DNA of 47,402 bases from Candidatus Eiseniibacteriota bacterium (GCA_016178685.1 JACOSU010000073.1:1-47402), one strand, 5' to 3'. Shown: positions 1 to 47,402, numbered from the stretch's first letter. Translations and numbers: made by a program. The notes: generated from the letters alone by a model not told the origin.

Positions 1-2033
1 ATCAGCGCGGGATCGGGATAGAGCCGCACGGTCAGGCTTGGCAGCGGCGGCGGCGGCGGCGCGACGTAGCCCGGATCGAAGCGATTGAGCCCGCTCGCGG
101 TTGCGATCCACACCACGCCCGTCGCGCGATCGATGAAGACGCTCCGCACCTCGTCGTTCGCGAGCGGCGTATTCGCCGCGGTGAGATCCTCGGTGGCCCC
201 GCCCGGGTGATAGACGCGCACCCCGTTCGCGGTCCCGAGCCACACCGTGCCGTCGGCGGCCACGTCCATCGGATGCACCGCGCCGCGTGGCGCGGGCGCG
301 GCGGGGATCGAGTACAGCACCGCCTCGACCCCGGGTCCTCCGTACGCGGTGAAGAGGCGCAGCGCATCGGTGCTGAACACCCACACCGAATCGGAGTGGG
401 GCGCCACCGCGAAGACATCGAGCCGCGAGGTGTCGTCGAGATCGTTGAACGAAAGCGGCTGATACGACGGCGGGATCGTGATCGGCCGTCCGTTCGTGTC
501 GGGAAGCGCGAACCACTGGACGCCGTGCCCGGCGAGGCCCACCCACATCACGCGACGCGAGCCGTCGTAGGCGAGCGAGCGCACTTGATTGTTCGCCATG
601 TTGTACGCGGTGTCAGGGACGCCGGTGTGGAAGTTCTGCCGGTAGATTCCGGAGGGGCTGTAGTAGTCGATCCCGACCGGGTCGGTGGCCTGACCGCAGC
701 CCAGGCACGGCGTGTCGCCGCCGAACCAGCGTCCGCCGTCCGAATCCGCCGCCGCCGACCACAGGTTGGTGTGACGATCGTCACCGCCCACCCACTGGGA
801 CTGAACGAGCGTGCCGGGTCCGCTGTCGTCCAGGATGTCGACCGAGACCGACCAGTAGCCGATCCACTTGTAGCCCTGGCTGTCCACCAGCATGCTGAAC
901 GCGAAGGTCGGGTTGTAAGGCACGCTCCCGCAGTTTCCGCCGCACGCTCCCGGGAACCAGTTGGTCCAGGCCGTGCCGTCGAATCGTCCCACGCCCTCAT
1001 CATACGTGCCGACGTACGCGCGTCCGCGATCCACCACCACGTTCTGGCAGTTGTTGCCGGGTGGGGCGGGCGGCACATGCTGCGTCCATGCCGCTGGCGC
1101 GATCACCTGCTCGAACAATCCGTCACGATCGGCCGCGAGCACCACGCCGGCGGTGTCGGTGGTGGTGGCGAACGAGCGATCCGGCTGGGGCGCCGAGACC
1201 AGCGCGGGCAGGAGCGGCGTCCACGCGAGTCCCGACCATTGATAGAGACCCGAATCGCTCGATGCCACGACCGAACCCAGATCGTCCGACAGCCGGTAGA
1301 CCTCGTGGAAGACGAGATCCTTCCCCCACGTGTTTCCCGACTGCGCGTGCCACACCGACTTTCCGATCAGCCCCCACACGTTTCGGCCATCGGTCGCGAG
1401 CGCGTGCACGGTGTCGGGTGCCTGACCGGTCGAGACGCTGTTCCAGGTCGCGAGGCCGGTCGAGACGCGGCTGTAATAGGCGCCGCGCGCGGTGCCGACC
1501 CACAGCGAATCACCTCTGACCGCGATTGCCGTGACATTGTTGCTGAGGAACGGCGAGGGCCCGCCGGCGTCGGGGAGGCGCCCCGAGATCTCGGTGCCGT
1601 TGTAGAGCGCGATGCCGGCGTCGGTTCCGATCCAGAGCGTGTCCCCCTCGGCGCGCACCACGTTGACCGAGAGCGAGGGAAGCCCGTCGAACGCATTCAG
1701 CACGCCCCAGCTTCCGTCGCGGTCGAGGCGGCCGACGCCCGCGTCGCGCGTGCCGATCCAAAGCGATCCCGAACGCGACATCGCGAGCGACGTGAGGTTG
1801 TTGCTCACCAGCCGGCCCGGCTCCCGGCTTTCAGGCGTGAAGTTCCCGGTCGCGCGGTGGTAGATCAGCAGGCCCGCCTCCTGGGTTGCGCACCATATGG
1901 TGTCAGAGGTGGCGAGCAGGTCGTGGAACGTGTAGGGACGCTGAAAGGTTTTCCATCCGCCGCTCGCGCGCGCGGAAGCCGGCATGAGGATCAGCAGCAG
2001 CACGAGCAGCGTGGCGAGGCGCGCGCGTCTCAT
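1..2033 (-). CDS. Secreted multi-bladed beta-propeller protein (two-component regulator propeller / PorZ-like), 3' truncated by the window edge
   Basis: Not in the ORF track because its stop lies outside the window. Hand translation from ATG 2033 gives signal peptide MRRARLATLLVLLLILMPASARA, then GGWKTF..DTIWCATQEAGLLIY, repeated blades (LWIGT, LWVGT, VWLGTANG, VWIATASGL), a poly-Pro linker and LTVRLYPDPAL at the edge. Confidence 0.8.
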   Translation of the reverse strand, partial: MRRARLATLLVLLLILMPASARASGGWKTFQRPYTFHDLLATSDTIWCATQEAGLLIYHRATGNFTPESREPGRLVSNNLTSLAMSRSGSLWIGTRDAGVGRLDRDGSWGVLNAFDGLPSLSVNVVRAEGDTLWIGTDAGIALYNGTEISGRLPDAGGPSPFLSNNVTAIAVRGDSLWVGTARGAYYSRVSTGLATWNSVSTGQAPDTVHALATDGRNVWGLIGKSVWHAQSGNTWGKDLVFHEVYRLSDDLGSVVASSDSGLYQWSGLAWTPLLPALVSAPQPDRSFATTTDTAGVVLAADRDGLFEQVIAPAAWTQHVPPAPPGNNCQNVVVDRGRAYVGTYDEGVGRFDGTAWTNWFPGACGGNCGSVPYNPTFAFSMLVDSQGYKWIGYWSVSVDILDDSGPGTLVQSQWVGGDDRHTNLWSAAADSDGGRWFGGDTPCLGCGQATDPVGIDYYSPSGIYRQNFHTGVPDTAYNMANNQVRSLAYDGSRRVMWVGLAGHGVQWFALPDTNGRPITIPPSYQPLSFNDLDDTSRLDVFAVAPHSDSVWVFSTDALRLFTAYGGPGVEAVLYSIPAAPAPRGAVHPMDVAADGTVWLGTANGVRVYHPGGATEDLTAANTPLANDEVRSVFIDRATGVVWIATASGLNRFDPGYVAPPPPPLPSLTVRLYPDPAL

Positions 2034-2037
2034 GTCG

Positions 2038-2754
2038 TCACTCCACGCGACCGAGCAGGTCGAGAAACCGAAGCTTCCACACCATCCGCGCGGCCTCCCA
2101 GATGATCTTGCGGTTCATCTTGGAGGACCCGGCCTGCCGGTCCACGAACAGGATCGGAATCTCCCGAAGCGAGAAGCCGCGCTTCCAGCACCGGAACGAC
2201 ATTTCGATCTGGAACGAGTAGCCGTCGGACTGAACCGCATCAAGCCTGACGCCTTCGAGAGCGCGACGGCGGAAACACTTGTACCCGCCGGTCGCGTCCT
2301 TGAGCGGCAGCCCGGTGATGAGGCGCGTGTAGAGATTCGCGCAGTACGAGAGCACCAGGCGCTGGAGCGGCCAGTTCACGACCGTCACGCCGTGCAGATA
2401 GCGCGAGCCCAGCACGACGTCCACCTCCTGCGCGTTGCGGATGAACTCCGGAATCGCATCGGGATCGTGCGAGAAATCCGCGTCCATCTCGAAGATGTAT
2501 TCCGCGCCACGATCCAGCGCGAAGTGAAATCCCGCGAGATACGCCGAGCCCAGCCCCAGCTTGCCGGGCCTCGTGATCAGGTGGATGCGCGGTTCTTTTT
2601 CCATGCGGGCGCGCACCAGGTCCGCCGTGCCGTCGGGCGAGTTGTCGTCCACGATCAGCACCTCGAGCCCGAGCGGCAGCGCCATCAGGCGATCGAGCAG
2701 CGGCACGATGTTGTCGCGCTCGTTGTAAGTCGGCACGATGACCAGCTTGTCCAC
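2038..2754 (-). CDS. Polyprenol monophosphomannose synthase (Dpm1/Ppm1-like GT2)
   Basis: VIVPTYNE, IVDDNSPDGT, GKLGLGSAY, EMDADFSHDP, DATGGYKCFRR, GYSFQIEM; GTG start overlaps the upstream TAG. Confidence 0.9.
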   Translation of the reverse strand: MDKLVIVPTYNERDNIVPLLDRLMALPLGLEVLIVDDNSPDGTADLVRARMEKEPRIHLITRPGKLGLGSAYLAGFHFALDRGAEYIFEMDADFSHDPDAIPEFIRNAQEVDVVLGSRYLHGVTVVNWPLQRLVLSYCANLYTRLITGLPLKDATGGYKCFRRRALEGVRLDAVQSDGYSFQIEMSFRCWKRGFSLREIPILFVDRQAGSSKMNRKIIWEAARMVWKLRFLDLLGRVE

Positions 2755-5168
2755 TACCGGGCCTCCGGGGTGTGTTCCTGCCGGTTGCGCCCCGCGCGCG
2801 CGCCGCGCACGCCGAGAATCGTGAGCAGCGCGGCCACCAGCAGGCTCGCGATCGAGAGTCGCATTCCGTTCCGCACCGAGGGCGAGCGGTAACGGAACTC
2901 CACCCGGTGATGTCCGGCCTTGACCGCGACGGCGCGCAGCAGGTAGTCGGCCTTGAGTATCTCCACCGGCCGGCCGTCCACCGTGGCGCTCCAGTCCGGA
3001 TACCACTGGTCGGCCAGTCGAACCAGCGCCGCGCCCGAGGCCTGGACGTCGATGCTCACGTCGTTGAGCCGGTAGGACATGATGAGGGCGTTCGAATTTT
3101 CGAGCGGGCCGAGCGCCAGGCGCGGGTCGTGGTCGAGGAACGTGACGGCGGCGGCGTCGCTGGTGCCGAGCCGGACGGAATCGATGATCGCCGTGTCGGA
3201 GGGAGCCACGCGATAACTTCCGACCAGCGTCACGCGCGGCAGCGCGAGCAGATTCTCGTAGACCGCGCCGCCCGGACCCTGGTGGACCGGTTTCAGCCAG
3301 CCGGGCGCATTCGGCATGGGCTGGCCGAACACGATGTAGCGTACGTTCAGCAATCGCATCCAGCCGAGGTTGTTCTGCAGCTGCCGATCCAGCAGGTCCT
3401 GGTAGAGGCGCAGCTTCGCCGCGTGATAGCCGCCGAGTGAAGCGATCGAGAATCCGGCAAATCGGTTGTCCTGGAAGCTCTCGACCGGAAAAATCCGGAA
3501 GCTGCCGGGGGGACCGACCTGCTGCAGAAATTCGACGACGTCGTCGCGGCCCGCATCGGCGCCACGGATCATGGGGTCGCCGATCACGGGCTTCATCACC
3601 CTGCCTCCCACCGGCCACAGCTCGATCAGCAAGAGACCCAGCACCAGGGCGCTCGCCAGCGACGCGGGCATTCGGCGCTCACGAGCGAACCAGGCCACGG
3701 CCGTCGCGAGCAATCCCAGCACGCACACTCGCGAAAGACTGCCGACCCATTCGGAGTAGGCCGCCGCGGCGGCCCGCGGATCGAATCCGGGATGCGACGC
3801 GAGCGCCAGCGAGGTGTATGCGGCGCGCCACGCATCCTGGCCCAGCACGCCGATCACGAAGGCCAGCACCAGAACTGCCGCGGCCCCGATCATGAGGCGC
3901 GCGACCGGAGAGGCTCCGCGTTCGCCTTGCGGGCGGTCATCGATCACCGCGCTCCATCCCCACGCCGCGGCCAGCGCGGCCGCCAGCTGGAACAACACGA
4001 TCACCATCACCGGGATGCGGAACTTGTTGAACAGCGGAAGGTGCGCGTAGAGGAATCCGTAGAACGGAAGGTAGTGGCCAAACGCGATCAGCAACGCGGT
4101 CACCGCGAGCAGCAGCGCGTAGATGCGGATCGGGCCGCCGGCCAGGAAAGCGGGCAGCGCGAGCAGCACCGTGATCATTCCGACGTAGGCGTTGGGGTAG
4201 TCGGTGAACGGCATGCCGCCCCAGTACGTGGCGCCGCCGAATCCCGTCCAGCCCGGCACGACCACGGTCGGCAGCTCGTAGGGAGCGAGCGACCAACTGG
4301 TCGCATACGCCATCCCCACGCCACCGTCCGCGCCGCCGCCGCGGATCGACCAGCGCGCGTAATCCCGCAGCGGCAGGTTGTAGAAGCCCGCGATTCCGAA
4401 CGCCAGCGCGGCGGCCGCCGCGAGTCCCGCCACGCGTGAGAGGCGCGGCATGAGATCGGCCGGATTCCGGAGCGCGACCAGCGACTCCACCAGAGCGTAG
4501 AGCCCGATCGCGATCCAGGTGTAGAAGCAGATCTGGACGTGGCCGCGCAGCATCTGGAATCCGCCCGCGATCGCGAGAGATCCCAGGTGATGGAGACCCC
4601 CGCGCCTCATCCAGCGGGTGGCGAGCCACAGCATGAGCGGCAGGTAGGCCGAGTTCACGAGCTGGCTGCCGTGCCCGTGGGATCCCACCGCCACCAGGTT
4701 CGGCGCGAAGATGAAGGCCGCGGCGCCCAGCAGCGCGCCTTCCGCCCGCGCGCCCCACTCCCGCGCGAGCAGGAAGAAGAACCACGCCCCCAGCACGTAA
4801 TAGAGGAGCAGCCACGACATGTCGGGCAGCGGAACGATTTTCTGCACCAGCGCGAGCGGCCAGTCGGGAGGATAGATCAGCGGGTTGTACGCGCCGCTTC
4901 CGAACGAGGGCATGCCGAGGAACACGTACGGGTTCCACAGCGGATAGATGTGATCGTGCCACAGCGACTGCTCTCCCACGCGCACGAATCCACCCGGGGA
5001 CTGGGCATCCGGCGACACGAACGTGTGGCCCCCGACCGAGACCTCGTGGAAGAACACCACCACCAGCAGCGTCAGGATCACGGCTGCCCAGGTGCGGTTG
5101 AGCGCAAATCGCGCGGGGCGGGCCGGGGTCTTCGAGACCTCGCGTCTTGGCGCCTTGCGGTCGGACAT
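2754..5168 (-). CDS. YfhO-family GT-C membrane glycosyltransferase
   Basis: Many TM segments; PLWNPYVFLGMP; C-terminal DQWYPDWSATVDG..ADYLLRAVAVKAGHHRVEFRYR followed by a last TM helix. Confidence 0.85.
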   Translation of the reverse strand: MSDRKAPRREVSKTPARPARFALNRTWAAVILTLLVVVFFHEVSVGGHTFVSPDAQSPGGFVRVGEQSLWHDHIYPLWNPYVFLGMPSFGSGAYNPLIYPPDWPLALVQKIVPLPDMSWLLLYYVLGAWFFFLLAREWGARAEGALLGAAAFIFAPNLVAVGSHGHGSQLVNSAYLPLMLWLATRWMRRGGLHHLGSLAIAGGFQMLRGHVQICFYTWIAIGLYALVESLVALRNPADLMPRLSRVAGLAAAAALAFGIAGFYNLPLRDYARWSIRGGGADGGVGMAYATSWSLAPYELPTVVVPGWTGFGGATYWGGMPFTDYPNAYVGMITVLLALPAFLAGGPIRIYALLLAVTALLIAFGHYLPFYGFLYAHLPLFNKFRIPVMVIVLFQLAAALAAAWGWSAVIDDRPQGERGASPVARLMIGAAAVLVLAFVIGVLGQDAWRAAYTSLALASHPGFDPRAAAAAYSEWVGSLSRVCVLGLLATAVAWFARERRMPASLASALVLGLLLIELWPVGGRVMKPVIGDPMIRGADAGRDDVVEFLQQVGPPGSFRIFPVESFQDNRFAGFSIASLGGYHAAKLRLYQDLLDRQLQNNLGWMRLLNVRYIVFGQPMPNAPGWLKPVHQGPGGAVYENLLALPRVTLVGSYRVAPSDTAIIDSVRLGTSDAAAVTFLDHDPRLALGPLENSNALIMSYRLNDVSIDVQASGAALVRLADQWYPDWSATVDGRPVEILKADYLLRAVAVKAGHHRVEFRYRSPSVRNGMRLSIASLLVAALLTILGVRGARAGRNRQEHTPEAR

Positions 5169-5197
5169 GGATCCTCGGTGCGGGTGGGGACCGGACG

Positions 5198-6325
5198 TCA
5201 GGACACGGTCGAGAGACGGGACTCCAGCGTCGCGACCATTCGTTCCGCGAGCGCGTCCCAATCATGTGGACGCGCCAGAGAGCGCCGCGCCGCGGCGTCC
5301 GCGGGAGAGGCGAGCGCCGCCCGCACGGCGTCCACCGCCTGATCGGGGGTGGAGGCGAACTGAAGGTGCGGCGGCGCGGGTTCAAGATCGAGGAGTGGCG
5401 TGGTCACCACCGGAAGTCCGGATGCGAGGTACTGGTAGACCTTGTTGGGATTGATACCCTGCACGAACGGGTCGTTCGCCCGAAAAGGAATCACCCCCAC
5501 GTCCAGATGCTGCAGGTAGGCCGGGACCCGGTCATAGGCCCTGGGCCCCAGCACCGCCACGCCCCCGCGCTTGACCAGCTCCGCGACGCGGGTCTCGGTG
5601 GCGCGCGTGCCGGGTCCGATCAGCACCAGCGTGCCGGTCCCCCGTCCACGGCGCAATGCCTCGAGCGTTTCGAAATCGAGGAAGTGCGACAGCAGGCCGA
5701 TGTATCCGATGCGCGGGCGCGGCAGTCGTTCGAGGTCCGCCGGCGCCTCATTCGGGGCCTCGAATCGCGCGCACTCTACCCCGTTGCCGATCAGCACCGG
5801 GGGCCGCTGGATCTGTGCCGCCAGCTCGCGGCGGTAGTACTCCGAGACGACGAACAGGGTATCCACCTGATCGAGGGTCGCCCGCCAGTAACGCCGTGCC
5901 CAGGAAGGAACGCCGGCAAACTGCAACGGGTGGTCATTGAAATCATAGAATATCAATTTCCGGCTCAGGCGGGAAAGGGCGCCGGGGCAGTAGATGTTCG
6001 AGACCATCACCGCCGGGCACGCCTCCACGCCCAGCTTCCGCAGGCGCGAACGCAGGAACCACTCGGCCGCGGTCTCGATCGCGGCGCGGCCCGGCGCCGC
6101 GCGGCTCAACGTGTTGTAGATCGAGCTCGCGGTGGACGGCTTGAGAAACGGGACCGTGAAGTAGGTGACGTTCCCTTCGGTGCGCGGTTCCCACGGATCG
6201 TCGGCGCCCGAGGCGGGCGGTTGAGCGTAGAACACGCGCCAGCGCGGCGGAAAGCGCGACAGCAGGAACTGCTTGCGGGTGCGGAAGTACCCCCAGCGGA
6301 CCTCCGACAGGACGACGAGGTCCAC
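5198..6325 (-). CDS. Glycosyltransferase family 4 (TuaH-like)
   Basis: W..FRTRKQFL N-terminus, PRPRIGYIG, DVGVIPF, NPNKVYQYLASGLPVV. Confidence 0.85.
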   Translation of the reverse strand: MDLVVLSEVRWGYFRTRKQFLLSRFPPRWRVFYAQPPASGADDPWEPRTEGNVTYFTVPFLKPSTASSIYNTLSRAAPGRAAIETAAEWFLRSRLRKLGVEACPAVMVSNIYCPGALSRLSRKLIFYDFNDHPLQFAGVPSWARRYWRATLDQVDTLFVVSEYYRRELAAQIQRPPVLIGNGVECARFEAPNEAPADLERLPRPRIGYIGLLSHFLDFETLEALRRGRGTGTLVLIGPGTRATETRVAELVKRGGVAVLGPRAYDRVPAYLQHLDVGVIPFRANDPFVQGINPNKVYQYLASGLPVVTTPLLDLEPAPPHLQFASTPDQAVDAVRAALASPADAAARRSLARPHDWDALAERMVATLESRLSTVS

Positions 6326-8400
6326 TACGCGACGATCGCTCCGCCCGCGGCCTCACGCTCCAGTTCGAGCGTCACCTCGTCGAACGTGCGGTGGCGTCCG
6401 GCGTGGAGATCGGTCTCGGGCGCGCGCTCGGTCACGCGCGGGTCGCGCGCCAGGTACTGGCGGGACCACGATTCGAGCGACAGCCAGCGCCACACCTGCA
6501 GCCCGATGTCGCGAGTCCCCGAGAGATAGTTCTCGAGCTCGGCGCGCAGCGTGGCGGGTTTCACCCACTCATGGAGCGGTCCATCGGCGAGCAGCCGGCG
6601 TCGCGTCTCGCCCGAGAACCGCCCGCGCAGCCAGAGGTCGGTCGGGGTCTCGAATCCCATTTTGTCCTGGCGTGTGCGAACCACCTCGGGAATCCGATCC
6701 GCAAGTGAGCGGCGCAGGATCGCCTTGGTCGTGACGCCGTCCAGGCGCTGCTCGTCGGGCAGCGAGAGCACGAACTCGACCAGTCGGTAGTCGAGGAACG
6801 GCAGCCGGGTCTCGATCGAATACGCCATGCTGTTCCGATCTTCGTAGCGCAGCAGCGACGGCAGCAGGCGCTGCGTGAAATCGAAGACTTGCGCGTTGCG
6901 CAGCGCGCTTCCGAATTCGCGCGGCGGCCGCGGCGCGTCCGTGCGATCCAGCGTGCGCAGGCGATCGGACAGTACTCGATCCTTGCCCTGTCCGAACCGG
7001 CTGCGCAGCGGCCGGATCAGCGCGCCCGGCAACCAGGGCTCGAGCGTGAGCGCCAGCGCGTGCGCGGCGCCCAGTTGCTCCGCCACCGGAGCGAACCACC
7101 GCGCGAACTCCGCGATCCGGCCTTCGGCCAGGAGGTCGCGCAGCCGGATCGGGCGATAGCGCCCATAGCCCGCCAGCGTTTCGTCGCCGCCCTGTCCGTC
7201 CAGCAGCACCTTCAAGCCCGCGCCGTGGGCCAGCTCCATGACCTTCCACTGCGAATAGAGCCCGGGCCCCGCGGTCGGTTCGTCCTGCTGCGACGCCAGC
7301 GCATCGAACACCGTCCAGAAATCCCCGCCATCCGGGACCACGAGGTGCGCGGTCGCGCCGCTGGCGGCGACCGCGGCGCTCGCGTAGGGACGTTCGTCGT
7401 ACGCGGCGCCCTCGTCGTACGCGCAGGTGAACGCGTGCAGCGGCGCATCGGAAAACTTTGACGCGGTGGTGAGCACCGCGGTCGAGTCGAGCCCGCCCGA
7501 AAGGCACGAGCCGACCGGCACGTCGGCGCGCAGCCTGAGGCGCACGGCATCGGTAAACAGCCGCTCGAACTCGCGCGCCCATTCGTCCGCGTCTCCGGCG
7601 GCACGCCGCGCGGGATCGAGCGCGTACCAGCGCCGCACCGCGAGGCCGCGCTCGCCGACCGTCAGGCAGTGCCCGGCGGGCAGCTGCCAGATCCCGTCGA
7701 AGAACGTGTGCGATTCGTGATCCACCCAGTCGAGCGCGAGCAGGTCACGCACCGCCTCGAGCCGCGGCGTGATGCGACGGCTCTGCGTGAGCGCCAGCGC
7801 CTTGGGTTCCGAGGCGAACGCGAAGCGCGAGCCGTCGAACTGGTAGTGAAACGGCTTGACGCCGAACCGGTCACGCGCGCAGAACAGCTCGCGGCGGTCC
7901 GCGTCCCAGATCGCGAACGCGAACATGCCATTGAGAAGAGCGAGCGAGCGCTCGCCGTGGCGGCGCCACGCCGCGAGGATCACTTCGGTGTCGGTCGCGC
8001 TCTGGAACTTCTCCCCCGCGCTCTCCAGCTCGCGACGCAGCTCGACGTAGTTGTAGACCTCACCGTTGTACGTGATCCAGAAGCGCCCCGAGGAATCGCA
8101 CAGCGGCTGGTGTCCGGCCGGGCTCAGGTCCAGGATCGAGAGCCTGCGATGCAGCAGGCCGACGCGGTAGCGGGCGGTCGCGTCCGTGGAGCCCGGGCGG
8201 CCCGGCGCGTAGCGCAGCGGGCTGCCGTACACGTCGCGCGGCGTGTCGGGGCCGCCCATCGCGTGCGATCCCCCATCGGGATCGAGCAGCACGATGCCTT
8301 CGTCGTCGGGGCCGCGATGCCGGAGCAACCGCGATATCTGGTGCAGGCGCCCGAGATCGGCGCGGCCCTCCCGCGTCAGCACTCCCGCGATTCCACACAT
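6325..8400 (-). CDS. asnB: Asparagine synthase (glutamine-hydrolysing)-type amidotransferase, probably glycan amidation
   Basis: N-terminal MCGIAG, HRGPD, HRRLSILD, NGEVYN, RDRFGVKP, LSGGLDS, DGQGGDE, RLPFLD. Confidence 0.92.
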   Translation of the reverse strand: MCGIAGVLTREGRADLGRLHQISRLLRHRGPDDEGIVLLDPDGGSHAMGGPDTPRDVYGSPLRYAPGRPGSTDATARYRVGLLHRRLSILDLSPAGHQPLCDSSGRFWITYNGEVYNYVELRRELESAGEKFQSATDTEVILAAWRRHGERSLALLNGMFAFAIWDADRRELFCARDRFGVKPFHYQFDGSRFAFASEPKALALTQSRRITPRLEAVRDLLALDWVDHESHTFFDGIWQLPAGHCLTVGERGLAVRRWYALDPARRAAGDADEWAREFERLFTDAVRLRLRADVPVGSCLSGGLDSTAVLTTASKFSDAPLHAFTCAYDEGAAYDERPYASAAVAASGATAHLVVPDGGDFWTVFDALASQQDEPTAGPGLYSQWKVMELAHGAGLKVLLDGQGGDETLAGYGRYRPIRLRDLLAEGRIAEFARWFAPVAEQLGAAHALALTLEPWLPGALIRPLRSRFGQGKDRVLSDRLRTLDRTDAPRPPREFGSALRNAQVFDFTQRLLPSLLRYEDRNSMAYSIETRLPFLDYRLVEFVLSLPDEQRLDGVTTKAILRRSLADRIPEVVRTRQDKMGFETPTDLWLRGRFSGETRRRLLADGPLHEWVKPATLRAELENYLSGTRDIGLQVWRWLSLESWSRQYLARDPRVTERAPETDLHAGRHRTFDEVTLELEREAAGGAIVA

Positions 8401-8426
8401 GTAAGGTCAGGTCCCTTCTTTTTCTT

Positions 8427-9899
8427 TCATGAGTCGCCGATGCTGCCATGGAGCCCCGAACTCGCCGGGGCCTCTGGCGCCTCCCCGCTGTCGCGCTCTC
8501 GCCACATCTTCAGACGCACGGTCGCGGCCGCAAAGGCCGCCAGCGCCGCCAGCTTGACCGCGACTCCCGCGATTCCCGCCGGCGAGAACCGCTGCACCAG
8601 AAGCCCGATCGAAATCGCCGAGGCCAGGGTCAGCAGCATGCGCCCGCCGTGAAACGGCAGCGGGTGGACCCTCTGCGCGATGCGATAGGTGAGCAACGCC
8701 GAAGTAGCGTATCCCATGAACGTCGCGATTGCAGCACCGGGGGCACCCAGCCTCGGCGTCAGCGCGATTTGCGCGACCAGCGCGATTCCGGCTGCCGCGG
8801 CCGAGCTCCAGGTCAGCAGCCAAGTCTTCAGGGACAGCGCCACTCCGACCGAAGCCACAGAATAGGCGCCCTGAGCGACGGCCGCAAAGCCGAGCCACGC
8901 GGCGGGCAGCGCGGCCGCGCGATAGTGCGACGGTACCAGCACCGCGAGTGCTTCGGGCGCGAATACGGTTACGGCCAGTCCCAGGAACGACGCCGCCGTG
9001 ACGTACAAACCGAAGACACGCGCGAACAGGCGGGGCGCATCCGGGTGTCCGGCCCGCGCGAAGGCGAACGGACCGTAGGCCAGCTGAAACGCGGCGATCC
9101 CCATGCTGACCACCGCGAAGAACTTCATGGCGACCGCATAGATCGCGACCTCCTCGAGCGAGCGCGTCCGCTGCAACACGAAGCGGTCCACGCTCAGGAT
9201 CAGCCCGTACGCGAACCCCGATGGAACCAGCGGCGCGCCGTAACGCAGCATGCGCCAGAAGACTTCGCCTCCGAACCACCCCCAGCGCACGGTGTGGCGC
9301 ACCAGCACCAGCCCGAAGAGGGCGCACGTCAGGTCGGCGAACAGCCGCCCGTAGAGCACTCCGGCGACACCGAGGTGCCGCACCAGCACCAGATAGATGG
9401 AAACGCCGCACGTCAGGACGGTTTGAGCCACGTTGAGCGAAACGAATTTCCACGGCTGGAACGTGACGCGCAGGACGTCGTTCGCGAACATCACCAGCAG
9501 CGTGCAGGGCAGCGTGAGCGCCCCGAGCAGCACGTATTTCTGGTAGACCGCGGAACCGATCAGGCCCGGGGCGAACCGCGGAGCGAGCAGGGCGAGCGCG
9601 GCCGCCACGACGCAGCTCGTCACGATTCGGAAGGCAAGCGAGGTCGAAACCATCCGGATGCGGGCGTCGCGATCCGGCTCGTGATAGAAGAAGCGGGCCA
9701 GCGCTCCGTCCATGCCGAACACCAGCACGATCACGGCGGTCTGCGAGTAGGCGATCACCAGTTCGGAGACGCCGTACGCGGAGGGGGTCAGCGCACGCGT
9801 GAGGATCGGAACCAACAGCAGCTGCACGGCGCGGCCGCCGGCCTGTCCGAAGCCGTAGACCAGGGACTCGCCCGACAGTTTGCGGAGCGCTTCACGCAT
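8427..9899 (-). CDS. Wzx/MOP-family oligosaccharide flippase
   Basis: 490 aa, about 12-14 TM segments; SLVYG..LLLVPILTRALTPSAYG, MLRYGAPL, DRFVL, VAIYAVA. Confidence 0.85.
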   Translation of the reverse strand: MREALRKLSGESLVYGFGQAGGRAVQLLLVPILTRALTPSAYGVSELVIAYSQTAVIVLVFGMDGALARFFYHEPDRDARIRMVSTSLAFRIVTSCVVAAALALLAPRFAPGLIGSAVYQKYVLLGALTLPCTLLVMFANDVLRVTFQPWKFVSLNVAQTVLTCGVSIYLVLVRHLGVAGVLYGRLFADLTCALFGLVLVRHTVRWGWFGGEVFWRMLRYGAPLVPSGFAYGLILSVDRFVLQRTRSLEEVAIYAVAMKFFAVVSMGIAAFQLAYGPFAFARAGHPDAPRLFARVFGLYVTAASFLGLAVTVFAPEALAVLVPSHYRAAALPAAWLGFAAVAQGAYSVASVGVALSLKTWLLTWSSAAAAGIALVAQIALTPRLGAPGAAIATFMGYATSALLTYRIAQRVHPLPFHGGRMLLTLASAISIGLLVQRFSPAGIAGVAVKLAALAAFAAATVRLKMWRERDSGEAPEAPASSGLHGSIGDS

Positions 9900-10908
9900 G
9901 CCGACGCTTCACACTCATCACCCACCGCTCGAGCGCGCTCCTCGGCGCCTCGACCTGAAAGTAATGTCCCAGAGTCGCGCCTAGTTCGCGTTTAAACCGC
10001 GCGATGTTCGGGTAATCTGCGCCGCACAGGTCCCAGAATCGGTGCCCGCGACGCCCCGCTTCAGCGGCGATCTCGAGCATCAACCACGCGCTCACCCCGC
10101 TCGCCAGGTGCGAGCGCCGGCTGCCCGCGACCCACATGAAGGCGCCGGGCGTCCCGGGAACTGAGAGCACGATCTGCGACGAGACTGCCTCGCCCCCGGC
10201 GCTGAGCGCGGTGGCCATCCACGCCAGACCGGCGTCGCGGAGCGACTTCGCCAGCGCGAAGAACGAGGCTCGACTCAGGCTGACCTTGAATCCCTGACGT
10301 TCGCGTGTCTCATCGAGGATGCTCCAGAATTTCTCCAGATCCCACGCGCGATCGAATGTTACGCCGGCCTCGGCGCACTTGCGCACGTGTCTGCGGACCG
10401 AATCGGCGGGACGCCCCGGCGCCGTGAGATCGAGCGTGCAGGTGTAGCGCGGAATCGCGCGCCAACCCTCCCACTGCCAGGCCCGCACATCATCGATCGA
10501 CGGCACCAGCATGAGCGAGGCCAGGCGGTAGCGGCGCGCCAGCGCCCGCGCGAGCGTCCGCCCGGCCTCGAGCCGTTCGCTCTCAGCCGATGAGGATGAT
10601 CCTCCCTCGCTCCCGCGAAAGAGCACGCTGCTGTAGGCGGCGAGGGGGAGTCCCCGATACACGACGCTGCCGAACGCGCGCCGGAACGGAATCGCAAGGC
10701 CCGCGATCCATTCCTGACCCTTCAGGACCACCCAGTGATCGACCGAGGCGCCGACCGTTTCGGCTGCTGAACGAAGCCATGCACGCGTGGCGAATGGATT
10801 GGCCTGGTCGGACCTCGTGACGAAGGCGTCCCAGCGGGCATCGACTTCGGCTGGATCGAGGCACCGGACTTCGAAACGAGAGGGCTCTTCAGCAGACGGC
10901 TCGTTCAT
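9892..10908 (-). CDS. FemAB-like / Acetyltransf_6 GNAT protein
   Basis: WDAFV..S..ANPF, RRHVRKC, WDLCGADYPNIARFKRELGA; start uncertain (10908 or 10977). Confidence 0.7.
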   Translation of the reverse strand: MNEPSAEEPSRFEVRCLDPAEVDARWDAFVTRSDQANPFATRAWLRSAAETVGASVDHWVVLKGQEWIAGLAIPFRRAFGSVVYRGLPLAAYSSVLFRGSEGGSSSSAESERLEAGRTLARALARRYRLASLMLVPSIDDVRAWQWEGWRAIPRYTCTLDLTAPGRPADSVRRHVRKCAEAGVTFDRAWDLEKFWSILDETRERQGFKVSLSRASFFALAKSLRDAGLAWMATALSAGGEAVSSQIVLSVPGTPGAFMWVAGSRRSHLASGVSAWLMLEIAAEAGRRGHRFWDLCGADYPNIARFKRELGATLGHYFQVEAPRSALERWVMSVKRRHA

Positions 10909-11045
10909 GGGCTTCCACGATGGGATGGGAGAGGCTGGGCCGGCGCGCACTGTAGCGAATGCGGCAGCGGGTGTCATCCGCCAGCGGGGTGCGCGCCTGG
11001 TTCCGGGCGTGACATGGAGCGAGCCGGGTCTTATTCTGCACGATC

Positions 11046-12299
11046 GTGAGGCACCTGTTCGTCATTCCGGGCTGGTATCCGCACCGCCCGTGCTATCCGC
11101 TCGAAGGGGATTACATCCGCCAGCAGGCGGAAGCGATCGGCGATCTGCTCGCCGGCGTCGCCGTCACCCTCAGTCTCTGGGATCAGGGTCGGGGTGACGT
11201 GAGCTTCGGGCATCTTCGCAAGTCTCCGCGCTGCGTTCTCGGGGGCCTGGTGCCCCGCCCGATCGAGACCGCGCTGGCGCCGAACGTCATCGAGCAGCGC
11301 ACGCCCGTTCGGGCTTGGAATCCGCGTTTCGCGGGAGGAAACCGCATGGCCATCCTGCGCGCGAATCGAATCAATCTGGAGCGTGCGAGTGCGCGCTGGG
11401 GTCGGCCCGATATTCTTCATGCCCACGTCAGCTATCCAGCGGGTTGGATGGCCATGCAGCTCAGCCGGGAGCAATCGATTCCGTACGTCCTGACCGAGCA
11501 TATGGGACCGTTCCCCCTCTCCTACTTCAAGACCCACGATGGATCCCTCAACCCGCTGCTGCGTGAACCGCTCGCGAACGCGAATGCCACGATTGCGGTG
11601 AGCCCGAGTCTCGCTGACCAGATCGAATCGTTCGGTCTCGACCGCCCGCGCTTCATCCCAAATCTCGTGGATGAGCGAAAGTATCGGGCAGCGCCAGCTC
11701 GCACCGATGAGACCTTCACGTTTCTGACGCTCTCGAAGCTGTCCACGAAGAAGGGGATACTTGATCTGATCGAGGCGATATCGCTGCTGCGAGCACGTCT
11801 CGAGCCGCGCGATTGGGAGCGCGTTCGCTTTCACATCGGGGGCGACGGACCAGCAAATGAGAATAAGAAGCTTAGGGGCGCCGCAGACGAGCGCGGGCTC
11901 GCCCGCTCGATTACCTGGCTGGGGCTGTTGCCGGTCGATCGGGCAAGGGCGGAGTACGAGTCTTGCGACTGCTACGTGCTCGCGAGCCATCATGAGTCGT
12001 TCGGCATCGTGCTGGTCGAGGCGCTGGCGAGCGGGCGCCCCGTGATCGCCACGCGCTGCGGCGGACCCGAAACCATTGTGAACGACAGCAACGGGCTGCT
12101 GGTCGCGATCCAGGATCCCGAAGGACTGTCGAAAGCGCTCGAAACCATGTTGAATCGCGCACGCAGGTATGACCCACAACGGCTGCACGCGGAGTTCATG
12201 GACCGCTACAGCCGGTCGGCGGTGGTGGGAGCGCTGGATTCTGTGTATGAGGAAGTGCTGGCGCGCGAGGCGAGCGCGGCACGCCGAACCCCGTCGTGA
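11046..12299 (+). CDS. Glycosyltransferase family 4 (TuaC-like)
   Basis: IPGWYP, PDILHAHV, YVLTEH, KKGILDLIEA, ESFGIVLVEALASGRPVIATRCGGPE. Confidence 0.9.
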   Translation: MRHLFVIPGWYPHRPCYPLEGDYIRQQAEAIGDLLAGVAVTLSLWDQGRGDVSFGHLRKSPRCVLGGLVPRPIETALAPNVIEQRTPVRAWNPRFAGGNRMAILRANRINLERASARWGRPDILHAHVSYPAGWMAMQLSREQSIPYVLTEHMGPFPLSYFKTHDGSLNPLLREPLANANATIAVSPSLADQIESFGLDRPRFIPNLVDERKYRAAPARTDETFTFLTLSKLSTKKGILDLIEAISLLRARLEPRDWERVRFHIGGDGPANENKKLRGAADERGLARSITWLGLLPVDRARAEYESCDCYVLASHHESFGIVLVEALASGRPVIATRCGGPETIVNDSNGLLVAIQDPEGLSKALETMLNRARRYDPQRLHAEFMDRYSRSAVVGALDSVYEEVLAREASAARRTPS

Positions 12300-13774
12300 G
12301 AGTTGTCTATCGGCTTGATGAGTTCGCGTGGAAACTCTCGGAACCCCGGCATGTGGTCGGCGTCCTCGCCTCCCTTCTGGACTCCCCCTTTCTGCTTCAG
12401 TCCACGAGCGCGCCAGCTCCGCCTGAGAGCGCCGTGGTGTTCGTGGGCGACCCGGCTCATGCACCGGGCGATTGTGCAGCGCTGCTCCCGCTCACCGACT
12501 GGCCGGCCTGGAAACTGACGGACCTCGAGCTGGCGTCGCTCGAGGACGGCGTGCTCCCGTGTCCGCATGGCGATAGCGGATCCGCCTCAACCGAGCGCGC
12601 GCTTCCCGGCGCGTGCCTGCGCTCGCTCGCGTTCCTGCTCCACCGCGAAGAGGAACGCCTCGATACGAGGCGCGACCAATGGGGTTGTTTCAGCGGCTTC
12701 TCGACTCGGCTTGGCGAATGGGGAGTTCTCGACCGGCCGATCGTCAACCAGTGGGCGCTGCAACTTTCGCGACGCGTTCGAGCATGGGCGGAGAGGCGAA
12801 ACCACCGGCTCGCCGAGGTCCCGCGTTGGAAGAATGGAAAGCGCTTCGCGGTTGCGCTCACGCACGATGTGGACTGGGTGCGGCGCTATTCCGTACGCCA
12901 GTCCCTGCGGCTGCTCGGTCAGGCGCGGAAGCCAGGGTCCTATGCGTTCCGACATGGGCTGCGGTCCACCGCCGAAGCAATCGTCCACTTCGCGGATCGG
13001 AGCGATCCTTACTGCACGTTCGACCGGTGGATGAGCGAGGAAGCCGGGCACGGATTTCGCTCGACGTTCCTGTTCTGTCCGCCTCACCCGAAGCCTCGGC
13101 ACGAATATGATCCCACGTACCTTGAGACCGATCGTGTGCAATTCAGGGGTCGGGCGATGACGGTGGCCGGGCTGATGAGGGCGATCGCCGCTGCGGAATG
13201 CGAGGTAGGGCTCCACGCCAGCTACGAGAGTTACGTCCGCAGCGAGGAGTTGTCACGCCAGCGCGAGCAAATCGAGCGCGCGGCTCGCATTCCGATTCGC
13301 GGAGTGCGCCAGCATTTTCTCCGCTTCGATATCGGGCGCACGTGGGAGGCGCAGGAGCGGGCCGGGTTCGCCTACGATTCGACGCTGGGCTACAACGAGG
13401 CGGTGGGATTTCGAGCCGGCGTGGGCGCGCCGTTTCACCCGTGGAATCCGGCGACGCGCGACGAGCGAACGCTGCTCGAGCTCCCGATGACGCTGATGGA
13501 CGGTACACTGTTCCGCACTTTGAAGCTCACCGCGGCCGGAGCGGTGGAGCGAATTCGCGCACACTTCGATGCGATCGAGCAGGTGGGCGGGCTCGCGGTG
13601 TTGCTGTGGCACCCCAACGCCACCGACGAATCTGCCTTCCCGGGATGGTGGGATGCGTACCGTGAGGCGCTTCAGGACCTGGCGGGGCGGGACGCGTGGG
13701 TCGCGCCCGCCGGAGAAATCGCCGCGTGGTGGCTGGAGCGTGGGCGGCAGATGGACAGCGCCTCCTCGCAGTAA
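12296..13774 (+). CDS. Polysaccharide deacetylase family protein (CE4-like, with N-terminal extension)
   Basis: LTHDVD, EVGLHASY, GVRQHFLRF, YDSTLGY, GFRAG, ELPMTLMD, LLWHP; GTGA overlap with the GT4 gene. Confidence 0.8.
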   Translation: MRVVYRLDEFAWKLSEPRHVVGVLASLLDSPFLLQSTSAPAPPESAVVFVGDPAHAPGDCAALLPLTDWPAWKLTDLELASLEDGVLPCPHGDSGSASTERALPGACLRSLAFLLHREEERLDTRRDQWGCFSGFSTRLGEWGVLDRPIVNQWALQLSRRVRAWAERRNHRLAEVPRWKNGKRFAVALTHDVDWVRRYSVRQSLRLLGQARKPGSYAFRHGLRSTAEAIVHFADRSDPYCTFDRWMSEEAGHGFRSTFLFCPPHPKPRHEYDPTYLETDRVQFRGRAMTVAGLMRAIAAAECEVGLHASYESYVRSEELSRQREQIERAARIPIRGVRQHFLRFDIGRTWEAQERAGFAYDSTLGYNEAVGFRAGVGAPFHPWNPATRDERTLLELPMTLMDGTLFRTLKLTAAGAVERIRAHFDAIEQVGGLAVLLWHPNATDESAFPGWWDAYREALQDLAGRDAWVAPAGEIAAWWLERGRQMDSASSQ

Positions 13775-13819
13775 TCGTCCCGGATCACAAGCGGCCGAGC
13801 GCTCGCGGGTTCGCTCATC

Positions 13820-14383
13820 CTACGCCGCCCCTCGCACGGTGCGTCCGAGTCCGTGCCACGCGCGAACCGTGAGCGTGTGATTCGGCTGGAATCCTGCCTT
13901 GATGAGCGCGCGCTGGGACGCCACGTTGCTGGTCTCCGTGAAGCCCCACTTGCCCAGCCACGAGGACTCATTGGCAATCATCGCAAGCACGGCGGAGTAG
14001 ATTCCCCGTCCGCCATAGCTCGAGTGCGTCGCGCAACCCAGAATGAGGCCATCCGGCGCAGGGATGTGGAGCGTGGCCCAGTGATGCCAGAGGTGATACG
14101 CCTCGGGGCCGGGGAGCAGCAGGCTCCGGTGGACTACGATCCCGTCACAGTACGCGAACCACGCGTGATATCCCCTTCTCATCACGCTGTGCAGATACTC
14201 GACGGTGGAATCATCGTCCATCGAATTCGCCTGATCCACATCTTCGACCGAGATTTTTCGAACGGTCACACCCGGGGCCTGAGGGAGATGCGTTCCCCCG
14301 GTCGACCGCCACACGATGATCTTGGCAGTCCCGGAAACCGAAAATCGTCCGAGTTTTCTCCGCATCCAGGGCAGAGGACTCAT
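13820..14383 (-). CDS. GNAT-family N-acetyltransferase
   Basis: CATHSSYGGRGIY acetyl-CoA motif A, NVASQRALIKAGF motif B. Confidence 0.7.
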   Translation of the reverse strand: MSPLPWMRRKLGRFSVSGTAKIIVWRSTGGTHLPQAPGVTVRKISVEDVDQANSMDDDSTVEYLHSVMRRGYHAWFAYCDGIVVHRSLLLPGPEAYHLWHHWATLHIPAPDGLILGCATHSSYGGRGIYSAVLAMIANESSWLGKWGFTETSNVASQRALIKAGFQPNHTLTVRAWHGLGRTVRGAA

Positions 14384-14471
14384 TTCATTCCAACTCGATT
14401 GCGCGAGACTTTCACGTCACCCGCTGGCCTGCTCGCGCCGTGAAGTGCCCCCAGCCGCCAACCCGACCCGA

Positions 14472-15455
14472 TCAGCGGTAGCTGGCCTTGAGCTGCCCCC
14501 AGCTCCTGCGAACGGTCGGCACCGGCGCGTCACCGAATACCTGAACGCGTGCATTATTCCACTCGGCCACGTAGAAGTTTCCGGTGACGGGATCGCGGGC
14601 GATGTCGCTCGGCGTATAGAGCTGCCCGAGCGCACTACCCATCACTCCCCACTTGGTCAGGAACGAACCACCGTCCGTGAACTTCTGGATCCGATTGTTG
14701 CCGGTGTCGCAGACGTACACGTTTCCGGCGTTGTCGGCCTCAATGTTCTCGGCGCCTCCGAATTGCCCGTCCCCCACGCCCGGGCTTCCCCAGCTCGTGA
14801 CGTAGGTTCCGGTGTCCGTGAACTTCTGTACCCGTTTACCGTCGACCTCCCCCGTGTACACGAATCCGAGCGCATCCACCTCGACACCATAGGGTGTGGC
14901 GAACTGGCCGGGTCCGAAACCCCACGAGCCCCACGAGGTGAGAAACGCGTTCGCGGACGAAAACTTGTCGATGCGGTTGTTCCCGGAATCTGCAACATAA
15001 TAATTCCCCGTTGCGTCGAACGCGATGAACACGGGGTAGTAGAATTGCCCCGGCGCGCTTCCGGGGGATCCGACCGTGCCCAAAAACGTTCCGGAGCTAG
15101 TGAAAATTGAAATCACATGGATATGATGGTCCGTGACGTAGATCAGCCCGGCGGGAGAGACGGCGATTCCAGTCGGGTCCGGGATCTGACCGGGGTAGTA
15201 GGCCGAGACATCCCATGACGTCACGAAGGTCCCGTCCTTCTTGAACTTGTTCACGCGCTCGTTGTGTTGATCGGCAACATAAACGAAGCCGTCGGCGCCG
15301 ATCGCGATGCCTGACGGATGGTCCATCTGGCCATCGCCCGCGCCGAGCGTGCCGAACTTGAAGAGTGGTGATGGCGGGGTATCAGAACGCGCGGATCCGG
15401 CGGCGGCCAATGCAAAGCTAAGGCATACGATGAGGATGCGGGCGAGTGGCTTCAT
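14472..15455 (-). CDS. Secreted NHL-repeat six-bladed beta-propeller with C-terminal SWGQLK tail
   Basis: Signal peptide MKPLARILIVCLSFALAAAGSARS; repeats of G.G.GQF..P.GI......VYVAD.GNNRIQKF; ends PVPTVRRSWGQLKASYR; GGAG SD. Confidence 0.85.
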   Translation of the reverse strand: MKPLARILIVCLSFALAAAGSARSDTPPSPLFKFGTLGAGDGQMDHPSGIAIGADGFVYVADQHNERVNKFKKDGTFVTSWDVSAYYPGQIPDPTGIAVSPAGLIYVTDHHIHVISIFTSSGTFLGTVGSPGSAPGQFYYPVFIAFDATGNYYVADSGNNRIDKFSSANAFLTSWGSWGFGPGQFATPYGVEVDALGFVYTGEVDGKRVQKFTDTGTYVTSWGSPGVGDGQFGGAENIEADNAGNVYVCDTGNNRIQKFTDGGSFLTKWGVMGSALGQLYTPSDIARDPVTGNFYVAEWNNARVQVFGDAPVPTVRRSWGQLKASYR

Positions 15456-15587
15456 GGCGGGACTCCGTTTGTGACGAAGCGTGAGATCATCCGCAGCGTC
15501 GGTTGGCATGTTGCCCGATCACCGCCTGAGTGTCTTACCTCTCGTGATCCGATTCAACACGAATTATCCCGCGCGTTCCCGATACCC

Positions 15588-16256
15588 CTACCGGCGCCTC
15601 CCCCCCAGCGGATTGCTCCTTCCGCACCAGGGGCAGGTCCACAGCGGTTTGGTGCGCGGATCGTTCATCCACGAGAATCCGGCCGGCACGCGCGCAAGAG
15701 CGAGCGCCTCGAATCCGCGCGCGGCGAACAGGCCGAATAGCATCTCGAGGTCGAAGCGCTGCTGGTGTTCGATTCGCTTGCGGAATTTCCCGAGCGCGTA
15801 CTTCGCGAAGTAGCCCGCGAAGCGGTAGAGCCAGTCGTCGAACGCCGCGGCGCGCGGCACGGAAACGTAGAGCGTGCCGCCGGTGCGCGTCACGCGCGCG
15901 AGCTCGTCGCAACAAGCCGCGAGCTGGGTGACGTGTTCGAGCACATAATGGCACACCGTGAGGTCGAACGTATCGTCGCGCAGCGGCAGGCGCGCGAGAT
16001 CGCCGCGGAACACCTCGATCCGCGCGCCTCTCGCCGGAGGCCCGGGCGGAAACTTGATGTCGAATCCCGTGATCGAAAGATCGGGCCGCAGCGCGTAATC
16101 CCACGATCCCGGCCCGCAGCCCGCATCCAGCGCGCGCGCGCCCGGCGCCGCGGCGTCGATCAGCTCGTACACGAACAACGGCGGCTGATCCGCGCCCGGG
16201 GCGGGCTTGCGCGCCCAGGGCGTGGCTGGCGCTCTTCCGGCCTCAGCCGCGTTCAC
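15588..16256 (-). CDS. Class I SAM-dependent methyltransferase (Methyltransf_11-like)
   Basis: ALDAGCGPG, GDLARLPLRDDTFD, VLEHV, RVTRTGG; GGAGG SD before the GTG. Confidence 0.8.
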   Translation of the reverse strand: MNAAEAGRAPATPWARKPAPGADQPPLFVYELIDAAAPGARALDAGCGPGSWDYALRPDLSITGFDIKFPPGPPARGARIEVFRGDLARLPLRDDTFDLTVCHYVLEHVTQLAACCDELARVTRTGGTLYVSVPRAAAFDDWLYRFAGYFAKYALGKFRKRIEHQQRFDLEMLFGLFAARGFEALALARVPAGFSWMNDPRTKPLWTCPWCGRSNPLGGRRR

Positions 16257-16296
16257 GATCGCACCTCCCCCGCAGCGCCTTCCTCACCGCCCGCAC

Positions 16297-17205
16297 TCAC
16301 AAACTCGCCTCTCCTGCCGGCCGCCCGCGCAACGCATCCCACAGTGCGCCCGGAATCGCGAGCGCGGCCCGGCTCTGCCCGCGCAAGGCCAGCCACGCGG
16401 CGAGCGCCATCTGCTGCGCGAGAAACGCCGGAAGCCACGTGACGCGCGCCACTCCACGCGCGTGACGCGCGAACATCGTGAAATTCGCGCGCAGGCGCTG
16501 GGTGATCTTCCAGCGGCTCGAATTTCCGGAGCTGGCCGAAACCTTGTGCCACAGTCGCGCGGTCGGCACGAACAGCAACCGGTATCCGGCCGCGCGCGCG
16601 CGCAGGCACCAGTCGGCGTCCTCCGCATAAATGAAATAGCGCTCATCAAGCAGTCCGACTTTTTCCCACACCTCCCGCCACGCAAGCAGGCAGCATCCGG
16701 TCAGGTAACCGGTGGCTTCGACCGCGCGGTACTGCGCTCGATCGCGTGTGCGGAGTCCGCGGTGGGACGCGTGGCCGAGCGCGGGCCACAGGCGGCCCCC
16801 CGCGTACCAGATGCGGCTCGAGGGCGCGGCAAAGTAGATGAGCGGGGCCGCCGCGCCCGCCCCGGGATCCTGCTCCAGCGCCAGCACCAGGTGCTCGATC
16901 ATTCCGGGGTCGGCCTCGGTGTCGTTGTTGAGGAGCAGCATCGCGTCCGCGCCCTGGTCGAGCGCGCGCCGCAGCCCCGCGTTGTTGCCGCCCGCAAAGC
17001 GAAGATTCTCGGGCAGCGCGAGCACTTCCACCTGAGGGTAGGCGGCGCGCAGGGTCTCGGCCGAACCGTCGGCCGAACCGTTGTCCACCACCAGGATCTG
17101 CACGTCCCAGGCGGCCGGCGCGCGGCTCAGCGCCAGCGTGTCGAGCAGCGCGCGCGTGTCGGCGAGGCCGTTCCAGTTGAGCACGATCACCGAGAGCCGC
17201 TTCAT
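16297..17205 (-). CDS. Glycosyltransferase family 2 (WbbL/rhamnosyltransferase-like)
   Basis: VIVLNWNG, VVDNGSADGS, NLRFAGGNN, LLNND, TGCCLL, YAEDADWC. Confidence 0.88.
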   Translation of the reverse strand: MKRLSVIVLNWNGLADTRALLDTLALSRAPAAWDVQILVVDNGSADGSAETLRAAYPQVEVLALPENLRFAGGNNAGLRRALDQGADAMLLLNNDTEADPGMIEHLVLALEQDPGAGAAAPLIYFAAPSSRIWYAGGRLWPALGHASHRGLRTRDRAQYRAVEATGYLTGCCLLAWREVWEKVGLLDERYFIYAEDADWCLRARAAGYRLLFVPTARLWHKVSASSGNSSRWKITQRLRANFTMFARHARGVARVTWLPAFLAQQMALAAWLALRGQSRAALAIPGALWDALRGRPAGEASL

Positions 17206-18896
17206 CCCGCCTCGACTCGCCTCGCGCGCGCCGCGCCCCGCAGCGCCAGCAGGCCTCCGATCAGCAGCGCGAGCGCTGCGGCAGCGAGCGGAGCGAACGG
17301 CAATCCCGCGTAGGCCGCGTATGTCCACCAGAAGTCCAGCGCATGCAGCATCTGGCGCTGGTCCGCATCACTGATCCCGAGCCGGGCGTCCCGTTCGCCC
17401 ACGCCGGTCAGACGCGGAGCGTCGCCCTTCAGATGAAGCGCGACGTTGCGCCCGAGCATGGACCAGTGCGAGAGGATCGGGGTGAAGCGCGGGTTGAAGT
17501 GGCTGCTCTCCATGAAATGGGGATCGTCGAGCGAGCGCGAGTACGGATAGTCGCCCGCCTCGCGCATCTCGGCTCCGAAATAGATCGCGACCCCGCCGAG
17601 CGTGACCAGCAGGCCGGCCACCGCGAGCAAGGATCCCACCACGCGCCGCACGCGCGAGGCGCGATCGAGCGCGAACGCGACGGCGATGAACGCGAGCGGC
17701 AGCAGCGGCACCAGATAGCGAGGCCCGAACGAGCCGTCGCCCGCCCAGTGCTGGAAACGTCCAAAGACGACAAGCGCGAAACCCCACGCGAACAGAATGG
17801 CCCGCGCCGCGCTGCGCCGCGCCGCGACCGCCGCAGGCGCGCTCCGCGCGTCCGGCGCGGCCACGTCGCGAGTGTCGGCCGCCGCCGCGTCGCTCGATGC
17901 GGAACCCGGGCCCCGCGTCATCGCCGCGAGCCCGGCGGGGGCGAGCCACAGAGTGGGCGCGAACCACAGCACACCCTTGCCGGAGGAGAGCAGCAGTCCG
18001 TAGAGCCCGACCCAGAGCGGCGTGGGGAAGGCGGTCGGCGAGGCCTGGGCGCCGTAACCGGTTTCGAACGGAGTTCCGAAGCGAGCAAAGTCGTACGCGG
18101 CGTGCCCGGCGAGCGCGATCGCGATCGCGATCAACGGCCAGCGCCAGCTCGAACGCGGCGCCCCCGCGAGCGGAGAGAGGCACGCGAGCGCGAGCGGCAG
18201 CACGCTGAGCTTGGAGGAGATCGCGATCACCGCTCCGAGCGCGGCGGTGCGCGCGGCCCGCCCATCCCCGGCGCGGGCGCGCGCCGCGCCCGTGAGCGCG
18301 AGCAGCAGGCCCAGCGCTTCGAGCGGCTCGGCCATGAAGCTCTTCGCGTAGACCGCGAGCGGGGTCGTGAAAGCGAGCAGCATCGCGGTGGCGAGAGCCG
18401 ATCCACTCCCCACCCCGAGCGCGCGCGCCGAGCCGTAGAACACGCCGAGCAGGAACGCCGTGACGAGCGCGTTGAAGAACGAGATCATCGCGCGCTCGGC
18501 GAGCGCGCTTTTCGCGGGATCGAGCGGCAGCGCGCGCGAGACGGCCTCGGAGGCCGCCACCAGCGGCAGCGCCAGCACCGCCTGACCGGCCGCGTTCTTG
18601 CTGTGGAACCGGCCGTCGGATCCGCGCAGCGTGGCGCCCTCGGGCACGTCCACGCTGCCGTGAAGCATCGAGCGCGCCACCTCGAGCATGGTGACTTCGT
18701 CGCTGCCGACGACGCGCCCGCCGCCCACCGCGGCGTAAATCAGCAGCGCCCCAAGCGTGAGCGCGCGGGCCGTGCGCGCCGCTCCAGCCGGAATCGAGCC
18801 CGGTGCGCGCGACCCGGCGGCTCCGCCGCCGCTCGTCGCAGTCCCGGGCCGTGCCGCGCCCGCGTCGCGCGACACGGCCGTGCCGCCGCCGCTCAT
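17202..18896 (-). CDS. Multi-pass membrane protein, probable GT-C glycosyltransferase
   Basis: Acidic SDE in the first loop, many TM segments, RFGTPFETGY, GLLLSSGKGVLWFAP, WAGDGSFGPRYLVPLLP. Confidence 0.65.
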   Translation of the reverse strand: MSGGGTAVSRDAGAARPGTATSGGGAAGSRAPGSIPAGAARTARALTLGALLIYAAVGGGRVVGSDEVTMLEVARSMLHGSVDVPEGATLRGSDGRFHSKNAAGQAVLALPLVAASEAVSRALPLDPAKSALAERAMISFFNALVTAFLLGVFYGSARALGVGSGSALATAMLLAFTTPLAVYAKSFMAEPLEALGLLLALTGAARARAGDGRAARTAALGAVIAISSKLSVLPLALACLSPLAGAPRSSWRWPLIAIAIALAGHAAYDFARFGTPFETGYGAQASPTAFPTPLWVGLYGLLLSSGKGVLWFAPTLWLAPAGLAAMTRGPGSASSDAAAADTRDVAAPDARSAPAAVAARRSAARAILFAWGFALVVFGRFQHWAGDGSFGPRYLVPLLPLAFIAVAFALDRASRVRRVVGSLLAVAGLLVTLGGVAIYFGAEMREAGDYPYSRSLDDPHFMESSHFNPRFTPILSHWSMLGRNVALHLKGDAPRLTGVGERDARLGISDADQRQMLHALDFWWTYAAYAGLPFAPLAAAALALLIGGLLALRGAARARRVEAG

Positions 18897-20029
18897 CGCA
18901 CTCCCCGCTCGGGACGCAGCTCGCCGATCAGATCGAGCGCCGAAAGCGCGAGCGCGTCCCACGAATTCGCTCTCCGCACGCGCTCGACCCCTGCGCGAAG
19001 GCGAGGCGCGAGGTCCTCATCGAAAAAACGCGTGATCCCGTGCGCGAGCGCGGCGGGTTGCTCGGGCGGCACCACCAGCCCGGTCTCCTCGGGGATCACG
19101 GTCTCAGAGAGGCCGCCGATATCGGTCGTGATCACGGGCACGCCGAGCGCGCAGGCGACCTGCGTCACGCCGCTCTGTGTGGCGGTTCGATAGGGCAGCA
19201 CCACGACGTCGGCGGCCTTGAACAGCGCCTCGACTTCGTCATCGGGAACGTAGCGCGACAGCATGCGCACCGAATCGCCGGCGGCGGCCGCGAGCGCGCG
19301 ACAGGGAGCCTCGTCCTCGTAGAACTCGCCCGCCACCACGAGAGTCGCCGCTCTTCGCGCGCAAACCTCCGGCCATGCTTCGAGCAGCGTGTCGAGTCCC
19401 TTGTAGTGGCGGATGTACCCGAAGAACAGCACGACGTCTCCCTCGAGGCCGAGTTTCTCGCGCGCGCTCGCGCGCGTGAAGCGCCCGCGGTCGAACTGCG
19501 AATAGAGCGGGTGCGGCACGCGACGCCGCGGCGCGCCGCTCTTGAGCCGTTCGAGATCGCGCTCGACGCTGTCCGACATCACGAGGTAGCCGTCGGAGTT
19601 GCGCATCATCCAGGCGGTGAGCTCGCGATCGAACGGCCGTGTCTCGTGCGGCACCAGATTGTCGCACACCAGCACCACGCGCGTGCCGCGCCGCCTAAGC
19701 GGCCCGACCGACGACGCGAAAGCGGGCGCGAAGAACGGAACCCACCACTTGAGGATCACGGCGGCGGGCTCAAAGCGCTCGATCGAGGCCGCGGTGCGCC
19801 GCCAGCTCATGGGCGCGATCGAATCGAGCGTGGCCTCGACCGGAATAGCCGGGCGCTTCGCATCGGGATCGATCTGGGTTTCGCCCGGAAAGAGGAACCC
19901 AGGGTACTGGCGCGTGAACGTCCAGCCGCGCACATCGCCGCGCGTGGCGAGCGCCTCTCCGAGCAGCCCCAGGTACTGGGCGAGCCCGCCCCGCCACGGC
20001 GCGAGCGGCCCCAGCAGAGCGATGCGCAT
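18893..20029 (-). CDS. Glycosyltransferase family 4
   Basis: LGPLAPWRGG, FTRQYP, LFFGYIRHYKG, VVLPYRTATQSGV. Confidence 0.88.
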   Translation of the reverse strand: MRIALLGPLAPWRGGLAQYLGLLGEALATRGDVRGWTFTRQYPGFLFPGETQIDPDAKRPAIPVEATLDSIAPMSWRRTAASIERFEPAAVILKWWVPFFAPAFASSVGPLRRRGTRVVLVCDNLVPHETRPFDRELTAWMMRNSDGYLVMSDSVERDLERLKSGAPRRRVPHPLYSQFDRGRFTRASAREKLGLEGDVVLFFGYIRHYKGLDTLLEAWPEVCARRAATLVVAGEFYEDEAPCRALAAAAGDSVRMLSRYVPDDEVEALFKAADVVVLPYRTATQSGVTQVACALGVPVITTDIGGLSETVIPEETGLVVPPEQPAALAHGITRFFDEDLAPRLRAGVERVRRANSWDALALSALDLIGELRPERGVR

Positions 20030-20046
20030 TCCCCGCGGCTCCGTCG

Positions 20047-21072
20047 TCAGCGCGCCGCCGAGGACCAGGCGAGCAGGCCCCGGCGCTCGAACTGAAACGG
20101 CACCACCTGCCCGCCGTGCTTCTCGAGCGCGGCCGCCACGCGGTGCTTGCGATCGAACCGGGTGAGCAGCAGGAAATAGCCGCCGCCGCCCGCTCCCGGC
20201 ATCTTGCCGCCGATCGCGCCTTCGCGGCGCGCGACCTGATAGAGGCGGTCCACGTGCGAATTCGAGATGTTCTCGTCGAGCTTCTTCTTGTATTCCCACG
20301 CTTCGTGCAGCAGCTCGCCGATCGCGTCCACCTGGCCGAGCAGCAGCGCCTTCTTCATCTCGAGCGTTTCGGCCTTGAGCCGGTGGAGCGCCTGCACCAC
20401 CGGCTTCTTTCCCGAGCGGTAGGACGCGGTCTGGCGATCGATGATCTTCGCCGACTGCCGGGTCTGGCCCATGTAGCAGAGCAGCAACCGGTATTCGAGC
20501 TCGTTCAGCACCTCGGGCCGGATGCGCAGCGCGTTGACCACGGTCGAGTCGCGGTGGAATTCGATGAAGTTGAAGCCGCCGAACGCGGCGGCGTACTGGT
20601 CCTGCTTTCCGCCCGAGAGACCCATGACCTCGCGCTCGATGTGATACGCCAGCTCGGCCACTTCGTAGCCCGACAGCGGCCGCTTGAGCCAGGCTCCGAT
20701 CACGCCGATCAGCGACACCACCAGCGTCGAGGAGGAGCCGAGGCCCGATCCGGGCGGCGCGTCCGAATGCACCCACAGATCGGCGCCGCGCCTGACGCGC
20801 AGCGCCTTCACCACCGCCTTGATCAGATCGAGCTTGCCGTCGAATCGCACACGGCGCGGATGGTCGTAACGCGCCACCATGTCGTAATCGAGGCTCGCGA
20901 GTGTGAGCCGCGAATCGCGCCGCGGGCGCAGCGAGGCGTACGCGTACTGGTTGATGGTGGCCGACAGCACCATGCCGCCGTGTTCCTCGGGATAGGGAGA
21001 CACGTCGGTGCCGCCGCCGCAGAAGGACAGGCGCAGCGGAGCCCGCGCGCGGAAGTAGCCACGGGGCTTCAT
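20047..21072 (-). CDS. hddA: D-glycero-alpha-D-manno-heptose-7-phosphate kinase (GHMP family, HddA-like)
   Basis: APLRLSFCGGGTDV, DAPPGSGLGSSS, GGKQDQYAAAFGGFNF, GGKMPGAGGGG. Confidence 0.78.
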   Translation of the reverse strand: MKPRGYFRARAPLRLSFCGGGTDVSPYPEEHGGMVLSATINQYAYASLRPRRDSRLTLASLDYDMVARYDHPRRVRFDGKLDLIKAVVKALRVRRGADLWVHSDAPPGSGLGSSSTLVVSLIGVIGAWLKRPLSGYEVAELAYHIEREVMGLSGGKQDQYAAAFGGFNFIEFHRDSTVVNALRIRPEVLNELEYRLLLCYMGQTRQSAKIIDRQTASYRSGKKPVVQALHRLKAETLEMKKALLLGQVDAIGELLHEAWEYKKKLDENISNSHVDRLYQVARREGAIGGKMPGAGGGGYFLLLTRFDRKHRVAAALEKHGGQVVPFQFERRGLLAWSSAAR

Positions 21073-21761
21073 GTGCGGAAGTGCCGCTCCGCCCGCTCCC
21101 ACTCCTCAGGCGTGCCGATGTCCCAGAACGCTCCGGCGACGCGCATCCCCTGCAGCCGGCCCTCGGCCGCGAGGATGGGCAGCACGTCGCGCTCGAGCGA
21201 CGAAGGGCCCGCGGGGAGCAGGCGCCACAGCCGCGGCGAGAACGCGTAGAGGCCGCCGTTCACCCACGCCGGACCCGCATGACCCGGGTCCTTTTCGATG
21301 AAACGCCTCACGCGTCCCTCCCGATCGCACTCCACGCGCCCGCGGCTCGCCGCGTCCGCGACCTCGTACAGCGCGAGCGCTCCCTCGGCGCCGTGCTCCC
21401 AGCGCACGCGTTCCAGCGCCCACGGATCGCACGACACCAGCGTGTCTCCATTCACGATCAGCGCCGCCCCGTTCACCCGGCCGGCCGCGAGCGCCAGCGC
21501 GCCCCCGGTGCCGAGCGGCTCCGTCTCCACCGAATACTCGAGCCGCACCCCGAATGCCCCGCCGTCGCCGAGAAATTCCCTGAGCGCGTCGGCGCCATAG
21601 CCGGCGCACAACACCACGTCTCGCACTCCGGCGCGCGCCAGCCACTCGAGCTGATGCGCGAGAAACGGCCGGCCGCCGAGTGGGGCGAGCCCCTTCGGGA
21701 GATCGCCGAAGCGGGGCTTGAGCCGGGTGCCCAGCCCGCCGGCCAGCACGAATGCCTTCAC
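21069..21761 (-). CDS. Sugar-1-phosphate nucleotidyltransferase (HddC / mannose-1-P guanylyltransferase-like)
   Basis: LAGGLGTRL, PKGLAP, EPLGTGGAL, NGDT, VNGGLY, DIGTPE; adjacent to the hddA-like kinase. Confidence 0.82.
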   Translation of the reverse strand: MKAFVLAGGLGTRLKPRFGDLPKGLAPLGGRPFLAHQLEWLARAGVRDVVLCAGYGADALREFLGDGGAFGVRLEYSVETEPLGTGGALALAAGRVNGAALIVNGDTLVSCDPWALERVRWEHGAEGALALYEVADAASRGRVECDREGRVRRFIEKDPGHAGPAWVNGGLYAFSPRLWRLLPAGPSSLERDVLPILAAEGRLQGMRVAGAFWDIGTPEEWERAERHFRT

Positions 21762-22702
21762 GCCCCCCCGTCCACGTTCCAGCGCCGCTTGATCGGATAG
21801 TCCGCGCGGGCGCCCAGGTTCGCGATCATCTCGCCCAGCAGCCCCATCAGGACGAACTGGATGCCGAGCAGCACCATTCCCACGCCGAACAACATCAGCG
21901 GCCGGACGTGAATCGGCTCGCCGCCCGCCCACAGCGCCACGAAGTATCCGCCGAGTCCGAGCCCGAGCACGAGGAACAGGAGACCGATGCGACCGAACAC
22001 GTGCAACGGCTTCAGGGCCGAAGTCGAGATGAACGCCGCGCTCATCAGGTCGAGGAATCCGTTCACGAACCGGGAGGCTCCGAACTTGCTGCGGCCGTAG
22101 CGGCGCGCGCGATGATGCACCGGCATCTCGCCGACCCGGAAGCCCCGCCAGTGCGCGAGCGCCGGCACGAAACGGTGGAGCTCACCATAGATCTCGAGCG
22201 CCTCCGTGACTTCGCGCCGGTACACCTTGAAGCCGCAGTTGAAATCGTGGAGCCGGATCCCGGCCACCGTCGAAGTGACGGCGTTGAAGAGCCGCGAGGG
22301 CAGCGTCTTGGTGATGGGATCCTGCCGGTTTCGCTTCCAGCCCGAGATCAGATCGTAGCCCCCCTCGAGCGCCTCGATCAGGGATGGCAGCTCGCCGGGA
22401 TCGTCCTGCAGGTCCGCATCCATCGTCACCACGAGTTCGCCCCGGGCGAGCTTGAACCCGGTCGCGAGCGCAGCCGACTTCCCGAAGTTGCGACGCAGCG
22501 CGACGCCGCGGAAGCGCCGGTCCGCCGCGACCAGCGCTTCGATCGCGCGATCGCTTCCGTCGCGCGAGCCGTCGTCCACCACGATCACTTCCCAGCTGCG
22601 GCCCATCTTCTCGAGCACGGCGGCAAGCTCGCGCGCCAGCTCGGGCAGGCTCTCGGCCTCGTTCAGAGCCGGCACCACCACCGAGATCCCGGTCGCGCTC
22701 AT
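21758..22702 (-). CDS. Polyprenyl-phosphate glycosyltransferase (ArnC/GtrB-like GT2 with two C-terminal TM helices)
   Basis: VVVPALNE, VDDGSRDGS, RRNFGKSAAL, MDADLQDDP, HDFNCGFK, YGELHRF. Confidence 0.88.
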   Translation of the reverse strand: MSATGISVVVPALNEAESLPELARELAAVLEKMGRSWEVIVVDDGSRDGSDRAIEALVAADRRFRGVALRRNFGKSAALATGFKLARGELVVTMDADLQDDPGELPSLIEALEGGYDLISGWKRNRQDPITKTLPSRLFNAVTSTVAGIRLHDFNCGFKVYRREVTEALEIYGELHRFVPALAHWRGFRVGEMPVHHRARRYGRSKFGASRFVNGFLDLMSAAFISTSALKPLHVFGRIGLLFLVLGLGLGGYFVALWAGGEPIHVRPLMLFGVGMVLLGIQFVLMGLLGEMIANLGARADYPIKRRWNVDGGA

Positions 22703-23658
22703 CGCCGGGCTTCCGCGTAAAGGCCGCGCGCCCATTCGGCCTCGGCCTCGAGACCGCGCGCGATCGGGGTCGCGGGCCTAAAGCCGAGGTCGCGCTCGAT
22801 CCTCGCCGCGTCGGCGCGGGTGCGGAGCGGATCGCCGGGCGGGCGCGGCTCGAAACGCAGCTCGGCCTTCGCGCCGAGCGCACGTTCGAGAATGCGGATC
22901 GCCTCCAGCACCTCGACCTGCGAGCCGCCGCCCACGTTGTAGACGGCCTGCGGCGCGGCGTGCTTCCAAGCCCTGAGGTTGGACTCGATCGCATCGTCGA
23001 TGAACGTGAAATCGCGCGACTGGCAGCCGTCGCCGTAGATCACGATCGGTTCGCCCCGCAGCAACGCGCGCGCGAATCGGTGGAACGCCATGTCGGGCCT
23101 TTGACGCGGGCCGTACACGGTGAAGTAGCGCAGCGCGACCACCGGCAGATCGAAATTGCGGCTGTAGAGGAGCGCCAGGTGCTCGCCGGCCAGCTTGGTG
23201 ACGCCGTACGGCGAGAACGGTCGCGGCACGGAATCCTCAGCCGTGGGATAGCGCTCGGCGTCCCCGTAGACCGATGACGACGACGCGTAGACGAACCGCT
23301 CGAGTTTCGCGCCGCGGTAACGCTCGAGCAGCCGCTGCGTCGCGAGCACGTTGTGATGCGTGTAGGCCGCGAACTCCGCGCCCCACGACGCGCGCACGCC
23401 GGCCTGCGCGGCCTGGTGGAACACGACGTCCGCCTCGGGCAGCGCGCCGAGGTCGGCCGCGCCGAGATCGAGTTCCATCAGCCGGAAACGCGGCGACGTC
23501 ATGGCGCGCGCGAGGTTCGCGCGCTTGAGCGATGGATCGTAGTAATCCGTGAAACAGTCCACGCCCGTGACGGAAGCGCCCGAATCGATCAGCCGGTCTA
23601 CCAGGTGCGACCCGATGAACCCGGCGGCGCCCGTCACCAGTGCGTGCGGCTCTCGCAT
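22699..23658 (-). CDS. NAD-dependent epimerase (UDP-glucuronate/UDP-glucose 4-epimerase-like)
   Basis: GAAGFIG, AAQAGVR, SSSSVYG, YGVTK (YxxxK), YFTVYGPRQRPDMA. Confidence 0.88.
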   Translation of the reverse strand: MREPHALVTGAAGFIGSHLVDRLIDSGASVTGVDCFTDYYDPSLKRANLARAMTSPRFRLMELDLGAADLGALPEADVVFHQAAQAGVRASWGAEFAAYTHHNVLATQRLLERYRGAKLERFVYASSSSVYGDAERYPTAEDSVPRPFSPYGVTKLAGEHLALLYSRNFDLPVVALRYFTVYGPRQRPDMAFHRFARALLRGEPIVIYGDGCQSRDFTFIDDAIESNLRAWKHAAPQAVYNVGGGSQVEVLEAIRILERALGAKAELRFEPRPPGDPLRTRADAARIERDLGFRPATPIARGLEAEAEWARGLYAEARR

Positions 23659-23678
23659 GTCCCCTCTTTCACGCTCGG

Positions 23679-26345
23679 TCAGGGTAGCGTCGGCGTGGGC
23701 GGAGGCGGCAGCACGGTGCGCAGCGGCGCACCCCCGCGCAAGTGCTGCTGTTCCGAGTCCAGGAGCTGGCGGGCCTGCTGATCGGTCGGGTGCACTTCGA
23801 CCCAGCGTTTCAGGTAGGCAACCGATCGTTCCGACTGACCGAGCTGCTTGAGCGAATAGTAGGCCGCCAGATAGGCCTGACTGTAGTTGGGGTCGCACCG
23901 GATCGCACTGTCGAACTCGCGCGCGGCCTCTTCGATCCTGCCGCGATAAACCAGCGTGACGCCCAGGTAGTAATGGGCTTCGGGATTCGCGGGAGAGCGC
24001 GCCACCAGGCGGCGGAACAGCTCGACCGCGCGTGCCGTGTCACCGCGATCCATGTAGAAACCGCCGAGGTAGATGAGCACATCCGTGTAATCCGGGAACA
24101 TGCGCGCGACGCGCTCCATCTCGGTGATGGCGCGAGCCAGCTGCCCCCGGTGCCGGTAATAGAACGCGAGCTGCAGGTGCGCGGCGGCGTAATTGCGCGA
24201 CAGCGTGGACGCGTTCTCATCCTTGTACACCGTGCTGTCCCACGAGCCGTTGGCGTTGAAAAGCCCGCGGTACTTGAACGTCCGGTAGAGCGCGCGCAGC
24301 GTCGTCGCCTCGTCTACGTCGGTGTGGAGGGTATCGGGGTTCACGCGGTACACCAGGCCCTCGAGCGTGAAGTTCCGGTCGAATCCCATGTGCTCGGGCA
24401 CGGTCACCGCGAAGTACGGCTGCTTCTTCCAGCCGTCCGCCGTGCGATCCTCGGTCATGATGTGCCCGACCATGAACTGGTTGGTGTAGATCATGCGTCC
24501 CGACGTGTCCTCGACCGCGCCCACGCCCAGCCCTTTGATGGTGCGGTCATCGAGCGTGATCGGGACCTTCGGCTCTTCGTCCTTCAACTGCTGGATGTAC
24601 CAGTCGGTGTTGAGCAGGCTCAGGTTCACGACGCGCACGTCGGTGCGGAAGTGCTCGACCTGCTGCATGTACCACAGCGGAAACGTGTCGTTGTCGCCGT
24701 TCGTGAAGACGAAGCTGTTCGGCGCGAGCGGGGCGAGCATGTTGTAGGCGTAGTCGTGGGCCACGTAATTGCCGCGACGGTCGTGCGTGAACCACAGCGT
24801 GCGCAACACCAGGAACGGCTGGATCGCGAGGATCACGGTGGCGAACGCGGTGGCCGCGCGGCGCATGCTGCCTTCCGCGAACGAGTCGCGGATCCAGCCG
24901 ATCAGCCACGTCACGCCGAGGCCGATCCAGATCGCGAACGTGTGATAGCCGGTCGTGAAGAAATAATCGCGGTCGCGCACCTCGTGATCCGTGAAGTTCA
25001 AGAACAGGATCATGCCCACGGTCGCGAACGACAACAGGCATCCGGTGGTGAGCCACGAAACCCGGTTCTTTCGTTGCCACCATCCGCCCAGCAACCCCAG
25101 CGCCAGCGGCAGCAGCGATTGCCAGACCGTGGGCTCGCGGCGTGCCGCCCCCGGCCCGCTCGGCTGAGGCGTCGGGAACAGCGTCCACTGGCGGTTCCAG
25201 TAACGCCAGAATTCCTTGTTGAGCTGCGCGGCCCATGGCCCGCGCCGAACGAACATGCTGCTCTCGCCGTATTGCCTGCGCTCGAGCAGGTAACGCAGGC
25301 TTTCCCAGCTCGAGGGATTCCCCTCGTTGATGCCGGGATGATGCGGAGCGCGAATCGGCAGGTAGGCGTGGGTCGAGTAGCCGGCGACCATCAGGAACAG
25401 CGCGAGGGCGATGACGCGAGCCTCGCGCGCCTTCGGCCACATCACGGCGAGCGGCAGCGCGATCGCGATCGAGGTCAGCGCGCCCGATCCCAGGTCGAAG
25501 TTCGTGTTGCCGAACGCGGGAATCAGCCCGAACCCGCCGCACGCTGCCGAGGTCAGCCAGGCCCACCAGGGCAGCTTTTTCTGCCATGCGTAAGCGAAGA
25601 ACGTGACCATGGACAGCACGAGCACGATTCCGATCATGCGTTCGAGGCCGTACGTCACGCCCAGCACCGAGATCAGCGGCATCGCGAGCATCACGGCAAC
25701 CTTGCGGTCCACCAGCGCCACCATCAGGATCAGCGGCAGGCCCATCATGCCGACGCCGAGGCTGAGCCCCACGCTCAGCCACATCACGTAGATGCAGATC
25801 AGCAGCGGGCCCACGCTCGGTTTCTTCTCGTGCGCGTCCCACCACTTGAGGCCCAGCCAGAACACCAGGATCTGGGCGAGGCTCATCATCGAGTAGACTT
25901 CGGCCTCGATCGAGTTCTCCCAGAAGTTGTCGGACCACGCCAGCATCAGCGCCGCGACCACCGCGCCGACCTGCGCCATCCACTCGCTGCCCGCGGCGCT
26001 CGCCGGCGCGCCGCCGGGCGCTTCTCCGATCTGGCCGCGTCCCTGCGCGAGGCGAATCAGGCGCAGCGTCGTGAGATAGGTGAGCAGAACGGCGAGCGCC
26101 GAGGCGAGCGCCGAGAGCCCGTTCACACGCTGGGCGATCGTGGCCCACGGGACCATGGTGGCGAGGTGGCCGAGCAACACGTAGAACGGGGTGCCGGGCG
26201 GATGCGGGATGCCGAGGATGTACGAGACGGCGATGAACTCGCCGGAGTCCCAGAACGGAACGGTGGGGGTGAGCGTGATGAAATAGACCGCCGCGGCCAG
26301 CAGAAACACCACGAAACCGATCAGCGCCGTGGTGTGCTTGCCCAT
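23679..26345 (-). CDS. DUF2723 / TMEM260-like GT-C membrane protein with C-terminal TPR repeats
   Basis: TPTVPFWDSGEFIAVSYILGIPHPPGTPFY, EAEVY, REV/RDRDYFF, NGDNDTFPLWY, NLSLLNTDWY; TPR-like helices (PEAHYYLG, DPNYSQAY). Confidence 0.85.
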   Translation of the reverse strand: MGKHTTALIGFVVFLLAAAVYFITLTPTVPFWDSGEFIAVSYILGIPHPPGTPFYVLLGHLATMVPWATIAQRVNGLSALASALAVLLTYLTTLRLIRLAQGRGQIGEAPGGAPASAAGSEWMAQVGAVVAALMLAWSDNFWENSIEAEVYSMMSLAQILVFWLGLKWWDAHEKKPSVGPLLICIYVMWLSVGLSLGVGMMGLPLILMVALVDRKVAVMLAMPLISVLGVTYGLERMIGIVLVLSMVTFFAYAWQKKLPWWAWLTSAACGGFGLIPAFGNTNFDLGSGALTSIAIALPLAVMWPKAREARVIALALFLMVAGYSTHAYLPIRAPHHPGINEGNPSSWESLRYLLERRQYGESSMFVRRGPWAAQLNKEFWRYWNRQWTLFPTPQPSGPGAARREPTVWQSLLPLALGLLGGWWQRKNRVSWLTTGCLLSFATVGMILFLNFTDHEVRDRDYFFTTGYHTFAIWIGLGVTWLIGWIRDSFAEGSMRRAATAFATVILAIQPFLVLRTLWFTHDRRGNYVAHDYAYNMLAPLAPNSFVFTNGDNDTFPLWYMQQVEHFRTDVRVVNLSLLNTDWYIQQLKDEEPKVPITLDDRTIKGLGVGAVEDTSGRMIYTNQFMVGHIMTEDRTADGWKKQPYFAVTVPEHMGFDRNFTLEGLVYRVNPDTLHTDVDEATTLRALYRTFKYRGLFNANGSWDSTVYKDENASTLSRNYAAAHLQLAFYYRHRGQLARAITEMERVARMFPDYTDVLIYLGGFYMDRGDTARAVELFRRLVARSPANPEAHYYLGVTLVYRGRIEEAAREFDSAIRCDPNYSQAYLAAYYSLKQLGQSERSVAYLKRWVEVHPTDQQARQLLDSEQQHLRGGAPLRTVLPPPPTPTLP

Positions 26346-26350
26346 GTCGT

Positions 26351-27352
26351 TCAATTCGTCCTCCGTGTCTGCCGGGCGACCGCTCGCCGGTGCGGAATGC
26401 GGATCAGGAAGATCAGTCCCCCGAGCAGGCTGACCGCCACCGCCACGAGGTAGGTGGTGAACTGCAGAGCGAACGCCGGGGCGCGACCCAACCCCACCAG
26501 ACCAAACAGCACGATCCCCGCTCCCTCGCGCAGTCCGATGCCATTCAAGGAGATGGGCAGCGAGACTATCACCGCGAGCAGCGGAACAAAAAGGAAGAAG
26601 TAGGCGAGCGGGATGGTGAGTCCGAGCGCGCGCGCCACCAGCACGTGAACGAGAATTCGCGAAACCTGAACCACCAGCGCGACGCTCGTGACCCGCAACA
26701 TCAGTCCGCGCTGGTCGCGAAAGCCTTCGAGCCTTGTAGCGAGGTCGTCGAGATGCGGCTTCATGCCGCCCAGGCCCACGCGGGCGAGCACACGCTCGAG
26801 CAGGGGAAGCAGGCCGGGATGGAACACCGCCCACACCAGGGCGAGGCTGAGCGAGAAGAATCCGATCAGCGCCGCGTAGGCGAGACCCAGATGGAATCGG
26901 TCGATCGCCGGGAGCGTGGTGCAGAGCGCGAGACTGGCCAGCGCCAGCGTGCCAATCAGCCGGTCCATGAGCACGGTCGAGAACGCGGTCGCGGTCGTGG
27001 TGTTGTAGCGCGTCACATCGACCACGCGCGCGATATCGCCACCGATGTTCGCGGGCAGGAAATTGTTGAAGAAGAGTCCCACGTGGTAGTACGAGCACAC
27101 CTTCCAGAATGGAATCCGGATCCCGACCGCCGCGAGCAGCCGGCCCCACTGCCAGGAGCCGAGCACGTTGCTGAGGAACAGCAGTCCGAACGCCGCGCCC
27201 AGCCACGCGGGCGACGCGTGGCGCAGCGAGCGGCCGACGCTCGCGGCCGGAACCCGCGCGAACAGGAACGTCATCAGCGCGACGCTCAGCAGCACCTTGA
27301 GCGCCAGCACCGTCGCGCCTTTCCACCCGGGGCGTCCGTCAGCGGCGCTCAC
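26351..27352 (-). CDS. UPF0104 / lysylphosphatidylglycerol-synthase TM family flippase-like protein
   Basis: GLFFNNFLPANIGGDIAR, DRLIG, LPISLNGIGLRE. Confidence 0.85.
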   Translation of the reverse strand: MSAADGRPGWKGATVLALKVLLSVALMTFLFARVPAASVGRSLRHASPAWLGAAFGLLFLSNVLGSWQWGRLLAAVGIRIPFWKVCSYYHVGLFFNNFLPANIGGDIARVVDVTRYNTTTATAFSTVLMDRLIGTLALASLALCTTLPAIDRFHLGLAYAALIGFFSLSLALVWAVFHPGLLPLLERVLARVGLGGMKPHLDDLATRLEGFRDQRGLMLRVTSVALVVQVSRILVHVLVARALGLTIPLAYFFLFVPLLAVIVSLPISLNGIGLREGAGIVLFGLVGLGRAPAFALQFTTYLVAVAVSLLGGLIFLIRIPHRRAVARQTRRTN

Positions 27353-28509
27353 GCGCTTCCCTCCCGCGCGCGGGGCCCGAGGGGAATCGCGTCCGCCGCG
27401 CCCTCGAGCATCAGCGCGTCGAGCGAGCGGCGCGCGCAATCCGGCCACGTGAAACGCGCCGCCCACTTGACGCCCTCGGCGGCCAGCGATTCGCGCAGAC
27501 GCGAGTCGTCGATCACTCGCAACAACGCCTCCGCGAGCCGCGCATCGTCGTCGTAGGGCACCAGCAGTCCGGTCACACGGTCGCGCACCGAGTCCTTGAG
27601 CCCCGGGCTCGCGGCCGCCACCACGGCGGTGCCGCACGCGCCCGCTTCGACCACGGTCAGCCCCCAGCCCTCCTTGGGCGAGGGCTGGACCAGCATCCAC
27701 GCCTCGCGCATGCGCCGCACTTTCTCGGAGCGCGGCAGAAAGCCCAGCAGTTCCACCGAAGCGGCGACTCCCAGACGCGCCGCCGTGAGTTTGAGTTCGG
27801 GAAGATGCGGACCGTCTCCGATCACTTGCAAGATGGCGTCCGGGCGTCGCGCGAGCACGCGCGGGAACGCGCGCATCACCCAGTCGAGGCCCTTGTAGCG
27901 TCGCAGCCGCCCTACGAACAGGATGGTCGGCCGCGCGCTCTTGCCGACTGCGGCATCCACCCGATAGGAATCGTGATCGAGTCCGCAGTGCACGACCGCG
28001 ACGCGGGAGCGCGCGACTCCGCGGCGCACCAGGTCATCGCGCGTGCTCTCCGAAATCGCGAGGAATCGCGAGCGGCGGTAGATCCAAGGGATCAGCGTCT
28101 CGAGCAACACGACGTAGGCCGCGACCGGAGCCGGCGCCTCGCGAAACGCGGTCGAGCCGAACAGGTGCGGCACCACCACCGCCACCTTCGCGCGGGTCGC
28201 GAGCGGCGTGAAGCACGGCGCCTTGTTGATGTCCTCGATCACGAGATCCGGCGGGGGCGAAGAGAACTCGCGCCGCAGAACCCGCGGCACCACGAGATTG
28301 AAGTTCCACCACGCGCCGCGCCTCACGATCCGGATGCCGCGGTGATCGATCCCGGGCGCGGCGCCCGGAAACGCCGACGCGAGCCACGTCACGCGCAGCC
28401 CCCGCGCGACCGCCTCGAGCAGGATCTCTTCGAGATGGAGCTCCGCCCCGCCCGCCTCGGGGTGCGCGGGATCGCGGAAATTGACCGCGAGCAGGTGCGG
28501 CGCGCTCAT
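27349..28509 (-). CDS. Glycosyltransferase family 4
   Basis: NFRDPAHPEAGGAE, FVGRLRRYKG, PSPKEGWGLTVVEAGACG. Confidence 0.88.
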   Translation of the reverse strand: MSAPHLLAVNFRDPAHPEAGGAELHLEEILLEAVARGLRVTWLASAFPGAAPGIDHRGIRIVRRGAWWNFNLVVPRVLRREFSSPPPDLVIEDINKAPCFTPLATRAKVAVVVPHLFGSTAFREAPAPVAAYVVLLETLIPWIYRRSRFLAISESTRDDLVRRGVARSRVAVVHCGLDHDSYRVDAAVGKSARPTILFVGRLRRYKGLDWVMRAFPRVLARRPDAILQVIGDGPHLPELKLTAARLGVAASVELLGFLPRSEKVRRMREAWMLVQPSPKEGWGLTVVEAGACGTAVVAAASPGLKDSVRDRVTGLLVPYDDDARLAEALLRVIDDSRLRESLAAEGVKWAARFTWPDCARRSLDALMLEGAADAIPLGPRAREGSA

Positions 28510-29294
28510 GGCTTGATTGCCACCGTGCCGATCACGTGCGCGAGGTGGATTCCGGCGCGCGTCGCGAGCAGCCGGGCGCGCAGCCCTTCCCACCCCCCGT
28601 TCCACCACGCCGGACCGCGCGGATCGAGCGGCAGCACGAAGCCGGCGCCTCGCTTCAGCAGCTCGCGCACCACGCGATACGCGAGCCCCGGCACCATGAA
28701 TTCGCCGTAGGTGCGACGCACGCGCAGCCCGCTTCGCTCGCACAGCCGCTCGAGCCGGCCCGGCGTGAACTGCGTCTCCCAACCCGCGAACCACGCGTTG
28801 CAGAGGATCAGCGCGTTCTTCATCACGGTGTAAAGATGCAGCGTCTGCGGCACGTCGACGACCACGCGTCCGCCGCTCGCCGTCACGCGCGAGGTCTCGC
28901 GCAGTAGCGGCATCGGATCGCGGAAGTGCTCGAGCAGCCCCTGGTGGAACACCACGTCGAGCGCCCCGTCGCGGAACGGCATCGCGAGCGCGTCGGCCCT
29001 CACCAGGTGCACGGTCACGCCCTGTTCGTGCGCCTGGCGCGCCACCAGCTCGAGCGAGGCGGGGGAATAGTCGAGCACCAGGCCGATCGCGCCGGCGCGC
29101 GCGAGCCCCAGCGTGTCGCGCCCCGAGCCGGCGCCCACTTCGAGCACGCGCAACCCTTGGACCGCGCCGTCGGCGAGCACCTCGCGCGCGAGCCGTCCGC
29201 CGGTCGAGTACGTGCGATCGAGATCGGCGTGGCCCTTCCAGTACGATTCCCAGTGGTCGAGCGTCGAGAGGCGGCTCGGTGCGGGCGCGCTCAT
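28506..29294 (-). CDS. Class I SAM-dependent methyltransferase
   Basis: VLEVGAGSG, LDYS, DALAMPF, HQGLLEHF. Confidence 0.83.
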   Translation of the reverse strand: MSAPAPSRLSTLDHWESYWKGHADLDRTYSTGGRLAREVLADGAVQGLRVLEVGAGSGRDTLGLARAGAIGLVLDYSPASLELVARQAHEQGVTVHLVRADALAMPFRDGALDVVFHQGLLEHFRDPMPLLRETSRVTASGGRVVVDVPQTLHLYTVMKNALILCNAWFAGWETQFTPGRLERLCERSGLRVRRTYGEFMVPGLAYRVVRELLKRGAGFVLPLDPRGPAWWNGGWEGLRARLLATRAGIHLAHVIGTVAIKP

Positions 29295-29295
29295 C

Positions 29296-30021
29296 TCATT
29301 CCCCCCACCGCAGGCGCTCGGCGAGGAACGCGGGCAGCGAGGCTTCGCGAATGCGGCGCATCGCGCCCTCGACGTCGTACTCGACCCGGAGGTGGCGCAG
29401 CTCGCGGGTGCGATCGTCGAACAGCAGGTAGCCCGCGCGCGGATCCCCGTCGCGCGGCTGCCCCACGCTGCCCGCGTTCACGAGGTAGCGCCTGCCGGGC
29501 GCCATGCGGACGTCCGGCGTCCGGCTGTAGCGCGCGCGGCCGCCGTCGAGCTCGAACGTGCCGGGATAGTGCGAATGGCCGACCAGCACCAGCGATTCTT
29601 CGCACGACGCCATCTCCGCTTCGGCGTCCGCCGGCGAGAGCACGTAGTTCCATTCCTCGGGATGGAGCGGCGAGGAGTGGACCAGCAGCGCTCCGCGCCA
29701 CGGCGCCGAGAACGGCAGCCGCTCGAGCCACTCGCGGTTTTCGGCCGTGAGGCTGGTGTCGGTCCAGCGCGCCGCCATCGCGGCTTCGTGGTTGAACCCG
29801 CCGAGCCGCAGCTTCCCGCACGCGGCCAGGTCGTGATTGCCCACCACGGCGGCTTCGAGCCGCGGCCGCAGCCGTTCGATGCATTCGTTCGGCGATGCTC
29901 CGTATCCCACGAAATCGCCGAGGCAGACGACGCTCGCCGGGCGATGACGCTCGAGGTCGGCGAGCACGGCCTCGAGCGCTTCGAGATTGCCGTGGATGTC
30001 GGACACGACGGCGTGCAGCAT
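29296..30021 (-). CDS. Metallophosphoesterase (calcineurin-like, Metallophos_2)
   Basis: SDIHGN, CLGDFVGYG, GNHD, VGHSH, NAGSVGQPRDGD. Confidence 0.88.
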   Translation of the reverse strand: MLHAVVSDIHGNLEALEAVLADLERHRPASVVCLGDFVGYGASPNECIERLRPRLEAAVVGNHDLAACGKLRLGGFNHEAAMAARWTDTSLTAENREWLERLPFSAPWRGALLVHSSPLHPEEWNYVLSPADAEAEMASCEESLVLVGHSHYPGTFELDGGRARYSRTPDVRMAPGRRYLVNAGSVGQPRDGDPRAGYLLFDDRTRELRHLRVEYDVEGAMRRIREASLPAFLAERLRWGE

Positions 30022-30455
30022 CAGAACTCTCCCGGTCGCAGCCGCCTCGCGACCTGGTCGAGCACGCCGTTGACGAAGCCTCCCGAAGCCTCCGATCCGA
30101 ACCGCTTCGCGATGTCGATCGCCTCGTCGAGCACTACGCGCGCGGGCGTGCCAGGCCGCGCCGCCAGCTCCGCGGTCGCCGAGCGCAGCACCGAACGGTC
30201 GGTGGCCGCCAGCCGCGGCAGGCTCCATCGTTCCGCCGCTCGGGTGATCGACGCGTCCACCTCGGCTCCGTGCGCCTCGAGGTGCGCGATCAGGTCCGAC
30301 ACCAGCTGCGCCTGATCCTCGCTCAGGTGTTCCTCGTTGCGCAGCGCGCGCCACACCGCGGCGTAGCAATCGGTCGTCACGTCCGCCTGGTACACGACGC
30401 GGAACGCGACTTCCCGCGCGCGGCGGCGCGCCGATTCCACGGCGCGAGCCCTCAC
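30021..30455 (-). CDS. nusB: Transcription antitermination factor NusB
   Basis: ARRRARE arginine motif, WSLPRL..TDR, DEAIDIAKRFG, FVNGVLD; follows ribH; start 30455 or 30440. Confidence 0.9.
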   Translation of the reverse strand: MRARAVESARRRAREVAFRVVYQADVTTDCYAAVWRALRNEEHLSEDQAQLVSDLIAHLEAHGAEVDASITRAAERWSLPRLAATDRSVLRSATAELAARPGTPARVVLDEAIDIAKRFGSEASGGFVNGVLDQVARRLRPGEF

Positions 30456-30925
30456 GCGCCCGCCTCCCGCTTCAGTCGCGCCATCTGCACCGCGGCGAGC
30501 GCCACCTCGGCGCCGCGGTTGCCGAGCGCGCCGCCGGTGCGCGCTTCGGCCTGCGCCGCGTCGTGCACGGCCAGCACGCCGTTCAGCACCGGCACTCCGG
30601 TGTCGAGCGAGACGCGCAGCAATCCGTTCGAGGACGCATCCGCCACCAGCCGGAAGTGCTCGGTCTCGCCGCGGATCACGGCGCCGAACGCCAGCACGGC
30701 GTCGAAGCGTCCGCTCGCCGCCGCCCAGCGCGCCGCGAGCGGCAGCTCGAACGCGCCCGGCACCCAGAATCGCTCGATCGCGCCCTGGGCGGCGCCGCGC
30801 CGCACCAGCACCTCGATCGCGGCGTCGGCCATGCGCTTCACGTACGCCTCGTTGAATCGAGAGGCCACGATCGCGAAGCGCAGTCCGCCGGCGCCGAGGT
30901 CCGGCTCGTGTTCGATGACGCTCAC
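30452..30925 (-). CDS. ribH: 6,7-dimethyl-8-ribityllumazine synthase
   Basis: [33 protein letters not shown]. Confidence 0.93.
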
Positions 30926-32298
30926 GTCTCACCCAACTTGAGATCCAGCAGGTGGCCCAGCTTGTCCCGCTTGGTCGCCAGGTAGCGGCGGTTGTGTCGC
31001 GTGGGTGGAATCGCGATCGGAGCGCGCTTCACGATGGTCAGCCCGTGCGCCTCGAGTCCCACGATCTTCCGCGGATTGTTGGTCAGCAGTTCGATACTGC
31101 GCACGCCGAGATCCGCGAGGATCTGGGCGCCGATCCCATAGTCGCGCAGGTCGGGGGCGAAACCGAGCTTCACGTTCGCCTCGACCGTGTCCAGGCCGCG
31201 GTCCTGCAGCGCGTAGGCCTTGAGCTTGTTCGCGAGGCCGATACCGCGCCCCTCCTGCCGCAGGTAAAGGAACACGCCGCGTCCACGCCGCGCGATCGCG
31301 CACAGCGCCGAGTGCATCTGCGCGCCGCAATCGCAGCGCAGCGATCCGAACACGTCGCCGGTCAGGCACTGCGAGTGCACGCGCACCAGCACCGGACCGC
31401 CGCGCCGCACGTCGCCACGCACCAGCGCCACGTGATGATCGCCCTCGAGGCGGCTGCGGTAGAGGTGAAGCTGGAACTTCCCCTCGGGCATCGGCAGCGG
31501 CACCGAGACTTCGCGCACCACCTGCACTTCGCGCCGCCGGCGGTATTCGATCAGATCGCGGATGGTGAGGATGCCGATGCGGTGCCGGCGCGCGAAGCGC
31601 ACCAGTTCGGGCAGCCGCATCATGCTGCCGTCGTCGCTCAGGATTTCGCACAGCGCCCCGACCGGGCGCAGCCCCGCGAGGCGGCACAGGTCGGGAACCG
31701 CCTCGGTGTGGCCCGCGCGCCGCAGCACGCCGCCCGGAACCCCGCGCAGCGGGAACACGTGACCGGGCCGCACGAAATCGCGCGTGCGCGTGCGGGGCGA
31801 AGCCAGCGCGCGCAGCGTGCGCACGCGGTCGAACACCGAGGTGCCGGTGGTGGTGCCGCGCACCGCGTCGACCGACTCTGTGAACGGCGTGCCGAACCGC
31901 GAAGTGTTGTTCGACACCATGAGCTGGAGCCCCAGCCGGTCGGCCTCCTCGGGCTCCATCGGCGCGCACAGGATGCCGCGCCCGTGCTTGACCGCGAAAT
32001 TCACCAGCTCGGGGCTGGCTTTCTCGGCCGCGAACACGACGTCGCCCTCGTTCTCGCGCTCCGCGTCGTCCACCACGATCACCATCCGGCCGGCCCGGAT
32101 GCGGGCGACGGCCTGTTCGACGGTGAGCATCACGGCGGCGGCCGCGGACGGCGGCTGGACGCGGCCCGTGGCGCTTCGAATCGGGGCAGGCTTTCCCGCG
32201 CTCGGATGACGCGCGTCCGGGCCTGCGTCTGGACGCCGCGCGCGCGGGTCCGCGCCCGGGCGGCCCGCGCGGGTCCGCGCGGTTCGGATTCGTTTCAC
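30922..32298 (-). CDS. ribBA: Bifunctional DHBP synthase / GTP cyclohydrolase II
   Basis: [52 protein letters not shown]; start either GTG 32298 (overlaps ribE stop) or ATG 32130. Confidence 0.93.
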
Positions 32299-32906
32299 TT
32301 CGTCTCCCCCTCGACGCCGGCGACGTCGGTCAGTCGCGCCAGATAGCGCGCGATCAGGTCCACCTCGAGATTCACGCGCCTCCCGGGGGCGTAGGCTCCC
32401 GCCACCGTCACCGCCAGCGTGTGAGGAATGTACGCGATTTCGCAGCCTTCCGGGACCAGTGCCGCGACCGTGAGACTCACGCCGTCCACCGCGATCGATC
32501 CTTTCTCGGCCACGTAACGAAGCAGCGGCCGCGGCACCGCGAGCGTGATGCGGCGACCGTTGCCTTCGGGAACCACACGTCTCACTTCCGCCACGTCGTC
32601 GACGTGGCCCTGCACGAGGTGTCCACCCAGACGCTGGTCGAACCGCAACGATCGTTCCAGATTCACCGGCTCGCCCGGCTCGAGCGCGCCGAGCGTGGTG
32701 CGGCGCAACGTTTCGGGCACCGCCTCGACTTCGAACGATCCCGGCGTGAGGCCCACGATCGTAAGGCAGCAACCGTTGATCGCGACGCTGTCGCCTGGCC
32801 CCGCGTCCTCGCGAACGCGCGATGCGGAAATCCAGTACCGCCGGCCCTGGGGCCGCGCTTCCAGCTTCTCGATGCGGCCCATCTCCTCGACCAGCCCGGT
32901 GAACAT
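32295..32906 (-). CDS. ribE: Riboflavin synthase (alpha chain)
   Basis: Diagnostic MFTGLVE start, [28 protein letters not shown]. Confidence 0.93.
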
Positions 32907-34009
32907 CAGCGCCTGACCTCCACGCGCAGCAGCGCGTCCCTGCCCAGGCGCCGGGCCTCGATCACTCGGCCCTCGATCGCACTCGGAAGCGCGAGCGGCC
33001 CGAGCGCACCGGGCCAGCCGAGCGCTTCTCCGCCCAGCACGCGCGGCGCCACGTACACCAGCCATTCGTCGATCAGCCCGGATCGCAGCCACGCCGCGCC
33101 CAGCGCGGGACCGGACTCGAGCAACACGTCGTGACAACCGGCCGCCGCCAGCCGTCGCGCCAGCGCGCGCGTGGAGATCCCCACCCCCGAGCGCGGCAGG
33201 CGCCACACTTTGACTCCGCGCCGCTCGAGCGCGCGGCTCCTCGCCGCACTCGCCTCGCGAGCGCATGCCACGACCGTGCCGCGTGCCAGCGCTCCGAACA
33301 GCCGGAGCGAGAGCGGCAGCGAGAGACGCGTGTCGCACACCACTCGGAGCGGCTGCATCCGGACGCGCGCGCCGCGCGCCGTGAGACGCGGATCATCGGC
33401 GCGCGCCGTGCCGGCGCCGATCACGATCGCGTCACTCTGCGCGCGCGCCCTCTGTGCGTGCTCGCGCGAGGCCCTGGACGTGATCCAGCGCGACCGGCCC
33501 TCGGCGTCGGCCACGCGGCCATCGAGCGTCGCGCCCAGCTTCCACGTCACTCGCGGACGGCCCTCGAGATGCGCCAGCCGGTAGCCCTCGAGCGCCGCGC
33601 GCGCCTCCTGGGCGCACACGCCGACTTCGACGCGGACGCCTCTCTCACGCAGGCGGCGCAGTCCCCGTCCGTTCACGATGACGTGCGGATCGCGGATCGC
33701 CACCACGCAGCGGCGGATTCCGGCGGCGGCGATCGCGTCCACGCAGGGTGGAGTGCGGCCGGTGTGCGCGCACGGCTCGAGCGTGACGTAGAGCGTCGCG
33801 CCGCGGGCGCCACGGCCGGCGCGGCGAAGCGCCACCGCCTCGGCGTGAGGCTGGCCGGCCGCCGTATGCCAGCCCTCGCCGACCACGCGGGCGCCCCGCA
33901 CCACCACCGCACCCACGATCGGATTGGGCCGCGTGCGGCCGCGCCCGCGCTCGGCCAGCGCGAGCGCCCGCTTCATGAAACCGCGATCCTGTTCGGTTCT
34001 CGCGCTCAA
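32906..34009 (-). CDS. ribD: Bifunctional diaminohydroxyphosphoribosylaminopyrimidine deaminase/reductase
   Basis: [36 protein letters not shown]; TTG start with GAGGT SD (alternative ATG 33976). Confidence 0.92.
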
Positions 34010-34022
34010 CTTGACCTCAATG

Positions 34023-34050
34023 AAAAAGCCCCGTGGCCGAACCACGGGGC
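34023..34050 (-). terminator. Intrinsic terminator, expression platform of the FMN riboswitch
   Basis: Minus strand GCCCCGTGG-TTCGG-CCACGGGGC-TTTTT: 9-bp stem plus U-tract just upstream of ribD. Confidence 0.85.
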
Positions 34051-34094
34051 GGAACGCTCGACGCGTTTCGAGTTCCGGGCAAAGCCCGTCCCTT

Positions 34095-34263
34095 CTCCTT
34101 CTTCCATCCCGACTGTCACGGTCGGCTCCGGAACCTCGCCGGATCAGCAGGAGACGCCCGGCTCTCTGGCCTTCGCACGCGGTCCCCAGAGGGACCGTAC
34201 GCCGGACGCTTCCGCTCGCGGGCTTTACCGCCGGTGGGGACTTCTCACCCCGCCCCGAAGGAG
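34095..34263 (-). ncRNA. FMN riboswitch (RFN element)
   Basis: Minus strand CTCCTTCGGGGCGGGGTGAGAAGTCCCCACCGGCGGTAAAGCCCGCGAG...GATCCGGCGAGGTTCCGGAGCCGACCGTGACAGTCGGGATGGAAGAAGGAG; P1 CTCCTTC/GAAGGAG; upstream of the rib operon. Confidence 0.93.
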
Positions 34264-34275
34264 CATTGACCGCTG

Positions 34276-34305
34276 AGCATAGCCGCGCGCCGTTTCGCGA
34301 GTCAA
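34276..34305 (-). promoter_or_regulatory. Sigma70-type promoter for the riboswitch/rib operon
   Basis: TTGACT-N18-TATGCT, ending 12 nt before the riboswitch P1. Confidence 0.65.
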
Positions 34306-34366
34306 AAAGCCGCGGGCGCTTCCGGGCGCCGCGGTGCGAGGGGCCCCGGCCGTGAAGGCGCGTGAA

Positions 34367-34945
34367 TCAGTAGTGGAACACCAGCCGGAGCGATCCCAGA
34401 GCCCAGGTTTCGGACTCGAGGAACGCGAAACGCAGACCGGCTTCGAGGCCCACCGCGACCGGACGCGGCCCGGCGGGCAAGAGCGCGGCATCGAACGCCA
34501 CGCCGGAACGCAGCCCGTAGACTTCGAGGTCTTCGAACGCGAGGCCCGAGGAGGACGAAGTGATCTCGGCACGCGCGTTCATGACACCCACCCCCATCGA
34601 GAGCCGGCGCACGGGTCCGAGGCGCCGGGGGGTCCAGTGTGCCATCAGCGTCGCTTCAAACAGGCCATAGTCGAGGTTCGCGTTCAAGCTTCCGCGCTCC
34701 ACGGTGCGCGTTCCGAGCAGGTGAATGCCGATGTCGGGACCGATGCGCAGGCTGGATGTGATCGGATGATCCACACCGGCCCCCACCGAGAATCCGCCCG
34801 AGGGCGCGTCGGCGATGAACAGGCGCCCGTAGCCGATCGCGAGGTGGCCACGCCAATCGGCGAACGCCGCGTGCGACGTCGCGGGCGCGAGCAGCGCGAC
34901 GACCGAAAGCATCCACGCGAGGGAGCGGACCGCAATGCGCGTCAT
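34367..34945 (-). CDS. Small outer-membrane beta-barrel-like protein
   Basis: Signal peptide ending SHA, alternating amphipathic strands, C-terminal LRLVFHY with terminal aromatic residue. Confidence 0.6.
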   Translation of the reverse strand: MTRIAVRSLAWMLSVVALLAPATSHAAFADWRGHLAIGYGRLFIADAPSGGFSVGAGVDHPITSSLRIGPDIGIHLLGTRTVERGSLNANLDYGLFEATLMAHWTPRRLGPVRRLSMGVGVMNARAEITSSSSGLAFEDLEVYGLRSGVAFDAALLPAGPRPVAVGLEAGLRFAFLESETWALGSLRLVFHY

Positions 34946-34977
34946 CGGATCATCCTTTCGCCCGCGCGATGCGCGCG

Positions 34978-36012
34978 TCACTTGTTGAAGCGGATCTCGA
35001 GACAGTCGCCGTCGCACACTTCGTAATCGCGACCTTCGAGCCGCAGCCACCCTTTCTCGCGGGCCTTCGCGTGGCCGCCCGCCTCGATCAGCCGCTCCCA
35101 CTCGATCACTTCGGCCCGGATGAAGCCCTTCGCGAGGTCGGAATGGATCTCGCCCGCCGCTTCGACCGCCTTCTCTCCGCGTCGGATCTCCCACGCCCGC
35201 ACTTCGTCGGGTCCCACCGTCAGGAACGAGATCAGCCCGAGCAACTCGTAGCAAGCCCGGATCACGAGCGACAGACCGTCGTCCTCGATCCCCAGCTCGC
35301 GACGAAACGTCTCGCGTTCCGCGGGCGGAAGCGAAACGATCTCGCGCTCGAGGTGGGCCTTGAGCGCCACGGCCATAGCGCGGCCGGACGGCGCCGCCCG
35401 GGCGCCGCTCGACGCGTCATCCTGGTTGTACACCACCAGCCGCGGCTTCAGCGAAAGAAGCTGAAAGCCGCGCAGCGTGCGCATTTCCTCGGGGAGGAAC
35501 GTGCCGCCCGAAAGCGGCTGCTCGGCTTCGAGCATGCGCTTGCAGCGCTCGAGCAGTCTGTGTTCGGCTTCGTTCTGCTTCCTGCCGATGCGCAGCTCCT
35601 TGGCCACCTTCTCGAGCCGGTTCTCGACGATCGCGAGATCGTTGAGGATCAGCTCGGCCTCAAGCGCGTCCAGGTCGCGCGCGGCATGGGGAGCCTCGCC
35701 CGCGAGCGTGAAATCGCGCACGATCAGGACCAGGCAGTCACACGAGCGCACTGATCCGAACAGGTCGGCGCCCTTCGCGGCCGAGCGCGCGCTGACCCCT
35801 CCGGCCGCCGCGCTGTCCACGAACTGGATCTGGGTATGGGTGGTCTTCTTCGGCTGATAGAGCGCCGAGAGCCGGTCCACGCGCTCATCGGGCACTCGTA
35901 CCACGCCGACTTGCTCGCGCGACGGGCTCGCGGAGCCGGCGCCCTGCATCAGGATTTGGAACAACGTGGTTTTTCCGGACTGGGGAAGCCCCAGAATGCC
36001 GACGCGCTTCAT
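34978..36012 (-). CDS. ychF: YchF/Ola1-family ATPase (divergent)
   Basis: GLPQSGKTT, VRVPDERV..LS..YQPKK, LISFLTVGPDEVRAW, AGEIHSDLAKGFIRAEV, EGRDY...DGD. Confidence 0.85.
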   Translation of the reverse strand: MKRVGILGLPQSGKTTLFQILMQGAGSASPSREQVGVVRVPDERVDRLSALYQPKKTTHTQIQFVDSAAAGGVSARSAAKGADLFGSVRSCDCLVLIVRDFTLAGEAPHAARDLDALEAELILNDLAIVENRLEKVAKELRIGRKQNEAEHRLLERCKRMLEAEQPLSGGTFLPEEMRTLRGFQLLSLKPRLVVYNQDDASSGARAAPSGRAMAVALKAHLEREIVSLPPAERETFRRELGIEDDGLSLVIRACYELLGLISFLTVGPDEVRAWEIRRGEKAVEAAGEIHSDLAKGFIRAEVIEWERLIEAGGHAKAREKGWLRLEGRDYEVCDGDCLEIRFNK

Positions 36013-36113
36013 GCGGGGTACCCGGACAGGGAATCGCCCGCGCGACGCGTCACGCGGGCGGTGTGCTTCCCCGTGGCAGAGAGCCGCAGGGGTTGAATCG
36101 GAGCGAGCGCGGA

Positions 36114-36143
36114 AGTCTAGGCGCGCGCCGGCCGCGGTGTCAA
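36114..36143 (-). promoter_or_regulatory. Sigma70-type promoter upstream of ychF
   Basis: TTGACA-N18-TAGACT. Confidence 0.65.
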
Positions 36144-36162
36144 TCGACGCGAAGCGGTCGTC

Positions 36163-36417
36163 TCACTCGGCCGGGGCATCCATGCGAGCCTCGCGATACG
36201 CCAGCTCGAGCAGCTCCCTGAGCCGGGCGGAGACGGCGGGCGGAGTCGCGATCTGGCGGTCGGCCCGATAGAGCACGATGGTCTTCTGGACCGAATCCAC
36301 TTCCACCCTGCAGTTATGGCAGTCAGCGAGGTGCGCCTTGATGGCCCGACACAGCTCGTCGCGAGATTCATCATCCAGAAAGTCGGACAGCTGTTCCAGC
36401 ACCTCATCGCAATCCAC
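36163..36417 (-). CDS. zf-HC2 (ZAS) anti-sigma-factor-like small protein
   Basis: MDCDEVLEQLSDFLDDE...HLADCHNC (C..HxxxCxxC); GGAG SD before the GTG. Confidence 0.8.
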   Translation of the reverse strand: MDCDEVLEQLSDFLDDESRDELCRAIKAHLADCHNCRVEVDSVQKTIVLYRADRQIATPPAVSARLRELLELAYREARMDAPAE

Positions 36418-36630
36418 GGGTCTCCCCCCTGGTCCCGAAACTCCATCACGGCGCCCGGCCGGCGGGACGGCAGGGCTTCCGAGGGTCCCCCCTCACGTCC
36501 TGCGACCCGCGTTCGCCGCGGCAATTCCATGTAGATGCCCCCGGACCACGACAGGCTTGCAAAGTTTTGACATCGAAGCAAACGAAATCGCGATCCGGAC
36601 GGACAACCCCTGCGGGCGCCTCCCAAAGAA

Positions 36631-36706
36631 TGGTGACCCGTGCTGGGATCGAACCAGCGACTCCCTGCTTAAAAGGCAGGTGCTCTACCGACTGAGCTAA
36701 CGGGTC
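36631..36706 (-). tRNA. tRNA-Lys (TTT)
   Basis: GACCCGT/ACGGGTC acceptor stem, TAGCTCAGTCGGTAGAGC D-arm, CCTGC-CTTTTAA-GCAGG anticodon arm, GTTCGAT T-loop, encoded CCA; 76 nt. Confidence 0.96.
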
Positions 36707-36865
36707 ACCCGGGGACGCTCGATCCGCCGCCGCAAGCCTGCGCGCAAACCGCCACGAGCCGCAAGCGTTATCGCTGCCGGATGGACGAGGGGCGGGCGAG
36801 ACCCGGGCACCCTCGTGATCTTCGGCCCTGCGCAGCCCTGCGGCGGGTGGAATGGAGGTTCGCGC

Positions 36866-38134
36866 TCAGCGGCGGATCTCCGCCTCGCGCTCGGCGCCCA
36901 CCGAGACCGCGCCGATCGGCACGCCGCTCTCGCGTTCCACCCACTCCAGATATTCGCGAGCGCGCGCCGGCAGGTCGCTCCAGCGGCGCGCGGCCGAGGT
37001 CGCCGACTTCCAGCCGGCGAACGATCTCCACACCGGCTTCACGCTCTCGAGCGCCGATGAGGAGGCCGGGAAATCCACCACCTCGCCGCCGTCGTGTTGG
37101 TACGCGACCAGCACGCGCACCTCCTCGAACGAGTCGAGCACGTCGAGTTTCGTGATCACCATCTGATCGAGCCCGTTGACGCGCGCGGCATAGCGCAGGG
37201 CCGGGAGATCGAGCCAGCCACAGCGCCGCGGGCGTCCGGTGGTGGCGCCGTATTCCTCGCCCGCATCGCGCAGCCGCTCGGCTTCGCCCGAGGGCATTTC
37301 GCTCGGGAACGGGCCATTGCCCACGCGCGTCGCGTACGCCTTGGTGACGCCGATCACGCGGTCCACCGCGCGCGGCCCGAGTCCCACGCCGAGCGGAGCA
37401 CCGGCCGCCGACGCCGCGGAGGATGTCACGTACGGATAGGTCCCATGGTCGAGATCGAGCAGCGTGCCCTGCGCCCCTTCGAGCAGCACGCGCCGGCCGG
37501 CCGCGAGCGCCGCGTGGAGCTCGGCGCCCACGTCGGTCGTCATGGGCAGCGCCCACGCCACGGTCTCCTCCAGCTCATCCCACAGCGCGCCGCCGTTCAT
37601 GGCGACCAGATCGCCCGCCTCCGGAAATTCGAGCCGCAGGCGATGCAGATTGCGATCGGCCGCGGCCACGAACGCGGCGCGATCCGCGAGATCGCCGAAG
37701 CGAATGCCGGATCTCGCGGCCTTGTCGCGATACGCGAAGCCGATCCCGCGGCCCGTGGTCCCGATCGCGCCCGGGCCCCGCTCGGCCGCCGCTTCGGCCG
37801 CGCGGTGATAAGGCAGGATCACGTGCGCCGCGGGGCTCAGGCCAAGCCGGCCCCGGACTTCGAGGCCCAGCGCTTCCAACATCTCGACTTCTTCGCGCAG
37901 CCGGGGCAGATCGACCACGACCCCGTTCCCGATCAGGCAGCGTTTCCCGGACTCCATCACACCCGAGGGAACCAGGTGGAGCACGACGGTGCGTCCGCCT
38001 CGAATCACGCTGTGACCGGCGTTGGGGCCGCCCTGGTAGCGCGCCACCACGTCCGCGTCGGCGCTCAGAGCGTCGACGACCTTGCCCTTGCCTTCATCGC
38101 CCCACTGGGCGCCCACCACCACCGTGCACGGCAT
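36866..38134 (-). CDS. purA: Adenylosuccinate synthetase
   Basis: QWGDEGKGK, GGPNAGH, GTTGRGIG, EGAQG, GTYPYVTSS, GATTGRPRRCGW, TKLDVL. Confidence 0.96.
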   Translation of the reverse strand: MPCTVVVGAQWGDEGKGKVVDALSADADVVARYQGGPNAGHSVIRGGRTVVLHLVPSGVMESGKRCLIGNGVVVDLPRLREEVEMLEALGLEVRGRLGLSPAAHVILPYHRAAEAAAERGPGAIGTTGRGIGFAYRDKAARSGIRFGDLADRAAFVAAADRNLHRLRLEFPEAGDLVAMNGGALWDELEETVAWALPMTTDVGAELHAALAAGRRVLLEGAQGTLLDLDHGTYPYVTSSAASAAGAPLGVGLGPRAVDRVIGVTKAYATRVGNGPFPSEMPSGEAERLRDAGEEYGATTGRPRRCGWLDLPALRYAARVNGLDQMVITKLDVLDSFEEVRVLVAYQHDGGEVVDFPASSSALESVKPVWRSFAGWKSATSAARRWSDLPARAREYLEWVERESGVPIGAVSVGAEREAEIRR

Positions 38135-38288
38135 CGATTTCCTCCGAAAAAACCGCGCGGCACGCTAACAGAGCGCTCCCGGGAATGCCAGCGCGCGACC
38201 CGGGCCTCGAGCGTTCGGCGGGCACGACGCGCGCGCGCGGCCGGTGCGGTGCGTGCGTGCGACTGCACTCCGACGAGCGCGGCGCGGC

Positions 38289-39209
38289 TCAGGACTCGAG
38301 CGCGGCGAGTGCCTCGATCACCGCGGTCGCGGCTTCCTCGCCGGCGCGGCGCTGCGCTTCGAGCGTCGATGCGCCGAGATGAGGCGTGGCCACGACGTTC
38401 GGCAGATCGAACAGCGGATGGCTTCCCGGCGGCTCGGTGGAGAACACGTCGAGCGCGGCGCCCGAGAGATGTCCGCGGATGAGCGCGTCGAGGAGCGCCG
38501 GCTCGTCCACCAGGCCGCCGCGCGCGACGTTGACCAGCACGGCGCCCTGCGGCATCGATGCGAATTCTGAGGGGCCGATCAGGCCGCGGGTTTCGGGGCC
38601 GAGCGGCACGTGGAGCGACAGCACGTCGGCCCGCTCGAGCGCTCCCTCGAGCGTCACGCGTTCCACCCACGTGAAGCCGGCGGGCCACGCGGCGACCAGC
38701 GGATCGCACGCGGAGACGCGCATCTCGAAGGCCCGCGCGCGCAGCGCCACCTCGCGGCCGATGCGGCCAAATCCGATCAGGGAGAGCCGGCGCCCCGAGA
38801 GCTCTCGACCCATGAAATGGAATTTCTCCCACGCGCCCCCGCGCAGCGACGCGAACGCGCCGGCGATCCGGCGCTCGAGCGCGAGCAAGAGGCCAAACAC
38901 GAGTTCGGCCACCGAGACCGCGTTCGCGGCCGGAGTGTTGAAGACCGCGACGCCCTGGCGCCGGGCCGCCGCCTGATCCACGTTGTCGAGCCCGCTGCCC
39001 GCGCGCACCACCACCCGGAGCGATGGCGAGCCGCGCAGCACCTCGGAGGTGACGCGCGTGCCGCCGCGGATCACGAGCGCCCTGCACTCGACGAGCGCGC
39101 CGATCAGCGCTTCGCCCTGAAGCCCGGGCAGCTCGACCACTTCGTGCCCCGCGGCGCGCAGGCGCGAGAGCGCGGCGTGATCGAGCGAATCGGTGACGAG
39201 GATCTTCAC
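38289..39209 (-). CDS. D-3-phosphoglycerate dehydrogenase-like 2-hydroxyacid dehydrogenase (no ACT domain)
   Basis: RAGSGLDNVD, NAVSVAE, IGFGRIG, HVPL, NVARGG, ALDVF..EP, TPHLGAST.EAQ. Confidence 0.82.
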   Translation of the reverse strand: MKILVTDSLDHAALSRLRAAGHEVVELPGLQGEALIGALVECRALVIRGGTRVTSEVLRGSPSLRVVVRAGSGLDNVDQAAARRQGVAVFNTPAANAVSVAELVFGLLLALERRIAGAFASLRGGAWEKFHFMGRELSGRRLSLIGFGRIGREVALRARAFEMRVSACDPLVAAWPAGFTWVERVTLEGALERADVLSLHVPLGPETRGLIGPSEFASMPQGAVLVNVARGGLVDEPALLDALIRGHLSGAALDVFSTEPPGSHPLFDLPNVVATPHLGASTLEAQRRAGEEAATAVIEALAALES

Positions 39210-40378
39210 GCCGCCTCCCACGCCGAGCGCGCGGCGCGCGCCGCCCCGCCGCTGGCGGGCGCGGCGTCGGACCCGGCCGGGGCCGCACCTGCGGTCAGCG
39301 CGTGCACGCACTCTTCGAGCGCGCCGGCCAGCAGCTCGATGTCGGCGAGATCGTAGGCGCCCATGTGGCCGGCGCGAAGGATCACGCCCTTCAGGCGGTC
39401 CTGGCCCCCCGCGATCACGATCCCGTGCGACACGCGCAGGCGCTTCACGACCGCTCCCGCCTCGATCCCGGGCGGCGGCGTGAGCGCGGTCACCGCGTGC
39501 GAAGGGTGCGCGGCGAACGTCTCGAATCCGAGCGTCGCGGCCGCCGCCTGGAGCGCGGCCGAGAGCCGGGCGTGGCGGTGATGAACGTTCGAGAGCCCTT
39601 CTTCACGAATCATGGCGAGCGACTCCTCGAGCGCCAGCACCAGGCTCACCGGCGGCGTGAACGCGGTCTCGCCGCTCGGCAGGCTCCTGCGCGCCTTGCG
39701 CAAATCGAAGTAGAAGCGCGGCAGCCCGGTCTCGTCGATCTCGCTCGCGGCCCACGGCGCGAGGCTCACGCTCGCGAGGCCCGGGGGAATCATGAGCCCC
39801 TTTTGGGAGCCGCACACGACGACGTCCACCCCCCAGTCGTCCTGCGCGAGCGGATGAACGCCGAGGCTCGTGATCGCATCCACCACCAGTCGCACGCCGC
39901 GAGAGCGGGTCAGACGCGCGATCGACTCGATGTCGTGGAGCGCGCCGGTCGAGGTTTCGCTGTGGGTCGCGAACACGGTGTCGATCGCGGCGCCCTCGAG
40001 CGCGCGCTCGACCGCCGCCGGATCCACCGATCTCCCCCATTCTACTTCGAGGGTCCGGTGCGGAACGCCCCATGCCTCGAGCAGCGCCGCCCAGCGATCG
40101 CCGAATTTTCCGCCCGCGATCGCGAGCGCGCTGCGCGCGGGCGACATCAGGTTCGCGACCGCGGCTTCCATCGCGCCGGTGCCGGAGGCGGGGAGCAGGA
40201 ACACCTCGCCCCGCGTCGCGTGCAGCTCCCGCATCGCTTCGGTGACGCGCAGGAGGGTGGCGCGGAATTCCTCGGTGCGATGGTGCGGCGGCGGCCGGGA
40301 CAGCGCGCGCAGCACGCGCGCAGGAATCTCGACCGGCCCCGGTGTGAAGAGCCGGGTCTGGCCCGGACCGCGATTCAT
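39206..40378 (-). CDS. Class V PLP aminotransferase (serine-pyruvate / alanine-glyoxylate / phosphoserine type)
   Basis: LFTPGP, HHRT, SGTGAME, HSETSTG, VDAI, GSQKG.MIPPG, RAGHMG. Confidence 0.88.
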   Translation of the reverse strand: MNRGPGQTRLFTPGPVEIPARVLRALSRPPPHHRTEEFRATLLRVTEAMRELHATRGEVFLLPASGTGAMEAAVANLMSPARSALAIAGGKFGDRWAALLEAWGVPHRTLEVEWGRSVDPAAVERALEGAAIDTVFATHSETSTGALHDIESIARLTRSRGVRLVVDAITSLGVHPLAQDDWGVDVVVCGSQKGLMIPPGLASVSLAPWAASEIDETGLPRFYFDLRKARRSLPSGETAFTPPVSLVLALEESLAMIREEGLSNVHHRHARLSAALQAAAATLGFETFAAHPSHAVTALTPPPGIEAGAVVKRLRVSHGIVIAGGQDRLKGVILRAGHMGAYDLADIELLAGALEECVHALTAGAAPAGSDAAPASGGAARAARSAWEAA

Positions 40379-40382
40379 GAAC

Positions 40383-42866
40383 TCAGTGCGCGTAATGCGC
40401 GGCCTGGTCGTCGGGCCGCTCGGGAGGCGCCGGGGTTTCGGGCCGGTCGAGCGCGCGTTCCAGCACCTGATCCATGTTCTCGATCTCGACGAACTCGAGA
40501 TCGGCGCGCACGTTCTCCGGCACTTCCGCGAGATCCTTCTGGTTTCCGGCCGGGATCAGCAGCGTGCGGATGCCGGCCCGCCGCGCCGCCACCGCCTTCT
40601 CGGTGAGACCGCCGATCGGCAGCACCGTCCCGCGCAGCGTGATTTCGCCGGTCATCGCCACGTCGGACCTGGTCGGCACTCCGGTCAGCGCACTCACCAT
40701 CGCGGTCGCGATCGTGATGCCGGCCGAAGGGCCGTCCTTGGGGATCGCGCCCTCGGGCACGTGAACGTGCACGTCGATGTCGCGGTAGAACCACTTGTCG
40801 AGCCCGAGCTGCGTCGCGCGGGACCTAGCGTACGACAGCGCGGCGTGGCCGCTCTCGCGCATCACCTCGCCGAGCTTGCCGGTCAACTGCAGTTCTCCCT
40901 TGCCCGGAAGAATGCTGACTTCGATGGTCAGCAGGTCGCCGCCGGTTTCGGTCCACGCCACCCCGTTCGCCACTCCGATGCGGGCCTTGCGCTCCACCGG
41001 GGAATCGAGAAAGCGCGGCGGACCGAGGTACCGATGCAGGTTGTCGGCGCTGATTCGCATCGCGCCCTTCAGGCGGCCCGACGCCTTGCGGCGCGCGACC
41101 TTGCGGCACAGGCTCGCGATCTGGCGCTCGAGGCTGCGCACGCCGGCTTCGCGCGTGTAATGGTTCGCGAGCGCGCGGATCGCCTCGACGCTCACGCGCA
41201 GGTCGGCGCTCTGGAGTCCCGCCGCGGCGATCTGCTTGGGAACCAGGAAGCGGCGCGCGATCTCGATCTTCTCGGTTTCGAGGTAGCCGGGCAGCCGGAT
41301 GATCTCCATGCGGTCTTCGAGCGCTGCCGGGATCGAGTGCAGGCTGTTCCCGGTGCAGATGAACATCACCTGCGAAAGATCGAAGTCCACCTCGAGATAG
41401 TGGTCGTTGAACGTATGGTTCTGCTCGGGATCCAGCACTTCGAGCAGCGCCGAGGCGGGATCGCCGCGGAAGTCGGCCCCCAGCTTGTCGATCTCGTCGA
41501 GCAGGAACACCGGATTGCGGCTTCCGGCGCGGCGCAGGCTCTGGATCACGCGCCCGGGCAGCGAACCGATGTAGGTGCGACGGTGGCCACGAATCTCGGC
41601 TTCGTCGCGCACCCCGCCCAGCGCGACGCGCACGAAGCGGCGCCCCAGCGACCGCGCGATCGACTTTCCGAGCGAGGTCTTGCCCACGCCGGGCGGACCG
41701 ACGAAGCACAGGATCGGGCCGCGGTTCCTGCCGGTGAGCTTGAGCACCGCCAGGTACTCGATGATCCGGTCCTTGATCTTGCGCAGCCCGTAATGGTCCT
41801 CGTCGAGAACGTCCTCGACCTTCTGAAGATCGCCGTGATCGCGCGTGACGCGCGACCAGGGCAGCGACACCAGCCAGTCGAGGTAGTTGCGCACCACGGT
41901 CGCCTCGGGCGACATGAAGCTCATCTTCGAGAGGCGGTCGAGCTCTTTCATGGCCTTCGCCACGACTTCGCGCGGCATCCGCGCCTTGCGGATCGAGGCG
42001 CTCAGCTCGTCGATCTCGCTCGCGAACTCGTTCTGGTGTCCCAGCTCCTTGCGGATCGCCTTGAGCTGCTCGTTGAGATAGAACTCCTTCTGATTCTTGT
42101 GCACCTGCGAGCGCACCTGCCCCTCGAGCTTGCGCTCGAGCTTCACGATCTCGAGCTCGGCCGAAAGGATGTCGCCGAGCAGCTTGAGGCGCGAGGGCGC
42201 GCCGTCCGCCTCGAGCAGCCGCTGCTTCTGCGGCACCTTGATCAGGAGATGCGCGGCCACGGTGTGCGCGAGCGTCGCTGGATCCGCGATGTTGTTCGCC
42301 GCGGTCAGCACCTCGTCGGGGATGCGCCGGTTCAAGTGAACGTACTCGTTGAACTGGGCGAGCACGTGGCGCATCTGCGCCTCGATTTCGGCTCCGGAGG
42401 TCCGCTCGTCTTCGATCGGAGCGATCCGCACCGTGTAGTAGTCGCTCGACCAGAAGAAGCGCTGGACGCGCGCCCGGCACAGCCCCTCGACCAGCACGCG
42501 CATGGTGCCGTCCGGCAGCCGGAACAGCTGGAGCACGCGGACCAGAGAGCCGACCTTGTAGAGTTCCTGATGCGTGGGATCCGCGACTTCGCTGCGGCGC
42601 TGCGCGGTCACGAACAGCATGCGGTCGCGGGCGACCGCCTTCTCGATCGCGTTGATGGAGGGGACTCGCCCGACCAGCAGCGGAATCGTCATGTAGGGAA
42701 ACACCACCACGTCGCGCAGCGGCAGTAGCGGCAGGCGGTCGCGGAATTCGAAGCGTTCGTCACCGCGCTGGATGGAAAGGGTCTGGGCGCGCCCGGACTC
42801 GGGGCCCGGACGAACGGAGGACGTGGCCTTCCTGCGCGCTTTCGGGATGCGGGGGCTGCCGGTCAC
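40383..42866 (-). CDS. lon: ATP-dependent protease La
   Basis: [40 protein letters not shown]; GTG start with GAGAGGA SD (start approximate). Confidence 0.95.
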
Positions 42867-42932
42867 TCGGAATCCTCTCGGTTGTGTGCGGCCGGTGGGA
42901 CGCGACGCGCGGTCCCTGGGAAGCGGTCCCAC

Positions 42933-43784
42933 TCATCGCTCAGGGCATCGGCGGGTTGGATCGCAATCTACACGTTTCACCCGCGGCGCGCCCGTCGACC
43001 CACGAGGGGCCGCCGGAGTACCAAGTGGCCACGGCCTGGTCCGCACGATCTTTGCCTGGCGCACCGGCCGCGCCGCGGCGGCTGCGTTTCCCATCACCAC
43101 CGAGATCGATGCGGGCTCAGAACCACGCGACCCGATGGTCTTCAGTGAACCCCAGGTGGCCCGCCGCACCGGTGTCACGCTTTCGGGCGTCACCGTCGTC
43201 CGGCTGGAGCCGTTCGAGGGGGTCCAGGTCCCACCACTGTCCAGACTCAGGTCGGTGAAAACGTCGAAGAAGCTGTCGATGCGAAAGTTTCCCCCGCCCA
43301 GGTCCGTGATCATGGTTTGCCCGTGCGAAGGCTGGCTCGTGCTCTCACGGATCTGGACTCCGGGAGGGAGCGATCCGCCCGAGAGGTCGAGCTGGAGCAT
43401 CTCGGTGTCGAATGTCATTCCGTCCGGCCGGCCCACCGCGTGCTCGTGACCGTGGCCGGTGGTTTGCGCAGGTTGCCAATGCGCGCCGCCGTCGCCGGTG
43501 ATCTCGAGCTCGACGAAGACGTCGAAAAAGCTGTCGATCGCGAAGGCCGGGGGTTGCGGCGGCATGCATTGCGTGAAGTTCGAAAGATTCACGTTGCGAA
43601 TCATAACGGACGTGGTTCCATAGCCCACCGGCCCCTGCAGGAAGTAGCCACAGCCCGCCTGCGGGAGCAGGCACGCGCCGTGTTCCGTGCATTGCGCCCA
43701 CGCGCGACCCGGAACCGAGAGCGCGAGGAGTGAGACCAGGGCGGGAGCGAGCAGCAGAACAGGGCGTAGCGAAACGCGGCGCAT
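42933..43784 (-). CDS. Secreted hypothetical protein with two IDSFFDVF repeats and an internal TWGSLK motif
   Basis: GAGGAGGAG SD, signal peptide ending AWA, Cys-containing N-region, IDSFFDVF twice, FDTEMLQLDLSG. Confidence 0.75.
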   Translation of the reverse strand: MRRVSLRPVLLLAPALVSLLALSVPGRAWAQCTEHGACLLPQAGCGYFLQGPVGYGTTSVMIRNVNLSNFTQCMPPQPPAFAIDSFFDVFVELEITGDGGAHWQPAQTTGHGHEHAVGRPDGMTFDTEMLQLDLSGGSLPPGVQIRESTSQPSHGQTMITDLGGGNFRIDSFFDVFTDLSLDSGGTWTPSNGSSRTTVTPESVTPVRRATWGSLKTIGSRGSEPASISVVMGNAAAAARPVRQAKIVRTRPWPLGTPAAPRGSTGAPRVKRVDCDPTRRCPER

Positions 43785-43857
43785 GGGGGACTCCTCCTCT
43801 GGATGTGAGTGCTCAGCGCCCTCCGGATCGTCCGGGTGGCTGCGCGGGAGCCCTTCC

Positions 43858-43887
43858 AGTCTAGGCGCGCGCGCGCGCTGCGTTCCA
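43858..43887 (-). promoter_or_regulatory. Possible promoter of the IDSFFDVF gene
   Basis: -10 TAGACT preceded by GCGCGCGCC, identical to the ychF promoter; weak -35 (TGGAAC) at N18. Confidence 0.4.
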
Positions 43888-43978
43888 GCGAAACTTGCAC
43901 CCCAGGGGGGCCGGACGGAGCGCACGGGCGCCCGGCGGTCGCGGCCACCCGCCCGCGCGGTACCGGGGCGGCCGCGCC

Positions 43979-44020
43979 AAAGCGAAGCGGCCCATGCCGT
44001 TCATTGCGAGCATGGACCGC
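43979..44020 (-). terminator. Possible terminator hairpin after clpX
   Basis: GCGGTCCATGC...GCATGGGCCGC stem followed by TTCGCTTT (weak U-tract). Confidence 0.4.
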
Positions 44021-44071
44021 CGGATGGTCGGGAACCGTGCGCCCTGGCGTGAAGGCCCCGCGGTGTGGAGA

Positions 44072-45331
<1,260 letters not shown>

Positions 45332-45369
45332 GCATCTCCCGTCGGCGTCCGCGGCGGACGCCCACTCGA

Positions 45370-45954
45370 TTACTTGCGCTTCTCGATGATCTCGTCGATC
45401 AGACCGTACTCCTTGGCGTCCTGCACCGACATGAAATTGTTGCGGTCGGTGTCCTTTTCGATCTGCTCCAGCGTACGTCCGGTGTGCTTGGACAGGATGG
45501 AGTTCAACTGCTCCCTCATCTTCTGGATCTCGCGGGTGTAGATCTCGATGTCCGTCACCTGGCCCTGGGTTCCGCCCAGCGGCTGGTGGATCATGATCCG
45601 CGAATTCGGCAGCGAGGACCGTTTGCCCTTGGCTCCCGCCGCAAGCAGCACGGCCGACATGCTGGCGGCCTGTCCCATGCACAGCGTCGCGACGTCGGGC
45701 TTCACGAACTGCATCGTGTCGTAGATCGCGAGCCCGGCCGTCACCATTCCGCCCGGGCTGTGGATGTACAGGTTGATGTCGCGATCCGGATCCTCGCCTT
45801 CAAGGAAGATCATCTGCGCGATCACCAGGTTCGCGATCATGTCGTCGATCGGCGTTCCGATGAAGATGATGCGGTCCTTGAGGAGTCGCGAGTAGATGTC
45901 GTACGCGCGTTCGCCCCGCCCCGTCTGCTCCACCACGATGGGAACCAGCCCCAT
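45370..45954 (-). CDS. clpP: ATP-dependent Clp protease proteolytic subunit
   Basis: [27 protein letters not shown]. Confidence 0.96.
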
Positions 45955-45995
45955 GTCCTCTCCTTGGGTTTGAACCGTGCTCCGGCTCTGCCCGC

Positions 45996-47291
45996 TCAGC
46001 GGGTCGCCGGCACCACCAGCGGATGTTCGGCGGGCGAGTCCTTCACGTCCGCCGCCTGGATCAGCCAGTCGAACGCCTTGCGCTCGAGCAGCGTTTCGCG
46101 CAGCGCCTGCCGCCGCTCCTGCGTCTGGTAGCGCGCCCGCACTCGCGCCGCCTGGCGCGGGTCGGCGTCCGCCATCCGCTGGATCTCGGCGGCCACTTCG
46201 TCTTCGCTCACGTGCAGCTTTTCCTGACGCGCCACCGCCCCGAGCAGCACCTCGCGCCGCAGCGACCGCTGGACGTTCGGAAGGTAGCGCTGTTCCAGCT
46301 CGGATCTCAGCTCGGCGCGCACCTCGCGCCCGTTCGTCGCCTCCGAGATCACGCGCTCCAGCATGTACTCGACCAGCCGTTGCGGCAAATCGAAGGGATT
46401 GCGGCGCACCAGCTCCTCGCTGATCGCGCCCTCGGATTCCCGCCGCACGCGCACGCGCTCCTCCCCTTCGAGGTTCTGCCTCACGCGCGAGCGCAGTTCA
46501 TCGAGGGATTCCAGCTGGAAGACCTCACGAGCAAGGTTATCGTCCAGCGGACGCAACTTCTTCTCCTGGATTTTCTTGACCTGAAGCACGTAGCGGGAGG
46601 ATTTCCCGGCCAGTTCGGGAGCGGCATAGTCCTCAGGATAGCGGATTTCGACGGTCCGCTCCTGCCCGGCCCGGGCCCCCAGCAGCCCGTTCTCGAGGTC
46701 GGAAGGAACCCCTTCGGCGCCGAGTTGGATGCGGCGTCCCTTGGCACGGGTTCCGTTCAGCCGGCGTCCGTTCGCGTCGAGCCGCGTGGAGTCGAGCAGC
46801 ACGACGTCGCCGCGCTCGGCCGGCCGCTCCAGATCCACGAACACCGCCGAGTCCTCGCGCAGATCGTGGAGGACGCGATCCACCGCCGAATCGTCCACCG
46901 GACGCGCGCTGCGCGTGAGCGGCAGACCCCGGTAGTCGCGGGCCTCGATCTCGGGGCGCACGTCAACCACGGCCTCGAAGCGCAGCGGCTGGCCGGGACC
47001 CAGGCGCACATTGCGCACCAGCGGCGGCACCACCGGCGAGAGCTTCGCCTCCTCCACCGCTGCGCCCGTCACGCGCGGCAGCGTGCTCTCGAGAAATTCC
47101 TGCTCGACCGCGGCCGCAAACTGCGTGCGCACCATGTCGAGCGGCACCTTCCCTTTTCGAAACCCGGGCAGACTCGCGCGCCGCTGGATCTGACGAGCGA
47201 CATCGTCCAGCCGGCGCTCAACCTCCTCCAGCGGCACTTCGACTTCCAGCGCGTGCTGCCAGCTTCCCGTGGAACGGACCGAGAGATTCAT
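45996..47291 (-). CDS. tig: Trigger factor
   Basis: PGFRKGKVP ribosome-binding motif, FKBP-like middle domain (YPEDY...LAGK); synteny with clpP. Confidence 0.93.
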
Positions 47292-47343
47292 GCGGACGTC
47301 ACGACTCCATGTTCAGGGGGTTGAGGGGTTGGGCGGACGAATG

Positions 47344-47402
47344 TGCGAGAGGGGGGATTTGAACCCCCACGAGTTTCCCCACTGGATCCTAAATCCAGCG
47401 CG
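47344..47402 (-). tRNA. tRNA-Leu (TAG), 5' part outside the window
   Basis: CTGGA-TTTAGGA-TCCAG anticodon arm, long variable arm, GGGGG-TTCAAAT-CCCCC T-arm, acceptor strand CTCTCGC plus discriminator A; CCA not encoded. Confidence 0.88.

Follow-up and report, generated by a model that had tools for sequence, protein, structure and literature searches.

The window, that is, the whole stretch of 47,402 nt of Candidatus Eiseniibacteriota DNA analysed here (JACOSU010000073.1), carries on its minus strand a gene for a secreted six-bladed NHL beta-propeller (14472..15455, 327 aa from MKPLARIL), whose product ends in the 17-residue tail PVPTVRRSWGQLKASYR (14475..14525, minus strand), with the stop codon at 14472-14474. 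The open reading frame covers 14472-15509 (minus strand) and has the C-terminus FGDAPVPTVRRSWGQLKASYR-stop; translation likely starts at the MKPLARIL at 15455, next to which the N-terminus resembles a signal peptide. This predicted Sec signal peptide, MKPLARILIVCLSFALAAAGSARS (15384..15455, minus strand), was read from the sequence, and residues 3-17 are helical in the AF2 model. A Pfam search identified the protein as a repeat propeller (NHL, PF01436, E=4e-35, five stretches); its score of 277 bits against the NCBIfam model for ScyF, a PEP-CTERM protein, is under the cut-off of that model. The AF2 model, built with 25 aligned sequences, has a mean pLDDT of 92, the propeller blocks being above 95. 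It places a coil at residues 308-318, which contains the Pro-rich linker, and then, at residues 319-326, a short helix (pLDDT about 57) formed by the tail core WGQLKASY (14478..14501, minus strand), which would be amphipathic. The last propeller strand is followed by only 17-20 residues. The model is confident for the propeller and continues past it as a coil linker and a helix of low confidence, which implies that the tail is an appendage lying, in the model, outside the fold of its carrier. The earlier note had described a tail with neither a TM helix nor a domain as large as a type IX secretion system (T9SS) C-terminal domain (CTD), and this agrees with the coil and the eight-residue helix predicted here and with the lack of any match to a family model.

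A second tail protein, an orphan fold, is encoded on the minus strand at 43134..43784 (MRRVSLRP to TWGSLKTI) and is truncated in the window at 43134, the final Tyr-Arg-stop being absent from the contig. Its open frame spans 42933-43925 (minus strand), with MRRVSLRP at 43784. The protein matched no Pfam or NCBIfam family, and its comparison with the ESM Atlas gave no usable match. No RNA data set was listed as containing this second gene. The motif that the earlier note had placed at 43134-43175 is present, but VTPVRRATWGSLKTI actually spans 43134-43178 (minus strand); through a three-base slip the quoted span corresponds to the last 14 residues. Within the window, TWGSLKTI is not terminal, as the open frame continues to 42933 in an Ala/Arg/Pro-rich run-on of about 67-68 codons (42933..43133, minus strand), which reaches the lon start region and is probably noncoding. 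We compared this junction, over 42900-43800, with contigs from four public runs of one study, three of which span it; these runs possibly derive from the window's own source sample and so are not independent evidence. The X1, X2 and X3 contigs have zero differences from the window down to 43134. Two of them (X2 record 3 and X3 record 9) then have 72 extra letters separating both sides of 43134, corresponding to a 72-base gap in the window at 43133..43134 that reflects a strain deletion or a fault of the assembly, and X1 record 1 diverges at 43134, its continuation on the gene strand (a loose contig end) reading Tyr-Arg-stop. Furthermore, the G132 orthologue of the protein, which is 61% identical, has the C-terminus TPARAFTWGQIKTIYR-stop (TWGQIKTIYR-stop). 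The three contigs and the orthologue imply that the window contig is without these 72 bases and that the real protein has a canonical terminal tail; the run-on is probably a contig fault. Comparable low-complexity run-ons, of 49 and 72 residues, were found in two of 31 extra motif instances from other genomes. Hence, the claim that unrelated proteins share this tail holds for both genes, the tail being terminal in the NHL protein and, according to the X1 contig and the G132 orthologue, in the second protein.

The whole 2.16-Mb source genome was then scanned. The regular expression [ST]W[GA].[LIVM]K had 23 matches among 32,032 six-frame segments, and 19 of these sit four to five residues ahead of the stop, ending Y-R/H/K. 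A relaxed expression, applied to 18,021 segments over their last 25 residues, gave 27 matches (19 [ST]WG tails, four [ST]FG tails and four junk-frame matches), compared with none in 9,241 internal control windows, so that the genome total is 23 true tails, all C-terminal. At the DNA level, a pattern for the tail plus stop matched 16 times and its reversed control not at all. The shared tail is therefore real and far above chance.

The proteins that carry the tail appear to be exported. With signal peptides assigned by eye plus a crude rule, a signal-peptide-like start was seen by eye in all 22 tail ORFs with a complete N-terminus, against 216 of the 1,391 called genes in the genome that were positive by the crude rule, which is the confinement to signal-peptide proteins that the earlier note had expected. 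The carriers of known fold are unrelated to each other (NHL propeller, cupredoxin-like, GEVED-domain, lamin-tail-domain (LTD) and choice-of-anchor V proteins), and the others belong to several orphan families, often encoded in tandem arrays of paralogues (C192, three genes; C88, C40 and C186, two each; a G164 array on C23, five). The C145 carrier belongs to the choice-of-anchor V family (NCBIfam NF041895, 63.2 bits against a cut-off of 42); among its orthologues the tail is kept in 17 of 18, down to 42% identity, the eighteenth being a fragment, and the residues after the Tyr vary. The orphan C88 family was modelled by AF2 (alignment A5) with a mean pLDDT of 58.5, and a Foldseek search against the PDB gave nothing at E<=0.001. 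Tail proteins are small, with a median length of about 240 aa (starts chosen by eye), whereas the 37 open frames of the same genome that match the T9SS type A domain have a median of 733 aa. The near-identical Shine-Dalgarno-to-start strings GGAGTCCCGCCATG and GGAGTCCCCCATG, to which the earlier note had drawn attention, are both present at the two window genes, but GGAGTCCC is not a shared trait of the tail genes of the genome: it has 62 copies genome-wide, just nine of them immediately ahead of a start codon.

We also looked at the spread of the tail in other lineages. The tail DNA pattern is present in 143 of 151 sampled genomes of the phylum, whose name, Eisenbacteria, was taken from record titles (142 of 150 when the unpublished G015 is excluded), with up to about 50 copies per genome and a reversed control of zero in all 151. 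The small genomes of family f7 have 0-5 copies, five genomes of genus g41 are without tails (the relaxed pattern, run on three of them, gave the control level only), and G091 has a TWS form in place of TWG. When one genome per species was scanned, at least 129 stretches matched. Among the 80 matches listed, most are titled Eisenbacteria or 'uncultured bacterium' and others Latescibacterota, Krumholzibacteriia, Fibrobacteraceae and Effluviviaceae; each of the 79 checkable ones closes an open frame. Five genomes, one each titled Latescibacterota, Krumholzibacteriia, Fibrobacteraceae, Effluviviaceae and 'bacterium', have 16-56 tails, the individual counts being, in ascending order, 16, 17, 24, 31 and 56. 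The statement in the earlier note that similar tails end many proteins of Eisenbacteria, Latescibacterota and Poribacteria is thus borne out for genomes labelled with the first two names. Metagenome-assembled genomes titled Limnocylindria (31 tails) and Verrucomicrobiia (26 tails), which also have T9SS genes, carry unreliable titles and were excluded as evidence of spread outside the T9SS-bearing group. Low counts were seen in genomes titled Polyangiaceae (two tails), Kerfeldbacteria (three) and Woesearchaeota (one), which may be binning errors. A profile made from 90 tails and run against 1.84 billion representative proteins matched 1,560 clusters at E<=0.001; in all of the best 150 of these the motif lies 1-8 residues from the end, and four have a second, internal copy. 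A word-index search with the tail profile gave 58 proteins, mostly kin of the query families. In summary, the scans proposed in the earlier note found a common tail (23 in the genome, 143 of 151 phylum genomes, 1,560 clusters) in a strictly C-terminal position.

The tail is exchanged with known sorting signals in homologous proteins. Among the best 120 NHL homologues, 14 end in the tail, all of them propeller-only proteins of 312-393 aa, and nine others are longer and carry the T9SS domains PF18962 or PF13860, while no protein among the 120 has both a tail and a T9SS domain. In the family of the second window protein, the tail of the G132 orthologue has its counterpart in a G010 homologue (39% identical) whose C-terminus consists of a Pro-Gly-Phe motif followed by a hydrophobic helix and RRRA, an ending which, from its sequence, is a PEP/PGF-CTERM-like signal. 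The score of the NHL protein on the ScyF model, and the carrier from the choice-of-anchor V family, which NCBI named after its choice of anchors, point the same way. Since members of homologous families have, in place of the tail, a T9SS type A domain or a PEP/PGF-CTERM-like signal, the tail is most likely a modular sorting or anchoring tag. As to its catalogue status, 20 tail segments of 42 aa each had no match at E<=10 in Pfam or in NCBIfam release 20, and no paper on the tail was found in a literature search of a set that mostly excludes subscription journals. Measured against these curated libraries and the searchable literature, the tail appears to be an undescribed class of C-terminal sorting signal with an architecture unlike the known classes, and the view of the earlier note that the signal is uncharacterised stands.

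A formal parallel exists with the tripartite signals (PEP-CTERM/exosortase, PGF-CTERM/archaeosortase, LPXTG/sortase, GlyGly-CTERM/rhombosortase and MYXO-CTERM), which are likewise short C-terminal signatures found on unrelated exported proteins in many copies per genome; one such signal is exchanged with the tail in the second-protein homologue, and a choice-of-anchor family member is tailed. However, the tail has no hydrophobic TM stretch and only one or two terminal basic residues, it does not match any NCBIfam model, and no sortase-like gene lies beside the tail genes in the G000 (source genome) and G164 regions inspected. The tail also differs from the beta-signal of outer-membrane proteins, as it ends Y-R/H/K and not in an aromatic residue, usually Phe. 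At the T9SS-related loci of the source genome, five called outer-membrane proteins do end in F, and the tail carriers are soluble folds.

We consider it about an even chance that the tail serves as a modular C-terminal tag for sorting or retention, a short helical peptide read by a putative envelope protein and playing the role that the T9SS domain or PEP-CTERM-type signals play in homologues. The Sec-exported carrier would fold in the periplasm, where the flexible linker would display the core, in the form of a short amphipathic helix, to a conserved putative envelope protein. This protein would bind the core as a peptide, and through this binding the carrier would be sent to the outer membrane or cell surface, or kept there. 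In this way, the tail could substitute for a T9SS C-terminal domain or a PEP-CTERM-type signal, and would be favoured on small proteins. Reading by a protein, the destination, and cleavage of the tail or its retention are parts of this explanation that we infer. A precedent for such reading is PTS1, the C-terminal SKL-type peroxisomal tag, which is read by the TPR receptor Pex5. Both PTS1 and the encapsulin cargo-loading peptides are very short C-terminal peptides on unrelated folded proteins, a resemblance of possible working and not of descent, and they differ from the tail in their sequences and in belonging to eukaryotic or cytoplasmic systems.

More tentatively, and at somewhat less than even probability, the tail may be the address label of a new envelope sorting pathway, in which a PTS1-like receptor, encoded away from its clients, would deliver small folded proteins to the outer membrane or surface and might feed the type IX translocon without the need for an 80-residue domain. 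Such a pathway would be common to Eisenbacteria, Latescibacterota, Krumholzibacteria, KSB1-like and Fibrobacter-related lineages. C-terminal sorting signals are a main predictor of bacterial surface proteins, and the known classes each led to a dedicated machine (sortase, exosortase, T9SS). The tail is on about 1% of the genes in tail-bearing genomes and, in public data clustered at 50% identity, on 1,560 or more protein clusters, nearly all of which are currently annotated as hypothetical proteins. With a model of the tail, many proteins that probably belong to the envelope or surface could be labelled in several uncultured phyla that are common in soil, groundwater and sediment. If the receptor exists, this would be a new mode of envelope sorting, via a very short helical peptide with neither a membrane anchor nor a folded domain, and the tail could be used as a compact protein-display tag.

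The anatomy of the tail bears on whether a protein or a lipid surface is its partner. It consists of a Pro-rich linker, [TV]-P-[VTA]-[RE]-x-x, and a nine-residue core, [ST]-W-G-x-[ILV]-K-x-x-Y, usually followed by one basic residue and the stop, and there is often a Cys three to five residues upstream of the linker. In an alignment of the NHL tail and 19 further genome tails, G and K were invariant and W and Y at least 90% conserved; in all 23 genome tails the Gly is invariant and the Lys is never replaced by Arg. In the best 150 of the 1,560 profile matches, which were picked by score so that the invariance of their residues is inflated, the linker reads [TV], P (144 of 150), [VTA], R or E, x, x. 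The core of these matches reads T/S, W and G (150 each), x, I/V/L, K (150), A/S/T, L (109) and Y (150), with R after it in 119 of 150, and Cys is again common three to five residues before the linker. The overhang past the Tyr is one residue in 126 of these 150 matches, two in 16 and three to eight in eight, and in a second sample, made up of 31 extra motif instances, it is 0-12 residues in 29. This variable distance to the end (0-12) fits recognition of the motif and not of a free carboxylate. The hydrophobic positions, as read from the alignment, are spaced 0, 3, 6, 7 with basic residues adjacent, so that on a helix W, I/V/L, L and Y would lie on one face with K and R beside it.

An interfacial helix of this kind, in which K and R flank a W/I/L/Y face, might anchor its carrier directly and without a receptor, either in the outer leaflet of the inner membrane or in the outer membrane or its LPS. 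The helix that AF2 predicts for WGQLKASY behind a flexible linker, the spacing of its hydrophobic residues and the variable distance to the C-terminus are all consistent with this, as is the outcome of the search for dedicated machinery, since neither linkage nor the phyletic profile of T9SS-related families pointed to a reader or processing enzyme. A known case is E. coli PBP5, in which a C-terminal amphipathic helix serves as membrane anchor. Like PBP5, the tail would be an amphipathic C-terminal helix on a Sec-exported soluble domain with no TM segment, although its helix is modelled by AF2 with low confidence. However, the PBP-type helices are about twice as long, restricted to one family and poorly conserved in sequence, whereas the tail is common to unrelated families with W, G, K and Y fixed. 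Lipid-binding helices usually conserve their character and not their letters, and the W, G, K and Y letters are fixed over several labelled phyla. The fixed Gly within the helix, and a Lys never exchanged for Arg in the 23 genome tails, point to a shaped binding site, and nine residues would make a weak lipid anchor. We therefore regard a direct anchor as unlikely, and a peptide read by a putative envelope protein as the better account of these residues.

The earlier note had also suggested looking for co-occurring T9SS genes. In this system, the type A CTD (TIGR04183/PF18962) is cleaved by PorU. The source genome encodes PorU (485 bits, cut-off 420) with PorV directly downstream, SprA, three PorV/PorQ-family barrels and 37 type A domain matches. 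All eight tail-rich genomes tested have T9SS parts: SprA is present in six of the seven besides the source genome (G153 and G160-G164), and the seventh, G151, has about 30 CTD matches and a PorU-like gene that is truncated. Hence, SprA, PorU and PorV do accompany the tail, but the lineages are all related and the co-occurrence is confounded by their shared descent; moreover, PorU-like peptidases and PorV-family barrels are intact in tail-less relatives. C25 peptidases are present in 151 of 151 phylum genomes, PorV/PorQ-family barrels in 30 of 30 sampled (5-11 each), and a 973-aa protein, the partner of the second PorV-like barrel, in the same proportion (30 of 30 genomes). As all three are kept in the tail-less genus g41, which has 7-9 barrels, they were rejected as tail-specific factors. 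Linkage was examined as well. Tail genes are dispersed among housekeeping genes, and inspection by eye of 15 source-genome contigs and 12 G164 regions showed no recurrent neighbour. In five f10 genomes, linkage of tail genes to C25 (PorU-like) genes amounted to one direct adjacency (G102 C1:316083 and C1:321324), with about three pairs within 7 kb observed in G102 against about 1.9 expected by hand calculation, and G102 and G089 each have one tail gene within 4 kb of a PorV-family gene, about what chance would give; both linkages were discarded.

These data bear on the possibility of a minimal, T9SS-coupled 'type C' signal, by which the tail would be passed to the translocon or to a PorV/PorQ-family carrier and small proteins would cross, or stay on, the outer membrane with no need for the 80-residue CTD. 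The tail resembles the CTD in being C-terminal on Sec-exported proteins of many folds in the same lineages and genomes, and in replacing the type A CTD in homologous NHL proteins; the T9SS parts of the tail-rich genomes, the many PorV/PorQ-family barrels and the small size of the tail proteins also favour such a signal. Alternative carriers are known for another CTD class, PMC10994853 assigning type A CTDs to PorV and type B CTDs to PorP-like proteins. On the other hand, the tail has 17 residues with a nine-residue core and not the 70-100-residue beta-sandwich of the CTD, and a nine-residue helix would be unable to mimic a beta-sandwich bound by PorV. Tails and whole carriers are without a TIGR04183/PF18962 match in a genome with 37 matches elsewhere, none of the 14 NHL homologues with a tail showed a T9SS-type Pfam domain, and the motif is too near the end for a downstream T9SS CTD both in the 31 extra instances (two of them with low-complexity run-ons) and in the best 150 profile matches. 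In addition to the confounding by descent, the retention of T9SS parts in tail-less genomes such as g41 and the absence of linkage to PorV-family and C25 genes, the source genome has a secretin, which implies that another outer-membrane route exists. A T9SS-coupled signal is thus a slim prospect compared with a tag that has a reader of its own.

It is improbable, in our view, that the tail is instead a tag for processing, turnover or assembly, that is, a sequence recognised by a protease or chaperone of the periplasm, or a means of docking to a common scaffold via helix or strand complementation. Its C-terminal position with a variable overhang and the frequent tandem arrays of tail paralogues would be compatible with such a tag, but no scaffold or protease candidate was found, and an address would explain its interchange with true sorting domains better than a degron would. 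Finally, a translated DNA or RNA element (a terminator, recombination site or mobile 3' cassette), considered solely for the position of the motif directly at the stop codon and with no other support found, is hardly credible, as the tail lies up to 12 codons ahead of the stop, the reversed pattern is absent from the 151 phylum genomes, and all synonymous codons for S/T, G, I/V/L, K, Y and R as well as all three stops are used while the peptide, with its W, G, K and Y, stays fixed, which implies that selection acts on the peptide.

The comparison with public runs revealed that 72 bases, which are present in contigs of three of these runs, are absent from our contig at 43133-43134. The Tyr-Arg-stop of the second tail gene (43134-43784, minus strand) was probably lost through this gap, and the 68-codon extension of the gene, which abuts lon, is probably false and a product of the same missing bases. 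Within 40383-47291, this gene is flanked by lon (40383-42932) on one side and, on the other, by clpX (44072-45682) followed by a gene resembling that of trigger factor (45996-47291). All of these are minus-strand genes, and we named the neighbours from their sequences. The NHL gene, the first tail carrier, borders a region rich in glycosyltransferases (11046-13774).

Porphyromonas has two PorV/PorQ-family barrels, and in the 30 genomes of the phylum that were sampled the family is expanded, with 5-11 barrels per genome. The genome of the window (G000) has three copies (C23:20123-21085, C111:7271-8236 and C118:4057-5061), none of which reaches NCBIfam NF052325 ('PorV2, putative type IX sorting system'). 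The gene that follows PorU-PorV in this genome (C23:21116-24499) encodes a 1,127-aa product with a T9SS domain, which weakly matches the NCBIfam family 'T9SS-dependent M6-like inactivated metalloprotease' (147 bits, cut-off 600). C25 matches number at least 12 per genome in several families of the phylum, and the large C25 peptidase genes (~1,500-1,700 aa) can lie in tandem, five in a row in one genome (G096:C1:495566-516153) and three in another (G102:C1:264803-275410).

Tails were also found in two MAG records titled Candidatus Limnocylindria (G151, stretch L084; 31 tails) and Verrucomicrobiia (G153, L135; 26 tails), where, taking the two together, they are accompanied by PorU, SprA and T9SS domain matches. 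Both titles are probably wrong.

The tail core itself varies. Four small proteins of G000 carry [ST]FG (C12:5196-5597, two genes on C186 and one on C193), TWS was seen in genomes G091 and G036, and G164 has TWE as well as the Trp-less T-L-T-R-I-K-A-M-F-R; the loci with variant cores include L193:47-1759 and L202:2877-3749. In 4 of the 150 best profile hits (P0179, P0237, P0243 and P0253) the motif is present twice, once at an internal position; these proteins are possibly fusions of two tandem tail genes through a lost stop. Many tail proteins of the f10 family share a small Cys-rich module just upstream of the tail, before the linker, with the approximate pattern C-x3-GG-x-[FY]-x-G-x-G-x2-C-x3-P-C, as read from stretches L026-L055 (genomes G021, G051, G089, G102 and G129).
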